Positions 1-64,000 of a DNA stretch of 64,000 nt are shown here, one piece after another. Within the stretch, counting starts at the first letter, position 1; each line of letters starts with the position of its first letter. Where the stretch lies: NCBI GenBank assembly GCA_030295235.1, contig AP026154.1, positions 496,001 through 560,000 of the forward strand, in the 5' to 3' direction. The position numbers were made by a program, and so were the translations under genes. The stretch is from Fistulifera solaris (taxonomy: Eukaryota). The notes beneath the pieces were generated by a model that saw nothing but the letters and a program-made list of their open reading frames with translations, was not told the origin of the DNA and did no database searches.

Positions 1-251
1 ATTATTCGTCAGAAAGGCAAAAAAACTGAAAGAAATCTGCGACGTCTCGAAAGTGACTGGATGATTCTTAGTGCCCCTTTTGCGAAAATAGTTCCGTGAC
101 CTGCCCGCATCGCCATTACCAAAGCAAAATCATCATTGTTTAGAATTGAAACAGGCTGTTTATTGCATAAAATAGTTCTATAGCTTCAAACCATGAAACA
201 CACGACACCCGAACAAAGCAGCAGAACTAAACAATGCGGAATTTTGGCGCG

Positions 252-1521
252 CTAAGAGCTTGGAAATTTCACTCTTACTTCCTCTTCCGAAAGAAAACCA
301 AGGTTTTGATTCATGCTACCATTGAACAGACGCCGTTCCCATGAGTTGATATCAAAGTACAGGTATTGAGAAGAGCCGTCGCGTTTGAACCACAGCTTGA
401 GTTCGCCGTGGTATCGCCATTCTCGGGTGTAGAGTTCCTGGGCAGCGTAGGCTTGCAGAACATCTTTCGGCAGAGAATAAAAAATGTAGAACAACGTTTC
501 CAGCTGAAATTTCGACAAATGTCCCGTTTTTAATGCCGGTGCTTGCATGTAATAGCAGGATGGCAACTGGTTTGTGTAGAAAGAGTGCCATAAGCAACCA
601 GTTGATGCACCAACGAACAGACAAAATCAATTTTGAACGTACCTGAAAATGAGGTTCTTTTGCGGGTGCTCCATCGGACCAAGGTCCCGAAAAGGTAGAA
701 TAGATCTGCTCTGTTGATCCTAAATTCAATCCCAGTAATGTCAAATCGGAGCCAAGTGCCAGTGCATTTCGATCCGCATCGGTCATTCGAATTACACCCA
801 AAAGTCCCAAAAGACCATAATCACCACTCAGTGCACTACCCCCTGCTGCAACAGACGCCGCTGAGCCTATCGCTCCCGCGGAAGGAGCCGATCGGTTCAT
901 AGGTGGATGTGGCGTTAATCCAGGTTGCTGAAGGCCTCGCAGGGCACCAAGTCCACCCAAACCAGTATTTCCGAGCAACCCCGAAGCTCCGTCTAGTTGC
1001 AAGCCGTCCATTTCCGGTTTATACATAGCCAGTCCACTGGATTGATTTCTCCCAATGGAAGATGGTAAGAGCGATCCATTGGAAGGTCCCACCACTCCGG
1101 AATTGGGTGCCGCACCCGTATTCAAGGCCGGAAAATCCTCCGACGCCATGTTGAAGTTTCCATTCCCCGTCATTGCTAGCCGGTATTTTCCTTGACCTTG
1201 CATCATCTGTTGGTGGGCCATTATTTGCTGTTGTTGTTGCTGCTGTTGCCGTAACGCCGCGAGCCCCGATCCACCCAGTGTCGGAAAATCACTCAAATCG
1301 AACGAAGTTGTCCCTCCCGTCAATTCATTCCCAAAATTCGTATTGTTGTTGTTGTTGTTGCTGTTGCTGTTATTATTGTTATTGAGTGATGAGAAACCAC
1401 CTTCCAGAAGATCGGACGGACCGCTGCTAAACATCCCCAAGTTCAAATAATCGGAGGTTCCTCCGGCGCTTCTTCCGTCTACAGAAGAAGCAGCGGAAGA
1501 GGCTGAACTGGTTGCCTCCAT
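252..1521 (-). CDS. CNOT2: CCR4-NOT complex subunit NOT2 (NOT2/3/5 box); 2 exons, intron 567-642
   Basis: NOT-box motifs DYGLLGLLGVIR, LALGSDLTLLGLNL and ETLFYIFYSLPKDVLQAYAAQELYTREWRYH. GT..AG intron 567-642 joins ORFs 352..1521 and 252..566 in frame (HFQ|LPSCYY). N-terminus is poly-N/poly-Q low complexity. Confidence 0.93.
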
Positions 1522-2613
1522 TGTTCAATTATTTCACTGAGAGTGCAAAAAGAAAGGGTTAGAAAAATCAATGATGTGTTTTGTGAAGAAATTATTTGTA
1601 ACAAATAACGAGATATCAATTGCTGCGCCATAAGATGCTTCAAGTTAAAACTGAGAAACGCTCCTACAAGTATCAGCTTTTCACAAATGAAAGCAAACAG
1701 GCCTATAATGATAAATCCTTCGTAAATTCATAATTGAAAGGAAGAAAAGGATGTTCGGCCTCGAAAGGAAATAAAGAGTACTGCAGACAACGTTTCGCGC
1801 TGGACCAGACGACAGCTCTTGTGAAAACACTATTTCTCCAATATTCTAGCACAGGAGCCCGTTCCGCCCGCTTCATCGCACCTTTTAATATGAACCGATC
1901 AAAGGATTTGAATAATTCTAGAAAAAAAAGACAAAAAAAGACGACACAATATTCATCATGATCGTCCTTACCTCTTCCAGCATTCGTTTTAGCACGGCGC
2001 GTGATTATTATTGTTGTTGTTGTTGTAGTGGTCTATGCGTCGTCCGAACTGAACCGGCACAACCTCTCATCATCATATCACCACGTGAAACAAGATGCTT
2101 TCGACGAAATGTCGCAGTTCGGTCATTCACTATAGGATCTAGGTACAGATTTTCGGAACGAATTCGTTTCTCTGGTCTCGGCTGTACTTTGGGGTCATCC
2201 GAAATCCAAAGGTTGGGTGCCTAGAGAGAGAGAGGGCGGCAGCATTATGGTATGGTGTTCTAGCTAGCCTCATCTTGATTAGGTTTCTTTTTTAAAAAAA
2301 ATCCATCGAGCTTTTACTGAAGAAATGATGCAAGGCAATGCCAGGCACAAGATGAAAGCCGTTATAACTCAAAGAATGAGTATATTTGCAAAGTGAGGTC
2401 GCTCTAGGGAAATAGATGAGTACTAGGAGTGCATGGTGAAGATTCAGATTTCGTTTTGTTGTATGTATGTGTTATGGATCTACTTTTTTTTGAAAATTTT
2501 GCCTTTTTACATTGTTTCTCAATTTGACCGAGATTGTCAAAGAATGCCAATCCTGAATCATATATTATAGTTGTTGCATGAAGGGACGCACACACAGGTC
2601 AATTTTTAGGAAA

Positions 2614-3105
2614 TTATTTGCGAGGTTGTTGAATGGGACGATGCATTACCGGCTGTGGCCGAGCCGTAGATTTGACACGCAGAGGCGCGAAAGTCATGTT
2701 CTTCTGGTGCCCAGCCGGTAAAGCCTTGATCAAACTACGTTCCTGGACAGCACACCGTGCGAGATGATGTGGTTTGATCCGAACGGAATGGTGGGCCGGC
2801 TTGGGACGTCCCACCAATCCACGTTGACGACGGACTTCCCAACGTTTGCGAATGTGACTAAAGTGATGACGCGCCTGTTCTTCGGCTTCTTCGAGTAACG
2901 CTAGCATTGCCATGGTCTCGACAAAGGCTTCACAGGCTTCCAATTCGGCCGCTTCTTGTGCATCCGGTGGAAAGCATTCCATAGGGTCTTCAATGCCGTG
3001 CAAGATGTCGTAAATATCTTGTTCCGTGGGTAGCACTAAGGAGGGGACGCCATTGTTGTAAATGGCAAAGGCGTCTTCGGGAAGTTCGAACAGAAGGGGT
3101 GCCAT
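2614..3105 (-). CDS. Hypothetical protein (163 aa)
   Basis: ATG at 3105 (MAPLLFELPEDAF) within ORF 2614..3246. Protein-like acidic helical segment (DAQEAAELEACEAFVETMA). No family recognised. Confidence 0.6.
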   Translation of the reverse strand: MAPLLFELPEDAFAIYNNGVPSLVLPTEQDIYDILHGIEDPMECFPPDAQEAAELEACEAFVETMAMLALLEEAEEQARHHFSHIRKRWEVRRQRGLVGRPKPAHHSVRIKPHHLARCAVQERSLIKALPAGHQKNMTFAPLRVKSTARPQPVMHRPIQQPRK

Positions 3106-3649
3106 GGTGATCGAATAGTTGTTGTTGGTGCTGCAAGATGAGAAAGCTAATAGATAGTATATTATTATAAGCCAAAGGATTCGGGTGGTTGGTTCGCTTT
3201 TTGTTGTGGATCGAGAATCGATCCGTTCTTTTCCCTGGGATGTCACTTGGATGTCAAAGAAAATTGTTCTTTGTCGGAACTATTTTGGATTGTGTTTTTC
3301 GTTTCTTGCGAACGTAGGCGTCAGTACTGCCTGCTACGCGGTACGGTATTTGATGCGATTGTTCGTGTTATCGCTTCTCTCCGTGAGAACCCAGCGCGCG
3401 CAAACGCTCGTTACCTTCATCCCTACTGCATTGATGCAGCATAAGGGTCATTCATCTTCGAAGAAAAGAAAAACAAAAACAAAAAAAAAGACCCGCGAAA
3501 AAAAAGGGGGACATCGACATCGCGAGCGAGCAAAGGGACGCCATGCAGTTTCGCTGGTACCAAGGTTCATTTCTTCATTCCTTTTGTTTGATAAGTTAAC
3601 GACGTGTGCCTTATAAAAGTATTAATCGAAACTACAAGAAGGAAGAATC

Positions 3650-4738
3650 ATGTTCATGTTCAAAGGAGATCAAGCATACATTGCCTCAGTTGTCGCAACC
3701 TACTGGATCGTTTCGATCAGTATGGTTTACCTCAATAAGGTTCTCATGAGCAGTGACACGGTTTCTATTCCGGCTCCACTTTTCATTACGTGGTTTCAGT
3801 GCGTCATTACTGCTCTCATTTGTTACGCCGCCGGAGAATTGGCGCATTCGAAACTCAAACGAGAAGCGGACGACGATGACGACGACGACGAAGACGAAAA
3901 AGAAGGACGCTCCTTGACCGACCATGGGAAACCATCCTTCTGGGCCCAATTCCCCAAAGCACAATATTTAGTAGGAACGGGACAAAAAGTCTTTCCATTG
4001 TCGCTCGTGTTTGTGGGCATGATTACGTTTAACAATTTGTGCCTCAAATGGGTTGAAGTCTCGTTCTACAACGTGGCACGTTCGTTGACCATCGTCTTCA
4101 ACGTCATTCTCACGCAAGCCATGTTGGGAGGCTCGACGTCTGCACAAGTTATGGGCTGTCTCGGAATTGTCATTCTCGGATTCTTTGTCGGTGCCCAGGG
4201 AGAAATCAACTTTTCCGTTTGGGGCACGTTGGCCGGTGTCTTGTCGTCGCTCTTTGTGTCACTCAACTCCATTTATACCAAAAAAGTGTTGCCTGTCGTG
4301 GACAATGATCACTGGAAATTGACTTTCTACAACAATGTCAACGCATGTATTCTCTTTGTGCCCATGATTTTGGTCTTTGAACACCAACCTCTCGCGGCGG
4401 CGTTTGGCAAACAATTTTTGTCGCCCATCTTTTGGTCGGCCATGATGGTGGCCGGATTCTTTGGTTTCTCGATTGGTATTGTCACGGTCTTGCAAATTAA
4501 GGCGACGAGCCCCTTGTCGCATAACATTAGTGGAACTGCCAAGGCGGCAGTGCAGTCGATTCTGGCATTTTATTTGTGGGGTAATGAATGGACGTTCTTG
4601 GGTCTTTTGGGGATTGCCATGGTATTGGGTGGTTCACTCCTCTATACGATCATTAAGATGAACGAGAGTGTGCCCAAATCAACCTTGTCAACGACGAAAG
4701 AGGAAGATTTGGAGCTTCAAAAGCCATTGAAGTCCTAA
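3650..4738 (+). CDS. SLC35C1: GDP-fucose transporter (SLC35C1-like nucleotide-sugar transporter)
   Basis: YWIVSISMVYLNK, APLFITWFQC, FVGMITFNNLCLKWVEVSFYNVARSLTIVFNV and QIKATSPLSHNISGTAKA; about 10 hydrophobic segments. Confidence 0.92.
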   Translation: MFMFKGDQAYIASVVATYWIVSISMVYLNKVLMSSDTVSIPAPLFITWFQCVITALICYAAGELAHSKLKREADDDDDDDEDEKEGRSLTDHGKPSFWAQFPKAQYLVGTGQKVFPLSLVFVGMITFNNLCLKWVEVSFYNVARSLTIVFNVILTQAMLGGSTSAQVMGCLGIVILGFFVGAQGEINFSVWGTLAGVLSSLFVSLNSIYTKKVLPVVDNDHWKLTFYNNVNACILFVPMILVFEHQPLAAAFGKQFLSPIFWSAMMVAGFFGFSIGIVTVLQIKATSPLSHNISGTAKAAVQSILAFYLWGNEWTFLGLLGIAMVLGGSLLYTIIKMNESVPKSTLSTTKEEDLELQKPLKS

Positions 4739-5970
4739 GGGTTCGAATCTTGCTTCATGTTGTGCTGCTTTTGTAAAGTAATACTTTGCAGTCTTTACTG
4801 AGTAATTGATCAACGTTGAATGGCGCTTAGAGTTTATAAAAAGTTGTGTGGTGTAAAATTTGACTTGTTTGCGTTGGTAACTACAGAGTAAGATAATAGG
4901 GTGCAATACGGAGCCAAACGAAAGAGTCGAATGTAGTCTAAACCTAAACGCTGCCAGTCAATAGCCATGAGTTAGGTCGAGTTTGATTTTCTAATTTCGT
5001 CGAGTGGCGGAAGACCACCACTGACATGCGGCGAATGGCGAACAGCGAATGGCGAATGGGTGGCAAAGTGTAAGTGACGGCTGATTCAGTTTGGAGACCG
5101 GATCCGGAGTCTGGAATCTTGAACGAGGAGTATGGAGTATGGCATAGGTCCGGAATCCGGAACCATGAAAGTAGACTAGGTTACTGCAAAATTGCACAGC
5201 TAAGCCTTGACTAAATAATTGAATCGTAGAGAAAAGTTAAGATTCACGCGTTCGGCGTTCGGCCTTCGGCCGTATGAAATTTATTACTCCGTACTCAGTA
5301 CTCAGTTTCGAAGTCGTTAGTCTTCCGTCCCCCCGTCCTTTGTCGTCCTTCAAGAGAAAGGGCGGAAAGGGAAAAGGTTGATATGTGAGAGCTAGTTGTG
5401 AGAGTTGAGAGCTGAGTTTTGCCTTTCAAAAAGGTTGCTGGCCATCTGGCATCAAGTGCGCGTCTGCTTCATGATTCACGGTGTAAGTCTACCATTCGCT
5501 TGTGATTAGTCATTAGTCATTAATCATTCCTTATTAGAGCGGTTTTGAGTAACCGGTTCTTCTTTAAAAGTTAGAAGGACAAACGTTTACGTGCAAGTTG
5601 ACGTTGCTGTTCAAATTTCAAAAAGCGGAGCGCGGAGAATCTTTGTTACTCCTCCTTCCTCTTATCTTGATATCTCATAACATGATTCACGCATGACTTA
5701 ACGATTTTTCGCATCATTATATCATTATGGCTCACTGTAATCTTTCCATCAGAGGGCAATATAGAAAAAACGAAGGAAAAAGGAAACATTCGAATGGAGC
5801 GAACCATTTCGAACGAATAAAACGCGAAAAATTGTAGGTCTCGGTTCTAGTCTTCCGTCTTCGGTATCAATTACTGCAAAACACAACTTCTTGATTCATT
5901 TCGGCAAATACGCGATGCCCAACTTACAGTTCATTCTGCTCCATCCTTCATTTGATCATCTTCTCTCATC

Positions 5971-6684
5971 ATGATTCTTGAACGAAACTCCATCAACCAA
6001 GAACTCTCTTGTCCGCAAGATAGCTTGCATTCGGCATTGTCACGCTTTGTATCGGCAGTGGACACTCCTCCGTGCGAATACAATAACATGACAGCAACTT
6101 CCTGCAGTCTCTTGAACAAGTATCGCAACGAGATGTTGGAACCGCTTCCTATCCACTCACCATCTTGTTTCGATACGCTCCGGGACGTTACTCCGACCCT
6201 CTTTGAAGACAATGTCCTGCAGCAGCTTCTGGAACCCACGCCTCTTTCGGAAGAAACGTGTTCACGGCTCAAGGAAGAAGCCAAATCTATCCCAGAATTA
6301 AACGACGAAGAATCATTGGTCTTACCAGAAGACGCCGATGGACCTCAATTGCACGATGTCGTTTGCTCTCGAGCCAAATTGTATTACCAAATGCCCGGTT
6401 GTCAACGATTCCGACACATTATTCGGGAGGCAATTCCAGCCTACCGGCAGGCCGCCACGCGACTCGACAAGTCTTCCGTCATTGCAGCGACGATGGATCA
6501 AGCCATGTATCATCCCACCCTTGGCTGTATACGCTTTTGGAAGTACGAATGTCACCGCAAGCGGTGGGTAAAGTTGGGCAGTGATCAAATTCGTGACAAG
6601 GTGGGTCATGCGCTGCGCGAAATGATTCACGAAACGATTCGCACGCAACGCACTCGTTCGATGATTCGATCCGATGTGAAATGA
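5971..6684 (+). CDS. DUF6824-like domain protein (family expanded in diatoms)
   Basis: C-terminal pattern HDVVCSR..GCQRFRHII..KSSVIAA..RFWK..WVKLGSDQIRDKVGHALRE. Confidence 0.75.
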   Translation: MILERNSINQELSCPQDSLHSALSRFVSAVDTPPCEYNNMTATSCSLLNKYRNEMLEPLPIHSPSCFDTLRDVTPTLFEDNVLQQLLEPTPLSEETCSRLKEEAKSIPELNDEESLVLPEDADGPQLHDVVCSRAKLYYQMPGCQRFRHIIREAIPAYRQAATRLDKSSVIAATMDQAMYHPTLGCIRFWKYECHRKRWVKLGSDQIRDKVGHALREMIHETIRTQRTRSMIRSDVK

Positions 6685-7326
6685 AAAGTTCGTAAGATTT
6701 CACAATAATGTTTTTGTTTGTTTATTTGTTTATTTATCTTCTTTTATATTTCTTTTATTATTTATGATCAAGGTAAGTATTATTGACGCGAATGATATAG
6801 ATGCTTCATTCCAAACACCTCGTGTCCGTGTCGCCGCATCTCGTGTCTACGGGGACAGCAACCACGCAAAAAATGAACCTTGCCATGACCTTCCGGAAGG
6901 ACGTTAAAATTCTGCCTCTGGTACAAGATTCTACGTAGGATCCACGACGAGGCAGAATTTTAACGACGTTTTCCCGGAGTTTTTCCGGAAGGTGTCGGGT
7001 GTCGGGTGTCGAGTGTCGAGAGGAGTCAAGAGAAGAAAGAAAGTGTGACGGGGTTTTTTCACTTTTCACTTGCGCATCCGTTTTGCCGTCCGTACTTCTT
7101 CCGTCACCCGTCGGTCCGTGTCTCCATACCTTGAAAAAGAGCGGCTCTCCTTCTCCCTACAAAAAAAACAATACCAGGTACAGAGTAGACCAACGACGAA
7201 AGAAGAGAAAACAGACCCTTCCTACTTTGCAATCATTTATTATTTGTCCTATTGATTATTATTATTTGGTAGAATCGATACCAGGTACTACTCTTTCTTG
7301 TTTATTTGTCTTGGAACTACGAAACA

Positions 7327-10063
7327 ATGACAACAGCTGTTGACGTTGATATGGAAGCATTGAAAGTGACAATTCACAATCTCGGTGAAAAAGTAAAGGA
7401 ACTCAAAACAACAACGAGTGCGGCCGACAAGACGGAAATCGATCAGGCCGTGCAAGCTTTGTTGACCGCCAAAAAGGAATACGCGCTAAACAACAACGGG
7501 ATTGGTGTCGATGGGAAACCCTTTCAAGAACCATTGAGTAAAGCGGAAAAGAAGGCACAAGCGAAAGCTGCTAAGCAAGCTGCACCGGAAGCTGCTGCTG
7601 CTGCTACAGACCCGGAAAAGAAAGCGGCCAAAAAGGCTGCCAACAAAGGTACGTCATAAGAGATACATTCGTCTCTTCTTCTGACATCATAAAGACTGTA
7701 GCTGAATGTCTCGTTCTTCATTTTTTCCTCTCACTCTTCTGCAGCCGCCAAGGAAGCCTTCAAACAGAATTCCAACACGATGATTCCTACCGCCAAAACC
7801 GTTGTCTCACCCACCATCGTGACAACCGTCGAACCGTATCACATTCTCATCAACCCCAATGCCCCCTTCATGGAACGTCCCGTCATTACTCTTGCGGTTG
7901 CTGTCCTGTTGGATGTCGCGTTGGATTTTACTATTGTGGCGGATCCCAAATGTCGTCATACCTGTTTGGGTTTGCCGGCGGGGCAGGGTTCGGTGGCCGG
8001 TGATTTGGCCATGGCGCGGGCCGTATTGCGGCTGTATGCGAACAATCCAGCGTTGTACAACAATATGGCGGCCATGGATTCGTGGATCGATTACGCACAA
8101 TCGTTGCAGCGTTTATCGGAAGCGCAACGGTTCAAGGCGATTGTTTTGTCGCTCGAAAAGGCGCTCGAGCACTCGACCTATGTGGTGGGTTACGCCCTGT
8201 CGTTGGCGGATTTGGTACTCTTTCAAGCGGCCGGATTCCCCACGCAGTCCCTACCGGTAATTCCTGTGGAGGCAGTGAACGCGCAACGTTGGTTCCGGAC
8301 CATGGCACAACATCCTGCCTTGCGACAGGCCACGCAATTGTGCATGGGAGTGGCCAAAGTGGAAGCCGCGTTCCCTGTACCGATGGATCCTTTGGTTTCG
8401 GGCATGGCACCCTTGGAAGGTGCCGTGGTGGGACAAGTGGTGACACGATTTCCACCGGAACCTTCGGGCTATTTGCACATTGGACACGCCAAGGCGGTGC
8501 TCTTGAATGATTATTATGCCCGTCGCTACAAGGGACGATTGATTGTACGATTTGATGATACGAACCCCTCCAAGGAAAAAGAAGAGTACCAAGAATCCAT
8601 TGTGGAAGATTTGGCGAAGTTGGGTGTTAAGCCCGATGTTGTTTCGTATACGTCCGATTATTTTCCCACGATTCAGCAAGCGGCGATTGAATTGATCCAA
8701 AAAGGACTGGCGTATATGGATGACACACCGCAGGAGCAGATGAAGGCGGAGCGTGCGGAACGGCAAGAATCCAAACATCGCAATCAAAGCGTCGAAGATG
8801 CCATGAAATATTTCGAAATGATGTGCAGTGGCAGCGAAGAAGGATCCACGTGGTGTCTGCGGGCCAAGATCGACATGTTCAGCGATAATGGAACTTTGCG
8901 AGATCCGGTTATTTATCGACAGAATCTCGAACCGCATCATCGGTGTGGTACCAAGTACTTTGCGTATCCAACGTATGATTTGGCGTGTCCAATCGTGGAT
9001 TGTAAGTGTTTAGGAGAAAAGTTTGCACCTTTTGAGTCTTGATGGTGCTTATGTACTGACTACTTCTCTTCTATTTTTCTTTTCAGCGCTCGAGGGTGTT
9101 TCTCACGCACTCCGTACCACGGAGTACAATGATCGAGATGAGCAATACCAATGGCTTCAAAAGGCTCTAAATCTACGACGCGTTCGCATTCACGCATTCT
9201 CGCGTGTCAATTTCAAGTACACGCTGTTGAGCAAGCGTAAATTGACTTGGTTCGTCGAAAGTGGAGTTGTAACTGGCTGGGGGGATGCTCGAATGCCCAC
9301 GATTCGCGGTGTTATCCGTCGGGGTGTGAATGTGCAAAGTTTGAAAAAGTTCATCTATTCACAAGGTGCTTCTCGTAATGTTGTACTCATGGATTGGATG
9401 GCATTCTTTGCGGAAAACAAGATTGAATTGGACAAGACGGCAAGACGTTTCATGGCCGTAGATAAAGATAACAACGTAAAATTGACCGTGACGAATGGTC
9501 CTTTGGCTGAGGAATATGTTTACGTGCAAACACCGAATCATCCGAAGAATGCCAGTCTCGGAACACGTGCAATCCGAACCTGCAAGCATGTGCTTTTAGA
9601 AAGCGTTGATGTTGAAGGTATCGAAGTCGGAGAAAGTATTGTCCTGATGCGATGGGGCGTTGTGAAAATCACCAAGGTTGATGGAATCGTGCTGGAAGGA
9701 GAGTACGATCCAGATGGAGATTTCAAAGCCGCCAAACGCAAGCTTACGTGGATGGCCGACGTTTCGGGTAACACCCCGGCAATTCTGACGGAGTTTGATC
9801 ATTTAGTGACCAAGGACAAATTGGATGAAGAAGATGATTGGAAATCATTTGTCAATCAGAACACAATGGCTACGACGGAAGTAATTGGGGACGCTGGTTT
9901 GAAGACGTTGCAAGAAAACGATGTCATCCAGTTGGAGCGTCGTGGTTTTTATCGCGTAGACCGTCCTTATATCAACAGAAACAAACCAGTTGTACTCTAC
10001 ATGATCCCCGAAGGGAAAAAGAAATCCATGTCGGGCATGCAAGGAAAATTGGCACATCATTAA
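7327..10063 (+). CDS. GluRS: Cytosolic glutamyl-tRNA synthetase with N-terminal WHEP-like and GST-like domains; introns 7649-7744 and 9002-9086
   Basis: TRFPPEPSGYLHIGHAKA (HIGH), RFDDTNP, YPTYDLACPIVDS|LEGVSHALRTTEY, LLSKRKL and QLERRGFYRVD. Both GT..AG introns restore the frame. Confidence 0.95.
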
Positions 10064-10120
10064 CTTATAGCCCTCTACTTTACTTTGAATTTATGAAAAT
10101 AGTTGAATGCAGCTCATCCC

Positions 10121-12330
10121 TTACCAGCCGTCTGCGCTTTCATCGACCGCACCGCTGCCTAGCGCAAAGACATGAATTTTATCTTTCTCAAAGCTTGGTA
10201 TGTATAGTTTTGCATAACCTGTGTCTTGAGGAGACGAAGTGAAATCGTCATAACCGATTGCAATACTACCAACGGTTGCTCCGCATTCAATCTCCATCAT
10301 GAGCTTGTAGGAAGGACTAGATTCTTCATTATCGGTGGCTAATGTTTCGTCTGGACGGAACACAAAGGCCGATTCGGCACAATCGCCAGCAACTGCAATC
10401 AACGGCCGTTTCTTCCCTCGGTCGTCTTTGTGAGCATGAAAGGTATATACAAATCCAGGCGCGCCGGGGTTCACCATATTTCCCAGTTTGCCCTTGACTT
10501 TAAACCCCGTAGCTACAGTCGTGCGCACCCAAGGCTCTGTTTTCCACGCATCGGCTTGTCCATTCGGAACACGATACGCAAACAAGGATCCACCTTCTAA
10601 TGGCTGATATTTGCTTTGGGAGGCATCTTCGCTTGTACCGGGGTCATACAAACATTCATGACTAGTCACGAGCAAATGCGAGAAATGATCCCCTTGTTCC
10701 AATGTTTTGACAGTACTGCCCGAGTCCACAACAACGTGTTGCGCTGCTGTCGATGTAATGCCCAAGTCAGCCAAAATGGATCCAAAGGCCGCACCGCAAT
10801 TCTCATCAATGTCACGAGAAAAAACAACTTTGGGGGAAAGACCTCGTTGGATCGAGTGCAATGAGACTTTGCCAGGAAAGAATTGAGACGATAAGACTTC
10901 AATAGTATCATCATTGGGATTCATGTCAGCGACACAGAACATGACATCAGGTCCCGAGGCCAATACATGGGCCTTCCATGGAAGATGCTTCGGATCGAGT
11001 GGATCAAAGACAGTTCCGTCGTGATCCAAAGGGGTACCCGTGGTAGGATCTATACGCGCCGGTACCGGACATTCCAACCAAATCAATTCTCCCGTCTTTT
11101 GAATTCCTGACATAATGTTCAAGTCAGCATTTAACGATGTCGAAACTTGACAACGCGCGGTCAAAAGTGATTGGCGCCCATCTCCAGTCAAATCCACCCA
11201 AACGGCCCTATGATAGAACCACCGATCGTTGGTCGTATCCAGTAATGGATGTTGCCGTTGCTGTTGCAATCGCAAAGAGGACAATGGCAAACGTCCAAAA
11301 TACCGTTTGGGTGAGGTCAATGGCCAATTGCGGGTCGTGGTAGTACCGGTCAACGATACGGTCCATTCCCGATGCAGATGACCGGGATACCGTACAACAT
11401 ACAATCCACCCCGATCTTTGCCGGGTACCAAAAATCCATCGCACACCAACAAAGCATCGTTGTGCCAAGGGACCGTTTGAACTTCGTTGGGCCATAAGAT
11501 GGTCCGTGCAGTTTTGTCATTGACCGAAGACAATTCGGTCGTCGCACAATCCATACATCGAACAATCCCTTTGCGTCCCGCCAACGAAAAGCCCGTCATC
11601 CACAATTGATCTTGGGTACAACAAATGCTAGTTTCTTCAGTGGTGAAAGAATAATATCGAGACTCTTGCGTCAATTGGGGTACAATTTGCAAATACCCGG
11701 GCCGTTCCGTCTTAATTTCGGCCAACAATTCGACTTTCATCATGTCTTGTCGTTCGTTTTGTGTATACCATTGCCATTGATCTAAAGACGCCAAACTACG
11801 ACTCGCAATGGTCCCATTGACGTAAACAGTCGTCGTACTACTCAACCATTGTCGGGTTGGTGTTTCCTGTAACGTAATACGGAGAGGATATTTGCCCGTA
11901 ATCAAAAAGCCTTGTCGACTGTGCGTGCGACTTAAAATCGATTGATGGAATTTGGATAAGCCATCCAGTGATGATGATGATGATAATGATGATGATAATA
12001 ATAATGTAGTTGATTTCGTTGATGATTGCTTTGTATTCCATGTTGCTGGCACTGCAATAGATGTTAGCGTAGTAGCACTTTTAGTTCTTGTCAAAGAGGT
12101 GACGTTTTGTGTCACGGAACAACAACAAGAAGAAGAAGAAGTCTCTAACACGGAAGTTGGGGAAGGTTGAGCGACGTGCTGTCGCACTACGTGCTGTATT
12201 GGTTTTGGATGGTGAAGAAAGGATTGTGAATGGAGGAAAAATGATTCCAAAACAGCAGTGTCAGCGTCGTTACTCGGAAGGGACGAGAGAAAGGTAATTT
12301 TCGTTTTCTTGTTGTTGTTGTCGTTGTCAT
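10121..12330 (-). CDS. VCBS/FG-GAP-like beta-propeller protein; likely start 12330 with a 1-base frame break in the A4 run 12249-12252
   Basis: 709-aa ORF with WFYHRAVWVDLTGDGRQSLLTAR (DxxGDG loop), GPDVMF, GAPGF, RPLIAVAGD and GATVGSIA. The ORF opens on TTG; the upstream ATG frame joins if one base is added in the homopolymer. Confidence 0.65.
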
Positions 12331-12429
12331 CGTATTCAAGTTTGTGAAGTGTTTACCGCAGAATATATAATATAGACAATCGCTGGGACGAGAAATATCT
12401 CTTCTCACTCTCGCCCTCTTTTCGTTTTC

Positions 12430-12537
<108 letters not shown>

Positions 12538-12906
12538 ATGATGATGATGTTGTTATTATTTGTTATTGGCTGCTTGAAGTTTTGTTGCGTGAAAAGGAAC
12601 GCGAAACGGTTATTCGCCGGTACGACACCTCTATGGTCTCGACCACCTATCGTATGGTACTATTGGAAAGACAGCTAATTATTTTCCTATACTGACGTAA
12701 GTACAATCACGAAACCTCAGGCACAAGACTGACTCGTAAGTGACGAGTCGTCACGACTCAAGGAATGACTATAGCGTCTCTCCTCCTTGGGAGGTGAAGT
12801 TGGCTTGGCTTTATTTTAGTAACGTCTCCATCCCAAAACTCCTTTCTTGTCAGAATTGAGATCTGATGGATGACTTCATTTCATTTCGTTTCATTTCGTC
12901 TTGTCA

Positions 12907-14112
12907 TCAAAAGTCCGCTTGAAAGTTCAAGCTACTGCCATGACTACTACTTGGAGGACTACTACTCCGTGAGGAGGAGGAGGAGGATTCGGCGACATTG
13001 GCCATGACACCACTCTTTTGATATTCCCCGACTCGTTTTTCGAAAAAGTTTGTCTTTCCCTCCAAACTGATCATATCCATCCAATCAAATGGATTCCGCG
13101 ATCCAAACAATGGTCGGTATCCCAAATCATGCAACAATCGATCGGCCACAAATTCAATGTACTGTGACATGAGACTGGCGTTCATGCCAATCAAACTCAC
13201 GGGCAAGGCCTCGCACACGAATCCTTTTTCGACCTCGACAGCTTCCGCAATCACGGCATGAATGTCTCGTTCCGACAATTTGACTTCCAACTTTTGGTAC
13301 AGCTGGCAGGCAAACGAACAGTGCAGTCCTTCATCGCGACTAATGAGTTCATTACTAAACGTCAAACCGGGCATCAGCCCTCGTTTCTTGAGCCAAAAGA
13401 TGGCACAAAAAGCTCCCGAAAAGAAGATCCCTTCCACGGCCGCAAAGGCCACCAACCGTTCCGCAAAGGAGGCTTCCGAACCAATATACCGCTGTGCCCA
13501 GGCCGCTTTCCGACGGACACTGGGTACTTGGGTATGCGCCGCAAAGAGTACTTGTCGATCGGATGGATTGGTAATGTACGTATCAATAAGAAGACAGTAG
13601 GTTTCTTGATGAATGCTTTCCATGGCCATTTGGAATCCATAAAAACAGCGGGCTTCCGGGACCGTCACTTCCCGACAAAATCGTTCCGCCAAATTTTCCA
13701 CCACAATACCATCGGCACCAGCAAAGAAGGCCAAGACCATACTGATGAAATGTCGTTCGGATGACGTTAAGGATTGCCAATCGGTAACATCCTGACTGAG
13801 ATCAATTTCGTCGGCCGTCCAAAACGAAGCCACGTGTTGCTTGTACATGTTCCACAAATCGGCATGTTGAATGGGAAACAAGGAAAAGCGGGAATCATCG
13901 TCGGTTCGACAAATGGGTTCAACGAATGGCAGGGTGGACCGTGTGGATCCACCCCGTGGTTCCGAAGAAGCACCACCTCCTCCTCCTCCGCGAAAGGAAG
14001 CTCTTTGGGTTCGCTGCGAAAACGATCGATGCGGTCGAAAGATGGCCGTGACATGATGTGATAGCAGTAATAACCCAATACACCCAGCAAGAATGTATTT
14101 TGAAGAAATCAT
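12907..14112 (-). CDS. RNR2: Ribonucleotide reductase small subunit (class Ia R2) with N-terminal signal peptide and transit-like extension
   Basis: [33 protein letters not shown] (ExxH plus radical Tyr), [28 protein letters not shown] and C-terminal FQADF. Single exon. Confidence 0.96.
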
Positions 14113-14799
14113 GATGATGATAATAGTAGTAGTAGTATTTGTTGAATGGATAATATGTGTGTGTGTGTGTGGATGATTTTAGACAAGAAAGACAATGAAA
14201 ACGATAACGAACGAATGGGATGGTACGTCGTCGTGTGTTGTGTATAGCTTGATATGTAGCGGAGCTTTTATAGGTAGCAATCCCTTGCTCAATATTTATT
14301 ATTTAGAAATTGATGGATCGGAAGAAAGCAGGAAAAGGAAGTTGTCACCGCCAGCTAAATATCATCATCGGCGATGGCTAGAGTAGAGTATGCGCTGGTG
14401 TTGGCTTTTTTTTTATTCCGCGAAATTCAGTGATTTGGTGGCGACAGAAAGACAGACCGACCGACCGAATGACTGCGCTGCCGCAGGTTGTTTCGTGGTG
14501 GAGAGGAGGGGTGAGCGACGCGTTGACGCGCGAAAGGTTGCGCAGTCCGTCTTATCTTATCTTGTCTGTCCGTACGTTCGTTCGCCGCCTAAAATTGTCG
14601 CTCTTCGGACGACGCTTCCTTCATCACAATCCAAAAAAATGGAGTACTTGTAAAAATCATCACGATCGCTGCAAAAGAAAACAACAAAAAAGCAACATCA
14701 CAAAATAAATAATACAAAGTATCAAGAAGGTTCTTCTAACTGTGTTACAAAAGTCTTTCATCTCGCGTATTCGACTCTTATCTTTGCTGTGGTGTTGAA

Positions 14800-14800
<1 letters not shown>

Positions 14801-14841
<41 letters not shown>

Positions 14842-14842
14842 C
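14801..14842. repeat. (AAC)14 microsatellite just upstream of the PP5 start
   Basis: Perfect AAC repeats ending 19 nt before ATG 14861. Confidence 0.9.
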
Positions 14843-14860
14843 GGAAAATTTACGCACACA

Positions 14861-16458
14861 ATGACGGCTATTGACGAGACGACACCTTTCATGACCGAAA
14901 CGGAGGATTCTTCCGAAGACGAAGTCTTATTTGTGTCACACGATGATATTCCTCCCGATCATCTCATTGTAGATCGTTCGCAAGAACCCAATGCTGCCGA
15001 ACTCGCCATAAAACACAAAGATCAAGGCAACATTTATTTGCAACAAGGACGATTCGTCCAAGCCGTTGATGAATATTCGTCGGGACTCGAATATGCTCCG
15101 CAACACGCCGTGCTCTTGAGTAATCGGGCGTTGGCGTATATTAAATTGGAAAATTATGGTCTCGCCTTACAAGATGCCGATCATGCCATTGCGGCAGATC
15201 CAACATACGCGAAAGCTTATTATCGACGCGCGTCGGCCAACTTTGCCTTGCATCATTTCAAATTGGCTCGGAAAGATTTTCGCACGGTCGTGAAACTCAA
15301 ACCGAAAGATAAAGACGGGAAAGTCAAATTAGCCGCTGTGGAAAAAGCCATACGCGAAGAACTTTTCGCGAAAGCGATTGAAGCGGAACAAACGGCACCA
15401 CTCAGTGTCACCTTTCCGATCGATGCCATCGAGGTATCTTCGACGTATACAGGTCCGCATCCGACGGGATCGTATCAACCGGATTGTGAGGCGGCCTTGT
15501 TTGAATCACCGGGACAATTGCCGCGAGAATTTGTTTTAGCGGCGATGGATTATTTCAAACAGCAACAATTGATTCACAAACGATACGTCGCACGATTGCT
15601 CATGGCCTGTGCTACCTATTATGCCAAGGAACCCACGTTGATGCGGATTCAATTACCAACTCCCGATGCGCGCATCACGGTGTGTGGAGATACGCACGGA
15701 CAATATTACGATGTCTTGAATATATTGGAACTCAATGGGATGCCCTCGAAAGACAATCCGTACTTGTTCAATGGAGATTTCGTGGACCGTGGTTCGTTCA
15801 GTGTGGAAGTCATTCTGACATTGTTGTTGTGGAAAATGCACGATCCGGCGTGTATTTATTTGACACGGGGTAATCACGAAACCAAGAATATGAACAAGAT
15901 TTATGGATTTGAAGGTGAAGTCAAGGCCAAGTATGATGACAAGATATTTCAGTTGTTTTTGGAAGTCTTCTCGTGGTTGCCATTGGCGGCGGTCATTGAA
16001 GATCAAGTGTTTGTCACACACGGAGGCATTCCTGTCGATGAAACCGTCATGTTGGAAGACATTTCCAATACCAAACGCGGAATGGAACCACCAGAATCGG
16101 GGATTATGAGCGACTTGTTGTGGAGTGATCCACAACCGTTCCCGGGCAAATCACCTTCGAAGCGGGGGGTCGGATTCGCGTTTGGTCCCGATATTGCGCA
16201 AGCCTTTTGCAGCGGAATCATTTGAAATTCATCATCCGTTCTCACGAAGTCAAGGAGGAAGGTTATTTGGTCGAACATGATGGCAAGACGATTACCGTGT
16301 TTAGTGCACCCAATTATTGCGATAGCATGGGCAACAAAGGTGCGTTTATTCACTTGAACGCTACTATGGAACCACGATTTACAAAATTTGAAGCAGTGCC
16401 GCACCCGAATGTGAAGCCCATGGCGTATGCCGCCGGTATGGGTGGGCTGTTTGCCTAG
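14861..16458 (+). CDS. PPP5C: Ser/Thr protein phosphatase 5 (TPR + PPP catalytic domain); 1-base frame break at T4 16205-16208
   Basis: Three TPRs (SNRALAYIKLENYG, KAYYRRA), then GDTHGQ, GDFVDRG, RGNHE, SDLLWSDP. IRSHE and TVFSAPNYCD lie in the next frame and join if one T is added. Confidence 0.94.
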
Positions 16459-16715
16459 AATGGTGAATACGTATCCATCGTGGAACGCGAGAAGTCGTAG
16501 CAGAAGTTAAAACGAATAGGAAGACCACCAAAGTAGCAAGGAATTTGAAGTTAAGCCATATACTTGTACAAACAATACCAACACTGATTTTGTGTGGTTC
16601 AACCATTCAATACTCTTGAATCAAGACAAAGATACAAGCAAAATCAAGAAGAAAAGTCGTCGCGTAAGAGTTAGGATCCTATATTAGTTTGTTTATTCTT
16701 GAATCGAAATGGTTT

Positions 16716-17335
16716 CTAACGATACGATTTTTGGAAACGAGCGCGAGCGGATCGACCACCGTACTTTTTCGGTTCGCATCGACGAGGATCACTGACCAAC
16801 AAGTTTCGGTCATAATCCAACAAAGTCTGGCGCAAAGCACACTTCGATTGTTCATCGACATACTTGGCATGATAGGCGACCACCGATTTGGCAATGGCTT
16901 GACGAATGGCGTAAATTTGGGCCGTGATACCACCACCCTTCACTCGGATACGGATATCAAGGTTGCTGAACTTGTCCTGTCCGACCACGAGAACTGGTTC
17001 GAATACCTTCAAGCGGAGTCCGGCAGGTTCGATCAATTCGATGGGTTGACCATTGACTTTGATCAATCCGCGGCCCTGCTTGGCGAAAGCGACGGCCGTG
17101 GCGGTCTTTTTTCTGTAAAAAATAGTAAAAAAATCATTCATCAGTGAATATGTATTAAAAAGGGAAAGAAGGATAGACAAAACATAATCAAGAGCGATGC
17201 AACGACTGATTTTCCGCGATGATTTACTCCGTCTCGTTTTCGTCAATTGCCGACATACTATTATAATTTCTCTCCCATTTAAGCAATAACTTACTTTCCA
17301 AATACTTGAACGGATTGTGATGTAGAAGCAGTCAT
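16716..17335 (-). CDS. RPS16: 40S ribosomal protein S16 (uS9); intron 17113-17294
   Basis: Exon 1 [14 protein letters not shown] spliced to KKTATAVA...[24 protein letters not shown]. Canonical GTAAGT donor and CAG acceptor. Confidence 0.97.
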
Positions 17336-18029
17336 TGTCAAGTTATTTATTGCAGTACATTCAGTTTTCAAAGGGCAACACAACAACGAGTGCGATGCCG
17401 TCGAAACTTTACCGGTGTCGTCGTTTTCAGTTTAGTAAGGCGGTAAACCTGACGAACGTACAGTCGTGCAGACGCCAAGGATGCACCCAATGCAACAATA
17501 TAATAGTAGACGTAGCAGTACCGTTACCGGTACTCACACAGTGCCATGCGGTTTTCGATTGATTCAGTCTTGTTTCGGTCGTGCGATATGTGTCGTATCG
17601 AAACTCACTTAAGGTTTGGCATCAAGTCCTTTTAACATCATCCATTCTCGTTGGTCCGTTGCGAGTATTTCAGTCTCTATTGAACAAGAATAACCCAACT
17701 AATCTGATCAAGCCTAAGGGATAATATACCGTTTCCTCACTATATGCTCGTTGTTTTGTTAAAAGCCACAGTTGCCCATTGCTTTGCTGTAAGATGCATT
17801 TCATTTTGAAAAGATTGGAAAATTGCGGAGCGCCATTGTTAAATGGCATCTTCTAATATATACTTGTAGACAAAAATCACGTTTTATTTCATGCAACAAC
17901 AGGTTACTAGAGATCTACTCGGAATTGATTAACTATGTTTACAGTACGGTGGTGGACATGTCCTTTTCCACTTACACGGCGTTAATCGTCTCACCGTATA
18001 AATTTCCTTCTTATCCATGTTCTTCACAT

Positions 18030-18862
18030 TTATAAATCCATCAACATCCAATCATTCAAAAGAAAATCATCAAATACTTCTCGAATGTTGACGGACGTAA
18101 GTGCACGATCGATGTGGTCTTCTAAAACAGGGAATTTGGACGGAACTGCCAAAGGTTGCGGATCTACGGCATCGTGGCACACGTCAGGTCGGTCTCGACG
18201 ATCGCCACTTCGAAACAATGCATTTGCGGCAGTAATCTGATTTATTCCTACTCCATAGTCTTGCATTTTCATTGAGGTTTCTTCAAACACGCCATTCTGC
18301 AGGGAAGCTTGCGAGCCCGACAAAACCAAGGAGAGAGATGTGGATTGGGTTGTGACGCCCGTGGCTTCAGTTTGATCGCACGATAAGGCTCGCGCCTTCG
18401 AGAGTCCGGAAGGACTCACCCAACTCATACTCCAAAAGTCCGGCTCTTCGTCCGGATTGGATTTTCTTCGGACCAAAGTACCTTTGACTTTAATTCGAAC
18501 AATTTTCGGGGCCAACCAAGTCATGCCCCGCAAAAAGCATTCGTGATAGTACGCTCCTCGATCGACTCCTTTCGTAATTCGACAAAAGCCGTAAATGTTC
18601 AACTGGCGCTGGAAGGAAGCAATCTTGGTCAATTTGAAGTACCGAGGTAAATTTTTTCAAATTCCTTGGCATCGTGTACCACAAAGCACCGTCCATGCGG
18701 TTGCCACGACACAACACGTGAAAGGCCTTGTTGCTCGACGTCCTCTAATGTTGCATGGAGCTTGTAAATGAAGGTGTGTCCTTGCGCATCGGAAGTCGTG
18801 CGATCTGGAGGAATTGCATTCGCGTGATCTTGATAATGGTGATGAATAATTCGTTTGGTCAT
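18030..18862 (-). CDS. HSF: HSF-type DNA-binding domain transcription factor; 1-base frame break near 18649-18657
   Basis: HHHYQDHA, FIYKLHATL, VVSWQPHGRCFVVHD, then LPRYFKLTKIASFQRQLNIYGF and GAYYHECFLRG. ORFs 18629..18862 and 18030..18632 join with one added base. Confidence 0.88.
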
Positions 18863-19856
18863 GTTGGAATGATTGCAAGAAGCATAGAGAATGGTTGTGG
18901 TGTTGTCAACAACAATTCGACAAATGAATCTTTGTGACTAAATCGAGCGACGACGAACTGGCAACTGGCAACAGATTTCGATGTTCTGAGTTGTTGTAAT
19001 CTCTGCCATCTGCCAGTATTAAACTACAGTGTACTTCACGAATTCAAGTACGAGAGAGGGAACAAAGAATTGCCGATGATATCTTTTTTTTGAAGGCCTA
19101 CAGGCCTTAAGGATCTTACCTATTAACAAAATTCTTTGCACCTTCTGTTCCTTCTAACTTCAAAAACTGGTTACTTAGTGTGTGCTGACTGCTGACGTAA
19201 CATATAGGGCTATTGGTTACTACTGTTACTCGTATATAGTTTAACGGGTCAGTAATCTTGAATTCGTATTTCGTACCTCCCTCAGCATCCTGCCATGGGA
19301 AAATAATAATCTTTCTACCTTGAAACTGGAAACTCGCATTATCCTTCATGGATTGATGTGTGTTCTAAGCAGCATGTGTTCCTTATAGCTCACGCCAACG
19401 CTTCTCGCCATCTGGCGTAAACTCTACTTCCCAACCAAGGCTCAACACTCAACACTCAACACCAGTCACCAGTAGTTGGAAACAGGAAACTCACGAGTCG
19501 AGATAAATTTCTGCCGAGTGACTGGATGTTCATTGTTCGTTTAAGGACTGTTCGCGACCAGCGTTTTTGGCCCGTCTAGCTCTCTCGAAGGTCGAGCTCT
19601 TAAGAGAAGAAGGGCGAACAGGCGGAATCAATACCAAAGTCTACCTAGTGAACTCTTTGAAGGAAAGAAATAGGCGTTTGTTGTGTTTCGAATTACTAAG
19701 TGTCATTTTTTCGATAGAAAAAAGAAGAGGAGAGCCAAGTTGACCTTTGTCTTCCTATAACTAAGCAAATGTGAGAAGATTATATAGATGAAAAGCCAGA
19801 GCTTCCGTACAATCATACCTAACTGTAGCGAGACTATCTAGTTTATTTCGTTTTAG

Positions 19857-21457
19857 TTAGAATGGAATCATGGTTTCTTCATCAATATCCGGATTGTCGA
19901 GCTTATCCATAGCCGACTTGATCATTTGACTATCCTTCGGATCCAAATCCATCGCCGCCAAGAAACATTTCATGGCATCATCCAGTCGACCCAATCGTTT
20001 GTATACTTTTCCCAGACAAAAGTGCACCGTCGCTTCTCGGGGAGCCGCGTCCCGGACCTTTTCCAATTCCAGGGCGGCTTCTTGAGGCCGATGCAAGGCA
20101 CTGTAGATGGTGGCGCGCTGAAAACGGGCCTGTGGATTCCCCGGATCGAGTCGACTCGCTTCCGAAAGCGTTTCGAGAGCCTGATACGCTTTGCCGTTGG
20201 CATGTTGCGAAATACCCCAATTGCACCGTAAAATGCTGCTGGTCGGGTGAATCTGGCACGCTCGTTCAAAGTGATATTCGGCCAAATCGTACTTTTCTTG
20301 TCGATGATAGATACAACCAAGTCCATACCAGGCATTGTAATGTCGTTCATTTGTGCGAATCGCTTGACGGAAACAAGCCATGGCGGGTTCAAAGTCTTCG
20401 TTGGCCATGTATTCGTAGCCACACAGTGTGTGCGTGTAGGTGAAATTCGGATCCAATTGCAACGAACGCTTAAAAAAGGACAAGGCCGCCTCGTGGTCCT
20501 TTTGCAATGAAAAGCAATTTCCCACCACACACCAGGCTTGCGGTGATCGCTTGTCCCACGCCACGACATGCTGCGCTAAACTTGCCAAATCCACTTCTTT
20601 CTTCTGGTGCCAATAGACAGTCGACAACAACTCGAGTCCTTCCAGACGTCCCGGTTCTAAATGCTTCATGTGCTCCAAGCACCTTTGCGCGGCGGTGAAT
20701 TCATTTAATTCCAAGTACGCTTTGCCTTGTTGATGCAACACCCACGATGTATTTTGATGAGACAGCGGTAACATCCTCAAAGTATCCAGACAGGCCTGAC
20801 ATTGATAGTGACACAACTCTTGGTACGCCTTACCCACCGTCGCCAACGTTTGCAATATACTTTGTACATCACCTTTCTCTTCTTCCAGAAACAACGAACG
20901 GGGTTCCGATGCTTCGCCCCCAATCCTTGCAGATATCGCATCGAACGTGTGACGGTCGACAAAGAGGGCGTTTCTGGTGAAGGAGGATAATAACCACGAT
21001 TCGCCACCTGTCGGGCTCTCCGGAGTACTACCGTGTGGCTAGAAGTTTCCCCGTTCCAGAGTCGTATTTTGATGAATGGGCGTCAATCCGGGCGAAGGCG
21101 GCTGGGGCTGTAAGGGTGTTTTAGCAGTAGTCGTGGCAGCCGTCGGCGGCTTGGGGACACCAAAGACAGTCGGGACATCGACCGCCACACCCAAATCCGT
21201 CAACGCCTGGAAACTGGACCACAAGAATGGATCGAGTTGCAAGGACATTTGATAATACTGAATGGCACGTTGCGTGCGATTGGATTTCCGAAACACGTCT
21301 CCCAACAATGCCAAGCCTGCCGCTCCATTGGGAATCGGACACGGCTATACCGACGAGTAGTGAGTCCAGTTTCGCATACGACTTTTCGGCTAGCAATTCC
21401 ACTTACCGTCGTTTGTAAAATCCAGTCTTCGAAACTGCTCTGAGATGGTTGTTGTGG

Positions 21458-21493
<36 letters not shown>

Positions 21494-21862
21494 GAATTGA
21501 TGACGACAATCGTGCAAGAGTGCATCTTCGGCACGGGCATATTCTTTCAACTGGAAAGAACACTGAGCCGACAAGTAGAGTAATTGAGAAGTGGGATGAG
21601 CCGCCTTGCTGAGCAGATGCCGTGCCCGGGGAATTTGTCCGGCTTGATAGTAACACAAACACAACCAATAGAGAGCCGCCGGATCCGAGGGAAATTCCGC
21701 CACACACCGTTCCGCCAAGAAAATAGCATTGTCGAGTCGAAAGACGTTCATGTATTGTTGTATTAACGACAAATAATGCGATAAATCGGGATGATGATGA
21801 TGAGTGGTTGTTGTTTTGTGCACATCCTGTGGTCGAGCATCCAAAGTTGGAGGAGCGCCCAT
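19857..21862 (-). CDS. CDC27: Anaphase-promoting complex subunit 3 (CDC27, TPR protein); intron 21345-21406; frame breaks at C4 21049-21052 and G4 20900-20903
   Basis: DNAIFLAER, LQLDPFLWSSF, GLELLSTVYWH, SPQAWCVVGNCFSLQKDHE, FTYTHTLCGYEY and RHYNAWYGLG; poly-Q tract. Confidence 0.92.
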
Positions 21863-22367
21863 TTTGGTTGGTTTGTGATAATAACAGGACAGAGTTTAAG
21901 TCTTAATGGCGACTGCGGCTGCGCTTGATTGGTGACTCCAACAAATGCTTGACACGGGCAATGGAAACAGAGAATGATGATAATACGGAGTACTACGTAA
22001 ATAAAAGTATGTTAAGTATTCTACTCTGCAGGATGGTCATGGTCGAGGTTTCCGCGCAGCGCCGGATGGGCCGCTAAGTTTACTCTATCCTTATGAGTAG
22101 ATCCGGAAAAGCAAAGGATTGTTTTTCTCTACGCAAGAGGACCCTATACGACACGCGGAATACCGCACACGAACGTCTTTGCCATGGTAGCGAACAACAA
22201 CGGACTCTTTGATCTACACTTTTAGGAACAGTCCGTCAAAACCGTTCGCGACGCGCCGGCGGCGATCGCAACCCGTTTTCCCAACCACAATAAACACGTT
22301 CGACAAAAATAACAACAACAATTACACTACCTTTTATGATTCTTCCTGCAATTATCTAGAAACAAGA

Positions 22368-23847
22368 ATGATACGATACTCTTTACTTCTCTTATTACTA
22401 TTATTCGCTCCCGGTCAGGCAGTTCCGGCCAAAGAAGCCGTGTACAAACCGGGAGAAATCCCCAATCAACCGGTCCGCATCAACAAAGAAAACTTTGAAT
22501 CCATGTTGCAAGATAAAACGAATCCTTTGTGGCTATTGAAATTTTATGCGCCCTGGTAAGAAAGAAGAAAAAGTTTTCTTTTTCTTTTTTCTTCACGAGT
22601 GTCAGTCTCATACTTGTCTCCTTCTTCAAAAGGTGCGGACACTGCAAACGACTCGCACCCATTTTGACCAAAGTCGCGCAACAAACTGCCGGTCAAATGG
22701 CCATCGGAAAAAATTGATTGCACTTCCACGGGAGCTCCTCTTTGCAAACAATTTGATGTGAAAGGATACCCGACACTTATGTTTGCGTTAGATGGAGAAG
22801 TGCAAGATTTTCCGTACGGACGGAGTCAGGAAGAATTGGTGGCCTTTGCGAAAAAAATGAATACGTTGACGGTGGATGTAGTAGCATCACAACAAGATGC
22901 CGATCAATATGCCCGAACCCAAACATCGAATGGCATTGTGTTTGTGGCGTATGATCCGGCGTCGGCAAATGCCCAAGAAATCTCGGACAAATTGAATACT
23001 AGTCCTTCGTTGCAAACATATGCGACGGTAGCACGGAAAGAACAAGCGTTCGCTCATTTTTTTGCTGTTAGAACCGTCTCTAATGGAAGGAGAAGAAGGC
23101 CCAAGCGTCGTTCCAGCCGCATTTGGTGATTTTCCGTCCTCGTCGTCGTTTTTCGTGTGTCGTAGGGAAGTTGGAGTTCCGACGCGTTGTATGCCTACGG
23201 ACGCCGACTTGCAAGCCTGGGTCCGGGCGAACAACATCCCCACGGTCAATGATTTAGGACCGACCAATTTTTACAGCATTGGTCATAAAGGACGTCCCTT
23301 GGTCATTGGTGTTTATCATCCCGAAGTCGAAGTCGCGAGTGGCAAGGATCCAGAAACCGATATCAAAGATCGGCTTTTGGAATTTGCCATTGCCAATCCA
23401 CTCGCCTCGGAATATTACTTTGGGTACATGAATGGTCACAAGTGGACCTCCTTTTTAGAGCAATTCAATGTCATGGGTGGACCGCAAGTCTTCGTGTTGG
23501 ATGTTCCCACCAAGACGTACTGGCAAGACGAGAAATTGGGATACGATTTGGACATTGAGGGATTGCTAAAAGCCAAAGCGAGTGGTGCGGTGGCAGGATT
23601 ATCGGCCCGACGTAAAGGTGTCGATGGTATCAAAGATATGATTGCCGATTGGGTCGAAAACAATCTCATGGCGGCTTCCATTATCACTTTAGTGTTTCTG
23701 TTGGTGCTGTACGTGTCGTTGGCCTATTGGGCATCTTCGGAAGATGTTCCCGTGAGTGCGGAAGAAGCCTTGCTGGCGGCCGAACAAGAAGCCAATGCAG
23801 AGGCTGCCGCACAAGTCCAAGAAGAAGAATCCAAGAAAAATAAGTAA
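22368..23847 (+). CDS. Transmembrane protein disulfide isomerase (TMX3-like); intron 22556-22632; frame breaks at A6 22708-22713 and T7 23057-23063
   Basis: Signal peptide; LLKFYAPW|CGHC across the intron; KIDCT; VKGYPTL; C-terminal TM helix and KKxx-type tail (SKKNK). Confidence 0.87.
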
Positions 23848-23906
23848 ATGATTTTCTATTTATATAAGTGGTTAATGCATCTATTGGTTTTGTATTACTT
23901 TATCTT

Positions 23907-25114
23907 TTATGGAAGAACAAAGACATGAGCGGTTTGATCTTTATCAAAGCATCGAAAATCTTGTTTCCCTCGACCTTTCATTTTATCAGAAACGGCCAAG
24001 AGTGTGTACTCGTTCATCCAGTGAATCCCTTCAATGTTGCAGTAAATCGTTTCACATTCGTTGTCTTTGGGAAAATCGTACACCGTCTCTTCGTCAGAAG
24101 CAAATTCAATGGTATCGATGTCCCATAATCCGTCTTCCACGAGCCCTTTGAGACGACCGATCCATACTTGACTCTCTTCTTGAGAAGTAATGGCGACCCG
24201 ATCACCCAGTATACTAATGGCGGAGTAATCGTGAAAGGCGGCACTCGGTGGGACATCGATAATACGGAGCGTGGTCCACACGGTGCCATTCGATTTCATG
24301 GCCACCAGTTTGCCGTTACCTACATCGTCTTTTCGTTCTTCCGAGCAGTGATTGGCTTCACAGAGTGCTAATATCACCAGAGCTCCATCGTTTTGGTCGT
24401 GAATCGCAATGGCCCCTTCAAACCCTTTCGAGTCCCCTTCAAATTCAAATTCGGTCATCTGCTTGTTCACCGCACTGTATTGTTGATCATTCACCTGCAG
24501 CTGTTCAATTTCGGCATGAAAGGATTTGTCACGTTGTTGAATGGATTCACGAACAACATAGAAGAAACCAGCATCTTGCACCAGCGCTTCGTACCCCGAG
24601 TTATCCTGTTTCTTGCTAGAATGTACTTTGGTGCTCACAATTTGCACATTGTCGGGACTGAAGGGCTGTAAATCGGTCCGAAATTTGGACAGAGACCAAG
24701 AACTGTCACACACCGCGTACGCGTAGTCGTCATGAATCACGACGGACGACGCCTCGAACTTGGTTTGTCCTAACGTATCGGGAAAAAGTGCAATGAATGG
24801 TAATTCGTAAGCCAGTTGCAACGTGCGTTCACTGTAGGTTCCTTTTTCACACGCCCAATGGATGGGTTCGATCTTTTGTCGTCCTTCTTCGTCTCTTTGG
24901 CGTGCTGCTTCGTCTTTTTCTTGTTTCGTTTTTCATTATTGTGATGTGATACCCCTTCCATCGGTACTATGCTTTCTAATTTTCCTTCATTTTCCAATTT
25001 AGCCAACAGTGCAAACAGGGCCAAGGCCGCCAACAATTGCCACACGCACAAGAGCCGCGGTGGATGATTTTGCCGACGTGTTGTGTCGATCAATTGCGAT
25101 GTTTCCTCCGGCAT
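23907..25114 (-). CDS. Membrane-anchored hypothetical protein, probable beta-propeller (phytase/SdiA-regulated-like); frame break at T4 24874-24877
   Basis: N-terminal TM helix (LLCVWQLLAALALFALLA) in ORF 24770..25114 joins ORF 23907..24821 with one added base. Blade-like repeats FEASSV, GYEAL, GFEGA, DYSAI and NIEGI. Confidence 0.6.
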
Positions 25115-25693
25115 TCTATTGCTTCGATTGCCTTTCTCAATTATTTAGCTTTATTCATGGAAGGAGTGAACGAAAAAGATCTGTCTTCAATTGCGTTGAA
25201 TAGGAATGAATTAGCCTTAGCCAATGGCAAATGGCAAACAATCGTTTTCGATCGAGTGTCATGGGAGCGACGCGAGAAGCGCACGAAAAATATCACCTCC
25301 CTTCTCAAAGTACTTTGTACTGTACACAGGCAGAAATACCCGTTTAGTAACTAGTAACCTTAAATGGGTTGGAAATGATGACGTCAGTCTGTTCCATGAT
25401 ACAGAAACAGACATCTGACAATTGGCGCATTCGGCATTCGTATTCCGCATAGACTCTACGATGTAGGATGTACAATCCAAAAATTAACTACTCCGTAGTA
25501 ATAAATAATGAGAAGGTGTGTCAGTACTATTTGCCCTAGAGATCGACACCATATTTTCCGTTGCGCTAAGTAAATACCATCGCCTTCTCGCCGATAGACA
25601 GACCGCGCTTGTTTGGAGCGAGGAACAGAACCAAAGGAGGGTAACAAAATCACAAACATTACGACTTTTATAGTATTCAACAAACCAATCAAC

Positions 25694-26036
25694 ATGTCCA
25701 AGAATATCATCTTTTCCATCTTGTGGATGGCCGTGCTCTTTTTTATTGCCTGGCCGATTGCTATCTTTTGCTCGTGGTTTTGGATCGTCTTGCAGGTACG
25801 ATTCGTTCGACGAAACTAAAGTGTATTTTCCATTGATGTGGATGATTGTCTCTGCAAAAAAAACTTGTCTATGCTCTATCACCTCACCTTCTATTCTTCT
25901 TGATCAACAGCCCTTTGAAGCATGTTTCGGCTTTGTGAAACCGATCAACGACTTGCTTGAAAAGTTGCTGACCTGGCCTCGTGAGTTGGGACAAGCTGTG
26001 ATGGAATGTAAAGAATCGTTCCCGAATCCTTTTTAG
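25694..26036 (+). CDS. Small hydrophobic protein, 75 aa; intron 25796-25910
   Basis: MSKNIIFSILWMAVLFFIAWPIAIFCSWFWIVLQ|PFEACFGFVKPINDLLEKLLTWPRELGQAVMECKESFPNPF. Phase-0 GTACG..CAG intron joins two short ORFs. Confidence 0.75.
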
Positions 26037-26130
26037 AGGAAAACTCGCGATGTATCTTGTAATGTATTCTTGGTGAAAAGGTAGCGACGATCCATGTGTG
26101 AAAATATAAAACAACTAAAAATGCATGATT

Positions 26131-28322
26131 TTAACGTGAAAAACTCCAGTGTGTCGATTCCCAAAAATATGACGGAAACGAATCATCTCCGTATCCATCC
26201 AACAAACATCGTATGGCAGCATTCTCGTCTACTGTCAGTAGAAAGCTGCCAGTGCCGTTGATTCGAGCAAAGCATTCCAGTAAACCTTCCTTCCACATGG
26301 CATCACCGCGTTGTTCCATTTTCGTTTTGTCGTCCTTGCTGATCAGTTGTTCGTACCAAGCCTTGGCACGAGGCCATTCTTCCACTTGCACATCGGAGGA
26401 ATTAGAGCAATAGGATCTTCGCGCATATGCCAAAGCCCGGGATAAGCCACCCAATTCGTCGACCAAGCCATTGGATTTCGCTTGCTCTCCCGTCCATACG
26501 CGACCCTTGGCCAGTTTTTCGATTTCCGTCAGCGGCAAATGCCGTCCTTCAGCACAAATCTCTTTGAATTGACCATACATGCGATCAACCAGCGTCACGA
26601 TCTCTTGCTTCATTTTTCTCGTCAGTGGGTGGAATGGACTGAACGTTGCGGCCAATTCACTGGAAGTAACATGCTCGACATTTACTTGGTATTGCTTTGC
26701 CAATTGCGTCAAATCGGGTCGAATGGCAAAGACACCAATGGATCCTGTAATTGTCTTTTTCTGAGCAAAGATGCGGTTGGCGTGGGCGGCAACGTAATAG
26801 CCACCACTGGCTGCGACATTTCCGAAGGATACCACAAGCGGTAAACCATCCAATTCGCGACGGATCGATTCGCAGGCTGTGACACTTCCACCAGGGCTGT
26901 TCACGCGCAGAACGATGCATTTCACAGAATTATCCTTTTTAATTTGACGAATACAGTGTACCAAAGGACGAGAATCCGTAATGCCCCCGTTCGCGTACAA
27001 GAGTGCAATTTTCTCCGACGCTACATCGTTCGGAGCTCCTAGATGAGGTCGTAGCCATTCCATTTTTGAAATAAATGCATCGAATTGTCGTTGACGACCG
27101 GCTTGTTGTTCCTTCGTTTTTATCTTGTTCACGTACTTTTGAATTGAAATGATCTTCTCCGCTGTAAAGCGATCAAAGTCGGTCTCATGGTGGCCCCATT
27201 TCGATTTGATCTCTTCCTTTTTCTTTTCATCTGACGTATTATTCCATGCCAACAAGTCCGGCAAAGGATCTTTCCAGGGTAAGAAATCTACCAACCCCGT
27301 CTTCCACGCTGTTTGAGCGGGAAAGATACCCGACTCTTGAATTTGTTTCCACAAATCCGTCCGTTTCTTATTGTTCTTGTGTAACCACGACGTCAACAAC
27401 GCCTGAGAACGTGACCTCGTAATTTCGTCACACTGGCTCGCATTGATGGCTTGCAATAGCTCCGTCACATTTTCCCGATGCGGTCGCGTGAACGACGATT
27501 CCGTAAACATATTCGGTGCATTCTTGTATTCTCCGTGCTTAAAGACGTGCAATTGGATGCCGTATCGTTGTAAGAAATCACGTAAAAAGTATTGCGGTGA
27601 CACCAAACCAAAGAGAGCGAGTTCTCCCTGTCGTTGCAAATGAATGTGGGTAAAGATTGAAGCCAGATAGTATTCCTTGTTGGAAGGCTCCATCATCGTC
27701 GGTGCGTAACAGTACAGCGGCTTACTTTCGATTCGGGGAATCACTTGCGCTTCGTGCGCCAAGTTTGGTTCAGCGTGCCGACGGTGCGATTCTCGAAATA
27801 CTCTGGTGAGAGGGAAAGTTTTGACATTATTGATTGAGAACAAATTCCCTTCTAAACGACAAATAGAAAGTGATCTAATGTTTCTCAACACACAAACACG
27901 TACCGCAATGCATTCCGAACTTCTTCCAAATCGCTCCAACCCGCTCCTGGCATATCCCCAAAGGTCCCATACAAGGCAACGACATTCGGATCGGTGGCTG
28001 CGGTGTGAATCGCATCGACGACTTCTCGTACAGTCATGACGAGCGGGCGCTGTGTGGAAGCATCATCTTTCACGAGGGCGTTGAAGAATTGATTTTTGGG
28101 ATCCTTTTGTTCGACTAACTTCAAACGATCAAAGGGAATATACAGAACTTGTTTCTTCGTTTCATTTTCTTCTTTCGTTTGTTCTTGATACACCAGATAA
28201 AGACCTACAGATGCAGTAACAGCACCGACCGCGGCCAGTGATGTCTTTAACGAACGTCCGGCACTTTGAAAGGCTCGAGCCAGCCAGCGCTTATTCTTCT
28301 GCGAGGATGGAGCTTCTGTCAT
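26131..28322 (-). CDS. sppA: Signal peptide peptidase SppA (protease IV, S49); intron 27803-27903
   Basis: VVDAIHTAATDPNV, LEEVRNALR|VFRES, HGEYKNAPN (catalytic Lys region), LRVNSPGGS, VAASGGYY (Ser), TGSIGVF and GRVWTGEQAKSNGLVDELGGL. Confidence 0.9.
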
Positions 28323-29755
28323 GATGCTAGGTAATTGAAACGCTTACGAAGAATGCAGGATCAGGAACAAAAAACAGTTCGTTGATTTACAAAAGACGAA
28401 ATTAGAATGGCAAATATCGTGAAAAAGTCGAAGGAATTTCCCATCGTCGTTCTTTCTTCCACTTCTGCATTCCCCGCAACCAAAGGAGTCCTCTGCCGCA
28501 ACAACGCCAACCGACCCGCACAAACCAGTCATTTTTATCTACTGTCCGATCGATTGTACAAAATCGATCCGTGAGTTAAATAAATACTACGTATGAAGCA
28601 AAATCATGAAAACCTTTCATCTACTAGGGGTTAAAGAAATGTACTATGTACCAAGCAAATTCCCTCAAGCCGGTTCTTTGCAAGCAGATATTTTGTTCGC
28701 TTTCACTTAAAACACTTCACTTTTAGCTTTTAAATTGTCTACGCTCGCTTTTCCTATTTTGGCCCCATGAAGTCATACTGAACACGATCTTCAATCAATA
28801 ACCTTGGCATCCTCATCCGGTCGAGCGCTGGTTTGGTGCTGGTTTGACGTCTGGATTAATGACATTTTTACTGATTCATCATTCATCTTCTTCAAAGCCC
28901 TAGGCAGCGACCTAGCTTTTGGTTAACTTCGTTTCGAAGTATTCTCGCGGAGTCTTGGTACCCACAATGACGCTTCACTTATAACTTCCTTGCGCTATAA
29001 TGTCGGGACTCAATACTTTTTGAATTCTGGTCTCGTGTGCGGGTTCCCTTTTATAATAATGACATTACGAAGTCCCTTTAGAAAGATCTTTTGTGCAGTC
29101 TATCTCATCTTTGACGACAGTTTTAGTAGAACTTGATTCATTTGCTTCACAATAATACCGTGAAGCAGGTTCGGATGTTTGCGCTGCCCGCAAACTCCAC
29201 GAAAACACAGGCTTCCCGCCAGTCATCCATTTCCCGTCCTTTTCAACGGCAGTCATTTTCGAACGGTGGCCGGTGTTTGATCGCGATTGGTGCATCGCGT
29301 CTGGGCGTGAAGGAAAGCATGCCATCATCATTTGCATTCTGTTGAAACGACCACTTGTACAGAAGAGTGATTAAAGTAATAAAACCTTCTGAAAATTCAA
29401 ATCAGACGATGGGTTTTTCCTAAATGGAGCTAGCAACGGAGCAGCTTGAGCTTTTGGGGTTTGCGCTCGAACTGACCGGCATTCTCTTTAACTGCCACTA
29501 ATGACAAGCAGTGTAGGGTGCTTGACAGCTATCACCCCTTTGTTGATTGTAAACGCCCCTTTACTTCATCGACGGTCCTAGGAGGGGAACGCCAATACGT
29601 CGCATCTGACATGTAAACAATCGCAGCACAGCTGCCTGTCGATAGCATACCGCAAACTTCTCTCAGTTGGTCAGCACAGTTCCTATTTTGAAAACATTCA
29701 GCTGTGACATTTTCTGTTGAGTTTCCATTTTCCATTACGCGATGCTGTAGCACGT

Positions 29756-32443
29756 TCAAGCCCAGTACACGTGAGAGAGTCCAAATGTGGCGTCACGACC
29801 CCCAACAATGCGAATGCCTAGTTCGATGTCTTTTGGTGGTTTCCCCGCAAATTGTTCCGGAGCGTTTAATAGCACGGAGAACTCCATGAGACGCTCTACT
29901 TCAACGAGTTGTTCAGCAAATTGCTCGGCTGTCCAGGTATGTACCACTCCATCAATCGAATACTCCACTTGAAACTTTTCCGGAAACTCTTTAGAAGTGG
30001 GGGCATTGGCTTCCTCCTCACTTAGAGGATGAGCACATGTTTCCTCCTTGTTCTCGCATTTCCAACCCAACGTCTTCGTGTTATCATTCGATTTGGCCTT
30101 GACGAGCCTTACAATAATATACCCTTCCTTCACTTGATTTAGCGTCATGAGTAGCCAGCCACTGAGACCATCACCTATTAAGAAAGCTCGCGCATCATTG
30201 TGGCCGTACAACAAACAATTCATGTTCTCGGCACGGTTGCAAAAAGAATCATATGTGGCATCGCAGTTGTCGGGGGCGCCCACGGATTCGTGTATTTGCC
30301 AGCCTTTACCAGGAACCAAGCTTGATTTTTCAGCTGTAGTACTGTAAACGGGTGGATTGAGTTGCTGATGCAAGTATTCGTATCGCGCCCGTAAAGGTAC
30401 GAAGTCGACACCATTTTCGATAATGGCCAAGTAATCAATATGGCCGTCAGGAGGATCCAGAGCAGGATTGTATACGTCGGGCGGATCATAAGCATTGGGT
30501 TTCGGTTGACCGACATCCATATCACTTCGTATTATTCTACGAATACTGGTGGTGGCCGGATTGGCGCGTGGCGTGAACTCACTATGTCCTTGAAACGGAA
30601 TGTTACAAATGGCATCGGGGAGCCCAATATCAAAGCACTGAGATGTTGTGTCATTGTGAACTGCTGTGCGAATGCGTTCGTAATCACCGGTAATGTGAAA
30701 TTCCGAGTCGGGGAGTGTATAATTGTACAAGTCGCGCCAATCGATGAGCGCGTTCCGAAGGACTTTGATGATATTGTAAGAAATCAAACGACTAAATAAC
30801 TGATGCATCCAATTTCCGGGATGCCACCTTTTGATAAAAAAAGCAGAAACCGATAATGTGAGCAGAAAAGAACAATGAAATTTCTTTTCCAAGAAAGAAC
30901 ACTTACTTGGCTCGTCCACCCATTACATCCAATTGCTTTTCGGGCGTATAATCCTTTCGATCGATCCAACAAACTCCATTGTATCCCGACTTTCGGCATT
31001 CTGCATTCATCTCCTTGGAGCAAATCAGAAACAGCGTTGCATACGGCAGATTTTTAATATCGTCGTAAGTGGCAGTTTCTGGTATGCCTGCATAGCCGTC
31101 ACCCCATTCACCACTCCCCCAATACCCCGCACCACATAAACCGTCGTACCGGCCATTGACAGGCTGTCCGAACAGAACAGGGACACGATCACCGCCAAGT
31201 AAGCCCTGCCTTGCAAATATGTCACGGGGCTTGATATCACCTTCCGTCCTATAATCAAATATGTTTATCCAGGCGTTAGAACCGTTCACTGACAAAAAAA
31301 TAATCAGATAATATTCACTTACATGCCCGAATTCCATACGAGAATGGCATTATCACCTCCATAAAACGACTGCGACGCCATCCCGTTGTGCACGGTACCC
31401 AAACCTCCCATTCCGACATTGCGACTGATATGAAAAACACCCAACCGCGCCAAAATTGGTTCCAACGCTCGCTGGACCTGCATAATATACGATTGCGTAA
31501 AATGATTTCCGTGTCCCGCACTACTACTGTGTCCTCCCATGGTCAGAAAGAATTTATCTTCCGTCATTATACTGTGCAACAAATGTTTCCGAATGAATTG
31601 GAGGGTCGTTTCGCTGGTACGTCCGGCATTCCCACTCGGATGTTTCCGATTGTACGGTACATTCGGCATGGACATGTTGAACATGAAAGCGGGATCATCC
31701 TTGGTCAAATCACGAAAGGCATCCTCCATGGGGCCACCCTCATAGTGTCCATATTCCGCCAACATGGCGGCCATAGCGCGTTCGGTTAACGCAATCCCTT
31801 GATCGACGAATTGCGGTAAATAGTCGGGATCGACTTGCCAGGCGTTGGGAGGGAAAGCACTGAGGGGAACATCGCGATTGGGGTATTGAGCATACAAAGA
31901 TTCCAAATTGGGTCGGGGTATCTTGTCTTCCAAGGTCCAAGATCCCCATTTTTTTGCCAAATCGGGTAAATTGGTTCGATCATGGCGTGCGCGACGTACG
32001 TAGGCACTAGAAAAATACGGCGGTGGATGTTGAAAGCCGGGCTTTTCGGGATGTATCGCTTCAATTGTAGCGGGTACATTGACAATTGTAGAGTGTCCGT
32101 GAGAGGATGATGAAGGGTCAATCAATGGATCTTGCTCGGGTGCTTCGGGGACATGAATGTCGTGATCGTCCTCTATGTCAATCGTATTATCTTCAATGTT
32201 TGCAGCTTCCGGTAAATCTTCAACATCGGTGACAAGCGTATTTTGATCGACTTTTGCTGGAGACCAAAACCAGGCTGCAACGATAAGACAGAGAGCAAAA
32301 AAAACTATGCGCTTCCGATTGTGTGAAGGAGGAGGAGGAGCGTTCGTCGGCGCGGATGATTTTATCCTCGGAAGATCAATTCTTCCTCCCGTCTCTTCTA
32401 TTAGAGACTCCATTTCGAGTCCGTATTCTTCTGGATCTTCCAT
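29756..32443 (-). CDS. Type II membrane SGNH-hydrolase-like protein; introns 31249-31322 and 30828-30906
   Basis: N-terminal TM (IVFFALCLIVAAWFW), GGHSSSAGHGNHF (block I Ser), RNVGMGGLGT, WNSGM|TE and K|WHPG (His). Both introns join three ORFs in frame. Confidence 0.72.
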
Positions 32444-32761
32444 GATATGTAGATAATATAGGGAAAAGGATAACAAAAGGATACAATTACAGTCGTTTGA
32501 CAAGGATAAAAATGAAAAGAGGCATTTTTCGCCACCGGAAATAGTCACAATATGACACGTCATCCGCGCCGGTACGACATTCTAGATGAAAGTTCCGGTA
32601 CTTGATGTTAATGTGACGTCATGATTGCTTTCGTCGTTTTTTCTGACTTTCTTTTTCTCGTATCATCGCGACCATGATGGCTTGGAATAACTTGGCTTTG
32701 TGCTTTGTTTACCTATAAACCCTTTTTTTCAAATTTGGGTCAGATTCAAGACTCCTCTGTC

Positions 32762-34607
32762 ATGATAACCTTGGAGTGCCGATCATCGACTTTCCTGATT
32801 GCGTTCTGGGTAGTGTTGTTGGCGTGGCAAAGAACGTCTGTGCATTCCTATGCTCCGAGAAGTGCGAGTAATCTTTCTCTTTCGAGACAAAAACGGCACT
32901 TTTTGCTGCCACAATCAAGCCTTTTCCCTCGCAACAAAAGCATTCCGTTGTCAGCGAGACGATCTTCGTCGTCTCAAGAGCAAAGTGCCGATGACACACA
33001 AAAGGATGACAAATCATCCCCTGCATCCAACGAGCGGATTGTCGAATTCAAACTACATTCCTCTATCGGCAGTATCTCTGCCGAAGTCTGGGATTCTTGC
33101 TTATCTAATACTTCGTCACCCTTTCTTTCACACGCATGGCTCCGATGCTTGGAGGAATCAAAATGCGCGTCCCCTTCCACTGGTTGGGTACCCTCACACG
33201 TTTCCATTTTGATGGACTCGCAAACGGTGGGCTTTGTTCCTCTCTATATCAAAGGGCATTCGTTAGGAGAGTTCATCTTTGATCAACAATTTGCCGAAGC
33301 CGCTTATCAGAATGGTATCGACTATTATCCCAAATTATTAGTCGGTGTACCCTTTACTCCTGCTACGGGGCATCGCATTTTGTGGCATCCGCAACTCGTT
33401 CTACAAAGCTTTTCTCGTGAAGAGATTAAAACCTTGAATCAATCGGTGGCTCGATTCTTGAAACAGTTGGCTTCCAGCAATCGAGTATCGTCAGTGCACA
33501 TAAATTTTCTCACGGAATCAGAAGCCGAAGATTTAGGCGGGCCATTGCCATTGCCCGTCGAAGATTCGGAGGATGTTAAGGGCGTTGCTTTGAAAATTCG
33601 TTCTATTTTTCAGCGACTGGATATCAAGGACACGTACTTGCGACGGACGTCACTCCAATATCACTGGCAGAATGTGAATCCGAACAATGGCGGAAAACCG
33701 TTTGAATCTTTTGATGACTACTTGTCTTGTTTCCAAAAGCAAAAAGAGGATAAACATACGGCGTGAGCGAAAGAAGGTGTTGGAGGAAGAAGGCGTCGTC
33801 ATTGATGTGATTACCGGCAAGGATATTCTACAATATCCTGGTCTGGTCGAACGCATATTTAAAATATATTTGTCTACAATTGACAAAATGATGTGGGGTC
33901 GTCAGTATCTGACGATGGAGTTTTTTCAACTACTGGCTCGTTCAGATTTCATTGATTACCTTGTTTTTGTGTGTGCGCGGCAAAATGTTTCCGAACGTGA
34001 GGACAAACTGGAGGCTTCCGATGTCTTTGCGGGTACATTCAGTAAGTGATGTGCTCGACTATCATGGATGCCATTTTGCATTCACTTCTCACCATTCTTC
34101 TTCATCAAGATATCGTGAAAGATGGAGTCTTTTATGGTCGTTATTGGGTAAGGTTAGATATAATTTGATTTATCTTCTACACAACCCAGCTGATTCTCAC
34201 ATTCTTCAATTGGAAAAGGGATGTTTACCGGATCGAGAGGTAAAAAACTTGCATTTTGAGTGTTGTTATTGGTCGGCGATCGACTATTGCATTCGTAATG
34301 GCTTGCGAAGGATGGAGCCAGGTGCCGGAGGAGGAGGTGCGTTGTAGTTCTTGCTTTCGCTTTGCGTCGTTACTACGGAGTAATCATTTTTTCTTATATT
34401 TGATTCTTTGCACCTTCAGACTACAAATGGGCACGGGGCTTTGATCCTGCTCTCATTCACTCCGTTCACTACATTTGCCATCCCGGATTGCGACGGGCAG
34501 TGGGACAATTTCTCATCGATGAGACAGAAAACAATGTGGAGCTCACCAAGTTTCTGTTAGAGAGAAGTGCAGTTGGCAACCGACAAGTATCTACAGAGAA
34601 ATGCTGA
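32762..34607 (+). CDS. DUF482/FemAB-related GNAT-fold protein with plastid-type bipartite leader; introns 34042-34109, 34148-34218, 34337-34419; frame break at 33733-33738
   Basis: PFLSHAWLRCLEES, PLYIKGHSLGEFIFDQ, YYPKLLVGVPFTPATG, SSVHINF, QYHWQN, YGRYW|G, LHFECCYW and EPGAGGG|DYKWARGFDP. Leader cleavage VHS-YAP. Confidence 0.87.
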
Positions 34608-34744
34608 CATGGGTTTCTACAAAATATTTTTGAGATAGCTCCTGTACGTCTTGGCGAAGAAAGCCAATTGTTTCCTACTTAGCTGAATTCCCTTTTAATA
34701 TTCATTTTCTCTAGAACTACGATAGTAGATTGAAGGGCTTCAAA

Positions 34745-35443
34745 CTACAATTCCGGTTCATCTTCCTCCTCCTGATAGGTGACCCTTTGTTTTAGTATGT
34801 GAACGCGTCGTCGCATCCATTCGAGAAGATCATCACTAAAGCGTTTCTTAATTTTATTTTTTTCCATCGTTTCAGTTAAACGACCGATTTCGAACTTTTT
34901 GCGTTGAATATTCCACGTTTCGATCCTTTCAATGAAATCCTTTTCTCTGTCGCTACAACCTTCCAGAGTCTCAACATCACAAGTCAATTTGTCGACCACG
35001 TCCTTGCCTTGAATCTCAAGAATCTCCATCTGAAAAATCAGCGCTTCTCCGGGGCCGATCTTAGGTGGACTGCCTCGATCTCCGTAAGCTAGTTCTGACG
35101 GTATGTAAAGCTCCCACTTGTCTCCTTCTACCATCATTTGCATCGCTTCCGTCCAGCCGGCAATCACTTGGTTGGGAGCAAATGTAATGGGATCACCCCG
35201 ATCATAGCTACTATCAAACGTCGTACCATCAATTAGCGTTCCGGAATAGTGACAAAGGCAAGGAGTTGTCGGCCCAGGATGCACTTTGCCGTCGCCTTTT
35301 CGCAGCACTTTGTACATCAGCCCCGACTTTCGTTCGACAACGTCCGGTTCGCTCCGTTTTCCGGCTAAGAACTCTATGCCCGCGTCATTTGTTTTCGCCC
35401 AGAAGCAAGAGGGTAATAGACAAAGCAATAGAAACAGTCTCAT
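34745..35443 (-). CDS. FKBP-type peptidyl-prolyl isomerase (Mip-like), secretory pathway
   Basis: Signal peptide MRLFLLLCLLPSCFWA; SGLMYKVL, HYSGTLIDGTTFDSSYDRG, VIAGWTEAMQMM and YIPSELAYG; C-terminal EPEL. Confidence 0.92.
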   Translation of the reverse strand: MRLFLLLCLLPSCFWAKTNDAGIEFLAGKRSEPDVVERKSGLMYKVLRKGDGKVHPGPTTPCLCHYSGTLIDGTTFDSSYDRGDPITFAPNQVIAGWTEAMQMMVEGDKWELYIPSELAYGDRGSPPKIGPGEALIFQMEILEIQGKDVVDKLTCDVETLEGCSDREKDFIERIETWNIQRKKFEIGRLTETMEKNKIKKRFSDDLLEWMRRRVHILKQRVTYQEEEDEPEL

Positions 35444-35948
35444 GTTTTCTTTTATAAACAGCAATGCTCACGGGGTGCGGTAACATGAATCTATCTACTA
35501 CGGAGTACTATGAATATGGCAAGCCCGTTGACGTCACGACGTCACATGCCAAGTGCTTAGCTTGAAGTCTTGCCATGTTAGAACCGCTACGATATGACAC
35601 TTGCCCCAATCACACTACGCACTTGATGTTGTCGGTTCGCTCAGCTCACGTTTGGCCACTCTGTACTTGGTAGAGAAGTGTGAAGAATAGAATTGCCCCG
35701 ATCTTCCTAAATTCGACTGACGACGAGAGTGTACAAAACGGTCTTGCTGGTTAGGATGCTGACGTAGACATCAGTTGGTTGGAAAAGTTTAGAAAAAGTT
35801 GCAAGAGCGACGGGTTCACAGATAACGATCGAATAAGACCCCGCATGTTCATTTGCTAAGATACACCGCATAGAATTGACTTCCGCTCCATCGAGCATTT
35901 CCATGCTCTTTCCTTTTGTTCAGGTTACCGAAGAAATTGCTTCGAATC

Positions 35949-36287
35949 ATGAACGCTTACGTTTCAATAGCTTCACTCTGCATTATGATGATATACAGCT
36001 ATCCGGATCTGATCGCCTTTCTTCTGAGAGTACTCCAAGAGCGAATCGTGAGAGTATTTGCTAGGGCGAAAGCTCGAAGGAGGTCCTCGGGGAAGGTGCA
36101 GTTCTCGCATAGTCAAGTACGCGTATTCACTGACGATGCTATGCAGGATTCGTTTCACAGTCTGGAGGAGAGCTCGGTATCGAGCGACGGACTAAGCATG
36201 AGCAGCGATGCCCCCTGGAAGCATCGGTGGAGCGTCTTTCCGTCACAATGGAGAGCCCGTCATCATGTTGCGGCGGGAACTAGCTGA
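35949..36287 (+). CDS. Possible small hypothetical protein
   Basis: ATG-initiated 112-aa frame with a hydrophobic start, a KVQF (RVxF-like) motif and a Ser-rich tail. No homology recognised. Confidence 0.25.
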   Translation: MNAYVSIASLCIMMIYSYPDLIAFLLRVLQERIVRVFARAKARRRSSGKVQFSHSQVRVFTDDAMQDSFHSLEESSVSSDGLSMSSDAPWKHRWSVFPSQWRARHHVAAGTS

Positions 36288-36802
36288 TCATGCCGCGACA
36301 ATAACTTTGATTTGAAGATCTATGGTCAATTTGCTGATACATTTGCAGGTTGCGACGGCGAGCGGCAAACGGCATACGCACTTGACTGCATTAGAAGCTG
36401 CATGCTTCTCAATTCGTTTGAGAACCCTTTTACCGATCATTTTCAGCTCCATCTTTTGCGATATGAGATAGAGTTAGAAGCATTCAGCATTCGACGAAAG
36501 AAGTTTCCAAAAAATTGCAAGAGCAGTATCACTATGTTTTTTCGAGCTCAGTGCATCATATAATGGACAAGCCCACTCAAGTTGATCAATATTCATCGGA
36601 CTACAACGCAGGTAAATCTTCTTCTATCATGTGCGAACATCAAGTTAAAGCCCTTTTACAACGCAGTTTTACAGTCTTGTCATAAAGCAGGCGTTAACCG
36701 TGAATGATAGAATTATAAACCGTTTAATGTCTGTTACGGGTACTGGCGTACTAGCTCGCGCTACGGTATTCATGAGATTAGCAGACCATTAATTTGTTGC
36801 GT

Positions 36803-39017
36803 CTAAGCGGAAAACAAAGTATTAACCTGCTCGGGGTTGTGCTGCCAAAACGAAAGATCATCATATCCGCCTTCGACATTTGCACTTTCGTGATAGGCTT
36901 GATAGAGTTTAGAGTAGACAGAAGCCACTTCCTTAGCAATTTGCGACCTTGCTCTTTTACGCAACAATGGATCTTTGACTGTGGTTTCCAAAGAAGGAAG
37001 CGGTGGCGAATACAGAGACGAGTAAAAGTCTTTGACTGCCCGCTCCATCTCATCTGAAGAGAGCCCGGGGAAGGAAACCATAGGCGATGCGATACTACTA
37101 AGACTTTGGGACTGAAGCTCCCATCGTCGATACGAGTCGGCCACAGCTTTGAGTCCACATAAGTGTAGTACTTTTGACGTTTCGTCTTGTACAAGCTGAT
37201 CCACAAGATCTGTTTCTTTTCGTTGAATGGACTGAAGCAGTTCGTGCGCTGCAGCCTCACTAAGTCCGGCAGATTTTGCCGAGCGAACCATGTCGGAAAG
37301 AGCCAACACATCGTCAATTGAGCTCTTGTCTGATTGCAATGCAGCGGATATCAACGCGATACTTGCCCAGTCGAGAGAAAGGATGGCTTTTGCTTCGCTG
37401 GCATGTTCGATTTCAGCTTCGAAGCCTGGAGAATTTACCCGAACCTTCATAAGCTGATTTATCATTGCCTGTGCTTGAGCACCCTCGGATTCACCCGTAG
37501 AAGCTCCTAGTTGGTGAAACATGGCTCCGTATGCCCTTGTCGTAGCCTCGTATGCTTGCGTCGCTTCTTGTAAGCACTCCATCAGTGTATCCAACAAAAG
37601 GTTTTTACGGCTCGCTTGTCCGCTGCCAATGGTTTTCTGAAAATTCTTCTGTATAGCTTGAATATAAAATAGCAACAATCCCGATATTTCATAAAGATGA
37701 CCAATGCGAGTCCGGAAAACAGCCCCTTCTTCCTCGAATTCATCACCAAATCCATCATCTGACTCGTTGTCATCTACTTCATCGGATCTTCGCGCAAGGT
37801 TTGTGACAACCTGTAGAATTCGAGATTTCAGGGGACGAGTAAGACCGCTCAAACTCGTCGACCACAACTCTGCTAGCGTCATCGAGGCTTGCATCATCTC
37901 CTCTTTTTCTGTGGTAGAAGTCTCCTCTAATTTCATTTCGTCCAAGGATCGCTCACTCACATCCGCATCAGGATCCTCGTTTGATGGCTGAAACATGAGT
38001 AGACCTTTGGCGACATCCCCTTCGACAGAGAAAGTGGTAAAGACAAACGCCAGCATCTCTCCCACATCTAATTCGTAAATAGCGCAGGTTAGCAAGTACA
38101 ATAAACATATAAAGCCACCTCAATGTACCGTAACATCACTTACAAACCACCGGATCATGAGCCTTCATCTCTAAGGGCGCCGGGCCGGCAGTCAAAGCCA
38201 CAAGAAATCGTTTCGTAACGTAGGATCTTCGGCTGTGTGCCAAGATCTCTAACGCATGTTCATAAAAAGCCGGAACATGTCGTAGAGTATAAAAGGCTCG
38301 CTTGACGAAGTCTTGTTGCCACACGTCCTCGTTATCTTCGGCACTGTTGGCAATACTTTGAAACCAGGAATACAATCGTTCGTACGCTCGTTCTTGCTTT
38401 TGTGCTAAATTTTCCATCATTCTTAATGCCGAAGCAGAGGATGTGTCGAGTGATTCCGATAGCTCATTACGAATATTCCGGACTCGCTCTAGTGCCGACA
38501 GGAACGCCAAACCATTCACTTGACTGGCATTGTAATCTTCAAAGTTGTAATGATCGAGCAATCGAGCATCGGCAGCACTTAGATCGAAGCGTTCTAAAAA
38601 GGAAGAAACGGCTTCGAGACGCTTTTGCGCCAAAAGACGTTGATGAAAGGCATCCGCTAATTGCGCCGCAACAGCAGCTTCATCAGATCCTTCTGCATCG
38701 AATCTCTGGCGACTGTTGCTTTCGGCAACAATCTCCTGGACACTCTGGGCAATCATCGATACGTTGGAAATATCCCTCCGCAATTCCGTAACGCTCGCCA
38801 CCATGCGTTGCAATTCCATTTTTAAGATAAGTGCTTGTTGCAAGGCATCTTGTTCGATGGCGACACGGACAGTTCGCGCATCCATCGTATCCGCGACCGA
38901 CAAGGCCGCCAGCGCTTCCAGGGCGGCCTTCATGGCCGGAGTATCGCTGCGGACTTGCAGGGCGCGGTTGACTTTATCCGTCAACATGGACTGTTGCGGG
39001 TTTTCAGCACTTGACAT
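36803..39017 (-). CDS. COG6: Conserved oligomeric Golgi complex subunit 6; intron 38068-38143
   Basis: QERAYERLYSW and RFLVALTAG..PLEMKAHDPVV|YVGEMLAFV; the intron joins ORFs 38136..39053 and 36803..38101. Confidence 0.88.
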
Positions 39018-39425
39018 GTTGAAAATTAAGGAGAATAGGATGAAATGAAGCACAATTGAGACGACAGAGTTGTTTTTGTTACCAAGTACTCTTTCGTCTC
39101 TCGTTATCTTTGCGATCGCGATGTCTTAATTCACCGCACCGGTACTACGTTGTAAATGATTTTGTAACGCTGTGACTCGCCAGTGGTATGACAACTCGTG
39201 ACTCGCATTTTCGAATGGTGTTCCCTTTTCAACGAAGCAAGGTTATAGAAAAGCAACATGCAAAAGATGCAAGAACTCGGAAGCTCATCAAATAAAGGTC
39301 TTCTCAAGTCGTGCATAAGGCCAACTAATTCTCTTTCTTTTCTATAAAAGTAAGCTGGTTCCGAAAAAGATGAATTCTCGCTTTATTTGAAAGCCGTGCT
39401 GTTCCCCAACCCCTCTTCAATTACC

Positions 39426-42400
39426 ATGTTCTCGTCGTTGTGTACGTCGTTATCGAATCTCTACAATAATGCGACTTTTTCCATCAGTCTATCACCGCAA
39501 GCCATTCTGGCCTCCTATTTGTCGACATCACTTGCAGAGTTCTTGCAAGTGGACAGTCATCTCATTGAAACGAGTCTTTTGACCGATCAGCACGTAACAC
39601 TGCGTCAGATCAAGCTCAAACCGAGGACGGTTCGAGGCAATGGTCAGGCTTCGACTATCACTTTGACGGGGACCATTCAACAAATTGAATTTCGTTGGGA
39701 GTGGAGTACTCAAACTTATATTTCGAATGTGCGTTTGATGGTTGCGGGAGTTCATTTACAACTTTTAAAACAGGATGCTACTACGGAAGAAGTGATAAGC
39801 GAAGCCGATGAGTATGCTATTTCTACTTCTGTACCAGAGACAAACACAGCGACTGATTGGAAAGCCGTGTACATGCGACAGATTGTAGATCATCTTTCTG
39901 TCTCTGCAACGGATGTGCAGATTACTATTGACCTTGATGACAAAGCTCTGATTGTGTTGGGTTCAGGCATTGATTTAACGACGAATGAGCAGCAGAAACA
40001 GGAGAACTTAGATGATTCAAAGTCCTTAATGCAGCAAATGTGCCTTAAGTCATTGTCAGCATACTTTGAGCGACCAAACGGAGAACAAGTTCAACTCCTG
40101 GACGCATTTGGATACTCGGCATCGGTGCATAGGGTGTCGGGTCATCGATTTGTCGATGGAATTGTGAATGGCTTGGTAGTTACTGGAAACCCGCAAGAGT
40201 CTATCCAATGGTATTTGGGTGTTTTGCAAGTGGATGGTTTACTGCAACTGCAACGGCTTTTGCGTATTGTCGAACCGGATATTGACATGAGTTTACCAGA
40301 GGCTGACGGTAGTGACCGTGACACGTCCAGCGTCTTCAAGTTTCCTCTTCCTTTAATGTCTGTTCTTTTGGACGAAAGCATCAAACTACAATTCACACAC
40401 GGTGCTTTGCAATACCGAACTGATGGCTCAGAGTGTATCCTCCAGCATGGAAGAATGTCGGTGGAAATGAAAGAAGAACCGTTGGCGGTCTTGAACAATC
40501 TGACCATTGAGTTGATCAATAGCAGCGTTCTTCTGAGCAAGCCATTAGAAGACATCATTGATACCATTAATGTGAAAATTTCAATCAGCAAAGACATGTT
40601 GGAGGCCTTTAATCGCGTTTACGTTAGTTACAGCGAAGTACTGCAATTGAATAAGAATGAGTCGAAAGCATGTATTAGTAACCCTTTCGATTCAAACAAT
40701 TCATGTTGGTCACTTGACATTCAAGGAACTACAAAACTCGAAATGGTCAGCGAGCTTGAATGGATGCAGTGGTCCATGGACAACCTCTCTGCAAGTGCAA
40801 AGTACGGAGCAAAGATACCATTTGATGCAAGCTGGAAGTGTGCTCACCTTTCATCATCGCATGGGATTATGGTTGATACCTCAATGATGGAGCTCATGAA
40901 TAATACATTTCATTTAACAGGAAGCGTGGATATCACCATAACTTCGATGGATGCAGCTACGCAATTTTCAGAGTTTGTGATGGATGCCTCTTCAAATTAC
41001 CCAAGTGACGAGACACAATCTACTGGTTTGTTGTGTAACATTATTATACCGAAGGTCAATGCGGTTGTTCTAGACTCAGACGGTGGGAGGCGAATGGAGT
41101 GCGAGAATATTGAGGTCGATGGCAATTCTTTAACAGTACGCGGGCGGAGCATTCAGATCAGCACAACTGCAAACGGAGCTTCGTCAAACTATTTTTCGTG
41201 TCACGACGTTAGCGCCGCTTTCAAGCAGATAGGAGCTACATCTACAAGTGGTCAGACCGTGAAAGTTGAGATTAAGAATATGCGCAATGTGCGGTACCTT
41301 AGTTCTGTTCATGTCCCGTCACTATTTGCCGAGGCCACAATCGATCTATCAAACATGAATTTATTTTCCAACTTAAGGCTGAATGTTGCGGAGGCGGAAC
41401 TTACTGCAGATTTCAGATCGGCAGACTGGTCAAAGCAGATTGAAAGCAATGCCCAATCAGACCCCATGCTGCTACCAGATGCAAACATATCGAAAATCAA
41501 CCTCACTTTGCACTTCATTGGTGGCGGCATCACACTCGAACATGCAAAAATTAGCCTGCCGGAGTTCCAGGGTAATGAGTCTACACGATCAGACACGCTT
41601 TCAACTCACTACGTAAAGCATGTCAAAAACGCTTGCCATTCTTATTCACAAAAGCAAATGTAGCTGGCTTTAATGTTGGCGACTCTCTGAGTTCCGCAGT
41701 TGCCACCATGGCAGTACAGTCCTCACTTGTTGGAACGTTGGTTGGAGTAGTGGGAAAAGACGGGGTTGGGGCTGCGATTACAGCAGGAAAAGCGACGAGG
41801 GGTGCTACAGAGAATGAAAGATACCATTTGGGAGACTTTTCAAAAGGAATAGCCACTTCTGCGAAGAATGCTTCTTTATTGAGCACAGCAGCTGCATCAT
41901 CAACCTATGCTTCTGAAAATCGAGTCCGACTCTCTTCAGCAGCTGGTACTGGAGTTGGAATGGTTGCTGGTATGGCTTTGGCTGGACCAGCAGGCTTGAT
42001 TGCTGGATCCATTCTCGCAGGAAAGGCTGTCGGCAGCGCAGTCGAAAGACGATTTGGCGATCCGAAAAGAATGCCATCAACGAGTGCAACTGAGCAGGAA
42101 TCAGCAAATACCTCAGAAGGGCCCCTGATTCCGGGAACAAAGTTTCCTGATGCCGCTGCACCTCAACATTCAGCAAATCGCTCAAATGCTCAATTGTTTG
42201 ACCCCCATGGTTTCAATCGAGGATGGAATGCAGATACTGATGCCACAGTAGATGTGGTCAATTCTTCGCTTGACAATCATTCATTGCCTACCTCAAGCGG
42301 TGTAAGAGAAAGTGATATGATCAACACGAGTGACGCTGTTGCCGCTATCCCTGGTGAATCATCAACTACTCAAACTAATAATGGTGGAAGTTACAAGTTT

Positions 42401-42505
42401 GGCAACATCACGCGTGGTATAATTGCTCGTGGTAAAGCAGCACGGGGTGCTAGCAAAACCGAGGGTTACAAGTTCGGTGATTTCACACGTGGCTTCCTCG
42501 GATGA
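39426..42505 (+). CDS. Large hypothetical protein with chorein-N (VPS13/ATG2)-like N-terminus and repeated Y-x-[FL]-G-[DN] C-terminal motifs; frame break at A5 41625-41629
   Basis: ILASYLSTSLAEFLQVD..IETSLL..VTLRQIKLK resembles chorein-N. The body is rich in beta-strand-like sequence. ORFs 39387..41663 and 41633..42505 join with one added A. Confidence 0.6.
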
Positions 42506-42649
42506 ACATAATTTTTGATAGATCACAAGGGGCGGCAGCGCTAATGTAAAGGGTCCCCCTCCTGGCAGCACATAGGCCATCTCAAGAAAACGTTCTCCTA
42601 CCCGCACCCTAAACTAAGCATTTTGGGTCTTCAACCAACATTCTGCAAT

Positions 42650-44150
42650 AAATTTTAGGCCTATGTGGTTGCTTTTTATTCTTTTCAAATATAATCCATT
42701 TCCCATCGGGCACTTTGTTGATAAGATTCAAGAGCTCTTGAGCTCTCGTCTATAAGAGAGGAGGTCAAAAGCCCGTATGACAAAGAGAAAGGAATCGCCG
42801 TGGAATTTGCTTCTCTTGGATGCCGACGAAGCATACTTACCGACAGAACGAGAAAAAACTCGTGCGTTCAAATGAGCAACAAATCCTTGACTTTGGCTTG
42901 TTCCATTGGCGCTGAAGTTTCTTTCCTAGGTGTCTCAATCCTGAAACAGGTTCAAGTTAAAGTGGATCACGGTTAATTTACAACAAAGTAAGCACAAAAT
43001 CCCACCACGAGCAAAGGAAGTCAAGAAGCTTTACTTGAATATCAATAAGTGCACTGCCGAAAAAAGAAGAATGTAGTATTAAGTACAACGTAGTGCCTTA
43101 ACTGTTGCCGACAGCAAAATCAAACGTCAAATGTTCATCTCGCAAAACTTAATGCTCAATAAAACGCTCCAAGGCTTACGGATAAAATTCTCTGTGAAAG
43201 ATCGATGTCAAGCCACCGCATCGCAATTGAAGTGGCAAAAATGTTAACGGAATAGTTCATTGCCTGCATTTTTGTACTACAATATCGTTTCTGGATATTT
43301 AAATCAATTTTTTTATATGCAAATTTTCACGACAAAAACACATATATCGTTGGATGAAAAAGTTTATAGGTTTTGAATATTCAAATGTTAACAAGTGTTG
43401 ATTTATATTCAATTTGTGTTTGTTTAATTACATGATTTAAATTCAATTTGTGTTTCTTTTATTATTACTTTTACTGAAACGTTAAAAAATAACTAAATAA
43501 TCGTTTAAATTGTCGAACAAAATTGAAATCAGCATTTTACTACAGATGTCTATTGAGGTCGTCCTATTGCGACAGACGTAAAATAGGATAGCAGTGTCTT
43601 CAAGAAGATCACAAATTCTTTCAAACAAATGCTTTGACCAGACTGTGCCAACAATTATATCATTTTCTTGTACTTTGCTGATAATTATAAAGGTTACTAT
43701 TGTCTGGATGCGCTAATGCTACCCAAGTCTTCTTATCTGTGTAAATACGGATAGCATTCTTTTACTCCTTTATTAAGCAAAATAGTGTAAGAGCCACTCT
43801 GCGTAAAGATTTCTTGAAGTTATCTTGTCTTTTATTGTCCTCAAAATTGTGGATTGCTTCATTTTCCTTACCAAAGGAATCTAGTTTAACAATTGGAATT
43901 AAAAACTGTAAATCTTTTTCAAAGGGTTCGTCATAGTTCTTAAGTTCTCTTGTTTATAAAAAAATCATTTGATTTAAAGGATGATCCTTTTGGATCTTTT
44001 TTTCCCTTTCCACTGCTGTTCATTCTTTCGTTTAATAATTTGTTTAAATAGTGTTCATCACGTTGAAGGTTCAAAGCTTCGCAAATATTCAAACTGCTCA
44101 GCCTTTTTTACCCCGCAGGATCGCACTTAAGTGCCTTTTTTAAAAAAATG
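42650..44150. other. Gene-free AT-rich island
   Basis: No ORF of 60 aa or more in the track between 42607 and 44562. Hand count gives 247 G+C in 840 nt (about 29%) for 43261-44100, falling to 17-20% at 43381-43500. Confidence 0.8.
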
Positions 44151-44151
44151 A

Positions 44152-44707
44152 TCTACCCTCCTAATGTTCTTTTGAAATCAGCGTCAAAGATGAAGTTTAT
44201 TAAAGAGAAGGCATTAGACGTAGCCGCAATGGCGTCTTTTGCGGAATTTATTGATTAAAGTCGCCGTACCATTGAAGACTACATCATTATTCGACCCATA
44301 ATTTTTTTATGATGTGTTGCGAGGGACTTCCTTTTGTTTTGGACTTTCACAGATGGTTGCAAAGGCCTTCACTGGACGATTTGTAATTGAAATTATAGGT
44401 ATAGCAAAGGGTAAGGTCTACCCTCGTAATGTTCTTTTGAAATTTGCTTCTTACACAAGTTCTGCTACCCAAGAAACAAGATGACGTGAATTTCAAAGGT
44501 GGCATTAGACATATATTTATTGCGCCATTCGCGGAGTTAATAGACTAACGTCGGCGTACCATTGAAGACTACATCATCATTCGACCATTATTTTATTTTT
44601 GATGGGTTGCGAGGGGCCTCCCTTTTGCTTTGGACTTTTACAGATGGTTGCCAAGGCCTTCACTGGACGATTTGGAATAAAAGTAATAGTTTTAGCAACG
44701 GGAACGG
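44152..44707. repeat. Diverged tandem duplication, units 44152-44416 and 44417-44707
   Basis: Both units begin TCTACCCTC[C/G]TAATGTTCTTTTGAAAT. Identical blocks CGTACCATTGAAGACTACATCAT (44265, 44555) and AAGGCCTTCACTGGACGATTTG (44362, 44653). Confidence 0.9.
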
Positions 44708-44950
44708 GGATGACAAGACGAAGTCACACTTGTGTCTTGGCCCTCTTCTTTGCTTCTAAGGTTTTGTATATCCCAAGATCCCTTATTCGGGCAATGCAAT
44801 ATGTTATGATTGCTATTGTCGCGCATGGGTTTGTTTACAAGCGTTACTCTTCGAGTCAGAATTTGTTATGGCTTAGCTCTTTACCGCTTAATTTTACAGA
44901 GTAAAAGTCATCGATAAGTTCTTCCGCTTTTATTACTCTCAATAATATCA

Positions 44951-46596
44951 TTATACAGTGTTTTGTCCCAAACGCTTGCGCTCATCTATTTTCGACAAGG
45001 TATTATTTCTGGGAGACGCTTCTATGCCGACTTCTCCACGGTTGCGAGCTGCCAATTCTTCCAAGCTCACCCCGCTGGTTTCGGGCAGCTGTGTGGAATA
45101 ATACGGCAAGGATACAAAGCCGATCATGGCATACAGGAAAAAGAAACCGGATCCGCCCAGCGCTTCGTTTAAAGAAACGGCGGTAAGTGCTACCAACCCA
45201 CTGGTGCTTCGATTCACAGCAGCACAAAGTGTCATACCCGTAGCTCGTTCACTCAATCCGAGCATCTCACTTGCTACCAAAAACGTAAAAGGACCCAGTC
45301 CAAGGGAAAAACTCGCCATGACAGCACACAGCAAAAGGACGACCAAGACAGGGCTCCACGAAAAGAAGAATGCAGTGCCCAATAAAAATGTCGAAATACA
45401 GAGCGAAAGTGCACTGCCCAACATCAATGGTCGTCGTCCAATTCGATCCACAACTCTCATGGCAATCAACTCTGGAGTCAATTTACACAGCCCGACAAAA
45501 CAATTACCCAGCAAACGCTGTGTCGGTGATGCCAGGCCCGCCTGTTCCAAAAAGTCCGCACTGTAATAAAGCACTGCTTCGGTTCCGGTGACTTGTTGCC
45601 AAAACCCCAATCCCAAGGCCAACTTCATTCCCACCGAAAGATGTGCTACATTCGATATGATTTCTCGAAAACCTGGCGTAGCCGAACTTTCATTGTCGAG
45701 CTCATCTTGAATGGAAGCAACCGTCGAAGCCGCATCTTCCGATCCCAGTTGCTCCAGTACTTGATGAGCTTCATCCGGCTGATTTTTCATGACGAGATAG
45801 CGCGGTGATTCTGGCAAAAGAGCCAAATTATAAAGCACGAGAATCGGTAACAGAATTCCCATTCCTAGCATGACGCGCCATTTCAAATCATCCGGAATGG
45901 GTGATAATTCTACCAAGAAGCCTACAATGTATCCCATGAGAATCCCACCATTGATGGCGACATCAAAGACAGTATTCAAAGACCCTCGTTGATCGGTTGG
46001 TGCGACCTCACTCAAAAATACTGGCGCTACTACAAACGAAACTCCTACTCCCAATCCAGTGACAATTCTCCCCAGCAGTAGAACCCAATAATCCGGAGCG
46101 AGCGCCATGAGCAGTGTACCGGCAATAAACAACCACCCACACAATTGAATGGTAGGTTTCCTGCCTTGCCCGTTTGCAAAATTGCCTCCCAATAAGGCAC
46201 CCGCTGCTGCTACAAAATTTAAACTTCCCATGGCAAATTCTTTTTGTACCGAAGTCAGATTGAGTTGCGCTTGTAAGGGTTGAATTGCGGCGGCCATGAT
46301 ACCGACATCGTAGCCCAGTGTGGCGGCGGTGGCTGCCGCAATGATAACTAGACGTTTCAAGTCTCGATTCAAGCCGCTTGTTGTATAGCTCGTTGTTGTT
46401 GTTACAGTCGATTCGGTATGATAGAATTCGCGTGCTGTTTTGGTCGGTATTGCTTTGTTTTCTTTGAAGAAACCATCACCGAGAGGCGATATCTTCTCCG
46501 AAACTGGAGGAGGAGGAGGAGGCGAAGGAGGGAGTTTGTTTTTCCCTGGACATCGTCCTGTCCTAACAAGTTGTGTTTTTCACTTTTCGATAACAT
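44951..46596 (-). CDS. MFS sugar porter (polyol/monosaccharide transporter-like); probable start 46596 with frame break at T5 46539-46543
   Basis: LGYDVGIM, GRKPT, GRIVTGLGVG, SEVAPTDQRG, WRVMLG, PESPRYL, QQVTG, DRIGRRPL and LPETSGVSLEEL; about 12 TM segments. Confidence 0.92.
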
Positions 46597-47062
46597 GAAA
46601 ATGAATGATTTCAGCTTGCTTTTGCCTATTCAATTTGACAGTTACTACAGTCAGGCAAAGTAAAGAATGAATGGAAGTTACACAAGTTGGTTTTACGTTT
46701 CTTTTCCGAAAAGTCACATTCCTCTAGTTCCTAGTTACTTTGAGTCGCTTTTGTCTATCTCTGGCTTCTCATATCTCTGTCGCGTCTCTATTTTTTTTGC
46801 CATGGTCCATTTTGATTTCGATCGAAAGACAATTTTCCGTGCTTTTTCCTCCGAAGATCTTCAGTCCTGTAAAAAAACAGTCACGTGTCGCACTAAACAG
46901 CTTCCTCGGCAAGCGACAATAATCCCATGACCACTATTCTGCACTAGCTAACCAATATCAAGTGACTAGATCTATAGGTATCATTATCCTGTTTAGAACT
47001 AGAATCCGTTCTTATCGACCAGGTCCAAGAGCAAACTACAGAAAACGCAAACCTGGCCACAA

Positions 47063-48353
47063 TTAGGGCAACACGCATTGCGAGAAATACTCAGTTTTCT
47101 TCTCGCAGACCAATCCGGCGCAGCATGCTTTCTGGATGCAGTTCTGGAAACGCGGAACGCAATTCGTACCAACGGGATCAGTGACCGGAGCTTTCACAGG
47201 AGAGACAACTGGAGGCTTGACAGGGGGAAGGAACTGGGACTTTCACAGGGGTAACGACCGGTGCTTTCGCAGGAGCTGAAACGGGAGCCTTAACAGGAGC
47301 CGCAACGGGAGCCTTAACAGGAGAAGCAGCGGGAGGGCTACCGGAACCATCCAACACCGAAACTAATGCAACAAAAGTGACCGATTGTGTGAGGCACGAC
47401 ACATTGACTTAATTCCGTCATACTTTGTATCTTCGTGCACTTACTTTCGGCACAATTCCAGAACTGTTCCGGTTTTCCCAGACCATCTTTGGAGTAAGGA
47501 AGCGTGCATTGCGCCCTTTTAAGATCGCTACGGACAGGATCGTACGAAACGTTGGTAAAATACTCTTTATATCCGGGAGGAAGGCAGCTGAAAAAATCGA
47601 TGAGTTGCGAAGCAACAGAAAAATGTCGAGCAATAAATTGGACAATAAATCGCTCATTTAATGTCCGTGTCTGTACTTACGAGTTGGACGTCACGTAACG
47701 CCACTATGACATCAAAAGTGTTTGGTGAATCATCATCGTGACAAATTGATACGGTGAGTGAGAAATCCTATGCCAACCAGATTCGGGCTTGATTCGCTAT
47801 AAATACTGCTTACCTGAAGAAGCACTTGGTCGCCAACCAAATTGTTTGGCAAACGAAACTTCATGGTATAAGTCTCATAACGCTCAGCGAGGTATCCTCG
47901 ATCTGGGTACTTCGGATCCTTTGGCATGTCGTAATCCACATCCTCCATAAACTCCAAGGGATACGAATCCAAACAAGCTTGCGTCGACTGACGACCCTTG
48001 GGGCAAGCGCGGAGCTCAATATGTCCCCAGTGATACGCCCAAACACCCGTACTCACTGTAATAACTTGCCCGCGCTGATACGTGGCTTGCGGCTTCCAAG
48101 GCATGGGGTTTCCGGTCGAGTCGACCCAAGCATCGTAATCTTTTTCGTCAACATAACCGCACACGCCGTTGTTGCGATTCAAGCATTGCCAACAATACTC
48201 CTTCACAGGGACACCCGACTTCTCACCATTCGTTCCTTCTTGACGAGCCACCTCGTTTCGACTGCGCGGCAAGAGGAGACTGCCGTGCGCCTCGACGCTG
48301 CTTGGCATCCAAGTCGTCAGCGCAAACGCGATGGAAATGAGAAAGCGAAACAT
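47063..48353 (-). CDS. Secreted lytic polysaccharide monooxygenase (AA15/AA10-like) with Pro-rich linker and CBM1-like tail; introns 47704-47813, 47588-47680, 47363-47444; frame break at G5 47223-47227
   Basis: Signal peptide ends VEA|HGSL (N-terminal His). AYHWGHIELRACP, LLQ|WRYVTSNS|C and PEQFWNCAE|I. (PVKAP)-type linker, then CVPRFQNCIQKACCAGLVCERKTEYFSQCVLP-stop. Confidence 0.85.
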
Positions 48354-49218
48354 AGCTCTACTCTTGTATTTGTGTATCTCGAGAGTTGAAAATTGTGAGT
48401 GTGCCATGTTGAAACGTTTCAATGTCGGCCAGTCCTGAGAAACGACGTTGAAGCATTCCAGAGGAATTTGACATGGCAAATAAATCGCCTTCCTCTAAGA
48501 AAAGACGCTTTAACAGGGTCGGACTCTATTCAAACTTCTTCGTGCATAGCGTCGACTTACAGCGGCGACAGGATTGTAAAATCCTTCAATCCTTGATACG
48601 ACTAGAGGCACATAGGCAATATTTTCCCTTGTCCGAACTTCTTTAAGTAGAATGAATTGTCAAGCTCTTGTTGGATTGATATTTCCTATTCGGCGAACAT
48701 TGTTTATGCGGACCGACGAATCCATCACGCATTAGGTATTTGTATCAATCGGAAATGCGGCAAAAATAATATAAGCTTAAACAGAAACCAGAACGGGCTT
48801 ATAGGAAGACAAAATGTGAGGGCACTGATAGTGCCGCATTTTGTCAGAATGATCCATTTGCATCAGCGATTCGTTTCATCATTATAAAGATAATCTTCAC
48901 TTGCTTTGAAGCAAGAGACGAATAGTAGAAATGAATAATGAAGGCACGTCGTTAGCGCAGAACGCTGAACTTTCATTTGTTCACAAACTATTTTTCAAAG
49001 TCGCACAGCCAGTGTCAGCTCGAGTGTCATCAGTCACACCGGTGAAAAGCCGCTCTAGCACTGGGATTTGAACCAGTCCGCAAGTTTGTTCTTGTCGTTC
49101 GAAAATGCAGACTAATCTAGCTAACATTTATCCATTTATCATGTAAATGTAAATAGTTTCCTAGAAGTTAGACTTCATGACCTTTTTCATTTTCAACACT
49201 AGACATGACTTGTTTTAT

Positions 49219-50820
49219 TCAAACAATCACACCGGGCCGTGTACTACTGTACGCTCCCAACGTGGCTTCAATGCCCCTCGTTTCAATGAGATGCATAGCT
49301 TTGGCAAATGCTTCCTTCATCAACGGATGCTGTCCCGTCTCACCGTATATATCCGTCATATCGAGCCAGCATTGAGGATTCTTCTTGGCGGCCAACGCGG
49401 TTTGGTGCAGCCGATCCCAATGGGGATCATGAGGAGCCAAAATCGAGCCCGCCTCGGTCGTGCCTTGACAGTATCGACACCACATGGCACTCACGATCGC
49501 CAAACCGTCAACACTACGGCCAGCTTTTAAATTGTCCTTCAAAACAGGAATCACAAACTTGGGTTGTCGACTGCTGCCATCGTAGGCGTTGCGATGAATC
49601 GTATCGTTCATGGTGGGATTCGAGAACCGTCCAGCAATGATTTTCCAATAATCTGCCAAGTTCGTCTCGGGTACCGGTCCTACTGTGGGAATAATCTCGT
49701 TCACTTCGAGTGCATCCAAGAAGGCCCGAATCGGCGCGTGTTCCATAGCGTCGTGCACATACTTCACGCCCAGCAGAGCACTGGGATACACCAGACTGGC
49801 GTGTCCACCATTCAAAATGCGGATTTTCATATTTTCAAATGGATGGACGTCTTCCACAAATTGCACCCCGACTTGATCCAAGTCGGGTCGCCCGTTCGAG
49901 AACTTGTCTTCCAAAACCCACTGTCGGAAGGGCTCACAAAAGACGGGAAATGCATCTTCGACACCAAATTGGTCTATCAAATAGTCGCGCTCGAGATCGG
50001 ATGTAGCGGGTGTGATACGGTCTACCATACTGTTGGGAAACTGAACATTCTCTTCGATCCAGTCCGCCATGTACGGATCCGTCATGCGTGCCATACCGAG
50101 CGTCACCTCTTTGCAAACGTGTCCATTTTCGGGGACATTGTCACACGACATGATCGTAAAGGGAGCTACTGCTGACTCTTTGCGTTTCTGAAGGGCTTGT
50201 ATCATAATTCCGAAGATGGTGGAAGGATGATCCGGATTTTCGAGATCTTTCACAATGTGATGGTTATTCGGATCGAACTTTCCCGTGTTGGGGTTCAAAA
50301 GTATCCACTCTCGGTGACAGTCAAACTAGCGATTTTGATATTGGGATTCAAAAAGCTCGTTTGAGAGGCGTATGCGTGTAAAGGTCGACCGGACAAAAGT
50401 CCACCATACTCCCAATCACCCGTGCTTCCGCCGTATCTCCATCTCGTTCGACCAACACCTGTAACCAATCTTGCGTTTCCAACATGTCTCGTTTGTCCAC
50501 ATCAAAAGACATGACTCCTCCACCCAGAATGCCCCAATTGTGCTGCGATGCATCCTTGTCGAGCAAGTCGTCCATGTACGTCGCCATGTGCGCACGGTGA
50601 AAGTTACCGAGTCCCACCTGTGATCAGAGAAAGAAAGGAGAGATTCAGTGAAATGGAGCGTTCGCGAACGACTCGTTCGTTGCAAGTGACTTACATGCAA
50701 TATTCCTGGAGTTACCTTAGCACGATTGTACGAAGGGATTCGAATCGAACTACCCAAAGATTTCAAAGCAGCATCGGAAAGACGCCAAGTAGAAGAGCGC
50801 TGTAGCTGAACGGCGGCCAT
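49219..50820 (-). CDS. Mannitol 2-dehydrogenase (long-chain polyol dehydrogenase family); intron 50618-50694; frame breaks at A5 50350-50354 and A4 50297-50300
   Basis: GILH|VGLGNFHRAHMA, SLTVTE, TIMSCDNVPENG, FPNSMVDRITP, EPFRQWVLED, MKIRILNGGH and RFSNP. Confidence 0.93.
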
Positions 50821-51548
50821 TTTCTCGTTCAAAATGTGCGTTGGTCGAAAACAAAAATCTGCAACGAAACAAAGCCAGCAAAACCAGTCGAGGCGTTAAT
50901 TTATGAATGAATTGAAAATGAAAGAGATTCGAGTCAGAAAAAGCGAAAGGCTGTCGTTGAATCGGCATATGGCAAGATTCATTCTTCCGAACAACCGAAT
51001 GGTGAAATCATTTCGAACGAATGCCGACGAAATCACGAGCGACAATTCTCTAAACAAATCAGAACTCACGTTTCATGTTCGTTTCTCCGAAACTCAGACG
51101 GCTTAATTGTTTGCTCGCTTGTCGTGTTTGCAAGTTTCTCTTTTCAGGATCGACACACCTTCCCTTTTATGCGGATCTTCGGAGCAAGTTCATTGTTATT
51201 TTGTGCGATGTAAAAAGTGGACACCCCCGAATTCTTTTAATTTCGCCAGACTGGAACACGTCACTGTAGAAATGAGTGTACATGACGACATCGGTCGGAC
51301 GATGATAGCTAAAGTGGGAGACAAGTCTGGTCCAGGGAAATGATCTTTTATACAAGTATAGCAGACCAGCAATTCCGCTGAAAAGTAACGAGTGTAAGTG
51401 AACGTCGGTTCAGATTATTGCTGACGAGTTTGTATACTACTCCGTATTTACGTACTCTGGGTGACATCGAATATCGATTGAGTCGTCGGTCTAAGTAGGT
51501 CAAGTGTTCCAGGAACTTGTATTTGCGCGAGCGCCACCGCTTTAAGGG

Positions 51549-52412
51549 CTATGAATCTTGCTTTTCTACATCCTTCTTGTTATTATTGCGACCAAGCAGA
51601 CTCGATACTTTGCGTTCAAACGAACTGACCGTTAGTCCTCCCACTACCAACGGAACCCACAATAGGGAATACGGCAACAATCCATCACGCAACAAGTGCT
51701 CTGAAATCCATCCGATCAAGGAACTGTTAACTATTGTCGTCCAATGCCACCAAAGGGTTCCATTGATACTTCCCAGAACGAGGCCCACCGCAATTTGTTC
51801 CCACGTATGATAGGCTTTGATACAGACACGATAATACAAGCTCATCGCCACATAGATCACCAAAGGACCTGCCGTGATGGGAAATTGCCAGGCGGTGAAC
51901 ATACCAATGAACCCCAAACTCATGGCGTGGGATGATGGCATGCCATGATCGTTGGGTATGGTAATATCGTTACTGGTGGTTGCATTCTCCACACTGGCTG
52001 TAATAGGACGTTCTTGTCGCAGGAGTCGTTTGAGTATTTTCGACAAAATTCCGTTCGAAACGGAACCAATAAATAAGGAAACCGTCAAAGCATTCCGATA
52101 CCAAACGATGGCGCAAAAGACGGAACCGCCGACGAGTAACGAAGTGGTAGATCCGACGAGTCGAATTAGGTTTGTCATAGGATCTTGTTCGTTTGTAGTA
52201 GTACGAGTGTCATCGTCGGAAGGAGACGCCTGCATGCGTTTTAGTGTGACAAGAACCGCCTGTTTCCGATTCGAATGTACGGAGAATGGTCTGTGATGCA
52301 TCGTAGTTGTAACTGTCGTCGGCATCATCGGCATGTGTGACACTCGAAAGGCCTCAATGGTCGGAAAGGCGGCAGAAATAACTAAAAACACGAATGTAAC
52401 AAGACTCAACAT
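51549..52412 (-). CDS. PAP2-family lipid phosphate phosphatase (LPP-epsilon/dolichyl-PP phosphatase-like), plastid-type leader
   Basis: KRLLRQERP, GMPSSH and YYRV..AYHTWEQIAVG; signal peptide cleavage IEA-F followed by a Thr/Ser/Arg-rich transit peptide. Confidence 0.87.
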   Translation of the reverse strand: MLSLVTFVFLVISAAFPTIEAFRVSHMPMMPTTVTTTMHHRPFSVHSNRKQAVLVTLKRMQASPSDDDTRTTTNEQDPMTNLIRLVGSTTSLLVGGSVFCAIVWYRNALTVSLFIGSVSNGILSKILKRLLRQERPITASVENATTSNDITIPNDHGMPSSHAMSLGFIGMFTAWQFPITAGPLVIYVAMSLYYRVCIKAYHTWEQIAVGLVLGSINGTLWWHWTTIVNSSLIGWISEHLLRDGLLPYSLLWVPLVVGGLTVSSFERKVSSLLGRNNNKKDVEKQDS

Positions 52413-53466
52413 ATGAGTGAATGTTAGGACTCAATCAATAGCTGTAGTAAAAGTGATTTAGCAGGGGATGAATCTGTTTTTCACGTTATTGTCGTTGGCA
52501 ACTTTTTGAGCGACGAAAAAGTGCGATGTAGCAAGTGATGGTGAATGTGATGACGCGAGAGGGCGAGCAAAAGGTAGAGTTGACCAACGGACACCGCTGC
52601 GAGGTACTTCCTTAAACACTATCCGTGGACACAGCTAGAACAGATCAAGGGTACCGTACCGTACTGGTACCGTACCAAAGCTACAGTTGCCTGCATCGCC
52701 CATTATGTTGTTTTTGTTCTGTTGAAAAGCCAACAGGCAGAACAAACGAGCTGCTAAACTCCTCGTCTTATACAACATGCCCGTGAGCATCTCTTGCACA
52801 AAAACCCAGATTTGAATATGACACGATGTTATTCCGGAATACATAATCAACAACAATTCGTGCAGGACGGCTTAGGACGTCGTTATCACTAGGCATCTGC
52901 TTTCCCCACAATGAAGTCAGATGCATTTGCGTGAAAGCCTTGTTTGGATTGGACATGTAAAGGTTTACTTGGGAAAGGATAAAGTATTGTCTAACAAAGG
53001 AACTGCGAAATCCTAGGGGACGAATAAAAGGATCCCTGTTGGAAATACGGCTCAGACATTGTTGATCCTAGCGAGGCATCTAAGGTGAGCCTGGCAAAGG
53101 AAGCAAGCGAAACAATAAACGTAAGGTGTTCTACAATCGTTTTGTCGTAATGGCCTTGTATGCCTCTGCTACCGAAGAAAAGGTTCTACTTCGGAACGAG
53201 GCCCACGAGTGAGTCTACTCAAAGTAGGCATTGTTGCAATCCATTTCCAATTAAACTCCTGCCACAACTTATGAGGTTAGGGAAAACAATTGAGTCAACA
53301 GACTAGACAATTCGTAACGTGACGAAAGAACAAAGTAAATTACTTGATAGATATTCCTCTATCCTATCCTATACAAGCGTCTTCTCGATGATCCATCCGT
53401 CCGTTCTACTTGTATTTTTCTCTTATCGGTCTCTGCTTAGTTAACTATCCTATCCTTAGCCATTCC

Positions 53467-53686
53467 TTAACCACCCACCAAAATGTTGTTAATGGGAATG
53501 TGAATCAATTTGACAAAGAAGCCAATAAACCCCATAATCAAAAAAGCCAATACTGGTCGCTCGGGCAATTTGCGTAAACTCTTTGCGATCCGGTTTGGTG
53601 CATTTTTGCACCAAATGCAAAGAATCCTTGGCAAATTGACGCAAGGGTTCGACGAGTACTTCTTGAAAGCCTTGTTTGTCGGACAT
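53467..53686 (-). CDS. SEC61G: Sec61 translocon gamma subunit, 72 aa; extra base in A6 53540-53545
   Basis: [26 protein letters not shown], then with one base removed [28 protein letters not shown]. Confidence 0.95.
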
Positions 53687-53736
53687 TTTAATTAGAGTAA
53701 TGGGTTGTTTGTGCTGTTTCAACACGAAACGAATGA

Positions 53737-53761
53737 AGCAAGCAAGCAAGCAAGCAAGCAA
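53737..53761. repeat. (GCAA)n microsatellite
   Basis: About six GCAA units upstream of Sec61-gamma. Confidence 0.8.
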
Positions 53762-54436
53762 TAGCAATAGGAAGGAAAAGGAATGCGTGAGAAAGTAACT
53801 ATAGGATAAGAAGAAAAAAAGAAGCAACAAACACACGCCCCATCACGGGGTCATTAGGCCAAGGACGCTCGACGGGGCCAACGCGGTTCCTGAGGGCGTT
53901 TCATGCGAGCTGTTTCACTTTTGAACGCCTCCTCCTTCTCTCTCAATTCAAACAGTTTTTTCATTTTATAAACGTACCGAGCCAAACAAGAAAAAAAGAG
54001 TACGTTTGATGAATTCTTTCGATGACAAGTAACACAAATATGCCTTCAAATGATGCGTTTGCCAAAGTACTGTACAAGTAACAGCCGCACTTTTCTGTTT
54101 TGCGAGAGGCGTGGAAGTGACCGTCTGTCCGTTATTCCACTCCCATAAGTCGTGAGCGGAGAGCGGAGAGCCGTTTGGGAGTGGAGGAGTGAGGAGTCGT
54201 CAGTCGTCGTGACTGACGACGACAAACACGCACGACGCACGTCTGTCCGTAGGTCGCGAATGATTTTTTGCGTGCATTCTTCGCTTCGACGACGACGGCG
54301 ACTCCCATTCATCGTTTTCTTGTCGCCTACAATTCTTTCACAGAATACGGAGTAATTCACAATCCGTTACTTATTCTATCGATCTTGCTTTCCTATTCTT
54401 CCTTGTCCTTTCTTTTCTACCTTCTTCTAATTATTC

Positions 54437-54478
54437 ATTTCATTTCATTTCATTTCATTTCATTTCATTTCATTTCAT
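54437..54478. repeat. (ATTTC)n pentanucleotide repeat
   Basis: About eight ATTTC units immediately 5' of ATG 54488. Confidence 0.85.
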
Positions 54479-54487
54479 GCTCAAAAG

Positions 54488-55150
54488 ATGGAACGATCCA
54501 AATTACAAGCACTGCACGATAGTTTATCGAAATTGCGGAATGTTCCTTTAGGACAACACGGAGCTTCCTATTCCTGGCATAAAACCGTTCGGCCTTCCGA
54601 CAATTATGGTTTACCCAATAATGCGCTCTATGCACATTTTGTACCGGAAGGTATTTCTACTGCGGCTACTACTGCAAATAATCATGGAGATGGACGATTC
54701 ATTCAACGGGATTTTTCGCATCTTGTAAAAAAGGATGATTCCGATGACAACAACAGCAAAAAAGAACGTCGCAAACAGGCCAAGAAAGAAGCGGCAAAAG
54801 CCGCCAAATTAGAAGCGAAGCGATTGGCAAAATTAGAAGAAAAGAAGCGACTGAAGAAACTAAACAAACAGCAGAGTATGGAATCCAATACGAGTCAACC
54901 AGACAACAAGGATACTCCCACTGTACATGAAATAAAAGAGAAAAAACAAAAGAAGGAAAAGAAGAAAAAAAAGAAGGAGCAGTTATTTCCAGAAGAAAAT
55001 ACGGTTGTTGAGGAATCATCATCCACTGTGGATCAGAAGCAAAAGAGGAAACGGAAAAGAGAGGAAGCGGTCGAAACATCGACCAACGAATCATTCACAA
55101 CAAAACCCAATAAGAAATCGAAAAAAGACAAAAAGAAATCGGCCAAATAA
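54488..55150 (+). CDS. Lys/Glu-rich hypothetical protein, possibly nucleolar
   Basis: 220-aa ORF; ordered N-terminus (NNALYAHFVPEG) followed by KKE-rich low-complexity tail. Confidence 0.7.
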   Translation: MERSKLQALHDSLSKLRNVPLGQHGASYSWHKTVRPSDNYGLPNNALYAHFVPEGISTAATTANNHGDGRFIQRDFSHLVKKDDSDDNNSKKERRKQAKKEAAKAAKLEAKRLAKLEEKKRLKKLNKQQSMESNTSQPDNKDTPTVHEIKEKKQKKEKKKKKKEQLFPEENTVVEESSSTVDQKQKRKRKREEAVETSTNESFTTKPNKKSKKDKKKSAK

Positions 55151-55360
55151 TTTGATTTCTGCGAAAAGATTTCAGACGGTAGCTAAATTTTCGTCTTGAT
55201 ATTTCACTTAAGGGCATCTTTCGAATCGCTGCAATTTTCGATAAAATTGTTCGGTACGGAGTATTGCTAATTGCCTTTTAGTTCTTGTTTTAATAGGCAC
55301 GTGGTTTTTGACGCGGTCGAAGTCGAAAACGTCGCATACTATACTATTCGTGGATTCAAC

Positions 55361-56488
55361 TCACCAATCATCACTGTTGGTGGTGTAATAATCCAAATCG
55401 TGCAAGATCAATTCCGTCAAATCCAGTACTTCAAAGACACCATCTTCGACGGGTAAAGTACTCGTCACGGTCGGGATCGAATTGGTCACCCAGAATTTGT
55501 CAAAACAATGTCGATCTCCACCCACATTAAATCGTTGAAAACTTTGATTCGGAAAAACGGCATGTGTCACAAAGGCCGAAACACTCGCCGCACCGGCTTG
55601 CTTCAATACGAGCGCCGACTCGTACAAGGTCCCACCCGTTTGCACTAAATCATCGACAATACAAATGTGTTTCCCGGCGACGTTTCCATCTTGAATGACA
55701 ACCGTACGTTGATCGTTCGGACCCCGCGTTTTGCCACAGACAATGAGTTCAAATTCGTCTTGAAAAAATGCCCCAAAACGTTTGGCGGCACCATCATCCG
55801 GAAAGGCAATCCCATCAATATTGGTGGATTTCAATTGTCGTTTTAATAAGGGAATCGCCGAATGCAACGATGCCACGGCATTGCCGTGCAAATAAAACCG
55901 GTTCTGAAGTGTATGCAAATCGTACACCATCAACCGCGTGGGACGACCACAACTGGGCAAGGAACTGAACATGTGCGCATATGTAGCCGCCGTGGCGACT
56001 TGTCCTTCCCGTGTGACACGTTCCATCGTCCCGACGGGAGAATAGGGCAATACGACCGTGAGAGAAGCCACGAAGGATTGCAACAAACAAATTAGGACTT
56101 GAAATTGCGACAAGGTGACATCGTTGTTGTGAAAACTGGCCAAGAACAAGACGTGTTGACCACTGAGTTCGTTGTGCGGATAAAAGCCAGTCATTTCAAT
56201 GTTATCGGTACCATCGGGAAATTTGTTCCAATGCGTCTTGTGAAAGACAAAGCGTTCCGAATCGAATTGTTGAATTTGTAGAGCCAGTGGTTCTGCCGCT
56301 TGTGCTGCGAGAATGTGATAGCGTGGAAAGGAAGAAGAAGAAGATGCCGTGTTGGGTGAACTATGAAAGAGACGGAACGAGCGTCGGTGACGTTGTGAAG
56401 ACGATGATGATGATTCAGCCCAACTATGTACGGTGGATGTGTAACACAGGAGGGCTGTCAAGCAGATGATGGGGAGTTTTCCTATCAT
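55361..56488 (-). CDS. PRS: Ribose-phosphate pyrophosphokinase, class II (plant PRS3/4-like), plastid-type leader
   Basis: WNKFPDG, VLPYSPVGTMERV, YDLHTLQNRFY, FPDDGAAKRF, IVDDLVQTGGTL and VTHAVFP. Start taken at MIGKLPIICLTALLC with cleavage VHS-W. Confidence 0.9.
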   Translation of the reverse strand: MIGKLPIICLTALLCYTSTVHSWAESSSSSSQRHRRSFRLFHSSPNTASSSSSFPRYHILAAQAAEPLALQIQQFDSERFVFHKTHWNKFPDGTDNIEMTGFYPHNELSGQHVLFLASFHNNDVTLSQFQVLICLLQSFVASLTVVLPYSPVGTMERVTREGQVATAATYAHMFSSLPSCGRPTRLMVYDLHTLQNRFYLHGNAVASLHSAIPLLKRQLKSTNIDGIAFPDDGAAKRFGAFFQDEFELIVCGKTRGPNDQRTVVIQDGNVAGKHICIVDDLVQTGGTLYESALVLKQAGAASVSAFVTHAVFPNQSFQRFNVGGDRHCFDKFWVTNSIPTVTSTLPVEDGVFEVLDLTELILHDLDYYTTNSDDW

Positions 56489-57371
56489 TCTAAGTTTATC
56501 TCGGAAGGTTTTGGTTGTATCTTTGAGAAAAGATTCGAATGGTCGAACGCATTTTACTGGTAGTTTCATCGGCATCCTTCCTTTATTATTCCTTCTTGTT
56601 CTCTCACTGTTCGTTTTCGTTCGTCGGCGCGCCAAAAAGTATGCGGCTCTCGTCTCTGAGAGTTTGTACGGCGTACGGCAATGTGTATCGGAAAGACACG
56701 GATAACGAGGCACGTGCGTACGTAGTTCGGAGTGCACAGCGTCAAGTTCTGAATCCTGAATCCAGTAGGGTACTGCCAGATCGGAATATATGTGAAAAAG
56801 TGAAACGAAAAATGGAGAATTCAGTCGAATGTCAAGATTACATTCTGACGTTAGGAAAATAGGAATAAATATCATGAGCATGAACAAACGTTTTTTACCG
56901 TGGACCGCGCTTGTACTTTGTATGGAGCAATCGTTCAATCGTTCACAAATTACTTACATAGCCAAAAGCCAAAAGCAGCAAGTGTCTCACTGAACTTGAC
57001 GAATCGATACAAAAAGTACTATCCCACCCTATCACTTATCACTTCTTAAGGACGAAGCACGTGTCTAATGTCTAAGTTTGATATGGAAACGACTCCACGT
57101 CACGTTATCCGACTGATCGGCATTATTTCTTGTTCCTTTCATAAAAATGGCAGGTGCAGATCCTTATTTGTTTCTTTTATCATTATTATTTATTCATTCA
57201 TTCGTTCGCTCTCCTTCATGTTCAATTTTCTAGCCTTTGTTACGAAAGCTGATCAACCTTGTTCTAAATCATAAACATAAACAAGCGAAGCATCATCCTA
57301 TCCTAACCTATCCTAACCTATCCGATGCTCCATTTGTCTATGATTAACTTCGACAACAACACAACGCAATC

Positions 57372-58418
57372 ATGTCATCTCTGTTCGATTTTGCTGTCAC
57401 GACCATTTTTGCCCGTGAATTCTTAGAAGGATCGATTATTATTGGAGAATATCGAACCATTGTCTTGAGAGGAGGCACCGAACAAACTCTGGCACCCGGA
57501 TTGTTACCCGAAGATGCTCTCGCAGCCATTACTCTGGCCGCTCTCGTCGCGACGGGTTTGGCTTTGCTGGTGATTGCCGCCATTGCCATTCCATTGGCCG
57601 TCTTATCGAATGAGTTTGATAGCACCACTTCCAATATTATTGAAGGTGTCTCGAAAATAGTTGCCGGTATTTCGCTATTGCAATTGTCTTTGAAATTACC
57701 CAAATTCTTGGGTTTGTACGGAAGTACCAAGAAACGCGTTAATCACAGCAATTCTTCCGATGGACGATTAACCTTGCGTTCGATTCATTTCAATGTCGCT
57801 TGGAATATATGGAGAGAAGTCGCAGAATGTGGTGTCTTTTTAATTCCCTTCTTTCTCGCGGGAGAACAATTGAAAGCCATTCCATTGTCGGCTCTAATTG
57901 GTTCCTTTATTGGATTGTTAGTCGGTGTCGGAATTTATGTCGCCAATCAACAATTGCCCAACAAAACGGCACTGGCTCTTTTTGGTGTCTTGCTATTGGT
58001 CTTTTTGGCGGCAGGCTTGTTTACGGGAGGATGTCACAAGATTGAACTGGAGGTGAGCTCGACCCCACAAGTGTGGGAATTGTCAAATGACTTCTGGTCC
58101 GTCGATCGATTGCCCATGACCATTTTGAAACCTTTTGGATACAATGATTCAAGGACGATTTTGGAAATAGCGTGTTACTGGTCGTGTCTTTTCTTGGCAG
58201 GGGTATTGCATGTTTGCAAATACCGACGCGCAGCTTTGGTATCCGCTTTGTCCAATACAGACCACAAGGAATCGACGAACGACGTAGTTCTACCGGCGGA
58301 AGATCAAGAGACAGTGGAGCCGACACTGACCGATTCAATTTATCGCAAGAGTACGGGAGGAGATGAAGAAGAAGGGACATTGGAGTTAGGAAGGAATGGC
58401 GACAATGAATGTATGTAA
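57372..58418 (+). CDS. FTR1: FTR1-family high-affinity iron permease
   Basis: Two RExxE motifs (AREFLE, WREVAE), about 7 TM segments, and IIEGVSKIVA. Confidence 0.88.
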   Translation: MSSLFDFAVTTIFAREFLEGSIIIGEYRTIVLRGGTEQTLAPGLLPEDALAAITLAALVATGLALLVIAAIAIPLAVLSNEFDSTTSNIIEGVSKIVAGISLLQLSLKLPKFLGLYGSTKKRVNHSNSSDGRLTLRSIHFNVAWNIWREVAECGVFLIPFFLAGEQLKAIPLSALIGSFIGLLVGVGIYVANQQLPNKTALALFGVLLLVFLAAGLFTGGCHKIELEVSSTPQVWELSNDFWSVDRLPMTILKPFGYNDSRTILEIACYWSCLFLAGVLHVCKYRRAALVSALSNTDHKESTNDVVLPAEDQETVEPTLTDSIYRKSTGGDEEEGTLELGRNGDNECM

Positions 58419-58465
58419 TAAAAAAATGTCAAGTCTAGAGTATGTTAACATTATCTAAAAGAATC

Positions 58466-60636
58466 CTACGACGACTTCGCCAACTTACGCAACTCGGCAT
58501 TAGTCAATCGTGTCTTTTCGTCACTGTCTAAATGGTTCCAGTCGCCATCAAACCCCTTCTTAGCTTTCATCAAGGCCATTGGGAACAGTTTCGCTTTGAG
58601 TTGAGTATCTATGTCGTCCAGATAGTCATTAACAGCATCTTGTTCTTCACGAGGATGGACGCCATCCTGTTTTTCGTCGTTGTCGTCATCATCTTCGTCG
58701 ATCGCATTGTCAACATAATCTTTTACCTTGACAAATTGCATGGCACAGTATAAACGACTAATCTCCCATTCGGTCGCCGAAATACTTCCATGTCGGTTCA
58801 AAACATTCATTGTGTATAAACTGCTTTGACAAGAACTCTTTTCATGGTTCTGCTGATAAAACTCGTGGAAGTTGTGCACTGATTCCAATTCAAGTCCAAC
58901 CGATTCGGCCAAAGCCTCCAAGGCTGGCAGTGGAGACAACCATTCGGGTAAATTCACGGCATCCGCTTTTGCATCATTGCCGTTACCATCCAACAGGGTA
59001 AAACTATACTCTAATCCGAACCAATTCTTGATGATGTTCGCGTTGTTGCATTCTTCACTTTCGTGATCGGTTGCAAACAATCGCCGCAAAATAGGAGCCG
59101 CAAATTGAATCTGACACAATCCACCCCCCAGCCGGATCGCCACCGGATCATCCTCGTCTCTTATTGCATGAAAATCACAACCTGTTTGCATCAAATGTTC
59201 GACAACTACCCGCGCATCCATGGTGGTAATCAACAATTTCCCACCCTTGGTCAACAGTTGACTCACGGTCCGAAAAAATCGTTTCGCTCGTTTCTCCGAA
59301 GACATCATGTAATGAATCGCAAATTGGATGGACACGACATCAAACGAATCGTCCAAGCCAATCCCCCCTCCCTTTTGCCACGTAAAGACTGGCTCCGACG
59401 ATGAGGACGCTTCCTGGTGCAAAGACCACGTCAATAACGATTCCAATTGTGGACCTTTCCGGGTCTGTTTGTAACGCCCCGGCACATTGGCTCCCAAATC
59501 TGCACACGAAAACGTACAGCGCGGCAATTGTTGACGTAAATTCCGGGCGCGCTTCGCGGCATCTTGTAGAGATCCCCGTGCTACATCCATACCGACATAA
59601 TTTTGAATCTTCCCCAAAGTCCATTTGGTCAAATCTCCACCTTTGCCACAGGCCAAATCCAAAATTCGAGCCGCCTTGTTGCCAAAAGTCGCATAAAAGT
59701 GTTGAATTTGCATCGCTTTGACCCATCCATTGTAATTGCGCATATGATAAATTTGCGATTGCCATCGAAATTCGAGTGTGCGATCAAGATTGAATAGAAT
59801 TCATCGGCCGCGGCGGCACTGGCGTCCTGATGAAATGCATCACGGGTTCGTTGGTTGGCAGTAGTTTCGGTGATGGTATCAAGAGGTGGTTGGCGTGATG
59901 GTTGGATAGTGGGTCGTTTGTAGGAATTTATAGTACCGTTGGTCTCCTGTTTGTGCTCCTCCAAGGGTCGTTTGCGTGAATTTGCCACTGTTGTCGCCGT
60001 AGTTGTTGGGAATGCCTCATGCTCGGGTGAGTCGTTTTCGGTCGGAGGCTGCCATAAGTTCGAAGTAGTAGTATTATAAGCATCATACTCCATGTCAGGC
60101 GTCGGTGGATGCCATAATTCTGTTGTTGTTGTGGTTGTTGTTGTTGCTTCTTCTTTCACGGTCTTTGTTTCGAGTTGCGACCACGATGTTAAAACATGCA
60201 AGGAAACAACAGAATCATTATTTGATGAAGCATCATCCGTCAAGCGCAACAATCCCCATCGTTGATATTTATCGGGTAACAATAAAGCCAATGGGTATTT
60301 CGATTGTGTCAGAAATTGTCGAAATTGATGCGCATTTGTTTCGTGTTGTGGTGTGGCAAAGGGCGGTGCGGCGACTGCCAGTGTACAAGGCACAGGGAAC
60401 TCCCATTCTTCCTCCTCCTTCAATTGAATGTATGCCGCCACCACAAGAGTACGACTCAGTGGTGGTTCTGGGGCATCCGAATACGAATACACGGAAGCAA
60501 TTTTGACTAAATCGGGTGAATGCGAATGCTTGAAGAACTCTTTCATTTCTTCAAGAGACGATAACAAAGGCAATTCTTGTTTCACACGACATAAATCGTG
60601 TTTTGCTTTTGCCGGAGTCGTGGGATAGAGCGGCAT
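58466..60636 (-). CDS. RNMT: mRNA cap guanine-N7 methyltransferase with long N-terminal extension; frame break at 59790-59791
   Basis: HMRNYNGWVKAMQI, RILDLACGKGGDLTKW, FDVVSIQFAIHY, FGLEYSFTL and EWEISRLY. Upstream ORF 59629..60636 joins with one added base (FYSNLDRTLEFRWQSQIYHMR). Confidence 0.9.
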
Positions 60637-60931
60637 CTTGACTGTGTATTGTGATTTATTTAAAAAGGAAAGAGTAAATAGGAAAGAAGGATACGTTGAT
60701 GAAAATGCGACGATTTTTCATCCTAGAGAGAGTCGTCTCTTGTGGAAATGAAATGCCGACGAAGAAGAACGATCAGTCACTATTGAGCCATGGGTCACGA
60801 ATGAAACAAAAGACAAGGGCGGAAGTCACTGTAACCCGGGAGTCACAGGTACAATCAAGAAACACAACCATCAGATCATTTTTATCGTAATATTGCTTTA
60901 TTTACTTCACCTTTTCTTTTATTTCCATTAT

Positions 60932-61423
60932 TTAACAAGAGTTACCACGACAAGAAGCCGCATCGACGGAACACGTCAAAGTGCATTCGGAGGAGCGTCG
61001 TTCGAACAAATAACCGTGCACCGCGATACGGCACACGGAATCGGGTTCTTCTACTAACGCCTTGCAGATTTGGGGATTTTGTGCCGTCGTTTCTTTGCAG
61101 GCCCAACCATCCCAATTGTCGTCGAGGCGAGCTCGACGTTCAAAGGTCACGTACAAATCAACACGGGCGTTCGGATCCAAGCACGACAACGTACAATCAC
61201 AACCAATATCAGCCGGTTGAAAGACTTCAAAGACCTGCCATTCGCGTTGATTTAAACGAAAGGAGAGTTCTCCGCCAGAATCAAGCGTTCGTGTCGTCAA
61301 CTGATTGAAGCATGTTGTCACGAAGGTACCGATCGTCTCGCGATCGTCTCCACCGAATAGATCGGTAGCATGACAAGTCACGCCAAGTAGAGTCAACAGA
61401 AAAACGCGAAGAGCGAAGGGCAT
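60932..61423 (-). CDS. Small secreted Cys-rich protein, PPC (pre-peptidase C-terminal)-like; paralog 1
   Basis: Signal peptide MPFALRVFLLTLLGVTCHA; VDLYVTFERRARL..WAC..PQIC..CRIAVHGY. Clear paralogy to 62138-62635. Confidence 0.75.
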   Translation of the reverse strand: MPFALRVFLLTLLGVTCHATDLFGGDDRETIGTFVTTCFNQLTTRTLDSGGELSFRLNQREWQVFEVFQPADIGCDCTLSCLDPNARVDLYVTFERRARLDDNWDGWACKETTAQNPQICKALVEEPDSVCRIAVHGYLFERRSSECTLTCSVDAASCRGNSC

Positions 61424-62137
61424 GGACTTAACTTGTAGGAAGGATGATGCAACGCAATGGTTGGTTTCAAAGGCGTCAAGTGTCGGTTTGTTTGGACAAA
61501 AGATCACAATGGCGGTGCGCGTTCATGCTTGCTCGTCGAAACGGTGCTTCGAAGTCATAAAAGTCGTCCATTCTTTTTACTGTGTTTCTGATTACAACAT
61601 TACTACGTCCTTTGTATTCTGTATTGCTGGTTCCTTCTTAAAGAAAAGCGGAGAAGAGTGTCACGAATGTAGAAAAGACTGTAGTGCAATAAGAAAATGG
61701 GTCATAGAATGCCTTTATTTGTCACAAGAGAGAATTGGAGGTCATTTGACATGGTTTTCCAGATTTTTCGGCTTTGGGACTTTCGCGTTTTCGTCAAGCG
61801 ACCCAACTACTTGTATCTTTTCTTCCCCCTCCCCACTTTTTTTTCCTTGTTGGAATAATGGCAAGTGCACCCACCATCCATGAAAGTACTGGTACCACCA
61901 CTAATCGAAGCAAGTAATCGAAAACGACAAGCACCTGAGACGCTAGGAACGACAAGCAAGCTGAAATCTGAAATGGGACGCCTGTCTGTGATAAGTTGCC
62001 GATGCTTAAATTGACGGTTCTCTTCCTTCACTCAATCAGATGTGACTGTTATTTTCCACATGTATAGTTTCACAATATCACATAAAATTTGTATTACATT
62101 ATAGTTGTTCGCAGTTCTTGTAATATCGGTTTTCACC

Positions 62138-62635
62138 TCATCCGTCGGCCCCATCCACGGTGCATCTGATTTCGCATTTCGAATGCGGACGATCCAACAA
62201 GTCACCGCGTACAGCGACAAGACAAGTCGAGTCGGGCTCGGGGACGGAAACTTGACACGTTTGCGTGTTCTTGGGAAGAGTTTGCCTGCAATCCCACCCG
62301 TCCCAGTTGTCGTTTAAGCGAGGACGATGCTCGTAGGTCAAGTACATGTCAACGCGCGACGTGACGTCGAGACAAGTAGTCGTACAGTTGCAACCAACAT
62401 CGGCTTCTTGGAAGACTTCGAAAATTATCCATGCATTTTCGTTCAAATCGAATACCTCTGTAGCACCGGAATCGATCACCCGGGTCGTAAGGCGATTGAA
62501 GCAACTCACGAGCGCGGTCGTGAAGGTGGCGCGGTCGCCGAAAAAAGCGACAGCGTGATTCTGCGAGGAAATGCTAAACAAGAAAACCGAAAGGGCAGTT
62601 ATTTTAAGACTCATTGAGACATAAGAAGACTTCAT
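62138..62635 (-). CDS. Small secreted Cys-rich protein, PPC-like; paralog 2
   Basis: Signal peptide; CFNRLTTRVIDSG, FEVFQEADVGCNC, VDMYLTYEHRPRLNDNWDGWDC and CLVAVRG align with paralog 1, with Cys positions conserved. Confidence 0.75.
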   Translation of the reverse strand: MKSSYVSMSLKITALSVFLFSISSQNHAVAFFGDRATFTTALVSCFNRLTTRVIDSGATEVFDLNENAWIIFEVFQEADVGCNCTTTCLDVTSRVDMYLTYEHRPRLNDNWDGWDCRQTLPKNTQTCQVSVPEPDSTCLVAVRGDLLDRPHSKCEIRCTVDGADG

Positions 62636-63109
62636 GATTTTGATGGCTTGCTTTTCTAGATTTCCTTCCAATCGGTTCTTCTTGACTGGGAAAATAATGT
62701 GATGCGAGATGAAAGATTGCAAATTGCAATGGGCGACAGAGATGTCAAAGAATTTGTTTACTTTATCCAAGCGACCCACCCATCTACGAAATTGTGTACT
62801 AATGTCATGATGACAAAGAACCAGTCATTGTGCAAGTCATTGTTAAACAGACCAACATCCAACATATTATTCAATAGTGTTTTTAGAATGCGTTCGCTCG
62901 TTGGTAGAAGCGTCTCTCGCAAACGGAATCCGAAGTCTGCACCCAAGCAAACGAGAATGTGTCCTGCCACCTGCCACACAAGCCACATGGGTGTATTTGT
63001 TGAGATCGATCAGTCTGAAAGAGAGATAGCAAACTGCGCCTTGGTTTAGCGCGCCGCGTTAATGTGTGATGCGTACCAAATGCGTTACCCACGTTAAGTT
63101 TAGTTTGAG

Positions 63110-63860
63110 AAAGACGGCAAAGAATGTGAGCTCTGACTATGTCGTCCTTCCCGCTGCTTCTTCGACCGGTCTACTGTCCCATTGAAATGTTTCAATGGCC
63201 ATCAACAAATACCCTTGAGTTGTGAATCAATATCGTCCAGATTGTCATTGCCATAAACAGCCTCTTGTCTTTCGAAATGATGGCCAGCCTCCTCTTACTC
63301 GTTGTCTTCATCCTTGTTTTTCTCGATCACACTGTCAACATAAATTCTTTACCTTGACACAATACAATCCACTGATTTCTCAACTGGCCGCCGAGATACT
63401 ACCACGACGATTCAAAATTCAATTGATACAAAACGCCATGACAAGCCCTGTTGTGATGATGCTGCTCGTAAATTTCGTGGAAATTGTGCATTGATTCCAA
63501 TTGAATTGCAAGAGATTTCGTTATGCCAGTGCGGAGAGTTGTCGGTATCACCGTACAAGCCCAAAAAGTTTCTTAGATAGAGCGAAACAGCTGAAACAGA
63601 CACAGTCAGAGCCAGCTTTATCCGAGCAACCTGCATCTCCAGAAAACCAAAAGTTTTGCATCAACTGATCGGATTATTCAAATGGCGAGCGAATGAAGCA
63701 CAAATAAATAGAACAACTGTCGTCTAAATCCATCACAGAACCTGCAAGGCCTGAAGAGGACGCGGTTTTCTTCGACTGGGCAGGAAACCACGGAAGAAAT
63801 GTACAATCAAAGCAACCTTATGGATCCATAGAGCATATCACTTGTAAATCCAGAATTTTG
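63110..63860 (-). pseudogene. Decayed duplicate of the mRNA cap methyltransferase catalytic region
   Basis: 63215-63249 matches 58596-58630 at 30/35; 63475-63502 matches 58863-58890 at 26/28; 63323-63359 matches 58698-58733. In-frame stop at 63295-63297, plus indels and large deletions. Ends approximate. Confidence 0.85.
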
Positions 63861-64000
63861 CCTCAACCAGTGAAGGAGATATTCGTACTACGTACGAAAA
63901 TGAAGATAAGATGGTACAAATAATTCGTACTACTTTGTTTGTCCTTCTATGTCCGTGCTTCTGTCGCACCAAGTAGCACGTACCGGTAGTAGTAGTACGG

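Follow-up and report, generated by a model that had tools for sequence, protein, structure and literature searches.

The window analysed here, a 64,000-nucleotide stretch of contig AP026154.1 from Fistulifera solaris, contains on its minus strand a complete, single-exon gene for the small subunit (R2) of a class Ia ribonucleotide reductase (RNR). All DNA precursors pass through RNR as their only gateway, and in eukaryotes the enzyme is regarded as cytosolic. The first ~60 residues of the R2 encoded at this locus consist of a short, cleavable-looking signal peptide, followed by an Arg-rich, acid-poor stretch and then by two RGG motifs. The gene and its parts are arranged as follows:

14179..14181, minus strand: in-frame stop upstream of the R2 start codon (translation of 14041-14322)
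12907..14112, minus strand: class Ia RNR small subunit (R2), complete coding sequence of 401 aa plus stop codon, single exon (ORF list, translation, Pfam PF00268, mouse R2 alignment)
14044..14112, minus strand: signal-peptide-like segment, aa 1-23, with the n-region MISSK, a 12-residue h-region and the c-region SHHVTA, which places Val at -3 and Ala at -1
13993..14043, minus strand: Arg-rich, Ser/Thr-rich, acid-free, transit-peptide-like stretch, aa 24-40 (sequence; ortholog composition)
13984..13992, minus strand: first RGG, aa 41-43, context SFRGGGGGG, at the boundary of the basic and acidic leader parts
13948..13956, minus strand: second RGG, aa 53-55, context EPRGGSTR (sequence; ortholog consensus)
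13090..13890, minus strand: ferritin-like R2 core, aa 75-341, with the ligands D134, E165, H168, E227, E261 and H264 and the radical Tyr172 (Pfam, mouse alignment)
12910..12930, minus strand: C-terminal, predicted R1-binding tail LNFQADF, aa 395-401 (translated sequence)

The core matches the Pfam profile PF00268 over its entire length (profile positions 1-281 of 281; aa 75-341; E 6e-107), with a score of 357.6 bits compared to a cut-off of 33.6, and residues 62-378 align with residues 66-384 of mouse R2 (1h0n; E 2.5e-133). In this alignment, the ligand columns are conserved, and all six metal ligands as well as Y172 fall in the respective mouse R2 columns. The surroundings of the radical Tyr conform to a clade signature, E-x-[IV]-H-Q-E-x-Y, and tails ending in (D/N)-x-D-F, for which R1 binding is predicted, are found in most of the rows inspected from the leader-bearing clades and also in canonical R2s. 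Judged by its sequence, the protein is an intact, working class Ia RNR small subunit. The first-pass annotation had described its diiron ligands, radical Tyr (ESIHQETY, Tyr172) and R1-binding tail as intact, and all of these elements are present in the translation. It had also reported a hydrophobic signal peptide, a basic Ser/Arg-rich stretch and two RGG motifs, and every string that it quoted is present in the translation.

In the minus-strand translation, Met1 is the first ATG after the in-frame stop at 14179-14181, with zero ATG codons in between, so that no upstream or intermediate start in this frame could bypass the leader. Reading on from Met1, the frame is uninterrupted, and a further in-frame Met appears only at residue 89, within the conserved core. 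Contigs from one run (X1) span the whole stretch, including intergenic DNA, and those from three others (X2-X4) cover only parts of the R2 core. A homeologous copy of the gene (P0002) has a near-identical core and a leader that has diverged through indels, while retaining the signal peptide and the strings FRPHRSF, FRGG and EPRGGST.

Conservation of the leader

The leader was compared across the best 120 database matches to R2. RGG proved to be the most widely shared tripeptide in these leaders, occurring in 112 of the 120 best matches, whereas 500 shuffles that preserved composition averaged 6.0 and never exceeded 14. The eight leaders without an exact RGG comprise four N-terminally truncated gene models, three variants (RSG/RAG and HGGS or YGGS) and one protein with a different N-terminus. 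In the 112 leaders, the first motif follows the consensus [LVI]-x-[RSQ]-[LYWIFV]-R-G-G-[SAD], and the 66 leaders with at least two RGG motifs yield the consensus L-[PAS]-R-G-G-S-T-[KR] for the second one. The net charge flips at the first RGG, being +5.0 on its N-terminal side and -2.6 on its C-terminal side (76 orthologs).

Only a few of the matches are named, and these all belong to diatoms, ranging from Fistulifera to Corethron and including the deep-branching Corethron and Stephanopyxis. The diatom R2 clade has an SH-aLRT support of 100%. In a leader-bearing clade of 37 rows, the sole trait common to all members is the signal-peptide-like N-terminus. A 16-row sister clade and the ochrophyte Chrysoparadoxa have such an N-terminus but mostly lack the RGG motifs and the basic transit-like stretch, and canonical eukaryotic R2s possess neither the signal-peptide-like N-terminus nor RGG. 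The presence of such an N-terminus without the basic part in the sister lineages suggests that the shared ancestral trait is ER entry rather than plastid import. One canonical R2 labelled as Proboscia exists and may be a contaminant.

The leader is missing from two public gene models, those of Fistulifera solaris P0003 (335 aa) and Pseudo-nitzschia P0032 (336 aa), as would be expected if it were an annotation or assembly artefact and the true R2 start lay near the core. We regard such an artefact as extremely improbable, given that the frame is continuous from Met1 without another Met before residue 89, that leaders occur in transcriptome-derived orthologs marked as complete and that their motifs recur across diatoms much more often than chance would allow. 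The truncation of at least two public diatom gene models may, conversely, explain why the leader went unremarked. A lack of the leader in orthologs had been named in the first-pass annotation as an outcome that would speak against its proposal; the leader is instead conserved, including in MMETSP transcripts marked 'type:complete'. At the level of sequence, it is thus confirmed as real, conserved and surprising.

Targeting properties and candidate destinations

Signal peptides were called solely with our own hydrophobicity and (-3,-1) heuristics. The apolar run in the orthologs has a median length of 11 aa (quartiles 9-14) and reaches at least 20 in 3 of 77 cases, and it thus typically has the length of a signal peptide and is shorter than a signal-anchor span (~19 residues or more). 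A heuristic cleavage site was found in 63 of the 120 matches, with Ala or Ser at -1 in 57 of these 63 and mostly Ala or Val at -3, although the heuristic itself favours small residues at these positions. In the copy studied here, the predicted site lies between VTA and IF, leaving Ile at +1. The first-pass annotation had placed the cut at the same point (VTA followed by IFRP) and taken the +1 Ile to indicate the periplastid compartment, an assignment that fits the published rule by which, according to a review and the ASAFind 2.0 paper, a signal peptide plus a transit peptide without an aromatic +1 residue is read as periplastidial. Cleavage one residue later, which it had linked to the stroma, would leave Ile at -1, in violation of the (-3,-1) rule. 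A mitochondrial presequence was rejected because the N-terminus is hydrophobic rather than amphipathic and basic, and a twin-arginine lumen signal because the Arg cluster is not followed by a second hydrophobic domain.

The region that links the signal peptide to the first RGG resembles the stromal transit type, being net positive, rich in Ser/Thr and poor in acidic residues. In 76 orthologs, it contains 14.8% Arg, 6.2% Asp+Glu and 18.2% Ser+Thr and carries a net charge of +5.0 per sequence; the first RGG follows the end of the hydrophobic run at a median distance of 46 aa. The first 15 residues are free of Asp/Glu in 37 of 63 orthologs, and the first 20 have a median net charge of +3. A Lys in the presequence is, going by the title of a paper, reportedly required for SELMA ubiquitination. 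The stretch between residues 6 and 90 of this R2 copy is free of Lys, as is the part preceding the first RGG in 18 of 76 orthologs.

Very probably, the short signal peptide would direct the nascent R2 into the ER, with signal peptidase cutting after VTA. As a test for ER passage, the number of sequons per core (1.04 in diatoms versus 0.65 in other R2s) reveals no depletion and gives no sign either way. R2 could then remain in the lumen of the ER, the chloroplast ER or the nuclear envelope, or in the secretory pathway, with the basic stretch and the RGG motifs serving as diatom-specific retention or processing signals. This fate would agree with the signal-peptide-like N-terminus as the only feature common to the 37-row clade and with its mostly RGG-free, basic-stretch-free sister lineages, with the lysine-free presequence of this copy and with the location of the (deoxy)purine nucleotide transporter PtNTT5, which a review assigns to the ER including the chloroplast ER. 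It nevertheless appears unlikely, because the conserved Arg-rich, acid-poor stretch would have no obvious role in a lumenal resident and the C-terminus is not of the ER-retention type but an R1-binding motif. Moreover, the ER lumen is oxidising and is not known to contain a reductant system for RNR, which also counts against an ER-resident R2.

Alternatively, the catalytic domain might end up in the cytosol or nucleus, if the hydrophobic N-terminus acted as an inefficient signal or membrane tether and cleavage at RGG released R2, which would amount to a compartment-based control of RNR. According to the positive-inside rule, a strong positive charge after a hydrophobic segment favours a cytosolic location of its C-terminal side, and it would thus promote such an arrangement. 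Similarly, the context of the first RGG, which in several orthologs reads hydrophobic-R-hydrophobic-R-G-G, resembles the ubiquitin tail that is cut by cytosolic deubiquitinases, and a cytosolic release would make the leader compatible with nucleotide synthesis in the cytosol and, if there is no other R2, with the nuclear need for dNTPs. However, the hydrophobic runs do not have the length needed to span a membrane, and the heuristic -1 and -3 positions hold small residues, as expected where a signal peptide is cleaved, although such residues are what the heuristic selects. There is also no conserved internal start: only 36 of 111 long leaders have a Met at most 30 residues away from the core anchor, in at least three of these inside the anchor region itself, and this copy has none. 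Release into the cytosol is therefore, in our estimation, improbable.

Import into the plastid stroma, where R2 would supply deoxynucleotides for plastid DNA, is suggested by the stroma-like charge of the presequence, with its largely acid-free and net positive beginning, and by the presence of Phe at +1 in the homeolog P0002 and of F/W/Y/L at this position in 16 of the 63 orthologs with a heuristic site. In addition, if RGG were cleaved behind its Arg, a hydrophobic residue would stand two positions before the cut and thus echo the published stromal cleavage motif with Leu at -2 (Huesgen 2013). The other 47 of the 63 sites, including that of this copy with its Ile, lack the +1 residue that defines the stromal ASAFAP type. 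Furthermore, plastids are reported in a review to import dNTPs, and the papers on the conserved ochrophyte plastid proteome and on the T. pseudonana plastid-fraction proteome make no mention of RNR in their main texts, so that we consider a stromal R2 quite unlikely.

An organellar location as such appears plausible from these features, and the interpretation that we favour, with a rough probability of 0.38, is that R2 carries a conserved, cleavable presequence whose signal peptide and transit-like peptide target it to the periplastidial compartment. It is consistent with the 47 of 63 heuristic sites that combine a transit-like region with a +1 residue other than an aromatic one or Leu. Two other genes in the window carry classic presequences, with A before and F after the cut in one case and S and Y in the other, which indicates that the genome uses the standard targeting code. 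ASAFind 2.0, however, recovers only 25% of the known periplastidial proteins, and its authors urge caution on these assignments.

After ER entry, the Arg-rich, acid-poor stretch may tentatively be regarded as a transit-like peptide that would take R2 through the second of the plastid membranes and so into the periplastidial compartment, where it would stay rather than proceed to the stroma, since the +1 residue of most orthologs is neither aromatic nor Leu. The presequence might subsequently be clipped at or near the RGG motifs, giving rise to an R2 with an acidic N-terminus; mature diatom plastid proteins likewise begin with an acidic region (Huesgen 2013). Through its intact tail, R2 could then pair with a putative co-imported R1, while the thioredoxin, NTRC and 6PGDH of the compartment might provide reducing power and the deoxynucleotides might leave via NTT transporters.

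Several observations speak against a periplastidial R2. The sister clade and Chrysoparadoxa, in which the basic stretch is missing, fit plain ER entry better than plastid import, and this copy lacks lysines at residues 6-90. RGG matches no cleavage motif in the diatom literature consulted, and a review describes cytosolic nucleotide synthesis combined with import through NTT1/2.

Partner enzymes and implications

The query in the search for a partner subunit was the R1 of a giant virus, encoded beside an R2 at the viral locus. The 120 database matches listed for R1s of at least 859 aa stem from bacteria, fungi, Symbiodinium, animals and intein-bearing viral forms; an N-terminal leader is missing from all of them, and no diatom label occurs among them. 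A metagenome scan with an R1 alignment gave at least 80 loci, in which the ATP-cone began at or next to the first Met in all readable cases. Both results are uninformative for diatoms, as the protein-database and metagenome searches retrieved no diatom R1. In an atlas search, the leader query gave no usable match, and the viral R1 query retrieved only generic R1 clusters.

According to the accessible part of a preprint, class II RNR is present in haptophytes, chlorarachniophytes and Euglena; diatoms are not listed among its reported holders, and class II RNR was rejected on this basis as a cytosolic stand-in. Our literature search found no paper describing a leader-bearing R2 in diatoms, although published prediction lists and proteome tables may already include R2, and RNR is not mentioned in the main texts of the queried periplastid and plastid proteome papers. 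In a review, diatom nucleotide synthesis is described as cytosolic, with plastids importing (d)NTPs via the NTT1/2 transporters. The periplastidial compartment is reported to contain sTrxH2, sNTRC, 6PGDH, the deubiquitinase ptDUP and a trypsin-like protease (Moog 2011).

Collectively, the leader suggests that part of DNA-precursor synthesis may take place inside the membrane system around the diatom chloroplast. If the leader-bearing protein is the only detectable type of diatom R2, either dNTP synthesis would be unexpectedly compartmentalised or RNR would be subject to a new kind of control by membrane targeting and clipping. With no other diatom R2, the nucleus would have to replicate its DNA with deoxynucleotides exported from the compartment. 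For the orphan thioredoxin system of the periplastidial compartment, R2 also provides a concrete candidate client, and its leader bears on the question of how four-membrane plastids obtain deoxynucleotides. A more far-reaching scenario, which we regard as rather doubtful, is that the radical-generating R2 has moved from the cytosol to a space surrounding the plastid, either ER-derived or periplastidial, in diatoms and probably related ochrophytes, accompanied by a co-targeted R1, a periplastidial electron supply and distribution of the products through NTTs, with RGG/RGGST representing a new class of maturation site that is cut by a deubiquitinase-like or trypsin-like protease resident there.

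Comparison with known systems

The N-terminal ~65 residues of mouse R2 form a cytosolic regulatory tail, whereas the same length in the diatom protein is taken up by the predicted signal peptide, the basic stretch and the two RGG motifs. Beyond this region, mouse and human RRM2 (PDB 1H0N, 1W68, 2UW2) share with it the same ferritin-like core from end to end, the six ligands, the radical Tyr and a tail ending in ADF. The radical motif differs in that diatom R2 has H-Q-E in place of the canonical H-S-E.

With the diatom periplastidial presequences described in Gould 2006, Moog 2011 and the ASAFind 2.0 paper, the leader appears to have in common a signal-peptide-like start, a predicted small-residue cleavage site and, in most orthologs, a non-aromatic +1 residue. 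However, these published presequences contain acidic residues throughout and do not need a net positive charge, whereas the R2 leader is strongly basic ahead of the first RGG, and a conserved RGG is not described for them. ASAFAP-type stromal presequences similarly combine a signal peptide with a Ser/Thr/Arg-rich, acid-poor peptide and an acidic region after the putative cut, but their defining F/W/Y/L at +1 is missing from this R2 and from 47 of the 63 orthologs with a heuristic site, and their transit part has a published mean length of 20, compared to the median of 46 aa in the R2 leader.

A further, possible likeness concerns the tail of ubiquitin, LRLRGG. The first R2 motif has the form hydrophobic-x-hydrophobic-R-G-G and reads VRLRGG, VRVRGG or IRIRGG in some orthologs. 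Unlike in ubiquitin, it is not preceded by a ubiquitin fold, and cleavage at this site is putative. The reported periplastidial deubiquitinase ptDUP offers a candidate parallel to the cutting of ubiquitin tails.

Control of R2 by its location has a precedent in fungi. In yeast, Rnr2/Rnr4 are kept in the nucleus by Wtm1/Dif1, and fission yeast employs Spd1. The principle shared with the diatom protein would be that R2 is kept from R1 by its location, but yeast relies on a soluble anchor protein and nuclear import, whereas diatom R2 carries a predicted ER signal peptide. The parallel implies no homology.

An intact small subunit behind an obligatory leader

The small subunit (R2) of class Ia ribonucleotide reductase (RNR) is encoded by the following reading frame, which is preceded by a stop codon in the same frame.

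12907..14112, minus strand: R2 open reading frame, 401 codons, uninterrupted
14179-14181, minus strand: in-frame stop, 23 codons 5' of Met1, with zero ATG codons in between

Since the next in-frame methionine after Met1 is residue 89, within the conserved core, the leader (the first ~60 residues) must be present on any functional R2. The leader strings quoted in the first-pass annotation match this sequence exactly. Judged from its residues, the enzyme is intact: PF00268 matches amino acids 75-341 over the full profile (Pfam, E = 6e-107), the closest solved structure is mouse R2 (1h0n; query 62-378 against chain 66-384), and all six metal ligands (D134, E165, H168, E227, E261, H264), the radical Tyr172 within ESIHQETY and the R1-binding tail LNFQADF are kept. 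The neighbours of the gene are an unassigned 540-aa reading frame and a PP5-type phosphatase, and the 64-kb window holds no gene for the large subunit (R1). A long (GTT)n microsatellite passing into (GAT)n (12300-12545) lies downstream of R2, some 360 bp from its stop codon, and is preceded by two ~45-bp direct-repeat copies (ctcttttcgttttcttgttgttg...). Over the R2 core (13021-13720), same-organism contigs from sequencing runs X1-X4 contain two sequence forms with many third-codon-like differences, a pattern consistent with a pair of homeologs in an allodiploid genome.

The leader recurs among the best 120 matches in a 5.8-billion-protein collection, our ortholog sample, whose named members are diatoms only (Fistulifera, Cylindrotheca, Nitzschia, Pseudo-nitzschia, Mayamaea, Chaetoceros and MMETSP entries with names beginning Thalas, Synedr, Gram, Minuto and Odont), the nearest named relative being Fistulifera solaris, which makes the source a raphid diatom resembling Fistulifera. 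Nearly all of these leaders share one order of parts, leading from a hydrophobic N-terminus through a basic stretch, often x-P-L-(I/L)-P-x-R-x-R-R-R or R-R-P-W, to RGG, RGG-S-T, F-V-E-P-I-C and the core. No other tripeptide is so widely shared: RGG stands in 112 of the 120 leaders, and when each leader was shuffled 500 times the count averaged 6.0 and never exceeded 14. The other eight comprise four N-terminally truncated models, three variant motifs and one different N-terminus. The first motif has the context [LVI]-x-[RSQ]-[LYWIFV]-R-G-G-[SAD] and the last, in the 66 leaders with at least two RGG, L-[PAS]-R-G-G-S-T-[KR]. In the homeologous copy P0002, the core is almost identical, and the leader has diverged and contains indels, with its motifs kept. 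The R2s of Corethron hystrix (62% identity) and Stephanopyxis turris, from transcripts marked complete, also possess the leader.

Two public gene models, P0003 (Fistulifera solaris, 335 aa) and P0032 (Pseudo-nitzschia, 336 aa), are leaderless. They start just 5' of the core, so that the leader is hidden in them, and full-length orthologs and P0002 carry the part that they omit; we regard an artefactual leader as exceedingly improbable. These comparisons indicate that the leader is an obligatory, conserved family trait and not a quirk of one gene, which confirms and generalises the initial observation. A cytosolic isoform arising from an internal start is not a general feature: only 36 of 111 long leaders have a methionine 30 or fewer residues from the core anchor, at least three of these 36 lying inside the anchor region, and the remaining cases fall mostly in the Nitzschia/Pseudo-nitzschia group, with none in the window R2.

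Signal peptide and charge pattern

Leader types were assigned with our own hydrophobicity and (-3,-1) heuristics, which call a signal peptide from a hydrophobic 8-mer (Kyte-Doolittle mean of at least 2.2) plus a (-3,-1) site. Among the 120 leaders, 63 have both, 17 a segment without a site and 40, many of them truncated, remain below the threshold. Of the 63 sites, 57 have Ala or Ser at -1 and most have Ala or Val at -3, residues that the heuristic itself selects; 25 have Pro at +2. Among the 77 leaders with an initial Met, the median apolar run is 11 residues long (quartiles 9-14), and three runs extend to 20 or more. This length is typical of signal peptides and not of membrane spans, and the N-terminal segment thus appears to be shaped like a signal peptide. 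From there to the first RGG, Arg makes up 14.8% and Asp plus Glu 6.2%, giving a net charge of +5.0 (76 sequences), which turns to -2.6 past the first RGG and -4.3 past the last. This switch marks a sharp boundary between a transit-peptide-like and an acidic part, and the basic stretch, as read from the sequence, ends at the conserved RGG.

In diatoms, a signal peptide plus a transit peptide with the ASAFAP motif leads to the stroma, and the periplastidial space is thought to be the destination when the residue after the signal-peptide cut (+1) is not aromatic (available parts of a diatom review and of ASAFind 2.0). Two other genes in the window have plastid presequences with an aromatic +1, indicating that this genome uses the standard diatom code.

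51549-52412, minus strand: PAP2-family protein, presequence …PTIEA\|FRVSH, classic A\|F
32762-33766, plus strand: FemAB-like protein, presequence …TSVHS\|YAPRS, classic S\|Y

A homolog of LPMO_10 (lytic polysaccharide mono-oxygenase), a family uncommon for a diatom, also has a signal peptide (47733-48407, minus strand; Pfam E = 6e-12). For R2, the predicted cut VTA|IF leaves Ile at +1, as first annotated; the additional suggestion of stromal import after a cut one residue later would place Ile at -1, in breach of the (-3,-1) rule. Only 16 of the 63 heuristic sites have F/W/Y/L at +1 (10 have F/W/Y), and a stromal R2 appears improbable. The available text of Huesgen 2013 describes stromal transit peptides of 12-42 aa (mean 20), whose cleavage follows a motif bearing Leu at -2, and acidic mature N-termini, with no mention of RGG.

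Phylogenetic reach

Sequences for tree building came from a search of a 50%-identity representative library, yielding a FastTree of 70 rows (rows <300 aa or with a core >420 aa left out) and a quick IQ-TREE of 61 rows chosen by hand, whose cores were truncated at 450 aa. The latter contains a split with 99% SH-aLRT between 37 and 24 rows. The 37-row side includes a diatom clade (18 rows, 100%), most with signal peptide and RGG, a 16-row clade (96%) with signal-peptide-like N-termini mostly devoid of RGG and basic stretch, and the non-diatom ochrophyte Chrysoparadoxa australica, whose R2 starts with a signal-peptide-like segment and lacks RGG. On the other side stand the leaderless canonical R2s (Musa, Paramoeba, Porcisia, a vertebrate-like row) and P0436, a leaderless H-S-E-type EukProt entry labelled Proboscia alata. 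This entry falls among canonical R2s, animal-like ones included, and represents either an additional, cytosolic R2 that some diatoms possess or contamination of the culture transcriptome. In the leader-bearing rows inspected, the radical motif is mostly H-Q-E, compared with H-S-E in canonical R2s, and most retain a tail ending in (D/N)-x-D-F, suggesting that they are built to bind R1.

Eight non-diatom R2s (P0133, P0141, P0143, P0154, P0166, P0170, P0182, P0188) carry N-terminally fused thioredoxin- or glutaredoxin-like CxxC modules; they look like reductant-R2 fusions, probably from giant viruses or marine protists. On several giant-virus contigs (L015, 10001-13450; also L016, L020, L022 and L064), R1 comes directly after a eukaryote-like R2 in the same orientation; such operon-like pairing is unusual for eukaryote-type RNR.

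Destination of the leader-bearing R2

We propose that R2 probably enters the ER and may then be sorted onward to the periplastidial compartment (overall probability about 0.4), where its presequence would be clipped at RGG and the enzyme would work with co-imported R1 on thioredoxin reducing power. The organellar dNTP supply initially suggested is supported in part. Against it stand the published cytosolic location of diatom purine and pyrimidine synthesis, with NTT1/2 importing (d)NTPs (nucleotide review, which does not mention RNR), and the R1 partner, which was not found by three routes, including protein-database and metagenome searches. The sister clades without a transit-like part and the absence of lysine between residues 6 and 90 of the window R2 also count against a periplastidial R2, as does the deoxynucleotide export that nuclear replication would need if diatoms were without a canonical R2. 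Residence in the lumen of the ER, chloroplast ER or nuclear envelope, for which the ER location given for PtNTT5 in the nucleotide review speaks, is unlikely in our view. We attach similarly little weight to a cytosolic end-point, with R2 tethered and then released at RGG, a scenario weakened by the short hydrophobic runs. At stake is an unexpected relocation of dNTP synthesis versus a new mode of RNR control.

According to the available text of ASAFind 2.0, periplastidial presequences contain acidic residues and do not need positive charge, and only 25% of known periplastidial proteins are recovered by its predictions for this compartment. The compartment is reported to contain sTrxH2, sNTRC, 6PGDH, ptDUP, a trypsin-like protease and proteasome subunits, RNR not being mentioned in the available part of that report (Moog et al., 2011). 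Our full-text search found no published description of a leader-bearing R2, although supplementary prediction lists, which lie outside such a search, may include R2. The enzyme is known, and so is this type of address label, but our search found neither their combination nor these motifs described. The first RGG motif resembles the ubiquitin tail, with several orthologs reading hydrophobic-R-hydrophobic-R-G-G. Given this likeness and the deubiquitinase (ptDUP) and trypsin-like protease reported from the periplastidial compartment (Moog et al., 2011, available part), it is conceivable that R2 is cut after Gly-Gly or after the Arg of RGG.
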